A DNA stretch of 64,000 nt from Chlorokybus atmophyticus (taxonomy: Eukaryota > Plantae > Mesostigma and Chlorokybus algae). Location: contig RHPI01002069.1 of assembly GCA_009103225.1 (NCBI GenBank), forward strand, positions 2,256,846 through 2,320,845, in the 5' to 3' direction. How positions within the stretch are numbered: position 1 is the stretch's first letter; each line of letters starts with the position of its first letter. The notes below the pieces were generated by a model, which was not told where the DNA came from, ran no database searches, and saw only the letters and a program-made list of their open reading frames with translations. Positions 1 to 64,000 of the stretch are shown here, piece by piece. The position numbers and the translations under genes are program-made.

Positions 1-70
1 TATACCAACAAGAGCAATGCCAGGACAAGCACACTGTCACCTGCACCGGTGCCGCTGTCAACCTGCTTAC

Positions 71-474
71 CCCGTATGGAGGTGGGTAAGCCATCTTCTG
101 GTCCATCAGATGCGCCTGGTACTGTCCCTCGAATTGCTGGTAATACGTCCGCACATTCGCCTTGTGCTTGTAACCGGCATTGTGTTGCTTGCGCACAGAA
201 GGCTGCATACACCAACATCATCAGCAACAGAAAGCATCTCCAGACTTCCTGCGCAACCCATGCTGGTTTGGCCTGATAGGGCCTATTGCAGTAACTGACA
301 AGCATACCGAGTCGTGTGTCAAGTGCGTATCACAGTAGTCACAATAGTACCTGCAGCAACCGTAGCAAGTGCATTGTCAAGCACATACAACCTCTGTGGC
401 GGCGTTAAGATAGTCACAAGCAGTACCACAAAACCACACTATCACATTACTACTGTGCAGACTCACCGCGGCAT
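71..474 (-). CDS. SNRPC: U1 snRNP protein C (U1-C), 5' part; the gene runs off the left window edge
   Basis: Exons 474-467, 350-308 and 202-71 with GT-AG introns splice to [61 protein letters not shown], the plant-type U1-C matrin zinc finger. Confidence 0.96.
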
Positions 475-1120
475 GGTGCTGTGTAATCTGCCGTCAGCGA
501 GCGGTCGCTAGCCAGAAACTCACACCCTCATCGGTCATGCATGACACAACAACCATCCTGTAGATAGTTGATTGCTCGTTAAATGCTGCACGCGGTTGAC
601 TCCAGCTCGACGTAGAGTGCGTGGGCAACATACGGGTACATACATACATATATCTACAAGCATCGTAGACAAGTGCATGCATGTAAACGACTGAAATACT
701 ACAAGCCTGTAACATGCACACGCACAACACTCACCCACAAGAACCCCAAAAGTCGGTTGATTCAGGCAGCAATGCGACAAGATATTACGTAGTTAGTGCC
801 TTGAGTTCATTTCTAAAGTGACAAAACAGTAACAAATTGAGCAAGCTTACTGTGGGCAACAGAAGAAAGCTGCAGCAAATCAGCTTACCACGGAAGCCCT
901 GTGCTCCCCTGTGTCACAACCTCAACTCCTCGCTACCCAACCATGCAACAGCTCCAGTAAATCAACAATCGCAGACCAATACAGGTCCACTTTATTCAGT
1001 TTCAACCCCTCGTCCTCCTCCTCCTCCTCCTCCTCCTCCTCCTTCGCCGCCGCCCCTGCCGCCGCCCCTGCCGCCCCAATGCATTCAGAAGCCTAGGGCT
1101 GGCTCCGAAACCCTAAACCA
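475..1120 (-). other. Long, probably multi-intron 5' leader of U1-C containing upstream ATGs (30-aa G/R-rich uORF at 1084-992)
   Basis: GTGAGT/GTAAGC donors and CAG/TAG acceptors lie upstream of the U1-C ATG. A GGC/GGA-rich stretch like other leaders in this window translates as MHWGGRGGGRGGGE(G)10RGVETE*. Confidence 0.45.
1108..1116. promoter_or_regulatory. Telo-box (AAACCCTAA) near the U1-C transcription start
   Basis: Exact motif in the divergent promoter region between U1-C and the zinc-finger gene. Confidence 0.55.
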
Positions 1121-1970
1121 GCACAAGAACTGAAGCGCACTAGCGCACAAACGCACAAGCCAAGAGTCTAGTAAGAGAAAATCCCACGCCCCCCCCTCGG
1201 TCGCGTAGCGCGCTGCAAGTTTGCGCTTTCAGCCGCAGGCGGGCGTCGCATGATGACGCTGTCACAGCACACTGCGTGAGGCGTTTTGTTAGGCTTTTCG
1301 TGCACGAGGGGTGCGTGACGCGCACTGCGGCTTGACGGGGACCATCGCGCCCGGGTATCGCCGGTTCATTCCCTTTGCCTTCCCACCCCTGTTGCCGCGG
1401 CGGCAACCTTGTGGTCATCCTTGTGCTCATCCTTGCGCCCTGCGCTTCGGAGGGCAAGCTCGGGACGGACCCCCTCGGGGACGGCACGCAGGGCCTCGCC
1501 GGTGACATCACGTGACTCAACTGCGACGTGGCGCCGGTCTCCTAGGATGGTAGACGAGCGGGAGTGAGGCAGAGTTCTCAGCCTGGTGTAGGGTTGGAAT
1601 GAGGCGGCAGTGTATGATTGGTTGATGGGAGTGTAGAAGCTTGCTTACTAGCGCATGTGAGCGTTGCAAGTGAATCAAACGAACTGTACACTGCGTGCTC
1701 GCCGTAATCGGACGATGGGAGTTCCAGCTGGCCTTCTCGTTGGCAGAGTTGCCTCAAGCAGCAGCAGGTTTGGATAAAGCATGGACATTGCGCAACTGCA
1801 TGTGTGCACGTTGACTTGTGAACATACCTCCGCTGAGAGCGTTTGCAGTGTGCATGCAAGTATGTGACATAGCTACTCGTAACGTGGCTCGTGGCATGAG
1901 GTATCAGTAAGCAGAGTTGCATGCTTGCAGGTGGAGGTTAGCGGTACAGGCTTTCGCATGGGTATGACAC

Positions 1971-4371
1971 ATGGCTGGCGTGATCACGGACAAGCCCACA
2001 CACGGGCAGTGTTTATACGATGGCGAATGTTTCATGGGTTGCAACGAGTTTTATCCATCAGAGGTGACCTAATAAATCAGACTGGCAATAACCATAAAGA
2101 GAGTTGCTCAGACAGCATGTGTCGACAAACGCACGTCTCCTCTTGTTTCGCAGACAAATGATAGAATATGTGCCCTTTGTGAACACTATCGCTCTTTCCA
2201 CACGCCACTCGAGCCCCATAGAGACACATACGGTGCTTGTAACTACCGCAAAGGCTGCCCAAGAGGGTGAGGCCTCCATTTTGATATTGATATTCTGTTG
2301 CTGAAGAGAGTCCCGAGTGCTAACAGCAGCTGCATTGCACATGCTTGGCAGGTGTTTGGAGTTTCTGGAAGTGGCGACAGCGAGCGGTCCACCCTCCTGC
2401 GAGGCTTGTGGACATGCAAAGGGGTTTCACATGCGTCCTTCCAAAGACAGCCTCGTGCAAGTCGGTCTTGTCTCACCCACAGGTATATAATTCAATTAGA
2501 CATATGCATGATTGGTCTTGGCTTACATGTAGTGCACACATGCATGACAAGGGGCTTTGCATGAATGTCAGGTTGTCAGTGTATGTGCAAACCTTGACAC
2601 GCACAAGCAGCACGCAGACATGCACACACGCGCACATGCACACACATGCGTCGCAAGATGCACCCCCTCAGTCTTTGGCACCCTTGACATGCAGGATTGG
2701 CACAGCGGAGTACCTTTACGCTCCCGCATGCCATGGTGGCCGCACAGTATGCCCCGGTCCACGTCGCGTCCCACCATCATCAACAACAACATCACCAGGC
2801 ATATGCCGCCTCCACCCAGGTTATGCCAGCCGATGCCATTGACAAGGGCACCCCCGAACGCCAACGCCCGCTCACCATGTCTGAACACGTATGTCCCGTG
2901 TGTTGTTGTCGTTGTTTATTGTCGTTGCTGCTGCTGCTGCTGCTGTCATTGTTGCAAACGCGTGCGTGCGTGTGAGTGTGCAAACGTGTGCACACATGCA
3001 TGTGCGTATACATGCAAATAGAAGCTGTGGGACAGAGGCTGATAGTACTCCTAACACCAATGGCGCAGGTGCTTCTTCATCAAGCGGTAATCTTCCCACG
3101 CAGTCCCACTGAATGGCACCGTCTTGTCAATGAGGCAGCACAACGCATTGTTGTCAACCCTCCTGGCGGCTTCTTAAAGACAAGGAAAGATGGCATGATT
3201 GACAAAGGTGCATATACTTAGTCAAGTGTTGAAAGCCTTCAGAGTTGGGCGCTCTTTCGGTGCCAATAGCGTGCATCATTGATGTGCAGGGGAGTTGAGA
3301 AGGCTGGCGGAGAAAGAAGTGCGAGAGAACCACTTTTTCTTCAAGAGAGGGAAGTCGCGCGCGAAAGACGCAATGCATGAGATGCCGCAGGCATCGCTGC
3401 CTTCTAGCGTCGTAGATGTCAATGGTGCTGATGGACGCAAGCGCAAGGTACCGCCATTCGCATCAGTACCCAGTAAATGAGACAGTGCTCAACTGCTGTC
3501 ATCTATGCACGAGGGAATGTTGCAAGTGGAGACCTGTTGAGCTTCGGGTTCCAGCTTTTGACTGTGCAACTGCTTGACTTTTGCACCAGATCTGTAGTCG
3601 CTTCAATGGTAAATTTGTTTTACGGTATACAAATTCACAAGCAGAGAGTAAATTTCCCCCATATCAGGTGGTGTCGACAGTGCGGAGGCATGCTGAGATG
3701 GATGCGGTGCGCAACTTGATCGAGGCCAACCGCGCGCGTCACGCGGCGCTTCTGGCGGAGCTTCGCCTCGCGCGATCCCGCAATGACCCGGACATGAGCG
3801 TTAAGAAGCAGGCGGAAATGGAGGAGTGCTTGAGAGAGAATTTGCAACTCCAGGTTTGGCTATTGCTCTGCTTGTTGGTCACAGGCCTGCTATGCTGCTG
3901 GCATAGTTCCCATGGTGTGATACCGTAGTCTGTGTGGTGCAGATGAGGTTGCAGCAACTGAATCATGCAGAGGAACGATCGCAAAGGGCAAAGCAGCGAA
4001 GAACGCGGAAACGCGACGAGCATCGGCACAGTGGTCAGGTGAGCGCTGGTGATCACGCCATCCAGTGATTGTCTTCCTTTCTAGCTTTCTTTCTTCTGCT
4101 CGCAGTTGATTTTGCTAGAGTGTTTGGTTTCCTTTGGAGTCAAGGCTGGGTAAAAACAGTGGGAGAATCAGCTAGTGATGCTTTTCTTGCCGAGCAGGAC
4201 GTAGGTATGTCCGAGGAAGATGTGAGCGAGCACGCAATAGATGCGGCTGCACATCATCACCACGGGCTCGAGCAGCACGAGCAGCACCACGTGCACCACC
4301 ACGACCAGGCGTCGGGCGCAGCACTGTCACTGGGCATGCAGCCGCAAATGCATGACCTTGTACATCAGTAG
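1971..4371 (+). CDS. Uncharacterised 427-aa protein: two tandem Cys/His zinc-finger-like repeats, NAB NCD2-like segment, coiled coil, His-rich tail
   Basis: Nine exons (1971-2063, 2154-2266, 2352-2482, 2695-2888, 3069-3207, 3290-3447, 3668-3853, 3943-4038, 4198-4371). All introns are GT-AG, phases are consistent, and there are no internal stops over 1284 nt. Confidence 0.85.
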
Positions 4372-4579
4372 TGTAAATAAACCGAGCATGAGTGGCCAGT
4401 GATAGCTAACAGTGGTTGTTATTTATTGTACTGTGGTTTGCTTAGGGACGGCAGCAGGGACATCTCCGAGTTTTGTGTTGAAAAGCATATGCAAAGGAGG
4501 CGGATACCCAGTAAATCACAGCAGCAGGTGCTACTCGCCAGTTGCCTGTTTCTGACTATGTAACTTAAGAGGNNNNNNN

Positions 4580-4720
4580 CCCAAGAAAAGCACCAGATCG
4601 CTGCGGAAAATAACCATAGCCGCAGTCTACAAGATTGAAATCACCATTATAAGAAATCAGTGCGCTGCAGAGCACATGCGACACTCCTGATACGTTAGGT
4701 ACACAGGAAACATGTTGTCA
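4580..4720 (+). repeat. 141-bp exact copy of 16634-16774 (ALG12 intron/exon fragment) next to an N gap; probable assembly artefact
   Basis: Identical sequence in the same orientation, starting immediately after the Ns at 4573-4579. Confidence 0.85.
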
Positions 4721-5183
4721 CCCACTGCCAAACACCATGAAGCGCGTTCGTGCTAAGGCGTACTCCTGATTGTCGCGGAGGTTGAAAAGGTGATTCTTGC
4801 CACAACCTTGCCAGGCATGCGCAATGGCGGTAAGCTATGACATTGTGGATAGTTTCTTTGGTGGAGCTGACTGTGCGATGCGACAAGCCTGTGGGTTTGC
4901 CATGGGCAGTGCGCACATGGACGTCTGTGACGCGGGAAGTATTTTGTCTCAAACACCTGGGTTTCTAACTGTCTGTGCGTGCATGCGCGTGTACGTGCGT
5001 GCGGTTTGTTGTGATCATGGACGGCGTGTTCTGCCCAGGCCGTTCACTCACTCCAATTGAAAATGTGCTTGTTAATTACATTACGACCCAACAAGTGTAA
5101 TATGCTCACATGATTTGGTACCTGGCGTCTGCCCATGAGCAGTTGCGATAGCTCTCTCTATATACAGCATACTAGCGCCTATG

Positions 5184-8100
5184 TCACCGCTTCTTGTTGC
5201 CTTTAAATAAGCCCGAGATCATACGTCCCGGTGCAGAGATAACCTGCTCCATCTTGTCGAATATCTCCACCAAGTCCGCATTGGGATCCTGCATGTGGCC
5301 ACCAGCAGTCGCTACATGCCAAATGCAAGGATGCGTGTGCAAATGCGCGCACACCCTTGCGCATGCCTATACATGCATGTGCGCGAGAACTTTGTTTTGC
5401 AATAGCTGTTCAACACTCGCAGGTCAGCTGTGTTGCTGGTGTCATACGAGGCGTACCTCCATTTTGCCGCCTTTGGTGGGTATGCCTCTGATAGGTGCGA
5501 GCCGCGTGCGCAGGGCGTCCAAAGTTGCCATCAAAATTTGCTGTTCGCAAGAGCGGAACAGCGCCGCCAACCTTGTGCGCTCTGAGATATCCTGCAGTGA
5601 TGAGAGCCAAGCATGTGGACAAGAAAACAAACATTTGTGGGTTGGGATGCTTGATTCACCAGAGTCATACAGCATTAAGACACGACGATATGCCTGTGCA
5701 CACAACATTGTTGCATGCGCTTAGAACAAACTGCATCAGTAACAAGTAACAATCCTTGCGCGCATAGCCATTGCAGAACCTTATTCTGTAGGAGCTTGAT
5801 GTTCTCTTCAAAAGACACGGAGTACGACGTGAGACGCTGGTTGCAGTCAGCCAGCATTAACATCAGCACTTCGTACTCGTTGCCGGGGCTGATAATCTGA
5901 TCCTTCTCAAACGACACCAGCGCCAGCTGTGCGGGGTCTTGGATGCGTGCAAGGCGAAGATATGACAACAGCTGCAGGAGGAAGGTCAAGAAAAGGTCAA
6001 GTGAGGTTGGATTGTAACCAGTAAAGAAGACTAGCAGCACACATATCTCTGTGGAATGCACCAAAAGACTTCAACTTACTTGGACGGGGAATGCGTCGCG
6101 GTATAGCGGGAACACCTGCTCCGTGCTCAAACCCTGCGCCTCAACAATCTGCTTCTTGACCTGGTAAAGCGCGTCCATCTTGACAAGCCCAGCCTGGTAC
6201 TCTAAGTAATCAGTCTTGAGCTTTGAATCCACAAACCCATACCTGCAGCCAGGAGTGAGAGCCAGAGTGAGCAAACCCGCAACCGCAAGATGTTGTTCTG
6301 TGTTGGCCACATGCAAGCCAGTTGTACAAGACGTTGCTTGCTTTGTGAGTGTGTAGTGTTGGCTATGTACGCGCAAAGTTGGTAAGGAAACAATGACAAC
6401 AGCATATCATAGTCTGCTTACGTGAGCAAGAGATCTGCATTGGGCCTGCCAGGTCCATAGCTGATCAGCAGCCGGTCGCCAGGCTTGTAATCCTTGTCCG
6501 CTTGCAGCACGACGCATTGCGATGCCGTATCATAATCCAACGTGAACGTACTTTTGCTCGAGTAAGCAAAGCAGTCTGCCAGCGGTATCTAAGCAAATAT
6601 GGGCACGAGCACTGTAAGTGAGACACTGACAGAATCAGAACAAGTTCACTGCAAATACCAACACAGTTGCCTTGTAGCGTGTGGCTGCGTCATCCATAAA
6701 GGCATGGATGCATTAACATATGTTGAATGCATACACGTGTGTTGTACGCCATTCTTGGTAAGTAACGGAATTGAGCTAGAGTATAGAGCAACAGATGAAG
6801 CACCTGCTTCTTACCAATGCGAAACAATCGGCTGATGGCAGGTAGGCTGCATGCCTTAGAACCAGGCACATGGCCCCCAGGAACCTTTCATACGAGAACT
6901 CATTGGACCCAAGATCCTGCATGACAAACTTGTGTCAGAACATGCAATCCATTGCTTATCAGTATCACCATCAACACCACCTTGGAGCTGCTTGACAGCA
7001 TGGCTTGCTGAACGTCTGCATACTCTGCCTGAATTGAAGTCAGCCTTGCTATTACTTCAGCTGCCGTCACATGCGCAAGCCGCGTGTTCAGCAGCATGAT
7101 GCAAAGCGAGTGTCCACATATGCTGCAGACTTGCACGCTAGGACGCAAGCAACTGGATAAGCCAACCTTGCAGGCTCGAGCCTTTCAGCAATTCATCAAT
7201 CTCATCGCTGGTCCAAAGCAGAGGCGTGTTAAGCTTGGAAGAGAACGTTGTCACGAGCCACATGTGATGAGCGGACTGTTGGCCAAGCTTCGCCTCAGCA
7301 AGCAACCAGAGGGCAAGCGCTACAATCTCACTCCGACCTTGATTGGCACAGTACAATGTCAGCACTCAACCAACAGCAAACAGAGCGCATCCGCTGTGCC
7401 AAGCCTTGTATGCAGCTAATTGCTTGCCTGCAAACTACCTGTAGCTACGGGTCCAATGGTGGGATGGCTTCTGGCATCAGCTGCCGTGATGCATAGATGC
7501 TCTGGCACCTTCAATAGCGTAGCATCTGCCTGCCGCAACCAACATGAACACAGCCTTCGCAACACTTGCACACGAGACAGGAGTGACCAGACATACCTCA
7601 ACACTCTGCTCGGCAACTGCACTACAATGTCGCGGCGGCATGTCGCTCGTGTCTGCAGCGCACAAGCTGAAAGGCTATGGCAAGCAGATAGACGACAGGG
7701 TCAGTGTATGGTCGTACATGTGGTATGGACTCAGCATGACTGGAGGGTTGCTCAATGACACAACGCCACATGCGCAGATGTACCTGTGCTGGAAGGCCTC
7801 GCTCACTCAACGATTGCAACAACTTGGCGCCGTCTGGTGGAGTCAACACTGCCTGCAGCGCAACTGCCGCTTGCACTGCAGTATGCTTGCGATTGTGTGC
7901 ATGCTTGGACCCTGGCATTGGCAGACAATGCACGAGGGTTGGGCTTCACAAACTTCAGAACCATCGCCTTGGTACATTTTCGATGTGTGTGTTATTCTAC
8001 ATGCAGCACTGCATGCAGTAACGCAACATGCTACTTGAGTGAAGCCGTGTCCAGTAGTTCAGTTGCTGGGAATTAGTATTACTCCTAACCACTGAACTGT

Positions 8101-8476
8101 GCCAGAAGTAAGGATGAAGGGCTGTATGAAAGTGACTTATGCCTTTCAAACGCTTGTTGGGTACCAAGAAGGTATGGTAGTCATGACACCGTGAGGTAGC
8201 TACTGCTGATTGCATACGCAACGCAAGCTTAGCTAGTTACGGACGAGAAGCATATCAACAAGCTGTACCTGTGGTCTGCAGAAAGCCTGGCAATCCTGGC
8301 TTCAACAGCCTTACTTCAGCCCTGTGATTGCGCAGCTGCGCCGCCGCATTGCTAGCTGTATGCTTTGGAGGCCTTTCAGCAGTGCCAGGCCTTGCAGGTG
8401 GCTCCAGGCGGAAAGCCACCACATAGGAAGCTGCCAGTTGCATCATGGTGCTGTTTCGCAAATTCCGCAGCAGCAT
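5184..8476 (-). CDS. Rubisco-LSMT/SETD3-type SET-domain protein, probably plastid-targeted (start uncertain)
   Basis: Spliced exons give LLKVPEHLCIT, ALALWLLAEAKLGQQS...NTPLLWTSDEIDELLKGS, IPLADCFAYSSK, LLISYGPGRPNADLLLTYGFVD, LLSYLRLARIQDP and the C-terminus DPNADLVEIFDKME...KKR* (stop 5184-5186). Confidence 0.88.
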
Positions 8477-8863
8477 TGCAGCAGCATGCCCAAGCGCCGC
8501 CGCCTCCTCGTCCTCCTTCGCAGCCTGCTCCCCCTCCAATTACTCTGCCGGATAGAGGCGCAGCATAATTGCCGCCAAAACGAGCTTGCGTTACGTGTTT
8601 CTCAATTACGTAGCGTAACACATTGCTGCCATTCTCACAGAGCTTGCGTGGAGGAGGTGAGCGGCGGCAGCTGTGGCGAGCGGGGGCGGCGAGGTGGTTG
8701 TGGAGCTTGCCGGAAGAGCCGGTCAGGCTGCAGCGGTGGTTTACAGTGCTGGTGAGCAGTAGTGCGGAGAGCATTGCCTGCTGGAACTCCGTTCAGGCAT
8801 CAGCTAGACCGCTATGCTCTGAAGAGGAGCTTTGCTTGGAGTTAGTTAGGCAGGGCGGCAAGC

Positions 8864-11800
8864 ATGCAGGTTGCGGCGCTAAGCTGCCAGCTGGCAGCTT
8901 TGGCTTGCCGTGTGCAGGCTGGCTCCCGGCTCAACCCTCACAGCCAAACGCTTTCGCCGCGCCTCTCCCGAGCTGCCCCGCCATTCCTCGGTGGATCTCC
9001 CCTCCACGCCAAGCTCAGCTCCTCCCGCCTCCCCTTGCCTCAGGCAAGAACTATACAGGCAGTGCTTTTTGAACAAGCGTTCGGTTGTAGGAGGCGATCC
9101 ATGCATCGCGCAATCTTTGTTCTTTTGACACTTCTTTGTTCTTTTGACACTTCTTTTTAGCCCAGAAACAGCGTTTGCCTTTGGTAGGCTAGCGTTGGAC
9201 GACATTTTGCGCTGTTGATCACAATGTGCCGTTCTGTGTTGCTACGCCAGTTTCGATGAATCCATCTTGCCGGCATGCCATTCACATTGCCCCCAGTTGC
9301 TTCGTTGATGGGGTTGATGTTGTGAAGGAAGCGGATTCCGATTGGCCATTGACAGTGCCATTGCCTTATGGGCGGCATGGTTGTTGTCGATGAATCAAGT
9401 GGACTGTTGCATTAGTCTTGATGCTCAGTCTTGGGCTTTGATCTTTGCTTGCATGCTTGCAGTGCAGGATCACACATCAATGTGCTGCATCGTTTTGCAT
9501 GGGCTTTTGGCAGGCTGCTTGCGTTACACTCTCGTTGTCGTTCTTCAACAGAGTTTGGGTTGCGTAGCATCTGCAGCCAATGATGACGGCTCCAGTCACC
9601 TGGGCGCTGGTGCCCAGCCGCAGCCGCGAGGTCTTCCCGTTGTTGGCGTGTTGTCCGCAACGACATCGCCAATAGACAGAAGTGCGTCTGTTGCCTCCGA
9701 GGGCGACCAGCAGACCTCGTTTGTCACACTCATGCAACAACTGCCTCTCCAAAGATTGTTGGTCTGGACTTGCTTTCTCGGCACGCTGTACCAATTAAAA
9801 GACTTCACAGGGGTAAGCAAGTTGTGTCCATATTCCTGTCGTGCGTGTTGCAGGTTGCAGCTGTTATGCACTGCACAAAATCAAGTAGCAAAAGTCGATA
9901 TATAGGCACTAAAAGCCTTCTTCAATGCGTTCACTGGAAGTTATGCCGGTGATCATTTACAGCGTCCATATACATCATGTTGAGTGCCCCATGATAACAC
10001 ATGCGGTCGTTTGGAGTTTAGTGTGTTGAGTTTTCTACTCACCATTGCATTTACAGTATGTTGCATGATAGGTACTTGCCTTTGTACTAGGTACTGTAGG
10101 TACTTGCCTTTGAAATTGAGCTTCGCTGTGGGCTTCACGGCTTGCTTGTACCGGTCTGTTGATTTCAAGTTTCACTATTGCAGGTTGGCATTGGGACTTT
10201 TGTCATGACATATGTAGGTAATTCATTGGTGCAGTCATTCGAGCAACGGCTACCTCAGGTGAACCGGCGGATGCTCGTTGTGGGGTGGTTTGCAATCATC
10301 GTGTTGCTGTTACTGGCTATTGGCTTGTTAACTGTACCTAGAGTAATACGCGAAGGCGCTTACTTTATACACAGAGTGCAGGTGAGAGAAGCTGCTTAAT
10401 GGTGCCTGGTCACACTGTGCAGTTGTCGTGCTGGCCAGGATGCTGACATATTCTTCTTGCTGTGTATTTACTCTTACGTGTGCCGCGGTGTTTGCAGAGC
10501 GAAAATCCATATGTAATGCTATCTGATAAATTGAGGGCTTCTTTAGGGGATAGATTTACAGAACAGGTATGAGTCTGTTCTAACGCATAGGCATAGTCCA
10601 TGTTATATAACCATGAAACCTTGTAGTTAGTCATGTTGTCTTCCTGCTTTGTGATCAACAATCTGACTCTGAGCGTGTCCAGATTGAGCGATTTTTGGTT
10701 ATAGTTTTGAGCGCAGAGGACTCTGTCGCGCAGGTAGTCTGTACTGCATGCTCAAATCTGCATCATGTAGCACAGTGATTGTGTATTGTCACACTTTGAG
10801 CTTACGTGGATGCAGGGGTTGGCAGCTGGCGCAGCCGAATCAGGTGCTGCATCGGTGCACACGCAAAGCAGGATTGCGCTACAAAGAGCTTTGCAGAACT
10901 ACACCGGAGCCATTGTTGATACCACGACAGCGCTCCTGGCTGCTGTCGGCCGATTTTCCATTCAGGTGCAGCTTGTACCATCAAAGTCTGTGCTGTTGGC
11001 GTGCAATGTCATTCACAACACCGCTAGTCATTTAGTGATATATCTTCCTGTAACGTCCTCCCTAATCCTGGTGTCTCATGGTGGCTTGTAATACAGGCAT
11101 CCATCAGCATGACATGCTCATTCATCATCGTTTGGGATCTGCCACTCATTTCCGCCGGCGTGCGCTCATTGCGGACATCTCGACTGGCTGCAGTCTACAA
11201 TGAAATTGCTCCAGCTGTAAGCACTGTCTCAAGTTGCTTCGCAGCACAGTGTTCAAAACCATGTATGGCATGCTAATGCAAGTGCCTGCTACAGGTTGCA
11301 ACATTTGGCAAGATTTTGGGCCGCGCGCTGCAAGCTCAGCTGCTGATTGCAATAAGCAACACTGTGCTGACAGCTCTTGGCATGCTGGCGCTCGCTCTGC
11401 CAGGGATTGGCTTCTTGACATTCTTTGTGTTCGTGTGCTCCTTCGTCCCTGTCGCAGGCGTTATCTTGTCCACCGTTCCGATGGGATTTGTTGCATTGAC
11501 AGAGTACGTTTAATGTGATGCTGCTTGGTTGCATTGATGAATCATTAGCTGGTGCAATGTTTGTGACTTGCGCGCTTGAACTGTTTGCCTGCAGGTATGG
11601 CATTTTCAAGCTCTTCATGGTTATATTTTTGGTATTCATTATTCATGCCGTTGAAGCCTACGTCCTCAACCCAGCCATCTACTCAGGTGAGAGCAGCTCA
11701 ACAGCGCACGTCTTCTCATCCTGATGTTGCTTGTCTATCCTGCTGAAGTCAAGGCTGTTGCTACCATAATCTATGGCCACCAGTGGACAGTGTGCATGGT

Positions 11801-12162
11801 TTTGTTTTTTGCTGGTCCTGACTGCATCATTCCTGCGCTTCACTTATGTCCTTGTAGCCTATACCTATCACACCTGTATGTTCTGCACGTTGGATTCTAT
11901 GTACTGCGCAAATGCTAGAGATTCAGTACCTTGGTATGAGTGTTAAACTGCGCTCATGAACTGTGTGTTGCATCTAGCGCATCTGAAGCTTCATCCGCTC
12001 CTAACCCTGGCGGTGCTCGTGTTTGCGGAGCACACGTTGGGCGTTGTCGGCCTGATCCTCGCTGTTCCTTGCGCCGTGTTCACAATCGAGTACGTTATCA
12101 ACCGCACGCCGTTCGATCGCATCGAGGAAGAGCCTTCAGCACTGCGGGTTGCCGCCAAATAA
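8864..12162 (+). CDS. AI-2E family (UPF0118/PerM-like) membrane transporter with a transit-peptide-like N-terminus (5' exons uncertain)
   Basis: Exons give RLLVWTCFLGTLYQLKDFTG, FGKILGRALQAQLLIAISNTVLT, FVCSFVPVAGVILSTVP, HAVEAYVLNPAIYSAHLKLHPLLTLAVLVFAEHTLGVVGLILAVP and stop TAA at 12160-12162. Confidence 0.9.
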
Positions 12163-13199
12163 TGCTGGCTGGTTTGTAAATCTGTCCTCCTTTGCTGGTT
12201 GCTGGCCTTTTCCGCAATTGTACACAAGCCGCTGTGTAGATACGCTTTTGAGAAGCGGGTGCAAACTGTAAACTATGCGAGGATACTTTCATATTACGCC
12301 TGCAATGCTCATCAGCATTGTAGCGTTGATCACATGTTTTTGTGGCGTTTACACAACACATGTTGAGTTAAATGCGGTCTGGATTCAATGTGACTGCCGC
12401 TACTCGACGCAGTCACACTGTACAAAAGACAGATCAGCATGCGTGACACTGAGCTCCCTTGGGCGGGGGATCTTGCGCGCATGTACGTGTGTAAAGGATG
12501 TGACCCACGCATTGTGACACGCAAGAGAGTGTGAGACATGCAACGCAAGCAACACACCACACCACCAAGTACTTCAATTCAATCGGCCTGTCAACTCACT
12601 ACCAACCTACCTACCTACCTTCACTACTAATTCAACCATCTTGGACATACAGGCATGTGCCATTGCCACATTGGTCATTTGCACCGGTCATATTAGCCTC
12701 CGCTGGATGATTAGAATGACAACGATGTGCAGCCAACTCCCCCAGCCGCCTCCCCAACACTCCACCCACAGCTCCTGCCACAACTGCCGTCGCTGCTGAC
12801 TGCCGCTTTTTACGTGTGTACTGAGACAGCAGCTACATATGACTTCAACATTCGAGTTGTGCGAAGCACACTTAAGAGGGATTATGCGGACACGAGACTA
12901 GACAAGACTCTCTAAGCTAGACCCTCAAGTAGGAGCAGGGGTGTGGGATGAGAGCAACAGCAAGCAGAGGATAGAAACATGCAGCGTGAATATACTAGCA
13001 TAGTGGTGCATTAGCACTCGACAACGTCATGCGCTAACAGCACTGCATGCATGCACTCGCACAGGTGAATATCAGAGCATATACTTGTTGCCACACTGCC
13101 TTATATACTTGTTGCCATCACCGCCAGGCTATGTGGCCCTAATTTGGGAATGGCCTCACATCTTAGCATCTGCCGTTTCGTGCTTATAATTGCTGTGAT

Positions 13200-13535
13200 G
13201 TTTCGCCGTTCGCAGCCAAAGTACAGACTGCCCGTGAATCTGATGCAAGACGCACACTCAAGCACACTCAAGCACACAGTCCAGCATGCACTCAAGCGCA
13301 CAAGTATCACAGAAGCAGCACGAGGCAATCTATTACCACAGGGGCACGTAATCCAGTGCTGTAACTGTAAGTGAATGCAACGGGGTGATGAGCAGGCAGA
13401 GTTGTTGGGCAAGCAGACCTGGGCACAGACGCCAGAGGCCCACGATGAGAACGTGGGGCATGTGAGGTAGTACAGCAGCAACAGGCAGCAAAGGTAGGAG
13501 CAGGGCGAGGGCGAGTGTGCAACTTCATGTTGTGC
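13200..13535 (-). repeat. Diverged dispersed repeat, copy A (homologous to about 33150-33465 on +)
   Basis: Collinear shared blocks: cacaaca, cgccctcgccctgct, tgctgctgt, caggt, ctgcctgctca, tcacccc, ttgca-cactta, tgcccct-tg-taat, ttgcat. Confidence 0.6.
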
Positions 13536-14034
13536 TGCTAAACGGTGGATGGCGCCGCCACTTTGCTGCTCGGCCAGTCCTGGTCTTGCCGTGTATTACG
13601 TAACAGGTGCATCGTTACGTCTTAAAGACTTGCAGTTCGCAATCGGCTGCAGGCTGTCACAGGACTCACGAGAACTGCAACGGTTAGATGGCGACAGAAT
13701 GAGGGGTGTTGGCAATCAGTCCAAAGCTATGTGGCTCGAGATTGTTTAAGCCTATAAATCGGAATTATAACCAGAGCCAGAGCCAGACGGCAAACCAGTA
13801 ATTGGCAACCAAGCCGGTGATTACGCATTACTGAAATGGATCTGTTTGCATTGAGATGGGGTGAGACCGCCCAAAGTTTGTGATGTCATAACTCTTCGTT
13901 GAAGTCCAAATTGAGTTTTTGTTTTCGTATTGAGTTTGTAGGCAATTGTAGCCCTCTCCAACAGTATTTCTCACACCGTGTTTCAGAGTGCAAATAAGGC
14001 AACAGCTCTCAAGGGGTCACACTTCAAACAACCC

Positions 14035-17000
14035 CTACTGAGGAGCGTGGTGTCTAATGCGATACCACACCCATATCGATGAAATAACTATGGCTGCATA
14101 GCTTATAAACTCAGCTACATGGCATGTACGCACATCACCGCCAAAACCAAGCCTACAAGAACTTATCAGCCTAAAACCTTGAAATATTCCCAAAATAGGG
14201 GACTTGACCCTAGCTTGCAGCTCCTCTGATGCTGGCTCCAAGCGCTCGTGTATGAACACCATCGGTTTCTGTGTCACGTAGTCGACGAAATCATTACGCC
14301 GACCATTGCTCAATAAGTAACATGTTAGCGTGACGGATGCTCGGTGCATATATGTTGCTTTGGTGGCAGACAATGCTGTCAGTAGGCAACCTAGACAATG
14401 CCAGCATCTCAACGACATGGACGCACCACGCGTATGAAGGGGTACATGGGGAAGCCTGCGCGCGTGGGTTGCAGCCCAGTGTAGCCGTCCGCATGTGCAA
14501 TCATAGTATAACCCGGGACTTCCGGCTGTTCGCTGCACAGTGTAGTATGTAATTAGCCCCAACGATGAGCCTGTATTTGCCACAGCTTGCATGTTATGTG
14601 GAACTGGGCGCGCGTACTGCAACAGAAAGCGGAAACCGCAGGCCAGCAAATCCGCATCAGTCAGCCCTTCTGTCTTGTTGTAACTGCGGTTAAAAACGCT
14701 CTCAGCACAGAACCAAACTCGCCCAAGTTTCCAGGCGATGACCATGGCACAGTCATGTGATGCGCATAAAGACCTCACATACACAGACTGTTGGTTTTCA
14801 AATACTCTGGCCTACGCCGGCGTCGAAGCCTCATTCTGCCTGGTTGAAGCTTATCAGCATTGTCGGCAACCGTCAACTTGTGTGGAAGTTAGTCTACGCA
14901 GCCAACGATCGTGCGCATGACACACCCGAACATTCGAACAGCTCTCCTTACTTGAGTGCAGGTACACATGCATGAAAGATAAGCAACAGATACTTTGACG
15001 TAGAGTGATGCATGAACACCCATGCCCACATCTTGCCCTCACCTCCAGGCGTGGTTCTCCAGCTCCAGGAACCGCGACCACCCCGTCGTAGCAGAGAGGT
15101 TACCCACATGAACAGAGCAGTAGCCATCGCACGCGGGGCCTGCAGAGAGCACGCACTGCTTCAGTCACGCAGTGAGCATAAGAAGCTGCGAAACCCAAAC
15201 CCACAACTCGCACAGCATGCATCTTCTTGTCCATAGCACGCACGCACGCACGCACGCACACACGCACACGCACACACGGGCAGGACCACTACCTTTCATT
15301 GAGTGGAGTAACTGCAACACGCGGCCTCCAGGGTAGTTCTTTCCGGCGATGGACATCATGATCACATTGAAACCAAAGCTGCCATTGCAAGTAACAACAT
15401 CACACGTAGTGTCATTGCCGCATACACTATCAGCACGCGAATGACAGCGCATAAACAGTACGGTACCTTCCCACTAGCATACCAACGACAAACGCCAGAA
15501 ACCAGCGCAGACTCTTGGCGGGGTTGATGTAGCTGCAGCAGCAACCACCACAATTACGTGTCACACCCACAACATGTACAGAAGGGTTTGCATGAAAGTG
15601 TGTCATCAGAGTGCTACATGCGATTGAGGGCTGCAGCGGCGGCGAGGTGGAATACCGGCAGCGTGGGAAAGATAATCCTCAGCTCCTGAGCAAGCAATGG
15701 CAATAATACAGTCAGCATGTCTTGGGCAACTGGCACCAGCTTATCATTACATGTGTACGGATCAGGGGTGCACGCAAATGTTGAATGTGCACCTCGGGCC
15801 TGAGGAAAGACAGTGCAATGAAGGCAGCCGCCGGCAATGTCAATGCGCGCACCCGCGAATCCATCCACACCCCAAGCTGACGATTGGTTGTTGAGTACGA
15901 CTCAGTGCAGGACAGCTGACATGGCATGCGCATGTATGTGTTTGTATACAGGCGCGCACGCACGTGTGTACACGCGCGTGCGTGTGCGTGCCGGACCCCA
16001 ATACCGTGGGGAGAAAGAAGTCGACACGGAGGGCCCGTCGCAGCGCATCTGTCAGGTACCAATGCCAGGGGGACACCTTGCATCACAAAGAGTGCAATCA
16101 CTTCCCAACATGCACACAACAACCACAATTCTGTTTTCCCCTCTTCCTGACTTACTCCCCAGTTGATGCTCTTGCCCAGCGCCCCGTTATACCACAGCGC
16201 CGATCCTTCCGGCCACACCAGCCTCGTGGCCACACCACCCCACAACCCAACAACATCATCAACACCTCCCTCTGCTCCTCCTTTCTTGTGCCAAAAGTAC
16301 GAATCCACTGCCACACTCGCAGCTGCATAAGAGAATGTCACATGTGTCATGGATGGAGCGAGTGTTGCAGAGTGTGTGAATGAGGGGCTTACTGAGGGCT
16401 AGGATGGCAGCAGTGAGGCCGGTGGAGATGAGAGTGCTCAAACGCATGCGACGAGTCTGTGAAACAGCAACACGGCTTGGGTGATTGTGTGAGCGAGTGA
16501 GACAGACACACACACACTAAGCAAACCGTTCAATAGACCAAGACGAGCACCACTGCATGCCAGCAAAGTACCGGACTCGCATGAAGTTGACTGAGTATAA
16601 GGGCTTACCAGCAGCAACATGAGTGAGATTGGCCCCAAGAAAAGCACCAGATCGCTGCGGAAAATAACCATAGCCGCAGTCTACAAGATTGAAATCACCA
16701 TTATAAGAAATCAGTGCGCTGCAGAGCACATGCGACACTCCTGATACGTTAGGTACACAGGAAACATGTTGTCATGTGCCCACCAATATGCTGACTGCTG
16801 CGCGATGTTGCCCTCTCAGCAGGCACGCCATGGCAAAGTTGGCTGCGATACATAGAAAGAAGAGTTTATAAAAAACGAGTGCAACATCCACACGTAGCAT
16901 GTGTACATGTATGCACGCGCGCACGCACACACACAGACACGGGCCCACACATGTACAACAAAGACACACACTCACAGGCAGCAAGAACCGGGGTGTTGGG

Positions 17001-17981
17001 CAGCGTCCGGCTCGCGTTGAACACTATACGGAACTGCACGAGGACGCAGAGAACAGCCCAAAACCTCCCGACCCTCCATCCAAACATCCTCACAATCTGC
17101 AAACACAGCTCTATGCCAATGAGCAACAGCAAGTATTGCGTAGCATGAACTTCATGCACTAGTGTGTTTGTGTAATAACAGACTCACTGCGCGGTGGAAT
17201 GCTGTGAGGGAGGCTGCGGAGATGAAGGCCGACGCACCCCTGACTGCCATCACGTAAGAATGAGCCTTGTACCATTCATAAGTCATGGCAGCATTATGTC
17301 ATCAAAACCACACTGCCACATACCAACGTACTGAGCTTGTAGCTTGCTCAGGCGCAAGCCGAAGATGATGGGAGCTGACAGGCCGGAGAGCACAATAGGA
17401 CCTGTGAAAGAAAGGCACGCGCATGAGCAACCACACATTGAATATGCTTCGATACAGTTGAAGTCACAAACACTCGCATGTGATGACTCTCACCTATAAA
17501 CGTGCGCGGCACTACGCCAGGGAGCTCAAGGTGATCATACTGCACACGAACCCACATGCACGCACAGTCAGAATGACACCACACACACTTCTCAAGGCTG
17601 TTATGAAGATGACGACGAATTCATTTGTGCCAAGCCCTCACCTTGCTGATGTTCCATCCGTGGTAGATTATGTCGTGGCACGCCTGCAGTCCAAAGCTCT
17701 CCTCGACTCTTGTGTAGGGGGCCAGCAGCAGGAGGAGCACGCAGGGGAGGAGGAAGAAGAGGAAGGGGGGGAGGAGGGGGGACAGGCTGGAGATGGCGTG
17801 GGAGAGGCCTGTGTGTGGGGGTGTGCGCGCGCGTGTGAGCATGCTTGTGTGTGCTTGCACGTGTACATGTGTGCGTGCTTATGCTCATGCCAGTGAGTGT
17901 ACGCGTGTGCAGGCGTATGTACGACGGAGTGTGGCTAGGCCAAGTGTGCATGCAAGAAACGTAGTGCACCTTACCAGCCAT
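14035..17981 (-). CDS. ALG12: ALG12-like Dol-P-Man alpha-1,6-mannosyltransferase (GT22/Alg9 family), diverged
   Basis: MAG|LSHA...[112 protein letters not shown]. The last exon boundary is approximate. Confidence 0.88.
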
Positions 17982-19882
17982 GCTGAAAAGGGTGTTGAGT
18001 TGGTGGCGAAGGCCAAACAGTGGAAGCTTGCGTGCATACAGCGTTGATTGGAGAGGTGTCACTTTTTCTCTCTTTTATGTATGTCCTATATATTTACCAA
18101 CTCGGATCGGGGGAAAGCCGGGCCTGACCCCCTTATGCCAATTCCTAATTACCACCCTCATTGGAGAGGAACCAATTTACTTGCGGCAAACCTTTCACCT
18201 TTGTCAGACAGCTGTCGTACATTTAGAACTCCTGAAGGATAGCGCAATAAAAACAAGTATGAGTGTGTCTGTGACAGGTCTTTAGCTGCCATTATCTCCT
18301 CAGCGATGTTGAATGCGCAAACAAACAATGCGACCAAATGCACACTCGAGTAACTACCATAGTGTCGAAATAAACTGCTAGACAATTGCCCTATGGTTGT
18401 TGATTCCACACTGCCTGGAAGCACAGCACAGACCGTGTGGCGCACTCACTGTCATGCACACGCTGTCATGCTTGCATTATCACACGTCAGCACTATTGAA
18501 AGCACACGTGAAGCGGGGCTTGCTTGCCAATACTCACTAGCCTGCATGCTTGCAGTTACACACCCACAACCAATGCCTGGCCCAGGGCACCGTGTGGTCC
18601 AACACAGTGTAGTCAACACTAGCATTGTGGAAGGTGACAGTTTCGACACAGCAGTCACACATGGAATTGCTTGACCACAGCAAGCATGACACTTACACCC
18701 GCGGCGCCCACGGCCGCCGCCGCCTGCTGTGACTGGCCTTCAGCAGGGAGACAGTGTGCCGGTAAAGTAAGCTTGTGCAAACTGCACAGTGCAATCTGCT
18801 ATACTGGCAACATTTTGGTCAATGACCGTCACGCTACTGCGCCGAAAGCGTTACGCACTACAGCCTGTGATGCGTGACGCTAGTGTCTTCAGTCAGTCAG
18901 TCAGCAACCAAAGCCGTCGCCAGGCCAGAGCAGGCTGGAGGGCGGCGGGAGGGGCGGCCTGGTGGGCAATCCTCTGCTGCGCATGGTTGGTTAGTCAGAC
19001 AGGCACTTGCAGCCGCGCACCAGGCCAGGAGCTGGAGATAGGACGAATCTCGCTGGTTGTATTGCTGCATGCTAGTATATACACGCCTTTACATGCCTGA
19101 GTTGATGCTATGACAGACATGCCGGGTTGTTCTTCTAAACCTTGACGGTGTCTCTGTGCATGATACACTGGGTCCCATTATTCGGGTAGTTTAGAGAAAG
19201 GGGCCAGATTGCATAGCTCCACAAGCACACCAACTCATCGCATCACAAGCAGCACAACAGCCACAGCAAACCAACTAGCTATACACAACTACGGGGGCTG
19301 GGGTCTATGTGCAAATGCGGAATAGGTAGAGCAGCAGCAGCAGGACAGCAAGGATGGAGCTGCAGCAAGTACCAGCAGAAGTGCACATTTCCTCAGTCGC
19401 TGAAATTGCATGCCAGTTAAGGTTGAGGTTGGCTAGTATTTTGTTTAACATGCGTCAGCGAGTTATTTCCTTCTTCTATACTTCTGTCAGATGCTTTGAG
19501 GTCACAGCGCTCAACCAAACAGCTCTGCTGCAACTTGTTGTTGTGTTTGGGCAGCTGCCTTGTTGGGACCCACGCAGCTTGCTGTTGTTGCTGCGGTAAG
19601 CGCCGTGTTGTGTAAGCGCTGTTGTTGCGATAGGTACACTTAGGCTATGCACATGTCCAGCTGTGTGCGTATGTGCAAGAGTGAGAGCGAGAGAGGGAGA
19701 GGAGGGGGAGGGAGGGAGGGAGAGAGAGCGAGTACGCATCGGGTTCATATATAAGACGCAATGCAACTTCTCTCCTGATGCAGGTCACGCGCAAGCACGC
19801 ACGCTCGAGAGGTTCTACTCGAACCTCGCCCTGCACTCTACACACAAGCACCGCACAACCACACGCCACCACGCAACCACAT

Positions 19883-22800
19883 TCACTGTCTAGTATGCTG
19901 CTGCTTAGCGCCCACCGCCACCACATTGGGTGCTAAGGGCCCTTCCTGCCTCGCCGATGGCAGCCTAAAACTCTTATACCCGACCGCACGTGGCCGCATC
20001 TGCTGCGCTTGCCTTCCAACAACGCTCGCGTTGCCACCTTTCTCGCCTGAGATGGTTGTGTCGGACTGTTCGGACTCAGCTGTGCGGGAAGAGGAGAGAG
20101 TGCTGGGCAATGTGGACAATGTGGACATGTCGTGGGTGAAGTCGGTGTCGAGTGGCCGCATGCGCGTGTTAAGACCGGATGTCATGGACTCCACATCGGT
20201 GTCGGGGATGACGTAGATATCTTCTCTGTGTGTAGGTGTTGGCGTAGAAGCTTGAATGTGGTCGGTTGTTGTGTTGTCCATGGAGTCGCGCGTGCTGGCT
20301 GATGATGATGTTGGTCTTGAGGGCTCAGGCGCGTGAGAGGTTGTTGTTTCAATTTCTTGGGTTGCTGGGATGTCTTCTGAGGCGGCCTCTTTGGTCCCAA
20401 GCACCTGTTGAAGGCATGGCAGAAGTTGTTTACATCAAGTACAAACACAGCAGCGAACAAGCCTGAAAGACAAGAAGTTGTGCTTGATGATGCTTGGTTT
20501 GTTTCATGTGCGCTGCTGTTGCTCTTGGTGGCACATGCATCCCGTGGGCTAGGAGCAACGAGAACAACGTATAACTAACCACAAACACTATGAGCAAACG
20601 GGCTGGACTGTTTACCTGAGCGTACAGCACCAGCGCTTCCCTGATCGCACTACTCCTGAGGTTCATCACGCTCTCGCGCACCACTTCTCCTCCTTTACCT
20701 CCCCTTGTCACCCTCTGCCAACACACCACACCACGCTCTTTCCACCCTGACGACGTGGCCCCACAACACACCCTCCATCACACACACAACCCAAACTCCT
20801 CCCCTCTCACCTGCCGCGGAGACGTCTCGACAGGCGCCTCCGACATCATCGTCATCCCCTCAGCTGGCACTGCGACATCCGCTCCGGTCTTGCGGCCGAG
20901 CGCGGGTGCGGGTGCGGGTGCGGGTGCAATGTCGTCGCCGGTCTTGCCGGGAGGTAAGGCCAGGATGTGACTCGAGATGGTGGCCATGACGGGGGGGTCT
21001 GGGGAGTGATGAGAGTGTCAGCGAGTGTTGGCAGTGGCTGTGGTGGTGATACCACTGGGTGATACTACTTAATCAGCAATGGCAGTAGCATGGGTTGTGG
21101 TGTGGCTACTGGTAGTGATGCATTGGTGTTGGCGCTAGTGCTGGCACTGGTATCGGCACTGGTGCTGGTGCTGGCATTAGAAGCAGCGCAACGGGCAAGG
21201 TGTAGCACTAGCACCAGCACCAGCACTTGCAACGACAGCACTAAACAAGCTTCAGCGAGAGAGCGCTGCTGCCACTACTGCTGCCACTGCTGGTAGTGAT
21301 ACTGGCACCACGACCCGTGATGCTAGCAGCAGCACTTTCCGGTGGAAAATTGAGCAACACCTACTGCTGGCAAACGGAGAGAAGGACTCTACTGCTGTTT
21401 CTGCCACTGCCGCTGAGTATCAATGTCTGATATGATACAATCAAACATTGATACTCAGACATTGACACTCATTGTCTCACCCGGCAGGCGCCATTCAGTT
21501 GTGCCAGTTGGTATGCCCCCTTGAGGGTCCCGTGCCAGCCCCTCCCGCAGCGCCGCGATCACCGCGTCGAGCTCGGAACGGTAGGACTGCATCTGAGAGG
21601 GAGAGGGGTGGGGTGTTGGGTGGGGTTGCAGAGTGATGTGTTGGGGTGGGGTGTGGGTTGGGTACCTGCTGTTTGAAGTGTTCGGCGGCGTGGGCGAACT
21701 CGCGTGTGGATAGGAGCTTCTGGCCTCCGCCTGCAAGAGCGGCATTGTAGCCTGAGTACTACATACATTCTTGATACATCTGGAGATACAACATAGGGTT
21801 GCGCATGCATACTCGCATGCATGCCACAGGTACACACACCCGCGCCCACACACACGCACATGCACGCACGCACCCGCGCGTATGCATCTGCACACAGGCA
21901 TGCACACGCACACACACACACACAAGCCCATACCCGTCCTCGCCGACAGCGGTCTTTGATGCATCATCGGCGTGTGCGTCTTCCCCCCGCTTCCCCCCTG
22001 GCCTGGCGTTCCCGGTCTCGACATCGGCATGGCCGGTCGGGACATCGGCGTCTTGGGCCGGGCGGTAGTGTCGGCGGGAGTGAGGGTGAGAGGAGTAGTG
22101 GTGATGTGGCCGTTGATGACGCGGATATCGGTGCGGATGCCCATACGAGCCTTGAACGCCTCTGTTGTGGGCGAGACATCAGAGCACACAGACACATGCA
22201 CACACGCACGCACACGCACGTGCATGCACACATTGACACATACGCGCACGCATGCACGCACGCACAGGCACATGCATGCACGCATTGACACAGACATGCA
22301 AGCACATGCGCGCACAGAGAGCCTGCCTGAATCAATGGAACAAAGCACTCAGAAGCTTGAGTGCTGCCCACAAAGTCTTACCCAATCCCTTAGCTTCTTC
22401 ATCCATCTCTGGCGTCGTGTCCTCCAACTGCGCGTGCATATCAGCGACGGCGATATCGTCCACGAGGGCGAGGGTGGGGAGAGTAGTTGATAGCATTCTT
22501 CTGCAACACAACGACTTCATCAATCAAAATCAACATACCTAAGAGATGATGTGTTGGTGATGGAGGAGATGATGTGTTGGTGAGTCCTTACTTGTTGGTT
22601 GTGTTTACAGGGTTGCCTGCGATGGACAGCTCTGCCAGCTGGCTGAGGCTTTTGAGCGCTTGTAGACTGGTGTCGTCACTCAACCTGCAAGATGGCAGTG
22701 AGTTCAAGCTCTGACTGCAGCAGACACATGCACACGCACACGCACGCGCACACCTGCCCGTGTGCGCGTGTGCATGCGTGCATGTGTGTTGCTACTGTGC

Positions 22801-25113
22801 TTGCGCGCGCACACGCCAAAAAAGCATGCATGCTCACGCACACACAGACACAGATACACAGATACACAGGTACACTTGCACGCAGGTGCGCGCACACACA
22901 AAATCGCACACAACAGGCATGCAGGTGAGCACATATCCAACCGCACGCACACACGCACGCACGCGCACGCGCGCACACCCACGCGTACCTGTTGTTGCGC
23001 ACGTCTAGTATCTCCAAGCTCGGACACGACTCCGCCAGTCCATCAAGTGTGGTGATCGCGTTGCCACTTGCGTACAGCTCCTGCGATGCGATCAATAGCA
23101 ACACACGTTCACGTGTCACCACACGTGTCACCACACACACGACCATGTGAACAAGTGTGAACAAGTGTGTACTTGCCGTCAGCATGGGGAGGACAGGCAG
23201 CCCTTGCAGGGACGTAAGCCGGTTGTCTTCAACATAAATAATCTACGGAATGTAGTCAGTACACCGCACGCGAACACACGCACACTGCACTATGTGTCAC
23301 TTACGTCCAATGAAGCTATGGAAGGCAGTGTGGACAGCGTGGCGAGTCGGTTGCGAGAGAGCTGAAGCTCCTGAAGCTTGGTGCATTTCCCGACACTCTG
23401 CAAAACAGCAGAAGCAGTAGTGGAGTAGTGATTCAGTCGATCGAGGAGAGTGAATCGATCGTAAATGAATGAATGAATGAATGACTAAATGATTGAATGA
23501 ATGAACGAATCGGTGGATGATTGATGAAGCATTCAATCAACCACATACACATGAGCTAGTGACTAAGTGATTGATTGGATGAGTGAATACTTCTGAGCGA
23601 ATGTTTGTACGAGTGAGTGAGTGTGTATGTATCTTTCACCTCAACAGAAGTCAGCTGGTTGCTGCTCAAGTCCAGCTCTTCAAGCAATGTCAGACCCTCA
23701 AAAGCCTGTTTGCATGATACCACCAAGGAAGTTGTTGTGTGATACAGCAAGTACAGCAACAACATGAGGAGTTTCATGTTATTGTTATTGTTGTTGTTGT
23801 TGTTTCACACAAGCAGTGCTGGCGAAAGATACACACACGCATACCCTTGGGTGCAAGGACTTGATGCCGTTGCGACTGAGATTGAGCGAAGTCAGCGACG
23901 TCAAACGCGAAAGGCGAGACACGCCAGTCAACCTGCAACAAATAGGTTGTGTGTACTGCGTGCATGTGCATGCGTGCGTGCGTACGTGGGTTACCGTGCG
24001 TGTGTACGCATGTGCGTGCGCATGTGTCCGTGTGTGTGCGCTCGCGTGCGTGTGTGTGAATCTTAATGAACCACCATGATGGCATTGACACTTGCAACTC
24101 TACTTGCACACCTGTTGCCGTCCAATCGGAGGTGTTTGAGGCTGCGGAGGTTGTCCAGCCCCTCAATCTTCTCTATGAGGTTGTCGTGAAGGAGAAGCGT
24201 CGTAAGGCAGGACAGCCTACAAAGTGATATGAGGATAAAGTATCAACAAAAAGTCAAACGTAGGTATATTCTAGCAAAATCTTACCCCACATCAATCATC
24301 TATCTGTCAAGGCCATGTCATGTGTATTCTTTGGTCCAAGATATTGCGTTACACACCTTTCAAGGCCTGAGATGTATTGGATGGAGTTTCCGTACAGCTT
24401 CAGCTCTCTCAAATCCCGCAGACTGCTTAAACTGCCACACACCACAACATGACAGAAAACGATGTGACAATCTGTTGCAAAGCCAACATCGATTGTGCCT
24501 ATTGCGTGTGTAACGTCGCCATAACCTTACCCAGCTAATGAAGTCAGCTTGTTGAAGGACAAGTCCAGGCTGCGAAGCCGCGTGCACTGTGTGATGAAAA
24601 TGAGAAAAGGGGGAAGCCTCATGTTGGTATGTGCATTTGGTGTGTCTACGCGCAGTTGTCGTGTTTACGTGCAGTTGTCGTGTTTACGTGCAGTTGATGT
24701 GTCGGCACGCGCATGTGGGTGTATGAGTTAAAGAGCTGCTTGCAATGCTTACTTGCTCGAGGGAGGTTATGTGGGTTAGACCGCGGTTGTGCAAGTCCAT
24801 GACGTACGCGTCGCGCGGGTTCTCGCCTTGCGCGCCAAGCCACTGAAACCAGAGGCATAACACCATGAGGATGGATGAGTGGGAGTTATTTAAATCGTGC
24901 TCTACATAACGCTGTGCATGACATTTGATGAGCAAACTGGTTGTGCTGACAATGGTATGTATGTGTGCATGCGCCTATGTACATTCGCTAGTATATATGC
25001 GCACGCTTATGCCCGCGCACACACACGTTCCTTTCTCCTCTCACCAGCATGTCTTCCGTGACCAGTGTGTCATCCTCGCCCGCCTGTTCCATCTGTCCAC
25101 CTCCTCCATTCAT
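19883..25113 (-). CDS. SDS22-like leucine-rich-repeat protein (about 11-12 LRRs plus LRR cap) with a long S/T/P-rich tail; possibly ciliary or centrosomal
   Basis: Successive exons each encode about one LRR (LDLSFNKL, LKLYGNSI, LLLHDNLI, LRLDGNRL, LNLSRNGI, LDLSSNQL, LQLSRNRL, LYASGNAI, LDVRNNRL, LSIAGNP). The tail has RPKTPMSRP..RPGTP..RPLSART and GYKSFRLP. One GC-AG intron (donor at 23176). Confidence 0.85.
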
Positions 25114-25746
25114 CCCCAAACTCACTCACCCTGCAATCCCCCTAACCCCACATCACCACACCTCTATCACCACCCTCTCAGCCAACCGCCAACTACCACA
25201 AGCACACATACTTACAACACTTGCTCAGCCTATATACACACATCAGTGGCAACGCACACGTGTGTATGTGTCATGTTGTGCTCAGCTGCGCTTAAGCAGA
25301 CACATTCACACAATCAGCCAAGCCCAACAAACGAGTTTGACAGGTTGCTGTATACGACATACGTGTGAGTCTGTGTGTTCTTTTCTCTCCTCTCCCCCCG
25401 CCCAAGCACGTTACAGGCAAGGTGTGCCTTAGTAGGATTATTGCTCGCACGCACACAGTGATTATGTTGAGGATGCCAGCTGGCAGTTGTTTCTTTGCTG
25501 GCAGTTGTTTCTTTGCTTGTGAGGAGCGACTGGCCTTAACGCCCTAACATCTCTCAACGCTGATCGCTTCGCGCCTAACGCGCGCACGTGACTTTTGTGT
25601 TGTGGCGAAAGCTCCCGCTTAACGGCGATAGCTTTACCGGCTGCATTCTCGTAATACTATGCAGAAACTACCGTATTTTGTCGGATACCCCCTTTCCCCC
25701 CTCCCTGCGAAAATGAATTGGGGGGGGGGGGGGTAATCCTCAGCTC

Positions 25747-27360
25747 NNNNNNNNNNNNNNNNNNNNNNNNNNNNNNNNNNNNNNNNNNNNNNNNNNNNNN
25801 NNNNNNNNNNNNNNNNNNNNNNNNNNNNNNNNNNNNNNNNNNNNNNNNNNNNNNNNNNNNNNNNNNNNNNNNNNNNNNNNNNNNNNNNNNNNNNNNNNNN
25901 NNNNNNNNNNNNNNNNNNNNNNNNNNNNNNNNNNNNNNNNNNNNNNNNNNNNNNNNNNNNNNNNNNNNNNNNNNNNNNNNNNNNNNNNNNNNNNNNNNNN
26001 NNNNNNNNNNNNNNNNNNNNNNNNNNNNNNNNNNNNNNNNNNNNNNNNNNNNNNNNNNNNNNNNNNNNNNNNNNNNNNNNNNNNNNNNNNNNNNNNNNNN
26101 NNNNNNNNNNNNNNNNNNNNNNNNNNNNNNNNNNNNNNNNNNNNNNNNGGTATTTGATAAGTGCAGAGATGTGCATATCTCCACACATGTTTGCAGCAAT
26201 CTCATGTAAAGTCATACGACATCACATAAATAAAATAGTAGCGTATTAAAACTTATTGTTTAACATAACATGCAAATACCGTGTACATAAATGTTAAATT
26301 GCCCTTGCTGCCCTTATAAGCATAAGATTAATACATATATACGCCAGAGTTGCATGTGAATTTTTATAACCATATACTTTGACAAAATGCGAAAGCAGAG
26401 GAATGTTGGTAATGCTGCGAATGCCAGTAAAATTTGACTTGCGCTTTTACAAGAAGCTTGTCGAATGGTTGTGCAACATTTAATGCATTAAAAAGGGAAC
26501 ATTAATGCCATACTTAATTGTGCTAAGTTTGCAACGCATGAAAATGTAACGAGAACAAATATAATTATCAACTTTCAATCGTCAAATTCACTGCGTACGA
26601 TATATCTGTATATACGTATGCCTTTGAAATCTGTCAATCACAAAATTATGCGACGCAATCACATAAGCATGGTATTGGTATGAACGAATCATAATTGGTT
26701 TCTTATACTGATAATCAGCGACTCACACGGTGGCACCACATGGTTTGATCAATTCTATATACAACCTTGCAACATTTCATAATAATAATGATGTCTTTCA
26801 ACCTTCATGAACCGCCATCAAATGATAAATAATGTCCACATGCATGGTAAGTCAAAGTTTTGCATCCAATAAGTCGAATCAACACAAATGAACACTTGTA
26901 AATATGCAAGGCAATTATACACAATATAGGACTTGCTTACCATCAAGAAATGGACTCATATGTCTTGGACAAGAGTAACATCACAAATGTGATGGTTATG
27001 ATCCCCTCCCGCCTCCCCCCNNNNNNNNNNNNNNNNNNNNNNNNNNNNNNNNNNNNNNNNNNNNNNNNNNNNNNNNNNNNNNNNNNNNNNNNNNNNNNNN
27101 NNNNNNNNNNNNNNNNNNNNNNNNNNNNNNNNNNNNNNNNNNNNNNNNNNNNNNNNNNNNNNNNNNNNNNNNNNNNNNNNNNNNNNNNNNNNNNNNNNNN
27201 NNNNNNNNNNNNNNNNNNNNNNNNNNNNNNNNNNNNNNNNNNNNNNNNNNNNNNNNNNNNNNNNNNNNNNNNNNNNNNNNNNNNNNNNNNNNNNNNNNNN
27301 NNNNNNNNNNNNNNNNNNNNNNNNNNNNNNNNNNNNNNNNNNNNNNNNNNNNNNNNNNNN
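25747..27360. other. Two assembly gaps (25747-26149 and 27021-27360) enclosing an AT-rich, ORF-poor segment (26150-27020), with G/C homopolymer runs beside the gaps
   Basis: N runs are seen directly. The enclosed segment is visibly much more AT-rich than the neighbouring genes. Confidence 0.9.
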
Positions 27361-27733
27361 CCCTCCTTCCAAGTATATATTAATGCCTGCTGTTTGTTAT
27401 GCGCATTGTCTTACAGCGCACCTGCTGTGCATTACCACTGTTATAAGGAAACACTACCTTCATGATACCGCTTCACCAATGAACCCATAGATGCAAATCA
27501 CTGCCCTGTCCTAACTTCCGCACTAGCACAAACACACGGCAGCTTATCACGCGTTGCCCCTTGTTTACAATGCAAGCTGGCTTGCAACTTTCATCGTTCA
27601 CAATGTCATTGTTACCATCGCAAGCACACAGAAATCACAAGTCCACGAGTAGTGGACGCGACTCCGGTCACTAGCATAGCGCTTTGCGCCTGTCGCCGAA
27701 AAAATGATATCCTCATCTCTCATCTTCTCATAA

Positions 27734-30509
<2,776 letters not shown>

Positions 30510-30934
30510 CTCCCCGCCTGCCTCGCCCGCTGCCGCTCCTCCCGTGCCTGGCCTGGTAAGCTCGATATCAGCTATGCAGCAGCACATAGATGATATCAAG
30601 TCTACCTCCGACATCGACTTGATAAATATGTTCTGAAGCCAAGTAATCAGCAGGGGCTGATAACGACGCATAACAACGGCTGCAGCATTCCTTGCATTAT
30701 CGGCTGCGTTATTGGCTGCATGACGAGGCAGGTGCAAAACGGCTGCCCGCCGCCCTGGTAGGGTCTCTGGCGCCAGGCGTGTGGACGGCGGCGCAGGCGG
30801 CGGCGTAGGCGGCGGCTGCAGGTGGGACGTTGTTCTGGCTGTCAGGGTGTTGAGGGCATGTTGTCCATCTGTGTACATCTTTGATTGAAATTTGCGCTGT
30901 ACTGAGATCGACGTGGTTCTGGGCGGTCCTGGAA

Positions 30935-30943
30935 TTAGGGTTT
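30935..30943. promoter_or_regulatory. Telo-box (TTAGGGTTT) in the WDR5/RPL29 divergent region, probably within the RPL29 leader intron
   Basis: Exact motif, typical of plant ribosomal-protein gene 5' regions. Confidence 0.55.
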
Positions 30944-31067
30944 GATGTCGCACTCTCTCTGAAGTCTGCGCTATTCTCTAGATCATTTTGTTAGGCTTTG
31001 TACTGTTTGTGCTGTGTTTTGCTGCTCGGAGTGCTGTGTTGAAATGTTGAAGGTTGATCAAGTCAAG

Positions 31068-31164
31068 CCCAGTCAGTTAGTTTGCAGTTGGTGCAGTTGT
31101 CGCGTTACATAATGTTGAACTATTTCAACAGTATGCAGCGCGACAACTGCACCAACTGACTGGG
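31068..31164. ncRNA. Pre-miRNA-like hairpin (or short foldback element) upstream of the RPL29 ATG
   Basis: Perfect 20-bp arms CAGTTGGTGCAGTTGTCGCG (31085-31104) and CGCGACAACTGCACCAACTG (31139-31158). There is a further near-perfect 15-bp inner stem with a 4-nt loop (CTAT) and an outer CCCAGT/ACTGGG pair. Confidence 0.5.
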
Positions 31165-31400
31165 GAAGGCGGGTAGCCTTTGAATGTTCGACGTCTATTT
31201 GTTGTTGCGCTTTGTTCATGTCATTTTGTCTTGTGTCAAAACAGCCTTGTTAAACCCAACGCCTTGCAATCTCCCAAGAGACTGCAAGAGTGTTGGCTCC
31301 AGAAGACAAGGCAGAGCAGTAGTTGTGTAGTTAGTAAAGTTTTGCTTTGACAGTTGGCTTTGTGCTCTCCCCCTTCTGATTTCGTCCTTTCTTCGCAGCA

Positions 31401-31840
31401 ATGGCCAAGTCTAAGAACCATACAGCGCACAATCAGAGCCGCAAGGCTCATCGTAACGGCATCAAGAAGCCGCAGAAGCAGAAGTACCGCTCCCTCAAAG
31501 GGGTAAGTAATATTTACCGGTTATAAACTGGCATAGTCAACATTGGACTGTTGTGGTTTGTGTATGTTGTTTGGCGCATGTGTGCAGTATCTGTACCAAT
31601 TTGGTTACGGTATTACCCTCCACTGCAATCTATTTGCACGTGCATTTCTAATATCTGGTTATGGTTTTGGTTCTGGAAGAGTTTTGTTAGAGCACGTCTG
31701 CCTACATGGATTTGGTTGGTGGGTTTTGGTATGATGATTTTGTTGCTGACTGTGAGCAATTGCAGATGGACCCTAAGTTCCTGCGTAATCAGCGGCACGC
31801 TAAGAAGCACAACGCACCAGCTGCCACCATGGAGAGCTAG
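31401..31840 (+). CDS. RPL29: 60S ribosomal protein L29 (eL29)
   Basis: Two exons give [34 protein letters not shown]|[24 protein letters not shown]. Confidence 0.98.
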
Positions 31841-33149
31841 ACTTGAACTTGACACTGCCCATGGAGTGATCCTATATTGTTACAGCTGTTGCCGGTTGGA
31901 TTCTGGTTGCATATGTAATATGGCGAATGAGTTCTTTTCTGAAGGAATACATGTTGGTTTTGTGCTCAGCTGGGTGAGCTACAAGAGTGCTGATGGGGTG
32001 GTCTTGGTGGTGCGCAACGGCATTTCTGGCATGCATGCAAATTGCACAGCGAGTCTGACCGGTGTGCAGATGTGTTTGTGCAAGATATTTGGTGCTCGAG
32101 TTCCCAGTTCAAGCATTGCTTCCACCCTTACTGTAGCTGCTATGGCATCTTGTGTGCAGTGGTAGTGCCTTTGTGGTTGGCTGTACTGCTGCGCACTATT
32201 GGAGCAGTCTTTCATGTGTTTGTACAACTGGGTTCATGCACAAGGTGCAGTGAACTGCAAGTAGCAAGCTTTACGTACAGCAGCAAGCAACAGCATCAAG
32301 CAGCGCAGTAGTGTTGGCAATAGTAGTGTAGATAGTGAGTCAGGTGTTGTAGTTGTTGCCTGGAGGCGAATGGTAGATGATAGGAGTTGTTGCCTGTGTC
32401 ATGTTGTGACCATGTTTGCTGCATGTACTATCCATGGGCAGGTGCACCTTGCATATTCATGTATCAGTCTAAGCACGCAATAGCGGGTGGTATTTAACCA
32501 CAGCACGTACTGACTCTCACTAAGTCTGCTGCTGGTACTTCAGTGCCGTTTCTGGACATGATGCTGTTTCAGATATTTGATGTGGGACTATGCCCAAGTG
32601 TGTATAGCAAACTACTTTTGCCACAGTTTGCTACCATTCCTTGAAGACGAGCTCCACACCCACAGAGCAACATTGCCAAAGTTGCCATAATGGGCGTGGT
32701 AGTATCTCAATGCATCGTTTTTTGCGATTGTCTACATATCGCTCCCAGTTCTTGCAGGATATGGTAACCTTGCTTTGTGCTATGCTGAATTAGGGTTATA
32801 ACAAGCAAGTGTTGCTAGGAGTGTTGTGCAGGTGAATGACAAGGCAGATTGGGGTGATCTATCGGTACCTGTATATCTGATACACAAGGTAAGTATGATG
32901 TTGGTCACCACGTGTGGGGAGCAGTGTTCTGCCCGCACAAACTGTGTCTGCATGCTGCTCTTGCGTGACAGTTGGTTCTGACGTCTTCTCAATCAATTAC
33001 ACTCTGGTCGGGACTTGCTAATATTGCCTTTGAGCTGACCAGACAGTTGAAGACTTTAACTGCAAGCTATTTCAAACTGTATGTGACTGTTGGTGACTGC
33101 TTGTGGCGGGTCTTACACTGAACACTACTACCTATGACGGCTGCACTGC

Positions 33150-33465
33150 AACGCCGACCACAACACGGCATAGCACAGCATCCCTCACCCCGCCCTCGCC
33201 CTGCTGCCTTACTACCTGCTCGCTGCTGCTGCTGCTGTTGTACACCTGCGAGGACTGCAACGTCTAACACCTGTCGCTGCGCCACCACAGGTGGTTCGTT
33301 GCCCTGCCTGCTCACCCGCCCTCATCTTCACCCCTTGCACGCACTTAGCTACTGCACATAGCTAGTGCCTGTATGCCCCTATGTTAATTTCAGTGCTTGC
33401 TTGCTGTTGTGCATGTGCATGTGTTTGAGCGCGTGAATGTTGTGTGTTTGTGTGTGCCTTGCATA
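33150..33465 (+). repeat. Diverged dispersed repeat, copy B (homologous to about 13200-13535 on -)
   Basis: Same collinear blocks as copy A. Both copies can read RPRPA-x(5-6)-CCCC in one frame. Confidence 0.6.
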
Positions 33466-33662
33466 ATACTTGGATAGCTCATACACAGAAGAATGGACCA
33501 GCAACGCATGTAAGTGCAGGTAAGCACTGAAGAAATTGCGGGGAGCAGGTTCCCTGCCCGCATGCAAGTCAAGGGTGTCACTCTGCTCATGTTGTTCATG
33601 TTGTGCATGTGCGTGTGCTCTCACTTGGCAGTGCTTGTATGCAATCACATACGTTGCGTGAA

Positions 33663-34170
33663 TGTCACGAATTGGGATAAGCTGTGACAGACCTCACTCA
33701 TGGTAGTGTCTTTTACTACCATAGCCTAGTGGTCGGGCCCCAATCGTTACCATTTTAATGGAGCTTGATGTCTCACGTTCAAAACCCGTAGGGGACTGAG
33801 GCAGATCCAAGGCAAAAACAAAAACATTTGGGGCGGCTTGCCCTAGGCTGGGCGCGGGATCACGACCTGCGCGCCGAGCAAGTTCAACCTAAGGCCTCGT
33901 GAGCGGTCGCGCTGCGATGGCAGGTCGCGCTGCGATGATGGCCGTTCGATCGGTCAGGACCGTTCATGGGCCGGATCCAGCAGGCCGCGGGCAGACCGAT
34001 CGTGGTACGGCCGCGGACACGGCGATGTGGGCTAGTGCCTTATTGGATTATAAGGAACTCATGGGTTAGATTGGGGAGGAATGTCATGAATTGGGATAAA
34101 TTTTGGCAGACCTCACTCATGGTAGTGTCTATTACTACCATAGCCTAGTGGTCGGGCCCCAATCGTTACA
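33663..34170 (+). mobile_element. TRIM-like miniature LTR retroelement (89-bp LTRs, about 330-bp non-coding interior)
   Basis: Direct repeats 33663-33751 and 34082-34170 start TGTCA and the 3' copy ends TTACA. A purine tract GGGGAGGAA lies directly before the 3' repeat, and TGG follows a few nt after the 5' repeat (possible PBS). The target-site duplication is imperfect (GTGAA/TGGAA). Confidence 0.72.
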
Positions 34171-34296
34171 TGGAATGTATGTGACTCATATGACCTTTGC
34201 AACAAATAGCAACGTAGTAATAAATGGCGTGCATGCATTGTTGGATGATGTGACAGGTACAAAGACCTGTCTGGACTCTTGGCGGCTGGGGTCAAG

Positions 34297-34912
34297 TCAG
34301 TCGTCTATAGGGTCGTCGTCCAAGTCGTCCATGTCCACGTCGTCCTTGCAAGCTGTGTGAGCCCGGCCTGACACCCCACGCCTGCTGTACAGGTGGTTAC
34401 CTTTCTTGCCCTGCCCTTGCCCTCCTCCTTGCCCGCCAGTTGATACCTAGTGTCCTTAGTTGCTAGAGTCGTGCTAGCAGTTGTTGCCAAGCGCTGCTTT
34501 GGGCCCCCACCCAAATTGTGAATGTAATCATGCGTGTGTACTTGTGCTTGTCCATTTGCATTTGCATCTATTTGCTCTATATATATGAAGACAACAAGTG
34601 ATACAAATATATGCACAAGAAGGTGCATTGGTTATGCGTGCCACAAGCAAATGCTGGCCCAAGCTTAAAATATGCCATGCTATGCAATGTGGCAAGCTTA
34701 GACGCAACGGCACTTACCCGCATCCATGATATACCATGGCAGCATGGCCGCCCTTGCCTATACAACGCGCTCCTGACGCGAATAATGAGAAATATGTGGA
34801 AGTCCTCGCTATGGCTATTATGGGTCTCTGCCGCAAGCGGCGAGAAGGTATAACGTGACAGGTGGTTGTGATATTTAAGGTAGACGGTCATCATGGCATC
34901 CGCCTCGGCCAT
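34297..34912 (-). CDS. Candidate 114-aa orphan protein with a G/Q-rich linker and acidic tail
   Basis: Exon 34912-34718 (GTAAGT donor) joins exon 34446-34297 (CTAG acceptor) in phase: MAEADAMMTVYLKYHNHLSRY...ISWMR|VSTGGQGGGQGQGKKGNHLYSRRGVSGRAHTACKDDVDMDDLDDDPIDD*. No recognised domain. Confidence 0.4.
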
Positions 34913-36674
34913 GTTTTGCAGACGTTATACAATGCACTAGCACCCTGCACAACTTTGCGAGCTAGGGCACATGCAGAACGGGTCTAAATGCGCCAATATG
35001 CTGAACAATGCTTATTACTCTCAAATGCCAATGTTTGAGACAACAACATCACGTGGCAAACAGTTCTCGACCATACCCAACCAACACACGACACAACATA
35101 GCACACAGGCAGTTACAACGACAGACAGCAACGCGTAAGGCAACTACGCTACTCCTGCCAACGGTGCGTTCTCCTTCAGGGTCGGTGCAAACGTGTGCAG
35201 CGGGCTCCCCGGGACGATCGCTACCGCCGTCGCTCCTTCTCTCGAGCAGCGCCAAGGCCTGCGCCTGCTGCAGCGCACTGCCTCGCGCTGCCTGAAGATT
35301 GCCACAAAAACGCTCAGTCGCGCTGAGGGCAGGCCATGCGTGTACACCGCCCGTCTGACGCAGATAAAGGGTCTAGACGCGCCAATGTGCTGAGCATTGC
35401 TAATCACTATTGCATTGATGAACCTGTGCCTCCAAATATGGAGACAGTATGAGAGCTTTTTGGTTAGCAACTTGTATGCTGTTATGATGGTTGGGAGAGC
35501 CCTTTGCTATGCTTAATTAAGATGATTACGGCGCATAGCGCACTGATTAGCGACCAACCCAATGTGGGTGGAAGACTACCAAACCACAATCTCCCGGACT
35601 TGGCTACCAAAATCCAGCAAAGCATGATAACGTACTGATATTATATATTGCAGACTACAACGTCTTTAATAGCGGTGGCAATTTACATGCGCTATTAAGT
35701 TATTTGTTATTATTGCATGGAATTGTCGGGAGGATTTTGCATCACTTGTCCGCAATACTTTAAAGTTGGTGTAGTCAATTCACAAAAGTTGAGATAATAT
35801 TTCATGCACACAGTCGTTACCAATGAAAAACGGTGCACCGCTATGCATCATACATGCAGCAACCATAATAACAACATACACATCTAGCATGCGCATATGT
35901 GACATCATGCACCTCATCAATTACTGCCGGTGTGCTATGTACACAGATAAGTCCATACTTGTACTTTCTCATTTTCCTTAAATGAACACATCAATGTGAA
36001 CAATAAATCATTGCGTGTATACAGAAGATGCAGGGTAAGAGGTAGGTAATATGTAGCATGCAGGTGCATGTCAGAGCCGATGGTTGTGTACAAAGTATGC
36101 ATGAACAACTTAGCGGTGCGGGGTTGAGACATGCACGACACATGCAACCATGACAAGCACATTAACGCAGTCACAAACACCACCGGGCTATGTACACAAA
36201 ATTGCTACCTACCTACCTTCACTACCGCCATATATACGGTTTGAACGAAAATGAAGTTGTAGCTAAGCTAGCTATGTCACCAACAAGCAAAGAAACCAAC
36301 AAGCCAGCACGGGTAGACGCTATAATCCATTTGACCAGAGGTAATAGCTTCACACAAACACAAGCTCAACTACAGCTCACTATGTATGTAGGTGTGAGGT
36401 GAGCGACATTTACTGTTGTTGCTTGGATAATTGCATGTCCAATGCGCATATGCACCTCACATCATATGTACACAAGTATGGACCACCAGGCCGTGTGAAT
36501 TGTCGACTCCATGTCACACATAAGCCAACAAGCAAGACACCCTTCAGGTCATCAGTGTGCTTTCTGTGATATTAGGAATGCCATGAAGGCCAACCATCCA
36601 TGCACCACCAGCAGCACTTTATTGCATGCGCATGAGAAGAAACTGCGCAGGTTAATACAGCTGCCTGTAATATG

Positions 36675-39600
36675 CTATGCCTGCACAGCCGGAGTAGAAG
36701 GCCTTTCGGCAACCGTCACGGCCGATTGTTGCTTGGCTGACACAGACGGTGCATGATTCTCAGATTGTGCAGCTGCTTCAACAGGTGCTTCGTCTTTGCT
36801 GCTGCTGCTATTGCTGGTATTGCTAGCGGTCATGCCTGAAGCAGCAGCTGCAGGCATGTCCGCAGGCGCTACATCTGACACTTGTTTGGCTGAAACAGCT
36901 GCCGGCTGCTTTTCAGCTTGTGCGGAACCTTCAACGTGCGTGTCGCCGTTGCTGTTGCTGCTGCTAGTGCTAGTGGCAGTCATACCCACAGCCTGCATGG
37001 CCTGTTCATTGCCATCAACCGGGCATGACGGTCCCTCCAACGCAGCTGCTTTTGCTACCTGCGGGGCCTTATTGAACTCAGGTGCAGTGGCAAACGTGTC
37101 AAGCACTGCATTGGCTGCCGCTGCCGCTGCCGCTGCTGCCGCGGCCTTTGCACCAGGCTTGGCTGAGCTGATGACACCTTCAATCTTCTCTCCCAACGTT
37201 GGGGGCTTCTTGGCGGGTGGCGGTTTGGGGCTATCACTATAGGCGGACTGTTTAGCGGCTGGTGGTATGGGTGATGAGCCCTCCCTGGTGGGAGGCCTTG
37301 ATGACGCCGAAGGCTCGGGAGATGAGCCATTTGCACTGGAAGGTTTTGATGAGGGAGATGAGGTGGGTGCTGGCGTTGCAGCCGCAGCACCAGCACTGGT
37401 CCCTATTGAAGTCTTTGGAGCTGCGGCTGATGACGATGGCGCTGGAGGCTCTGGAGATGAACCGCTTGCACTGGAAGGCCTTGTGAGAGATGGAGTGGAT
37501 GGTGGCATTCCCAACGCTGTACCATTGTTGGTCCCGTTTACACTAGGTGCAACTGAGGGGCCGGGCCTGGTAGTCTCTGATGCACCAGATACAAAATCAG
37601 GAACTGTGCCGGGACTCCCTTTAGCTGCATATACTGCATGGTCCACTTCATGCCCATTCACATCTCTCAATTCATCTGCATTCGATGGCGAGGTGAACTC
37701 TTCTGACCCAGGTTCCAACACAGTTGCCATAACGGTTGGAGCAGGCGTGATAGGCCGCATGTCTGGTGAAGAAGGCCGATCGTACTCATAACCAGACTCC
37801 AGCAACAAAGCGCCCTCTGACCACTGCCCAGCACGCTGCAGGACAGGGCAAGCTCAACAAGTGATATGCATGCTCTAAACTTCACGAGCGCGAGTACAAG
37901 AGAACGGGTGTGAGGCACACTTACCGTGCCAGGTGTGGGTCCACGAGCGGCAAACCCAGATGGCATGTACGCATCCTCAAATCGTTCGAACGACCGCACT
38001 GGAGTGGCAAGACGACCGCCATGACGACCAATAATGTCGATCAGGGACAAAATTAGGTCTTCTTTAATGGCAAAAAATTCGTCGATGTGCTTGGTGGTAA
38101 CGTGCACTGACACCATTATCTGCACAGACAGAGTTATGAGCGGATAAGCAAACACAGCTGATGTTGTGCTTGCCATACCCGCAGGGAGGTGGCTGTGACC
38201 CCATGAAAGAAGCAACGCCGATGAAGCGACTCGTGCTCTAGTTTCGGATGCTGTTTGAGAAACTTGCGCATATCGCGCACCATAGCCTGCAAAGCCAAAA
38301 GCGTAAGTGAGGATGCAACGAAAGAATGCGCACAACCACCAGCATAACTGCAGACCTCACCTTAATCTTGGGCCCATCAGCATGGCGGACTTCAAGAAAC
38401 TCCATTACCCGCCAATGTCGTTTCCGAGAATAATTGAGGACGGTGCTGGAACTGAAAACTGCATTGGGTACATATACAGGCTCCTGACCCAGGGATCGCA
38501 GCCTCGTGAGGTACCAGCCCACCTCCTGTTAACAGGTATGGACAATTGCAATAAGCTGACTGACTGCAAGGTATAATACTTCTTATCATGTTGACAGCAA
38601 AGCGGCAATAGACCACTATTGCTGGCGACATGTCCCAGTAGTAAGCAAAAGTTCAATCTGTACTGACCTCCACATTGCCTTCGCATATGGACGACTGCTT
38701 CGACATGACTGCCACCCAATCACCAACCCCGAAGGGTTGCGTAAGATACAGCATGAGTCCAGAAAAGCAGTTGCTGATGATCTGCATGAAGGCAAGTCAG
38801 CACATTACTTATTGCAAATGAACCACTTCAGCTTGCAGTTGCGTACCTCTTTGCCAGCCAGACCGAGTGCCAAACCTCCAATTCCTCCAACAGTAAGCAA
38901 AGACCGTGAAGACACACCAAGCACGCTGCCCAGTGTTACTTCAACGGCATTTGCACCAGCCACAAGTATTACTAGAATGCTGAAGAGCTGCCCAAAGAAC
39001 CCTGCTGTGGCTTTGGTTGTTTTATCTACATCCTTTCGACTAGCAAACTTCGCCAACAGTCGATTCTTCACACTGCAACAGCAGCATGTCACGTTATTGT
39101 TATACCAAGGTGGGGCTGAAAGGGCTGCTTGCATGCAAACACCTTGAACTCTGAAACTGCATGCCACAACCGTCACCTGATCGCTATGTATGTGGCGGTG
39201 GCTAATGCAGCCAAAGAGCGCGCCCTAGACGTAAAATGAAGTATGTGACGGCCAGCCTGTTGAAGATCGATGTTATGTACCCCAACAAAGGACAACGTAC
39301 TCTACCGCTAAGGAAAACAACCTACTTGCTAAGCACCACTACTGCAATCGGACTTGAGTCGACGACCACAAGCCAGTGCACCAAATCAGCGAAAACGTAC
39401 CCGAGCAAGCCTGCTTGGCACATGTGCGTCAAGAAGGAACTGTTCAGCAGCCGTGCTTCCGGCAAGCAGCACCCCTAGGCATGCCAGCGGCAGCACCAAG
39501 TGCTCCACAGCCCAAGGCAAGCCTGGTTTGGCTTGTGCGCTCTGCCAGACGAGCAACTATAATGCTAATTCAAAATACTCGCGTGCAGAGATAGCAGCAA

Positions 39601-40417
39601 CAACGGAAGACGAGCATGATGTTTTGCATCAACTCTACAACCTACGACCAACTTACTGGTGGCTGGGGTCCCTCGCCAAGCCAGTTTTGAATTGAACTCA
39701 ATGCGGGCTGCAAACCAAAGCAGGCGAGCGCGAGCACCAGCAGCATGCTGAAAGCCTGAAGAAAGAACAATGCGCTGCCAGAAATGACGCATCAGCATAA
39801 CCCAGATAAGGTGCATCACGATAGGCTTATGCATAGTGAATGGCACACAAGCGCGCAGCCTACCTTTGCGGAATAACAATGCGAGGGAGCACAACTACCG
39901 CCTGTAGCAGCAACGCCCTCCCTTGCGACATGACTGAATTCCTTATACACTGCTCCCTATCCTGATTGAAGTTGATACCTAAGCTATTGTGTGCAGTTCG
40001 CCACCAGGTCTCAACACTATGTCTACATGCGTACACTGTACAGGATGCCATGGACTGGAAGCGGATGCGCAACTGCTCAAAGCATGGCAACACGCCACAG
40101 GGGTGAATGGTGGTCTTATCTACATGGCCAGAGATGGCACTCTGGACCATAGCTACACAGGTGTGCGGTCGACTGCTGCACTGCCTTCTCAAATGCCTAC
40201 ACCGCAACGCGGCTCTCCTGCTCGAGGCATCCGCTGGCTTCCCAAATCTAGCACGCTGCCACAACAAAGATGAGACCAAGCCAGTGTTGCTGTCCAGAAC
40301 GCTTCTTGCTCTGGTACTAAGGCACCGGCTCCACTTTGCATGCATGCATTCGTACCTGCAGACTGCTACCACTGCGTGCTGAAGCAATGCAACACGACTT
40401 GCGATGAGCAGCTCCAT
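36675..40417 (-). CDS. MscS-like mechanosensitive channel, plastid MSL2/MSL3 type, with a very long low-complexity C-tail
   Basis: [117 protein letters not shown]. The N-terminus looks like a transit peptide and the splice phases are consistent. Confidence 0.92.
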
Positions 40418-41359
40418 AAGCTACAAAACTGGGTGGTGACTGACGGGATTTGAGGTTGATAACGCCCAATGGGGCTGTGCACATCAGACTCATCGCGCTC
40501 CAGCACAACTTGGTTAAGCAAGATGTTCCTACAGCGCGTTTTATACAGCAGTTAGGCCATGGAACAACAATACAGACCAATCCGAGACAAACAAGATCTT
40601 GCAGACAATGCGCTCTTGACAATTGTCAACTTTTGATCAACGACGAGTAACAATTGTTGCACAGCGTTTCCAACCAAACTGTCAACTGTGTCAGTACTTG
40701 AACAAGGCTTGTTGCTTGGTATTGCCCACGTTCTCTTACCGACGCAGAGTGTTGTAAAACAATGTAGTTAGTTGTGGCATAGTCAGGCAACGATTATAGA
40801 ACAAGCACTATATTGAAAGGCCTTTTGTAAAACCCATGCCATGTGCTATCTAACGGTGCAGAAAACACAGGACTGTGGTCTAGTTGCGTTCGCTGACTCA
40901 AACATGGCCGTCTACCTATCAGCTGATCCAACTTAACATTACTTGAAAACTCCATCTGCATATTTCTCCTGAATGTGTAAATTTGCGTTCATGCTGCGTA
41001 CTGCATCCACATTATTGCAATATGGCTCCTGCTTACCGCAGACCTAAGGTACCGCCTGGCTCAACCCATGGGTAGAGAATAGAACCCAATCCGCCCACGA
41101 AGAAGCTGCATACGCTCAACCTCCAGCACCGCTAGGCCACCAGGCTACCAACTAAGCAAGCAGCTTCCCTGTCCGCTCAGAAAACAGTGCTGAACAGCAT
41201 AGCTATAGCTACACAGAACAGATTTCCGAGTATGCTGACTCTCACAGCCGCAAGGTTAGGCAGTCGTCCGCACACACACAGCGTACAGCGTTGTCGTCGA
41301 CGTCGTCGTCGTTGGCGGCGGCAGGGGCAGTGATGCTGACGCTAGCAGCAGGGGTGCTC

Positions 41360-41368
41360 TTAGGGTTT
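41360..41368. promoter_or_regulatory. Telo-box (TTAGGGTTT) in the MSL/MFP divergent promoter region
   Basis: Exact motif. Confidence 0.5.
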
Positions 41369-41776
41369 GCGTCCCCAGTGTTCAGCCCGGAAGCTGAACA
41401 GGATGTGATTCGCACTGAACTCGTGATGAACCTGAACCCGCAACGCTGTCGCTAACTTGAACCACAACGCTGTCGCCAACGCTGATGCTGCTGATGTCAG
41501 CAGGGCGGGGACGACTAGACCCGCAATTCAATCGATATGCACGTCAAGGACGACTGCGATGCACCATCGACCGCCACATGGATATTCAGTTTGCCACCAA
41601 CCGTCAGATCGGTCTCATGTTCATCCCGACCTGCCAACGTCAGCAGCCGGTGGCACAAACAAACGCATGCGTCCCTTTTTGAGCTTATCGCAACGCACTG
41701 CGTCGCAGCAAAGCCCTAAAGCTGCTCGTCTGTGTGACGCACAGTGTACACTTTGGAAAGTTGGTGCGCGGGAGCC

Positions 41777-45931
<4,155 letters not shown>

Positions 45932-46428
45932 AGCGGGTTTCTACAGCAAAAGCGTTGAAGTGTTTTCTGTACAAGTACATGAAACTGTGTCTGAAGACCA
46001 AGTTCTCCACTTGGTTGTATTGCCTCGCTCTGCTGCTTGATGGGAGTGTACATGCCCCCACCAGTATTGTGCTACACCAGCTTGGTGCTACAGCCGGTAC
46101 ACGGATGCACTTTGGGGCATTCAGTTGACGTGGCGAGCCAGAATGATTACTGGTTGTTGAGTTCAACAGCAGTTTGTACTTTAAACAATATGAAGCATGC
46201 ACTGATGCCAAAGGTCTTGCTATCGGCTGTTGCCATCATCGCAGGATCCGATTTACACGCGTGCTTGCATGCAGCTGGCATGCGTGTGAGTATGCTTGTG
46301 CAGTGATAGGCAGAGATGACAGTGCGTAGCTTGGTGTGACGATGTAATAGGCATGGATGACAGTACGTAGCTATGTGTGACGATGTTGCTGTACTAGTAA
46401 TGAGAGAGATTTACAACAGGGGGGCGGG

Positions 46429-46608
46429 GAGACAAACAAGATCTTGCAGACAATGCGCTCTTGACAATTGTCAACTTTTGATCAACGACGAGTAACAATT
46501 GTTGCACAGCGTTTCCAACCAAACTGTCAACTGTGTCAGTACTTGAACAAGGCTTGTTGCTTGGTATTGCCCACGTTCTCTTACCGACGCAGAGTGTTGT
46601 AAAACAAT
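46429..46608 (+). repeat. 180-bp exact copy of 40584-40763 ending at an N; probable assembly artefact
   Basis: Identical sequence in the same orientation with a constant offset of 5845, terminating at the N at 46609. Confidence 0.85.
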
Positions 46609-47772
46609 NCAGGCAAAATTGGTTGCTGACAGCAACCAATCCTGCCTGTGACAAATGCAATGCTGCCTTGCGCGAAGTACACACATTTGCAAGTGCTCTA
46701 CCCTGCTTTGGACTTTTCGTACATGGTATGTAGCTTGCCTCTTGTGTACACATTCGTTACATGGAGTAGCTGGTTCCAACAGTGCACAACATTGAACTAC
46801 CACACAACATGCAGCCCAAGTCTCACACGATCATCCTGACAAAGCAGTCAAAGTAGCCACATGGTTGTAGGCCATGCAGCTAGAGTATGTAAGGGGTATG
46901 GTATTATGCAACATGCATGGTGAGCGGGCGATGTGCCGGAATGTAGAACACTACTATATAACTGCACATGGGTTCTAGCACAGCCTCAGTACCACTTTGA
47001 AACCCGTCACATTCACCCCAAATGTCTCACTCTCATGCATGTCAATTCCTGCATCGCATGTATTTTATACACCATGCGCATCTTGCTGCCCACCGCGCAG
47101 TCGCTACTGCTGAGCAGGTGGTGAACTTGTGCCTGTCTACCTGTCTGCTCTGCCTTGCCCTGCCGTGCTGCCCGTGAGAGTCGAGAGTCTGGCCTAGCAA
47201 GATAGTATTAGCTGGTCTAGCTGTCCGAGTGGCTTGGGCGCTGGTCTGGCCCCAGATTGCTATGTGGATGACACATTGCCTAGCTGTAGACACACATGCA
47301 TACTCCCCACAGGCGCCGTTCACCTCCCACCGGCTCCAGGCTTGCAGGTGCTGGTTGCTTGTGCGCATTTTGCGGAAGGAGTACTACTGGTTGCAGGACA
47401 CTTGCTGCCTGCTTGCAAGCCAATCACCACTTACCAGGTAATGTGCATTGCCTCTTGTGTTCGAGTTGCCACAACTACCACAAAAATGCTACTGGTTACC
47501 CTCCATGTTGCACGATCGTGTCACCAACTCGGTCTCAATGCGTTGCATACAACCAACAACTCGGCCCTCCAACCATGGAGGCGGACGTGGTGCTTGCGTA
47601 GGTGGCAACGTAGGAGCTAGCGGGCGCGCGTGTGTATATAGTCCAAAGGCCCAATGTCTGTACAAAAAGTGTCAAAGGACAAAGTGTTTGATACATGCAT
47701 GCAGGTGTGCGAGGACTAGGCTGGTGTGGTTGTGACTGCAGTGTGGGGGCGTGTGTATCAAGAGGTAACGTG

Positions 47773-47930
47773 GTATGTTGTGTATGATTAGGAGCGACTG
47801 GCACCACTATAATACAGTGGTGTCAAACTGCGCCAGTCGCTTCTGATCATACACCACATACCGACTGGCGCAGTCTGACATTACAGTGGTGTCAGACTGC
47901 GCTAGTCGCTCCTGATCATACACCACATAC
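47773..47930. repeat. Compound inverted/tandem (foldback or MITE-like) repeat
   Basis: GTATGTTGTGTATGATTAGGAGCGACTGGC pairs with GCCAGTCGCTTCTGATCATACACCACATAC (3 mismatches). A second hairpin follows (CGACTGGCGCAGTCTGACA / TGTCAGACTGCGCTAGTCG), then a direct repeat of the right arm. Confidence 0.75.
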
Positions 47931-48128
47931 CCCGAACTTCTTGCACAAAGGGTGGGTGGGTGGGTGGGACAACTTCAATCCGCGGCGCACTATACTCAAC
48001 ATCGTACGGGAGACGCCCTTGCGCCCTTAGCGTATGTTGGCATGCGTTGGCACTGCTCAGGCATCTCTTATGGTTGAGGACTAAACATTATACGATACAG
48101 ACTGAACAGAGAAACGGACACTAATACT

Positions 48129-51100
48129 TCATTTGGCAAGCACGTGCTCAAAATACCGCTCGCAGCGATGCTTTGAAGCAGCTGCTGCATTGCTGGGCAC
48201 ATATAGCATGCGTGTTGCGTGACAGCTGTGACGTGCGTGCGTATGGATGGTGCTTTGCAAACGTGCATTCCATCTCAGCTACGAGTGCAGTTGCGCCAAC
48301 ATGTGCTGCACATGCACTCAACAGTGGTGGCCGTCGCTGGCGAAGTTTGCGGTTGGCCATGTGCTTGCGCTGCCTGCTTCGACTCCACTTGCGGTGTGGT
48401 GCTTGCTTCATGCGCCTTCAGGCAGGCGAGAGCGAGGCCTTTGCTTTTTGTAGCGTTGTTGGATTTGTACACTTCAGGGAGGATTGTCTGTGCAAGCTGC
48501 AAAGCAACCTCCTCCTCACCAGCTTGTCTGGCACAGTCTATCGCCTGTGTGCACGCAAGGGCGCAATAAATAAGACAAGACAGCTTCTCTGTCTTGTCTT
48601 ATTTTTACTACGTTACCATCAATGAGATTGGTATAGTGCTTCACTGATACTATAATACTATCAGATCATGATGATATGACTTTGCAATTGATGTTCGCAA
48701 CATGAATGCACGCGCTGGTTGCAGTGGATAATCAATGAATTAATGCGTACCTTCCGCACATTGTTGCGGATGCGACTTCCAGCTTTGGTTGGCATGCGGC
48801 GAGTGGCCTCGATCCAGCCCTGCCACGTGGTAGGGTCCGGGGGCACTGGTGCACACGCAGTCGACAACTGCTGAACAGGCTGCTGAGGTTGCTGGTAGGC
48901 TGTTGTTGGACTTGTTGAGCAGAATGCTGCAGGTTGTGTTTGAGCATTGTTGGGGTCGCATACAGCGCCCGGCACTTGCTGGACGGCGTCGGTACATTCC
49001 CTCCATGCACTCGCGCTCTGTGGTCGCTCTGATGGGTGTGCATCATCTGTGAGTATCCTGGAGGTGTTGGCAACCAAAGTGCTGTTGTTGGTGTTGGTGT
49101 GTGCTGCGCTAGTGTTGGCTGCCGGGTGGACATGGAGACTTGAATGCTGAGGGAGCGTTGTGGCTTGTGGCTGTATGCACTGGAGAGCTGTCCGGACTTG
49201 CAAACTAACTGCATTTGAGTACAGAGGAGACTTGGCGTCTTGCTCGATAGAACTCGCAGCCGCCTGCCTAATCGGCGTTCTGTTGTCGGCTGCTACAGCG
49301 GGTCTGCACTTGGGCAAGCTGGGTTGCGTGCTAGGATCTAGTGCACCATCCTGCTGCGTGACAAGAGGTGGTGTTAGATAGGGGCAGGTGACTTGCAAAC
49401 GACCTACGCACAGTATACTGCTCTGCTCCAAGCTTACTGCTGGTGTGCTCCTGGCTGCAATGGCATGCACAGAAGGAGGGACGACAGACTTTTTCACATC
49501 AGTCCTGTGGGCTGCTTCCTGATCCATGCAAAAAGCATCAGATTGTTCCACCTTCCAGCAGGCACGCACAAACAACATATACGGACAGGAACAAAAATGT
49601 GCACACGTGCGCGCACATGCTTTAGTGCAAGCTTGGCAGGTGTCAGTGCAAAGCATCGCTCACCTGCAAAGGGTCGCTTTGAACCATGTCGTTGCAACTG
49701 GTGCACACGAAGCTTGAGCCGGCGGGCTTGTAGGCACGTATTAGAGCAACCTCATCCGGCACATGCATGGCACACCAGCTCGCCGGACAGTAGAGGCAGT
49801 GGGACAGGGTGTCCTCCTGCTCGTTGGCAACGCAGCCCTCAATAGCACACCTGTTGCAACAATCTGCTTCATACAGTAACTCCTCTTGAATATTCACTTT
49901 TGTCGCAGACACACATATGCACGCGCACACGTGCGCAGCATGACAAGATCGATACCTGTGGCGAGGGCAAGTCCACATGCTCAAGTGCGAGGGTTCAGCA
50001 CTCAGTCCCACACATTCCAGATGGTACGCTTTCCAACAAGGCTGCACGTTGGGCTCTGTGGCATCATTGCACTGCCCGTATTGGCATGCGATGAGCCTTC
50101 CACCTTGCTTACAGACACAGCAGTCAAACTCCCAATGCTGCAGCTCGATTTTGCTTTGCACAATGTCATCAATCCGCCTGCGTGGCAATGCGCTCTTGAT
50201 TATGGTTTTACAGCACAGGTCTTAAAGCCACATGTTGGACCAAACAGTTAGTGATGGCTATTGTGTATGAAGAGACAGCCATGCAAAGGTTTTGTATCAA
50301 GCAGCAGACACATGCGAGGAAAGCAAGCCAACCATGGAGTATCAGTCAATGTAACAGGCATGTGTCATGCTTACTGTACGTATTGCAGGTGCATGGCTTG
50401 TTGTCGAATCTTCGCCATGTCTGCATTCAGCACGCTCGCAGCAGCGGTTAGCAGCCGCCCCTTCCCCTGCCATCTCTCCCTCCATATTATTGCGGACAGT
50501 GTTTTGTTCCAGTAGCTCTCCAACTCTCGTGCAGTTCTGCAACCCAAACAGCGAGCATGAGACACCATCAACAGGACGGTGTGTGCGTGCGGGTGCATGC
50601 CTGCGTGGGCGTCTGCGCGTGCGCATGCGTGCGTGTGTGTCTATGTGTTTGTGTGCATGCATGCATGCATGTGTGAGCAAGCTTGCGTGTGTATGCATAT
50701 GTGTGTGTGCGTGTGCGTGCGTGTGTGCTCCTGCATATCCGTTCGTGCAAGCGGGCGGGTGGGTGGGGGGGGGGGTGGGTGGGCCCGCGCTAGTACGTTT
50801 GTGCGTGCGTGTGTATACAAGTCTGCATACGCATCAACAAAGAGCGCGTGAGCGCGCGCGCACACACGCGTGTGTGTGCGTGCAAGCATGCATGTGCATG
50901 CAAGCCTGCACACGCATCAACTTTCAAATGTGATCCAATGCGAGTACCTTCCCGGCACCCGTTCGGCGATTTTGTTCCAGTTGCAACTGCCCAGCTGCGC
51001 TCTAGCAAGGACCAGTTGCAATTGCTCTGCCTCCGTCCATTCAGTCTTCCGTCCAACAACTGTGCCGCCAGTATGCTTGGCCAAGGCATCCTCAGCATGG

Positions 51101-52011
51101 CTTGCACGTGCTGTTGGAGCAGCCTGAATCACACACAAGCGTGCACATGTGTATATGCAGTACCCCAACACACTGCAGCGCGTTCACATTCAACAAACAG
51201 AGCATCACAATGGTGTATTGTGTAGTGCTCTTACCGGCAGTTGTGAGGGGAAGCCATCTGATTGCAAGTCCCAGCGCAAATGCGAGCGCAGGGCAGCCCG
51301 AAAGACGTCCCAATCGGAGAAGACATTGCCCAGAGCGAGGTTCTTCCGAAGCGCGGACAGAGCCGTGGCCCAGCGCTTGTCGACTGCAGCAGGGTGTCCA
51401 ATCGGATAGCCGTTGCTGTGGGAAGCGCAGCACTACCACGATAAGAATATGCAGAGAGGCTAAGGCTGGACACAAAGCTACAAAACAAGAGCATGAACAT
51501 CGATGCTCTCACCTTCACACGTACTCTAACACACACGCATGCACACATGCATTGTAAGGTACTGTCACGCACACGACAACTTGTGTTAACACAATTGTGC
51601 AGGTTTGCAACTCAACTAGCAAGTACAAGCACAGTTAGAATACACAATTACGCGTACAACTCCAATGCTAGCAACGCAAATAGTATAACTCACCCGTTCA
51701 GGTGTGCTTCAGCAGCTTCTGGAGGCAGATTCTCATCCCGCGCGTGAAGCTTTCTTTTGCTCGTTAGGCGTTCTGCTCCAGTCTGCTGCATGCTTTTGTC
51801 TGCTGCTGCTGTCTGATGGTTGCTCGCGTGCTTACCAAGTGGTGTATGTCTGCTTGCCTTTTGCAAGTGTGCTGGGTTTTGACGTGAAAACAGCCAGCCT
51901 ACCGCTGCACTTGTTCTGCACAGCCAACCTGGATGTTACAGCTGATCATAAGCGCACGCAATGCTCTAAGTTACGTGGAATTGCAACTGGACATGTAGAG
52001 GAATCAGCCAT
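48129..52011 (-). CDS. Chromatin-reader-like protein: one Myb/SANT repeat plus an NSD-type PHD finger and C5HCH module, long disordered region (ends approximate)
   Basis: EWTEAEQLQLVLARAQLGSCNWNKIAERVPGR|TARELESYWNKTL is the Myb repeat. CCVCKQGGRLIACQYGQC...CWKAYHLECVGLS...WTCPRH followed by CNRC...SHCLYCPASWCAMH...FVCTSC is the NSD-like PHD-C5HCH. Confidence 0.78.
48568..48604. repeat. Perfect 16-bp inverted repeat with a 5-nt loop, intronic
   Basis: AAATAAGACAAGACAG-CTTCT-CTGTCTTGTCTTATTT. Confidence 0.85.
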
Positions 52012-53956
52012 GCAGCTGGTTAGACGACTACTTCATCAATCGTGAACAGCTGCAGCTGCAGCCTACTTAGTCCGTTAGGGCAGTTACTAAAGCACAATTG
52101 TGCTAACAACGTCCATACAACGAATGATTACTACTTACACATGTCTCACACACTGTCCTAGCTGCTTGCTAGCTCTCACCTCTTCTGCCGTGCAGCAGCA
52201 AGCCAGCACCATCATTAGCATGAAGGCAGACTCAGCGTCTGTGCAACAATCTCAAGCCCGAGTACAATCCATTCGGGTTGTTGTTGTTCCAGAGGGTTGA
52301 TCGAGTTTGGCATATAGCCGTAAGTGCTTTCTTTTGCTCGCCTGCTAGCATGCATGTTTAGCATTTGGCAGCATGCATAATTTTTTCACTCACCAGTTGC
52401 CGGCAGCAGGGGGCAGCGCATACTCCGAAACAGCCTCGCATTCTGCAAATTCAATTTATATCACATTGGGCAAGAAGAGTTTTTGGGATTCAAGCAGTGT
52501 AATCTTCCAAGCAGTGAGTCAGCTTACAATGCTTTGAGCCCAGCTCACAGCTTGCTGTTGCTTGTGGTGCTCATGCTTCGCGCTGTACACATTCGCACGC
52601 GTATAAACGCCATCTCGACTTCTCTACCTACATGCATTAAAGCTTGCACTGACCTCAACAGCATGAGTCAGTCACATGTTTGACTGAGTTGACAAGCGCT
52701 ACGCCGAGCAGCAGGCGTAGAACCTTGCTGAAGGCTAGGGAAACACAGACGCCGAAGTAGAAATTCAAACGCTTAGGTGCACGTACACGTACACGACAAC
52801 TCGTCCATTACGGACGTATGCATCTGACCTGGTTACAATGAGGCTGTTCAGTGAACAATGTCTGAGACAATGTGTCTGGCTTGTCGCTCCAGCAAGTCAA
52901 GTCAACTCGCGGAACATGAGACCATTTATTCATGTTTGTTTGTTCGTCATTGAGTGCATGTACCTCGGCATGCAGCGAAGTGTATATTTCGAAAAAATGC
53001 AAAAGGGTTTCAATCATAAACGAGCTATTATCAATTGTCAAGATAAGCTTAACTTTATCGTTAAGCATTCTCGATTCTCTTGTCGTAACTTTCGTCATGT
53101 AGTAATTGGGTGAGAGTTGGCGTGTGCAAGTGTACAAAGATGCAAGGAGGAACTCGTTCACGTGTGCGAGTTGCTATGTTGTGGGTGCTGTACGTGTGTT
53201 TGTTCTTGTGCGGGTGTGCCGCATGATTGTGCATGTGGGCACAGCTGTTTAATAAACTGATGGGGGTGCTATACGCACGGGCATTTCAGTGATGTTTTTA
53301 CATGTATTGTGTGTGCGCGGCATTGTGTACATAACATGCAAGACACGATTGTGTGACTAGTATTACACATTATGCGTATTACATATCAACTTGAGTACAC
53401 AATGTTAGCTGTTTAAAAGATATGCGTGGACATACTATCATTATAGTATTTGTCAAATATTTCTTAAATGCATTTTAAATGCAAGATACCATTGTACTTC
53501 TCGCAATGTCCTCTTATTAAGAAATCATCAAGTTAACTGGCATAATAAGCACTCCCCAACTTGCCATTCCACATCGTTGTCATTGAAAGCCTTATACTTA
53601 GTTGAACATAAGGGGGTTTTAGATTGTGTGGAAGTGCGCTGTCATAATTGCGCATCATCACAAGTTCGGGTAACAAGTACATCGATTAAGCGCACTCGCA
53701 ACATATGCGATGCTTAAGTTCCAAGTGCAGGAAAGCACACTAATACATTTACATGTATGATCGATAGCGCAACTGAGCATATTTCACAAGTCTGCCTGAT
53801 GTCACCACACTTGCCCACACCACACTTGCCTGATGTCACCAATATTTCACCTTCACACGCACACAACACAAGTACATCAAACATCATGCGACGCAATGCC
53901 TAACCCTACCACCATATGTTACACTACTATATTCACATATCACCTTCCAACCCTTT

Positions 53957-56857
53957 TTAGCACTCCTCGCAGATTGGCTGCCTGAGCACATGCTGGCGTG
54001 GGCTCTCGCCAGGTATCTGCTGCAGCTTGCGCTTGTTCTCAATCAACGCCTGCACCGTAGGCAGCTGGTAAGGATCGCCCTTCTCAATCGCGGTCAGCAC
54101 GGTGCCTCCGCCCGTAAACATGTAGTAAGTGTTGTCCTCCTGTCATAAGCAACGCAGAGAAGGCATCAAAACAAGAGAAAGCGAGCGCGGGCACACAAAC
54201 GCACAGGCACATACATGCACGCACAAACACCAAAATCCTGTACACGCACGCACGTACCACCCCAACGCAACCGACACAACTATGCAATTCAGGACTCAGG
54301 CGAGAATGCATGTGACGCATTATTCATGCCTGCGCGGTCATGTAGAGGCCAGGAAGAATGCTGCGGAAGATCTGCAAGGTGTCGCCGCCGCCAAACATCT
54401 TGTGCGCAGTCTTGTTCTGCGCGATCAGCGTGTCCATGGCATGCGTGCCCTCCATGAACGGCGGCTTGCCATCAGTGTACCTTCACACCACACACACAAT
54501 TGATTGTGAGCAAACAACCAACAGCGCAATTAAGGCTGCCATGTTTTGATACAGTGATTTGCATGCTGTGCTGAGGTTACATGATTTTCAGCTCAATTCA
54601 TATGCCAACGCAATAGGCATGCGTGGTACATGCGCAACATACCCCATGACGGCGTTCACAAAGATGAGTTTGGCTTCCAGGAAGACTTTCTTGACCTCTT
54701 CATCTTCAAAGGACTCGGGCGCCACATCGAGCACGTACTGCAGCGAGTCTCCTTTCTTCAGCTTTCTGATGTCAATGTTCTTGTATTTGCCCTCCATCCT
54801 TCCCTCCATGGTCTCAGACTCGACAATCAGCGGTAACTCCACCACTTTGGACTTGTCCTTGTCGAGATTCACCAACTCCTTCGCCATTTCTACCTGTGCA
54901 TGTGCAGTGTCAGGAGCAGCAGCACATGCAATGCTCTGACACAACATTGCAACATAGAGTATGAACATAACCTGCCTCTTCATCAGCGATGCCCTCTATG
55001 TGGATGCCGTACTTGGCACACAAGTATGCGTTGTAAAGGACACCGCCAAGCACTAAGTGGTCAGCGCTGTGCCAGATGCGGGTCAACGGGCCGATCTGTT
55101 TCGCACATGTGTAAGTTACTGGTATGAAAGAGTCCACACCACATGCTATGCACAACTGTTTACTTGTTGCTTGTACCTTTGTGTCGTATTTGCTGCCAGC
55201 AACAACGGCGAGGAAAGGCCTGTTTGGCTTCACAATTCTTTCCAGGTTGCACAGCTGGTGACCAGAATGACCAACGAGAACAAGTCAGGAAAAGACTTCC
55301 GTGCGCGTGCATGCGTACACGCGTGTGGTGTGTATGTGTGTGCGCATGCCTGCGTCCGTGCGTGTGTGTCTGTCTGTGTATTAACGTGTCTGCGTGTGTA
55401 CGAACATGAAGACGAGACGCACCTCAGCTTGCATCAGCAGGCCAGCATAGCTGGGCAGGTACTGTGTGATGTTGTACGTGCTCACATGTGGCTGCCAAGA
55501 ACCAAAAGCTGCGAGGAAAGCACACCACTGCATTGAACAATGCAAGTTTGCCAGATGATGCACACACACATGGCAGTAACAATGCTCATGCCTACCATCG
55601 TTGACGTACACATCAGCGAGGCCCGCCAGCTGCAAGGCGAAGCGCTCCTGAACGTCCTTCCCAAACTTTCCTTCCTCCCCAGCAAACCAGCGAGTGTTTG
55701 GAAGATAGATAGCACCCACTCGCCGCTCCTTCAATTCCTGTTTGCATGCTCAACCCAGCTGAGGACGTGCACTGGCAAAACGAGTTCACACGTACACAAA
55801 AACAAACCCACATGCATGCGCGCATACACACACACATGCGCGCACGCACACACATGCACACGAAGATAGCAATTAAGCATGTCTGGTACCTTTATGTAGA
55901 AGTTAACGCTGGTGTCGATGGACTGCATGCCACTCGTCTCATTAGTGGTGAACTGGCTCGGGACGCAAATCGAAATCTTCAACTTAGACCTATTGTCACA
56001 ACAAAAACTCCCCATGAAGTCCGCATCCAAATTAGAGTTTCATTCCTTACGCCAATATTTGCTTCATAGTTAACAAACCTGAGGTACTCGACAATTGGCT
56101 CAACACTGCTCTTCTCATCAACAGTGATCTTGTTGGTCTTCTTGTCATATGGCCGGCCCACGTGTGACATGAGAATGAGAAACCCGCCCTGCAGCCAAAT
56201 GATGTAGCACTGTTGCAACTTCTCTGATGTCGTGCAGTTGATGTTGATAACGAGTTTGGTAGCGTAACAATGGTATAAAGTGTAAGGTAGTAGTAGAGGG
56301 GGAGGAGTACAGTAGCTACGTATTATTGTTTAAATGTAGTGGTAGTAGTACACTTACACATGCGACAATGTTGAAGAGAGTTGGAAGAGACGAGTCGATG
56401 CGAAAGGCGTCCTCAATTGCCCCATTTTTCACAACGTTGTGGTCCACGCGCACGAGCACAACCTTGCCAGCCAGCTTCGCATCCTGTGTTGTTTCATCAC
56501 AAGGTTCACGCGTGTGCAGCTGGCGTTGGCATGTGCAGTACATTACAACAAGGTCTAGTATACTTGTCAGCTGAATCCAAGCACAAACTTGCTTGTAGCA
56601 GCTTGACACCACTACACAGCATGTATAATCATGCTTCCGTGCTAGTTGGTTTCTTGCAAGGCACTAGCAATCGACACACTGTGTTGATTTCGCTTGGGGC
56701 AACATCAATTTGCTTTTGTATTGGTAGACCACAAGTGAATGAGTATCATCATGGCATGCTTCGTAAGCTGTATACAAGCAGGAGCCACCTGCAAGAGAGG
56801 CAGCTCCGGGTGCAACTGCCGGCGGAAGCTCCGCTGCTTAGACACAGTCATCACCAT
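53957..56857 (-). CDS. Phosphoglycerate kinase, atypical divergent type
   Basis: GKVVLVRVDHNVVKNGAIEDAFRI, LMSHVGRP, YLPNTRWF, ADVYVNDAFGSWQPHVST, RPFLAVVAGSKYDTKI, LGGVLYNAYL, IFVNAVMG, FGGGDT and MFTGGGTVL. Two GC-AG introns (donors at 54975 and 54329). Confidence 0.9.
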
Positions 56858-57399
56858 CTTGTCTTTCTTCCTCCTCGGTCTCCTCCGCCGCCGCCGCCTC
56901 CTCCCTGCTAACCCTAATGCCAAGCTTGCCTAGAAGGGCGTTGCGCAAGCTGCTACGCCTGACGCTGCTGCTGCTGCTGCGCCAGCTGGCAGACTGTCAC
57001 TGCGTTTGCAATGCAATTAAAACAAGTTGTCCAACACTGTGTGCACCATGTCAGATCTGATAGACGGTTCACGTGCCACGTCGGACAATATGTAATTCAT
57101 GTGGACTCTGCGGCGAATGATGACACGAAACGACTGTGGTTGAGATGAGCATGTAATGACATACTGACATGACTCATGGAATGTGCTCATGTCACATTCT
57201 CTCTTTGTAAGAACTGCCCGACCAACGTTCTGTTTTATGCGCATAGTGTTCCTAACAGGTCATTAAGAGGTTGGTTTCAAGCTCTCAAGCTGATAGACAA
57301 CTGTTGTGACATTCATCGTTTCAACAAGTGGACATGTAGTTTGCACACAACTTCAAACACATTCAGTACGAAGTACCCAAATGAAACCTTCATGCATGA

Positions 57400-58140
57400 T
57401 CCATGAAAGCTAAACAACCATTTTATAAACCGCAAACATGCAAACAGCATAAGGTACGTATCTATTTATATACACATTTACACTTGAAAGACGATATTTA
57501 TAAATTATACATTACCTTATTAATATGCTTGTATAATATACTTACTTACAAGATTATAAACATTGCTCTATGTTGATTTAGCCAGCATATTGTGTTTATT
57601 ATTGCAAGTTGTACACGGGCCTATACTTATATTAATAGGTAAGAGACGATTGCAAATTATGATAAGGGCGATTCTTGGTGGTTGGCTGCGTAAATAATCA
57701 CTTATTACAGGAACGTGCATGCGGCATTTTATGCAAATCGCTTTAATCCACATATGTTGTATGATGGACCCATATATTATGTACAACAAGAATAATATGC
57801 TTCGACTAGGCATTGCTTTGTTACTGGCTGGTTACCTCAGTATTATACCATATGATAAAGTGTCATCATCATTATAATGATCATGGCGCACTACAACAAT
57901 AACAGCATTATTTATGCGCCATATATGTATCATTGCATGAACATGATTACCACGTATAGTGCATAAAGTGGACCAAAAACGTTACATTTTATCTGTTAGT
58001 AGCAACACTATTTGTGCATTATAAAAGTGTATAATACAAAATACATGCCTTCACAAATGCAATAAAACCATCATGCCATCTTGCAACCTCTATTCACAAT
58101 AAGTTATTTCAACTTGCAATGGCTTTCATATTTATTGTAC
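57400..58140. other. AT-rich intergenic island between the PGK 5' end and the PCCA 3' end
   Basis: Visible compositional drop with no convincing ORF. Confidence 0.6.
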
Positions 58141-58305
58141 TTTGGGCAAGATGGTTAGTTGTTATCAACATTATTATAAACACACCACACATTATGTTAA
58201 TCATTTGTCGCACAAGCATGGCAATGAACACCCGTCAGCCAACCAGCCATTGTGCTATGTGTGTGATTGTGTCTTGGATCATCATGTGAGTAGCCTATAT
58301 TCGCA

Positions 58306-61300
58306 TCAAGTGAATGTGACAATGACATCATCTGCCGACAACACCGCGTCTTCCTTGACTGCGACGCTAGCTATTGTTCCCTCCCGCTCAGCACGCAACA
58401 CATTGCGCATTTTCATAGCCTCCACAACAGCAAGCTCCTCACCTACCTCCACCTTCCAGTCATGGTTGAGTATTGGTCAGTGTTGTACATGGTCTTCACA
58501 AGGCATACAAGCACATGTGGTACATGGTCGTCGTAGGGCACTCATACACTCAATGTCACTCATAAGATGCTTACCTTGTCACCGGGGGCGACTGATATTG
58601 ATACAAGTCTGCCAGGCATCGGCGACCTCACTACTTTAGACTCATCCGCTCGCACAAGTGGCTTCATGTACTTTGACAGCTCCGCCTATTCAACAAAGAA
58701 ACTCACCACACAGTATACAAAATACACATTTCCACAACACGACCGCAAAATGCGAGCAAACTAACTTTTGTCCAGTCACATTGCCCTCACCTGCATGGGA
58801 GTCTGCACGAGTACCGTCTTTTCTGCCCCGCAAAAGACGAGGGAAAACCCTCGGGGCAGTATTGAGGCTACCTGTTGGCACTCCAAACATCAGCCGAGTT
58901 GCATATGCGTATGTGTGTAGTTGCATGCGGTAAACTGCGACAGCTGTCGGTGCCTACGCACCTGGCATATGGCATGCGAGCCGTCGATCAATACCTCCGC
59001 TAGCAACGGAGACGCCTCCCCAACCCTTTGTGACAAGGACGCAGCACTGACCTGGTTACACATACACATCATTCACATACTTGAAAGTCAACAGACGCTT
59101 GAAAAACAATTTGGCACTGCATCACACACACACGTGCAAGCACGCGCATGCACCTACCCACCTGCCTGCCGTTGACAACGACGGCGTGGTCGCCAGCGTC
59201 ATCAGCCACAATGGCAATGTCAAGCTGGGAGTCTTGCTTGTCCTCACTGTCTGTGATGGTGGCGACCAAGCGCGAAAGGGAGGTGGCGAGAGATGTGCGG
59301 TGCGATGAGGGATTGGTGAGACTGTTGTTGGCCAGATTGTGGCTGTGCGCAGTGAGCTCACGGCGGACGTGAAGGTACGCTGCGATTGCGATCAAGTCAT
59401 CCTGCGTGGACGTTGCGTGTCGGGCATGTAAGTGGTTGGTCGTGTGTTTATGAGAGATGAGCGGAGAAAATTAAGGAGATGTATACCCTTTGCTGAGGAG
59501 AAAGAGTGGCGCCAGTGAAGCCCTTGGGATAGTGCTCTGGGATGAACTTTGTCGTCACCTTGCCTACAACAAGCACGCAAGTTTGACTATCAAAAACAAA
59601 TACTCCACCACCCTACCAAACCACACCACACCACACCACACCACACAGAAACTGCAAACCCACCAGTGCATTTGTCCACATCTCCATGTCAATTCACTGC
59701 TGTTCAACCATCACGGCACAAGCCTCTACAAGCCTTTGCAGTAGAACACTCCACTCATGCACATTGGCAACTGTGCAGTCAAAGACACTTTGCTAAGACA
59801 ACCCAACATTACCAGCTCTAAAGGCGGGATGAGCGAGTACTGATCGCAAAAACGGTGCATTGTGCCTGACTCCCCGCACGACATACGCGTCCAAAGCGCG
59901 CTCCATCGCCGCTATGGCCCCCGCACGCGTGGCGGCGTGCGTCACAACCTGCACACATGAACACATATCTGTGTATCACATCAACACCAGCACACAAGTC
60001 CACATGTCCACAAGTACAACCATCATCATGCCTTTGATATCAGCGGGTCGTAGTACATTGATATCTGGCTGCCTTCATCGACGCCCGAGTCTACACGTAT
60101 CGTTGCCTCAATGTTAGACTCTGAGTCATGAACGTCTGTGTTGTTGTTCTCATTGGCAGGCAATGTAATGGCCCCTCGCTTTGGCTCCAAGTATGATCGC
60201 AGCCGGCCGATAGACGGCAGAAAGGTCTTGTACGGATCTTCAGCGTAGAGCCGACACTCCATTGCCCATCCGTGCACTGCAGTGGTGTTGCAACAGATGT
60301 TGGGATGTGGGGAATAAAGGGAGAGCTTACTTACTTACTTCCACCGAAGGTGCAACATGATACTGTGTATGCTGTTGGTCGGTTACAACATAACATAGTG
60401 TTGAAAGAGATTCAACAATGAAGGGTATGTTGCATGGTATGCAACACACCCTACTTAGTTTTCACAGACTGTTAAGCTGCATCCTTTAACTTATGTAGGG
60501 GATGTAACACAAGGGTGAGAGCACATGTGTAAACTTTGTTCTCATTGTGTCATCTGCACCTTGGCTGGCGCGCTTCTGGTCGATGCCGAGAGGCAGGCCA
60601 GCGGCGACCCGCAGCATCATCTCAACTAAGTCAAGGCCGGTAACAAACTCTGTAACTGGATGCTCCACCTGCACGAGTGAGAACACGCTAATGTCATATT
60701 GGCACTGTCACACACGCACGTAGGCATAACGTGCGCACGCACGCATCGCACTCGCACGCATGATGTGCTACATACACGCTTCCAGCTTCCTTCCCCTGTG
60801 TGCTCACCTGGAGTCTGGTGTTCATCTCCAAAAAGTAGAAGTTCTTGTGCTTGTCGACAAGGAACTCCACCGTGCCGGCAGAGCGGTAACCCACAGCACG
60901 CGCAAGCGCTACAGCCTGCGTTAATACGCTGTGATGATGTCGACGATGGAAACGACACCCATGACACTCAATGCTAGAAGCAGCTTTGCAAAGCTTATTG
61001 CCCTCACCTGCTCGCCCATCTCGGCCACGCGCTCCCGTGGTAAGTCAACAGAAGGCGCTTCCTCAATCACCTACACATATAGTTGGTTGATGAGCATAAC
61101 AACAGGACTATATGTGAAGGGAGAGACCAGACTGACCTTCTGGTTGCGACGCTGTATCGAGCACTCGCGTTGTGGGAAGTACACAGCGTTGCCATGCGCG
61201 TCCACCATGAGCTGTATCTCTATGTGCCTTGGCTCCTCAATGAATCTGCTTGCAAACGTATTTGAATGAGACAATAGGACTGTTCCACTTGTTCGACCTA

Positions 61301-63566
61301 CACAAGACAGCGCCATGTGTCGTGCAGTTGATTGTGGGTTCACATATGTGTGCGCGCATTTTTGTGTGTGGCTGTGGGTGTGAGTGGGTGGGTGGGTATG
61401 GGTGTGGGTGTGGGTGTGGGTGTGGGTGTGGGCGCGCGTGCGCACGTGCGTGGACAATCATGCGCACGTATGTGTGCTCTCCAGCGTGTGCGCGCGCATG
61501 TGTGTTTACCGCTCAATGAGGATGCGATCGTCCCCGAACGCGCCCCTGGCCTCCTGCGAAGACAACCTGAAGCCCTCACGCGCCTCCTCCTCGTTGTATG
61601 CCACCCGCATGCCCTTGCCGCCGCCGCCCGCCGAAGCCTTCAACATCACCGGGTACCCGACCTGTGTAAGGACCAGGACAATAAGTACACAAGCACAAGT
61701 GTGCGCTCGTTGCCCTGTTTGTGCCATCAATACGTAAAGTGCACACAGGCCCACGCAACGAGAATGGTTTGATCTGTAAGCAAGCAAGTGCATGATATGC
61801 TGACCAATACACACACCTCACTGGCAATGCGAGCAGCATCGTCTTCATCTTTCACGACGCCAACATAACCCGGGATAGTATTCACTCCCGCCTCCATCGC
61901 TATGCGCTTGCTTTGCAGCTACAACACAACCACAGACACACACATCAACACCCACCCACCCCCACCCCACCCCACCACCNNNNNNNNNCACCCACCCTAC
62001 CTTATCTCCCATAGCCGCGATCGCACTCGCCGGTGGCCCGACAAACGTGATGTCTCCCCGCGTATCTTCGAGCGCGGCGGCGAGCTCGCGCGACTCCGAT
62101 AAGAAGCCGTAGCCCGGGTGGACGGCGTCGGCGCCGCACGCGCGGGCGGCTGCGAGGATGTGAGGGACGGAGAGGTAACCGTCGAGGACGCCCGCGCTGC
62201 CAGCCGGACCCTGCGAATGGGGATGTGGCGTCATGAGAGATAAATGGTCTGTACGTAGATGTGAATGTAGATGACATGTGTGCACGTTTATACACACCCG
62301 TGAGCATGCGAGCGCGCATACACAGAGGTCAACAAGTCAGAAATGCAGTTAGCGCAAGCATGCACATGCACACACACAACAACAACAACAATGCGCACGG
62401 ATGCACACATGCACGCGCACGCACACACGCACGAACGCACGCACGCGTCAACACCACATACACTTGGCCCACAACACCAAGACAATCTTCCTCACACGTA
62501 CACAAGCATCCCCACACTCCCTACCAGTCCCACGGCCTGGTCGGTGACGCGCGTGTGCAGCGTCCCCGCATCGGGGTCGGTGAAGACGGAGGCGGTGGGG
62601 ATGCCGAGACGGGCGGCGGTGCGCGCGACGCGGCAGGCGATTTCGCCGCGGTTGGCTATAAGAAGTTTTGAGAAGAGAGGCTGCGGACAGACAAAGGGCG
62701 TTCATGCACGTGCATGAGTGCGAAGCAAGGTCACATGGGATTGCTGACTGACTATTCTCAACGCTTACATAAGCGGGTTCGACTACACCTGCGTCTGTTC
62801 ATGTGTGGTCTGAGTGATGACCTACCCAAATACCACCGTAAGTACATTTCTGTATGCGTTGCCTTGTGTGCACTGCCTTGACAATGACTTCAACACTATA
62901 ACTTCAACACTATGCACGTGTGCAGGTTGACCTTTTTGCTGGTCTATACGTGAATCAATGAATTGGACGAGGAACAACGGTTGTGTACATGAACGGCGGT
63001 AAAGATGAACTCACAACCCACGACTGACGCATGCATGGCGGCGTAGTGTGTCGAACAACACGTTGTTTATACCAGTGCTGTCAAGCATGTTTGTGACTGG
63101 CGCGAGTGAATGACACTGACAAGCCCATGATGTACATACAAATATTCTTGTTCACTTATATCACCTCAATTTTCAGATCACCACATCAGACGCACGCGAT
63201 GGAAACACGTGAAAAAACAATCCACAACACTGGGTTATTACCTTGTTTCACTCCATCACCCCATACCGTCACCCCATAACATTACAAGCAGCACGCTGCG
63301 CTAGCTGCATCTCAACTAATCCACTTGACACATGCACCACAACTTCACACCCTCGGCATGTCATCCTCAGCAAAGGCAGCATTCCCTTCCCACTGCACCT
63401 TGCCAGCTTCCGAATGCTGTGCCCGCCACGACCTCCACCATGGCGAGCTGGACGCCAACGAGGAGGAGAGCCCCGACGGATTCAGTACAATCGATGACGT
63501 TCCCCGCCTGACCCTCCTCGCGACAGTCGCCGCCGCCGCCGCCCGCAGCAACGGCGGCAGCGCCAT
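58306..63566 (-). CDS. PCCA: Propionyl-CoA carboxylase alpha chain (biotin carboxylase plus biotinyl domain), mitochondrial-type presequence
   Basis: [108 protein letters not shown] and [12 protein letters not shown]. These fit PCCA better than MCCA. One GC-AG intron (donor at 60031). Confidence 0.88.
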
Positions 63567-64000
63567 TGGCGCCTGCAACAAACAGAAGCTGACGTGGAAG
63601 CTGACTGACGGAAACGCTGCATGCATGTGGGTTTGTAATGAATTATATAAAAACGTGATGTCAATGCGCGCGACGGTACAATAAATGTTGGACACGTGGT
63701 CATGACGATGGTGTGTCACAGGCTGACCTCAGAGGTCAGCCAGCCGGGGCCCTGGCCAAGCCCCCCTGCTTGCCAGTGTAACTGCCTATTGGATTGCAAG
63801 CATGCGACACCATCACACACAGTGAGCGCCACCACGTGTAGTATAAGGTAATATAATGGAGTACTATGATGTGGGTTGTGGATTTGATATTGTTGATGAT
63901 GCAAGAAGGCGGTTTAAGGTTCGTTTTTAAGTAGTAATTATTCTGTTGATGATCTTTGATGTGAAAGTAACATTTAATATCCATAAGCTGTTACAGCAAA

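Follow-up and report, generated by a model that had tools for sequence, protein, structure and literature searches.

The window analysed here, a 64,000-nt stretch of DNA from Chlorokybus atmophyticus, contains a real-looking, intact and intron-rich gene of nine exons, predicted from the sequence, whose 427-aa product would carry two tandem Cys/His fingers at its N-terminus. Profile comparisons support the view that both fingers are related to, though diverged from, the plant ZF-HD dimerisation finger, and the protein has no homeodomain. The reading that we moderately favour is that of a lineage-specific Chlorokybus gene, the product of which is probably nuclear and oligomerising and, through its ZF-HD-type fingers, serves transcription as an adaptor or modulator. 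The architecture would then consist of two divergent ZF-HD-type fingers, a disordered His/Gln linker, a basic three-helix domain, a long coiled coil and a His-rich acidic tail (Table 1).

Table 1. Features of the gene and of its predicted product, in window coordinates and residue numbers
Feature	Window positions	Residues	Strand	Description
Coding region	1971–4371	1–427	+	nine exons
Exons 1–5	1971–2063, 2154–2266, 2352–2482, 2695–2888, 3069–3207		+	
Exons 6–9	3290–3447, 3668–3853, 3943–4038, 4198–4371		+	stop codon inside the last exon
Finger 1	2001–2201	11–47	+	C-x5-C-x3-C(GCNEF)-x12-C-x2-C-x-H-x4-H; interrupted by intron 1
Finger 2	2229–2430	57–95	+	pattern as in finger 1, but GCLEF and a 14-residue loop; interrupted by intron 2
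His/Gln/Ala-rich linker	2440–2885	99–176	+	from composition; predicted disordered (pLDDT ~30); no Pfam match
Central basic three-helix segment	2877–3339	174–240	+	predicted helices 174–181, 190–206 and 223–239; spans introns 4 and 5
RKRK basic cluster	3436–3447	273–276	+	possible nuclear localisation signal, from sequence
Two long helices	3433–4029	272–313, 317–367	+	AF2 pLDDT 90–98 from a single sequence
Basic cluster KQRRTRKR	3991–4014	355–362	+	near the end of the long helices
Acidic His-rich C-terminal tail	4222–4368	379–427	+	from composition
TGTAA and AATAAA	4372–4381		+	immediately 3' of the stop codon

The exon chain was rebuilt from the raw sequence. All eight introns are of the GT-AG type and every acceptor reads CAG. 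The joined coding sequence of 1284 nt has the terminal stop codon as its only one, and the retention of any of the eight introns would lead to an in-frame stop after 1–28 codons. The GC content of the coding exons is 0.56 vs 0.48 for the introns. The motifs that directly follow the stop codon are, as we assume from what is generally known of green-lineage poly(A) signals, a likely polyadenylation signal. The joined model is letter for letter the same as the EukProt entry EP00898 Chlorokybus atmophyticus P001553 (jgi Chlat1 2399 Chrsp17S02656); the gene model is therefore already public, where it stands without a functional name. The spliced 427-aa protein described in an earlier sequence-only reading of this DNA was confirmed, with nine GT-AG exons, an open frame and every quoted sequence present, and both repeats, the RKRK cluster, the long helix that had been called a coiled coil and the His-rich tail were all found in the rebuilt protein.

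The two fingers were compared with each other by alignment and shuffling. Their alignment scored 66 vs 23.8 ± 4.8 for shuffled sequences, and none of 2000 shuffles reached as high a score. They have 14 invariant positions in common, among them T, G, Y, five Cys residues, GC.EF, H and FH. Judged from this alignment, fingers 1 and 2 are homologous repeats.

When each finger was taken separately, ZF-HD_dimer (PF04770) was the sole family reported by Pfam. The match of finger 1 had an E value of 0.012 and 16.4 bits and covered profile positions 18–51 of 55, that of finger 2 had an E value of 0.041 and 14.6 bits, and both lay within profile positions 18–53; the whole 427-aa protein gave 15.6 bits. 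All of these scores fall short of the Pfam gathering threshold for this family, which is 27 bits. In searches carried out exon by exon, ZF-HD_dimer was touched by exon 3 alone (E 0.074) and NCD2 was absent. For the profile comparison we fetched 120 plant metagenome contigs with a degenerate DNA pattern for the CAACGCHRNFH block and cut 71 distinct finger pieces from them. The 27 non-redundant pieces, each of which passes the PF04770 threshold, were aligned as a ZF-HD reference profile. Against it, the alignment of the two Chlorokybus fingers gave an hhalign probability of 94.2% with P 1.1e-7 over 33 columns, reaching from DGCxEF to FH. Similar results were obtained with finger 1 alone (91.5%, P 8.8e-7) and with finger 2 alone (85.8%, P 5.3e-6). 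A local rerun gave a score of 39.7 for the real two-finger alignment vs 10.2 ± 2.4 (maximum 21.8) for 300 column shuffles that preserve the Cys content, and the real score was reached by none of the 300.

In these alignments GCNEF and GCLEF fall on the invariant G31, C32, E34 and F35 columns of the plant reference, that is, on the conserved DGCxEF core of region Ia-2, and the C-terminal CxxCx..H...FH block aligns without gaps with CAACGCHRNFH. The differences from the plant finger lie elsewhere. Region Ia-1 (Y.EC.KNH) is unaligned, a shorter C-x5-C standing in its place; CxxCxCH has become CxxCxH, with His instead of the third Cys and Tyr or Ala instead of the next His; and the Chlorokybus protein has two fingers in tandem. 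The signature of the family is made up of five Cys and three His residues, namely C in region Ia-1, H and C in Ia-2 and C, C, C, H, H in Ib (PMC10415114). Each Chlorokybus finger contains five Cys and two His, and so lacks one ligand of the eight in the signature. This, the sub-threshold Pfam scores and the alignment of just the C-terminal two-thirds of the domain are points against our preferred reading. Since the hhalign match was obtained with verified PF04770 domains and withstood the shuffle controls, the fingers are nevertheless related to the ZF-HD dimerisation finger, if divergent from it. The duplicated ZF-HD-like finger proposed in the sequence-only reading was thus upheld, as was its altered CxxCxH..FH pattern, which the finger alignments bear out in both copies.

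The same reading had noted the absence of a homeodomain, and we arrived at the same result. There was no match to the Pfam homeodomain at E<=10, either with the whole protein or with its sub-segments. From the same plant contigs we extracted 51 ZHD homeodomains, of which 25 were non-redundant and were made into a profile; hhalign of this profile against residues 160–262 gave a probability of 0.2% and P 0.31, which ruled out a ZHD homeodomain as the identity of the central segment. The protein resembles the ZHD and MIF proteins of plants in having an N-terminal finger followed by a variable linker, but its gene is intron-rich, with introns within both fingers. The C-terminal ZF-HD-class homeodomain that defines the ZHD transcription factors is missing. 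The lack of a homeodomain is a likeness to MIF proteins; however, these are ~100 aa long and have one finger only, whereas the Chlorokybus protein has 427 aa, two fingers, a predicted coiled coil and a central domain, and with these further ordered regions it is not a MIF microprotein. The ZF-HD finger of land plants serves protein–protein dimerisation, and finger-only MIFs there heterodimerise with homeodomain-bearing ZHDs and regulate them (PMC10415114). Among 45 green algae, 31 ZF-HD genes have been reported, and proteins with the ZF-dimer only have been described in bacteria, archaea, protists, fungi and animals (PMC10415114). With such proteins already on record from several kingdoms, the absence of a homeodomain beside the finger does not make for a new kind of protein.

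C-terminal to the central segment, the most confidently predicted part of the protein is the pair of long helices, which probably forms a coiled coil or a helical hairpin. Pfam gave only sub-threshold matches of the coiled-coil type for it. Basic clusters are present at the start of these helices and near their end. We also considered a bZIP reading of the basic region and the coiled coil and rejected it, Pfam giving no match to that family and the N-x7-R signature being missing. The last 57 residues contain 13 His and 10 acidic residues.

Relatives of the protein were sought in several collections. A HMMER search of 1.84 billion protein representatives with exon 5 returned only the protein itself and four multi-repeat proteins, which were judged spurious as they owed their scores to summed short matches. 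A word-based search of 5.8 billion proteins, which sees only proteins of 235–747 aa with several exact words in common, found nothing but the protein itself, whether the query was the whole protein, residues 1–100 or residues 168–262. When prokaryote genomes and metagenomes were scanned for degenerate patterns built on the finger alignment, no match came up, and no paralogue was found within the window. A weak tblastn match of exon 1 was observed at 25482–25526 (E 0.003). The orphan status that had been claimed for the protein holds at the sensitivity of the 1.84 and 5.8 billion-protein searches, at which relatives of less than ~40% identity would escape. As to the further suggestion of an undescribed family, the tandem, ligand-shifted fingers and their architecture are new, but ZF-HD fingers lacking a homeodomain as such were known already (PMC10415114).

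The central segment is the part of the protein for which other explanations have to be weighed. It is basic (16 K + R vs 9 D + E in residues 177–250), and AF2 predicted its three helices with low confidence in the full-length model. Confidence was moderate for the domain on its own, of which the best model had a mean pLDDT of 64.6 and a pTM of 0.46, and the remaining four had pLDDT values of 45–51. The only Pfam signal within it was half of an EF-hand-like loop (residues 217–229, second half of EF-hand_5 only, E 0.02–0.05), which we rejected as an EF-hand, for K and R stand at loop positions 1 and 3 and the putative entering helix is rich in Pro and Gly. The central domain makes up one-fifth of the ordered protein and could hold the real activity, a point against our preferred reading.

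The sequence-only reading had likened this part (residues 179–250, window 3072–3366, given there as 3069–3370) to the NCD2 domain of the animal NAB proteins. On that view residues ~174–250 would be a true, very distant homologue of NCD2, and the protein would be a co-repressor of the NAB kind whose recruitment depends on its ZF-HD fingers, a reading to which we attach a low probability. What points towards it is that the nearest named neighbour in an ESM-Atlas feature search was a cluster of NCD2 proteins, 96% of whose members carry PF04905, with two choices of boundary (residues 168–262 and 176–252), and that NCD2 made up 8–9 of the 10 best named matches. The score was 0.80, with 169–170 of 256 features shared, but shuffled proteins reach 0.80 one-third of the time, and a value below 0.9 is a lead only. 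In addition, three unverified NAB fragments, as quoted in the sequence-only reading, scored 56 against the segment vs 43.1 ± 4.6 for shuffled sequences, 57 of 5000 shuffles scoring as high, and the quoted motifs VNEAA and ELxxLAxxxxRE are collinear with it. The resulting P of ~0.01 is a value before correction for the choice of this family, after the fact, from among thousands. The feature neighbour and the quoted motifs were not counted as independent because both probably answer to the same two motifs. Against these likenesses to animal NAB1 and NAB2, the Chlorokybus protein belongs to a wholly different taxon and gave no match to the Pfam NCD2 profile (PF04905) at E<=10 with the whole protein or with eleven sub-segments (exons 5 and 6 and nine overlapping pieces), in searches whose HMMER filters hide P values above ~1e-5. 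NCD1, the N-terminal domain of NAB proteins, had no Pfam match either, and the finger pair occupies the N-terminus. Structural comparisons lent no support. In sequence searches of solved structures exon 5 matched none, and exon 6 and the finger region gave chance matches only, with E at least 0.04. With the domain model (the weak one of pLDDT 64.6), Foldseek returned nothing from the PDB at E<=0.001, a wide VIA-align search gave generic helical matches with a best Z of 4.0, and all matches of the Atlas shape search had a TM by query of at most 0.45, the NCD2 clusters not being listed among them. No solved NCD2 structure was met in either the sequence or the fold searches of solved structures, and neither the HMMER search, run with the exon-5 half of the segment, nor the word-based one brought up a further non-animal protein that has it. 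The proposal of an NCD2-like central segment was therefore left unsupported, and it does not justify dating the NCD2 fold back beyond the animals, a weak feature neighbour being all that speaks for it. That an NCD2 module predates animals and was independently recruited beside plant-type ZF-HD fingers in a streptophyte alga is accordingly very doubtful.

Another explanation of the same segment is that it forms a novel or very degenerate homeodomain-like DNA-binding domain, which would make the protein a transcription factor of the ZHD type. Finger, variable linker and basic three-helix domain follow one another as in the ZHD proteins of plants; the segment has a surplus of basic residues and three predicted helices, and its end, FFFKRGKSRAK, on our reading of the sequence loosely resembles the end of a recognition helix. 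Yet the hhalign comparison with the 25 ZHD homeodomains and the Pfam homeodomain search were both negative, and no homeodomain or helix-turn-helix fold rose above the noise in the fold searches, and we consider this explanation unlikely. A different kind of objection concerns the gene rather than the segment, namely that annotation could have produced the model by mistake, or that the gene is decaying and not expressed, so that the 427-aa protein is not made. Relatives were found nowhere, no contig is on record for the exact product, two out-of-frame ATGs (1958 and 1964) lie slightly 5' of the start codon, and codon usage does not clearly set frame 0 apart from frame 1. It is difficult to reconcile this objection with eight GT..CAG introns that join into an open frame of 1284 nt without a frame error, or with two fingers that retain all their shared Cys and His residues and GCxEF and match an external family. 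The higher GC content of the exons, the poly(A)-type signal right after the stop codon and an independent public annotation with the identical exon chain also stand against it, and we think this explanation improbable.

Our preferred reading, the transcription adaptor or modulator, may be set out as follows. The fingers would bind zinc and pair, and the partner could be the other finger of the same chain, giving an intramolecular pseudo-dimer, or a ZF-HD-type finger on a different Chlorokybus protein. Oligomers would form through the coiled coil, and the basic clusters would direct the protein to the nucleus, where the complex would take part in transcription as an adaptor or modulator and not as a homeodomain DNA binder. 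We infer dimerisation and a modulator role because land-plant ZF-HD fingers dimerise and form MIF–ZHD heterodimers (PMC10415114); zinc binding, nuclear location and the regulatory role are likewise proposed by analogy.

The finger family itself is known; what is new here is a tandem, ligand-shifted variant of the finger and the architecture in which it occurs, with a predicted coiled coil and no homeodomain. If the NCD2 lead, at present a lead only, were true, a domain thought to be specific to animals would be far older than they are. Chlorokybus is among the earliest-branching streptophytes, and the architecture supports the view that the ZF-HD finger was a free interaction module before it joined the homeodomain in land plants. 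The occurrence of CxxCxH in place of CxxCxCH reveals where in the finger change is tolerated.

Two ATGs, at positions 1958 and 1964, lie out of frame just 5' of the start codon of the two-finger gene at 1971 (window 1928-1970), and an acceptor-like TTGCAG ends at 1930, shortly before that codon. These features suggest that the start codon is preceded by an intron in the 5' UTR or by a short upstream ORF.

The ORF-sized WD40 exon matched the Pfam families Beta-prop_WDR5 (E 8.8e-63) and WD40 (E 3.9e-25), and is part of an ordinary conserved gene in the neighbourhood. The match of a second ORF to PF24956 (mechanosensitive channel proteins MSL2/3, C-terminal region) reached E 9e-5 with a score of 23 bits, below the cut-off of 29. 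The two copies of the direct repeat may mark either end of an inserted element, or they may stem from a duplication in the assembly. The GC content was 0.374 in the AT-rich block at 24001-28000 versus about 0.50-0.55 in the rest of the window, and ORFs overlap on both strands around 25634-26215 within this block.

Other features of the window
Feature	Position	Strand	Remark
WDR5-type WD40 propeller piece, ORF-sized exon	28111-28698	-	Pfam
ORF with similarity to MSL2/3 C-terminal region	37670-38335	-	PF24956, sub-threshold
Exact direct repeat, 180 nt, two copies	40584-40763 and 46429-46608		spacing 5845 bases

Many land-plant ZF-HD genes, intact and intronless and encoding the finger plus the homeodomain, were observed in the JGI 'metagenome' contigs fetched with the degenerate finger-block pattern (L001-L120). 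These genes are host-plant DNA from plant-associated samples, and the contigs serve as a source of plant sequences.
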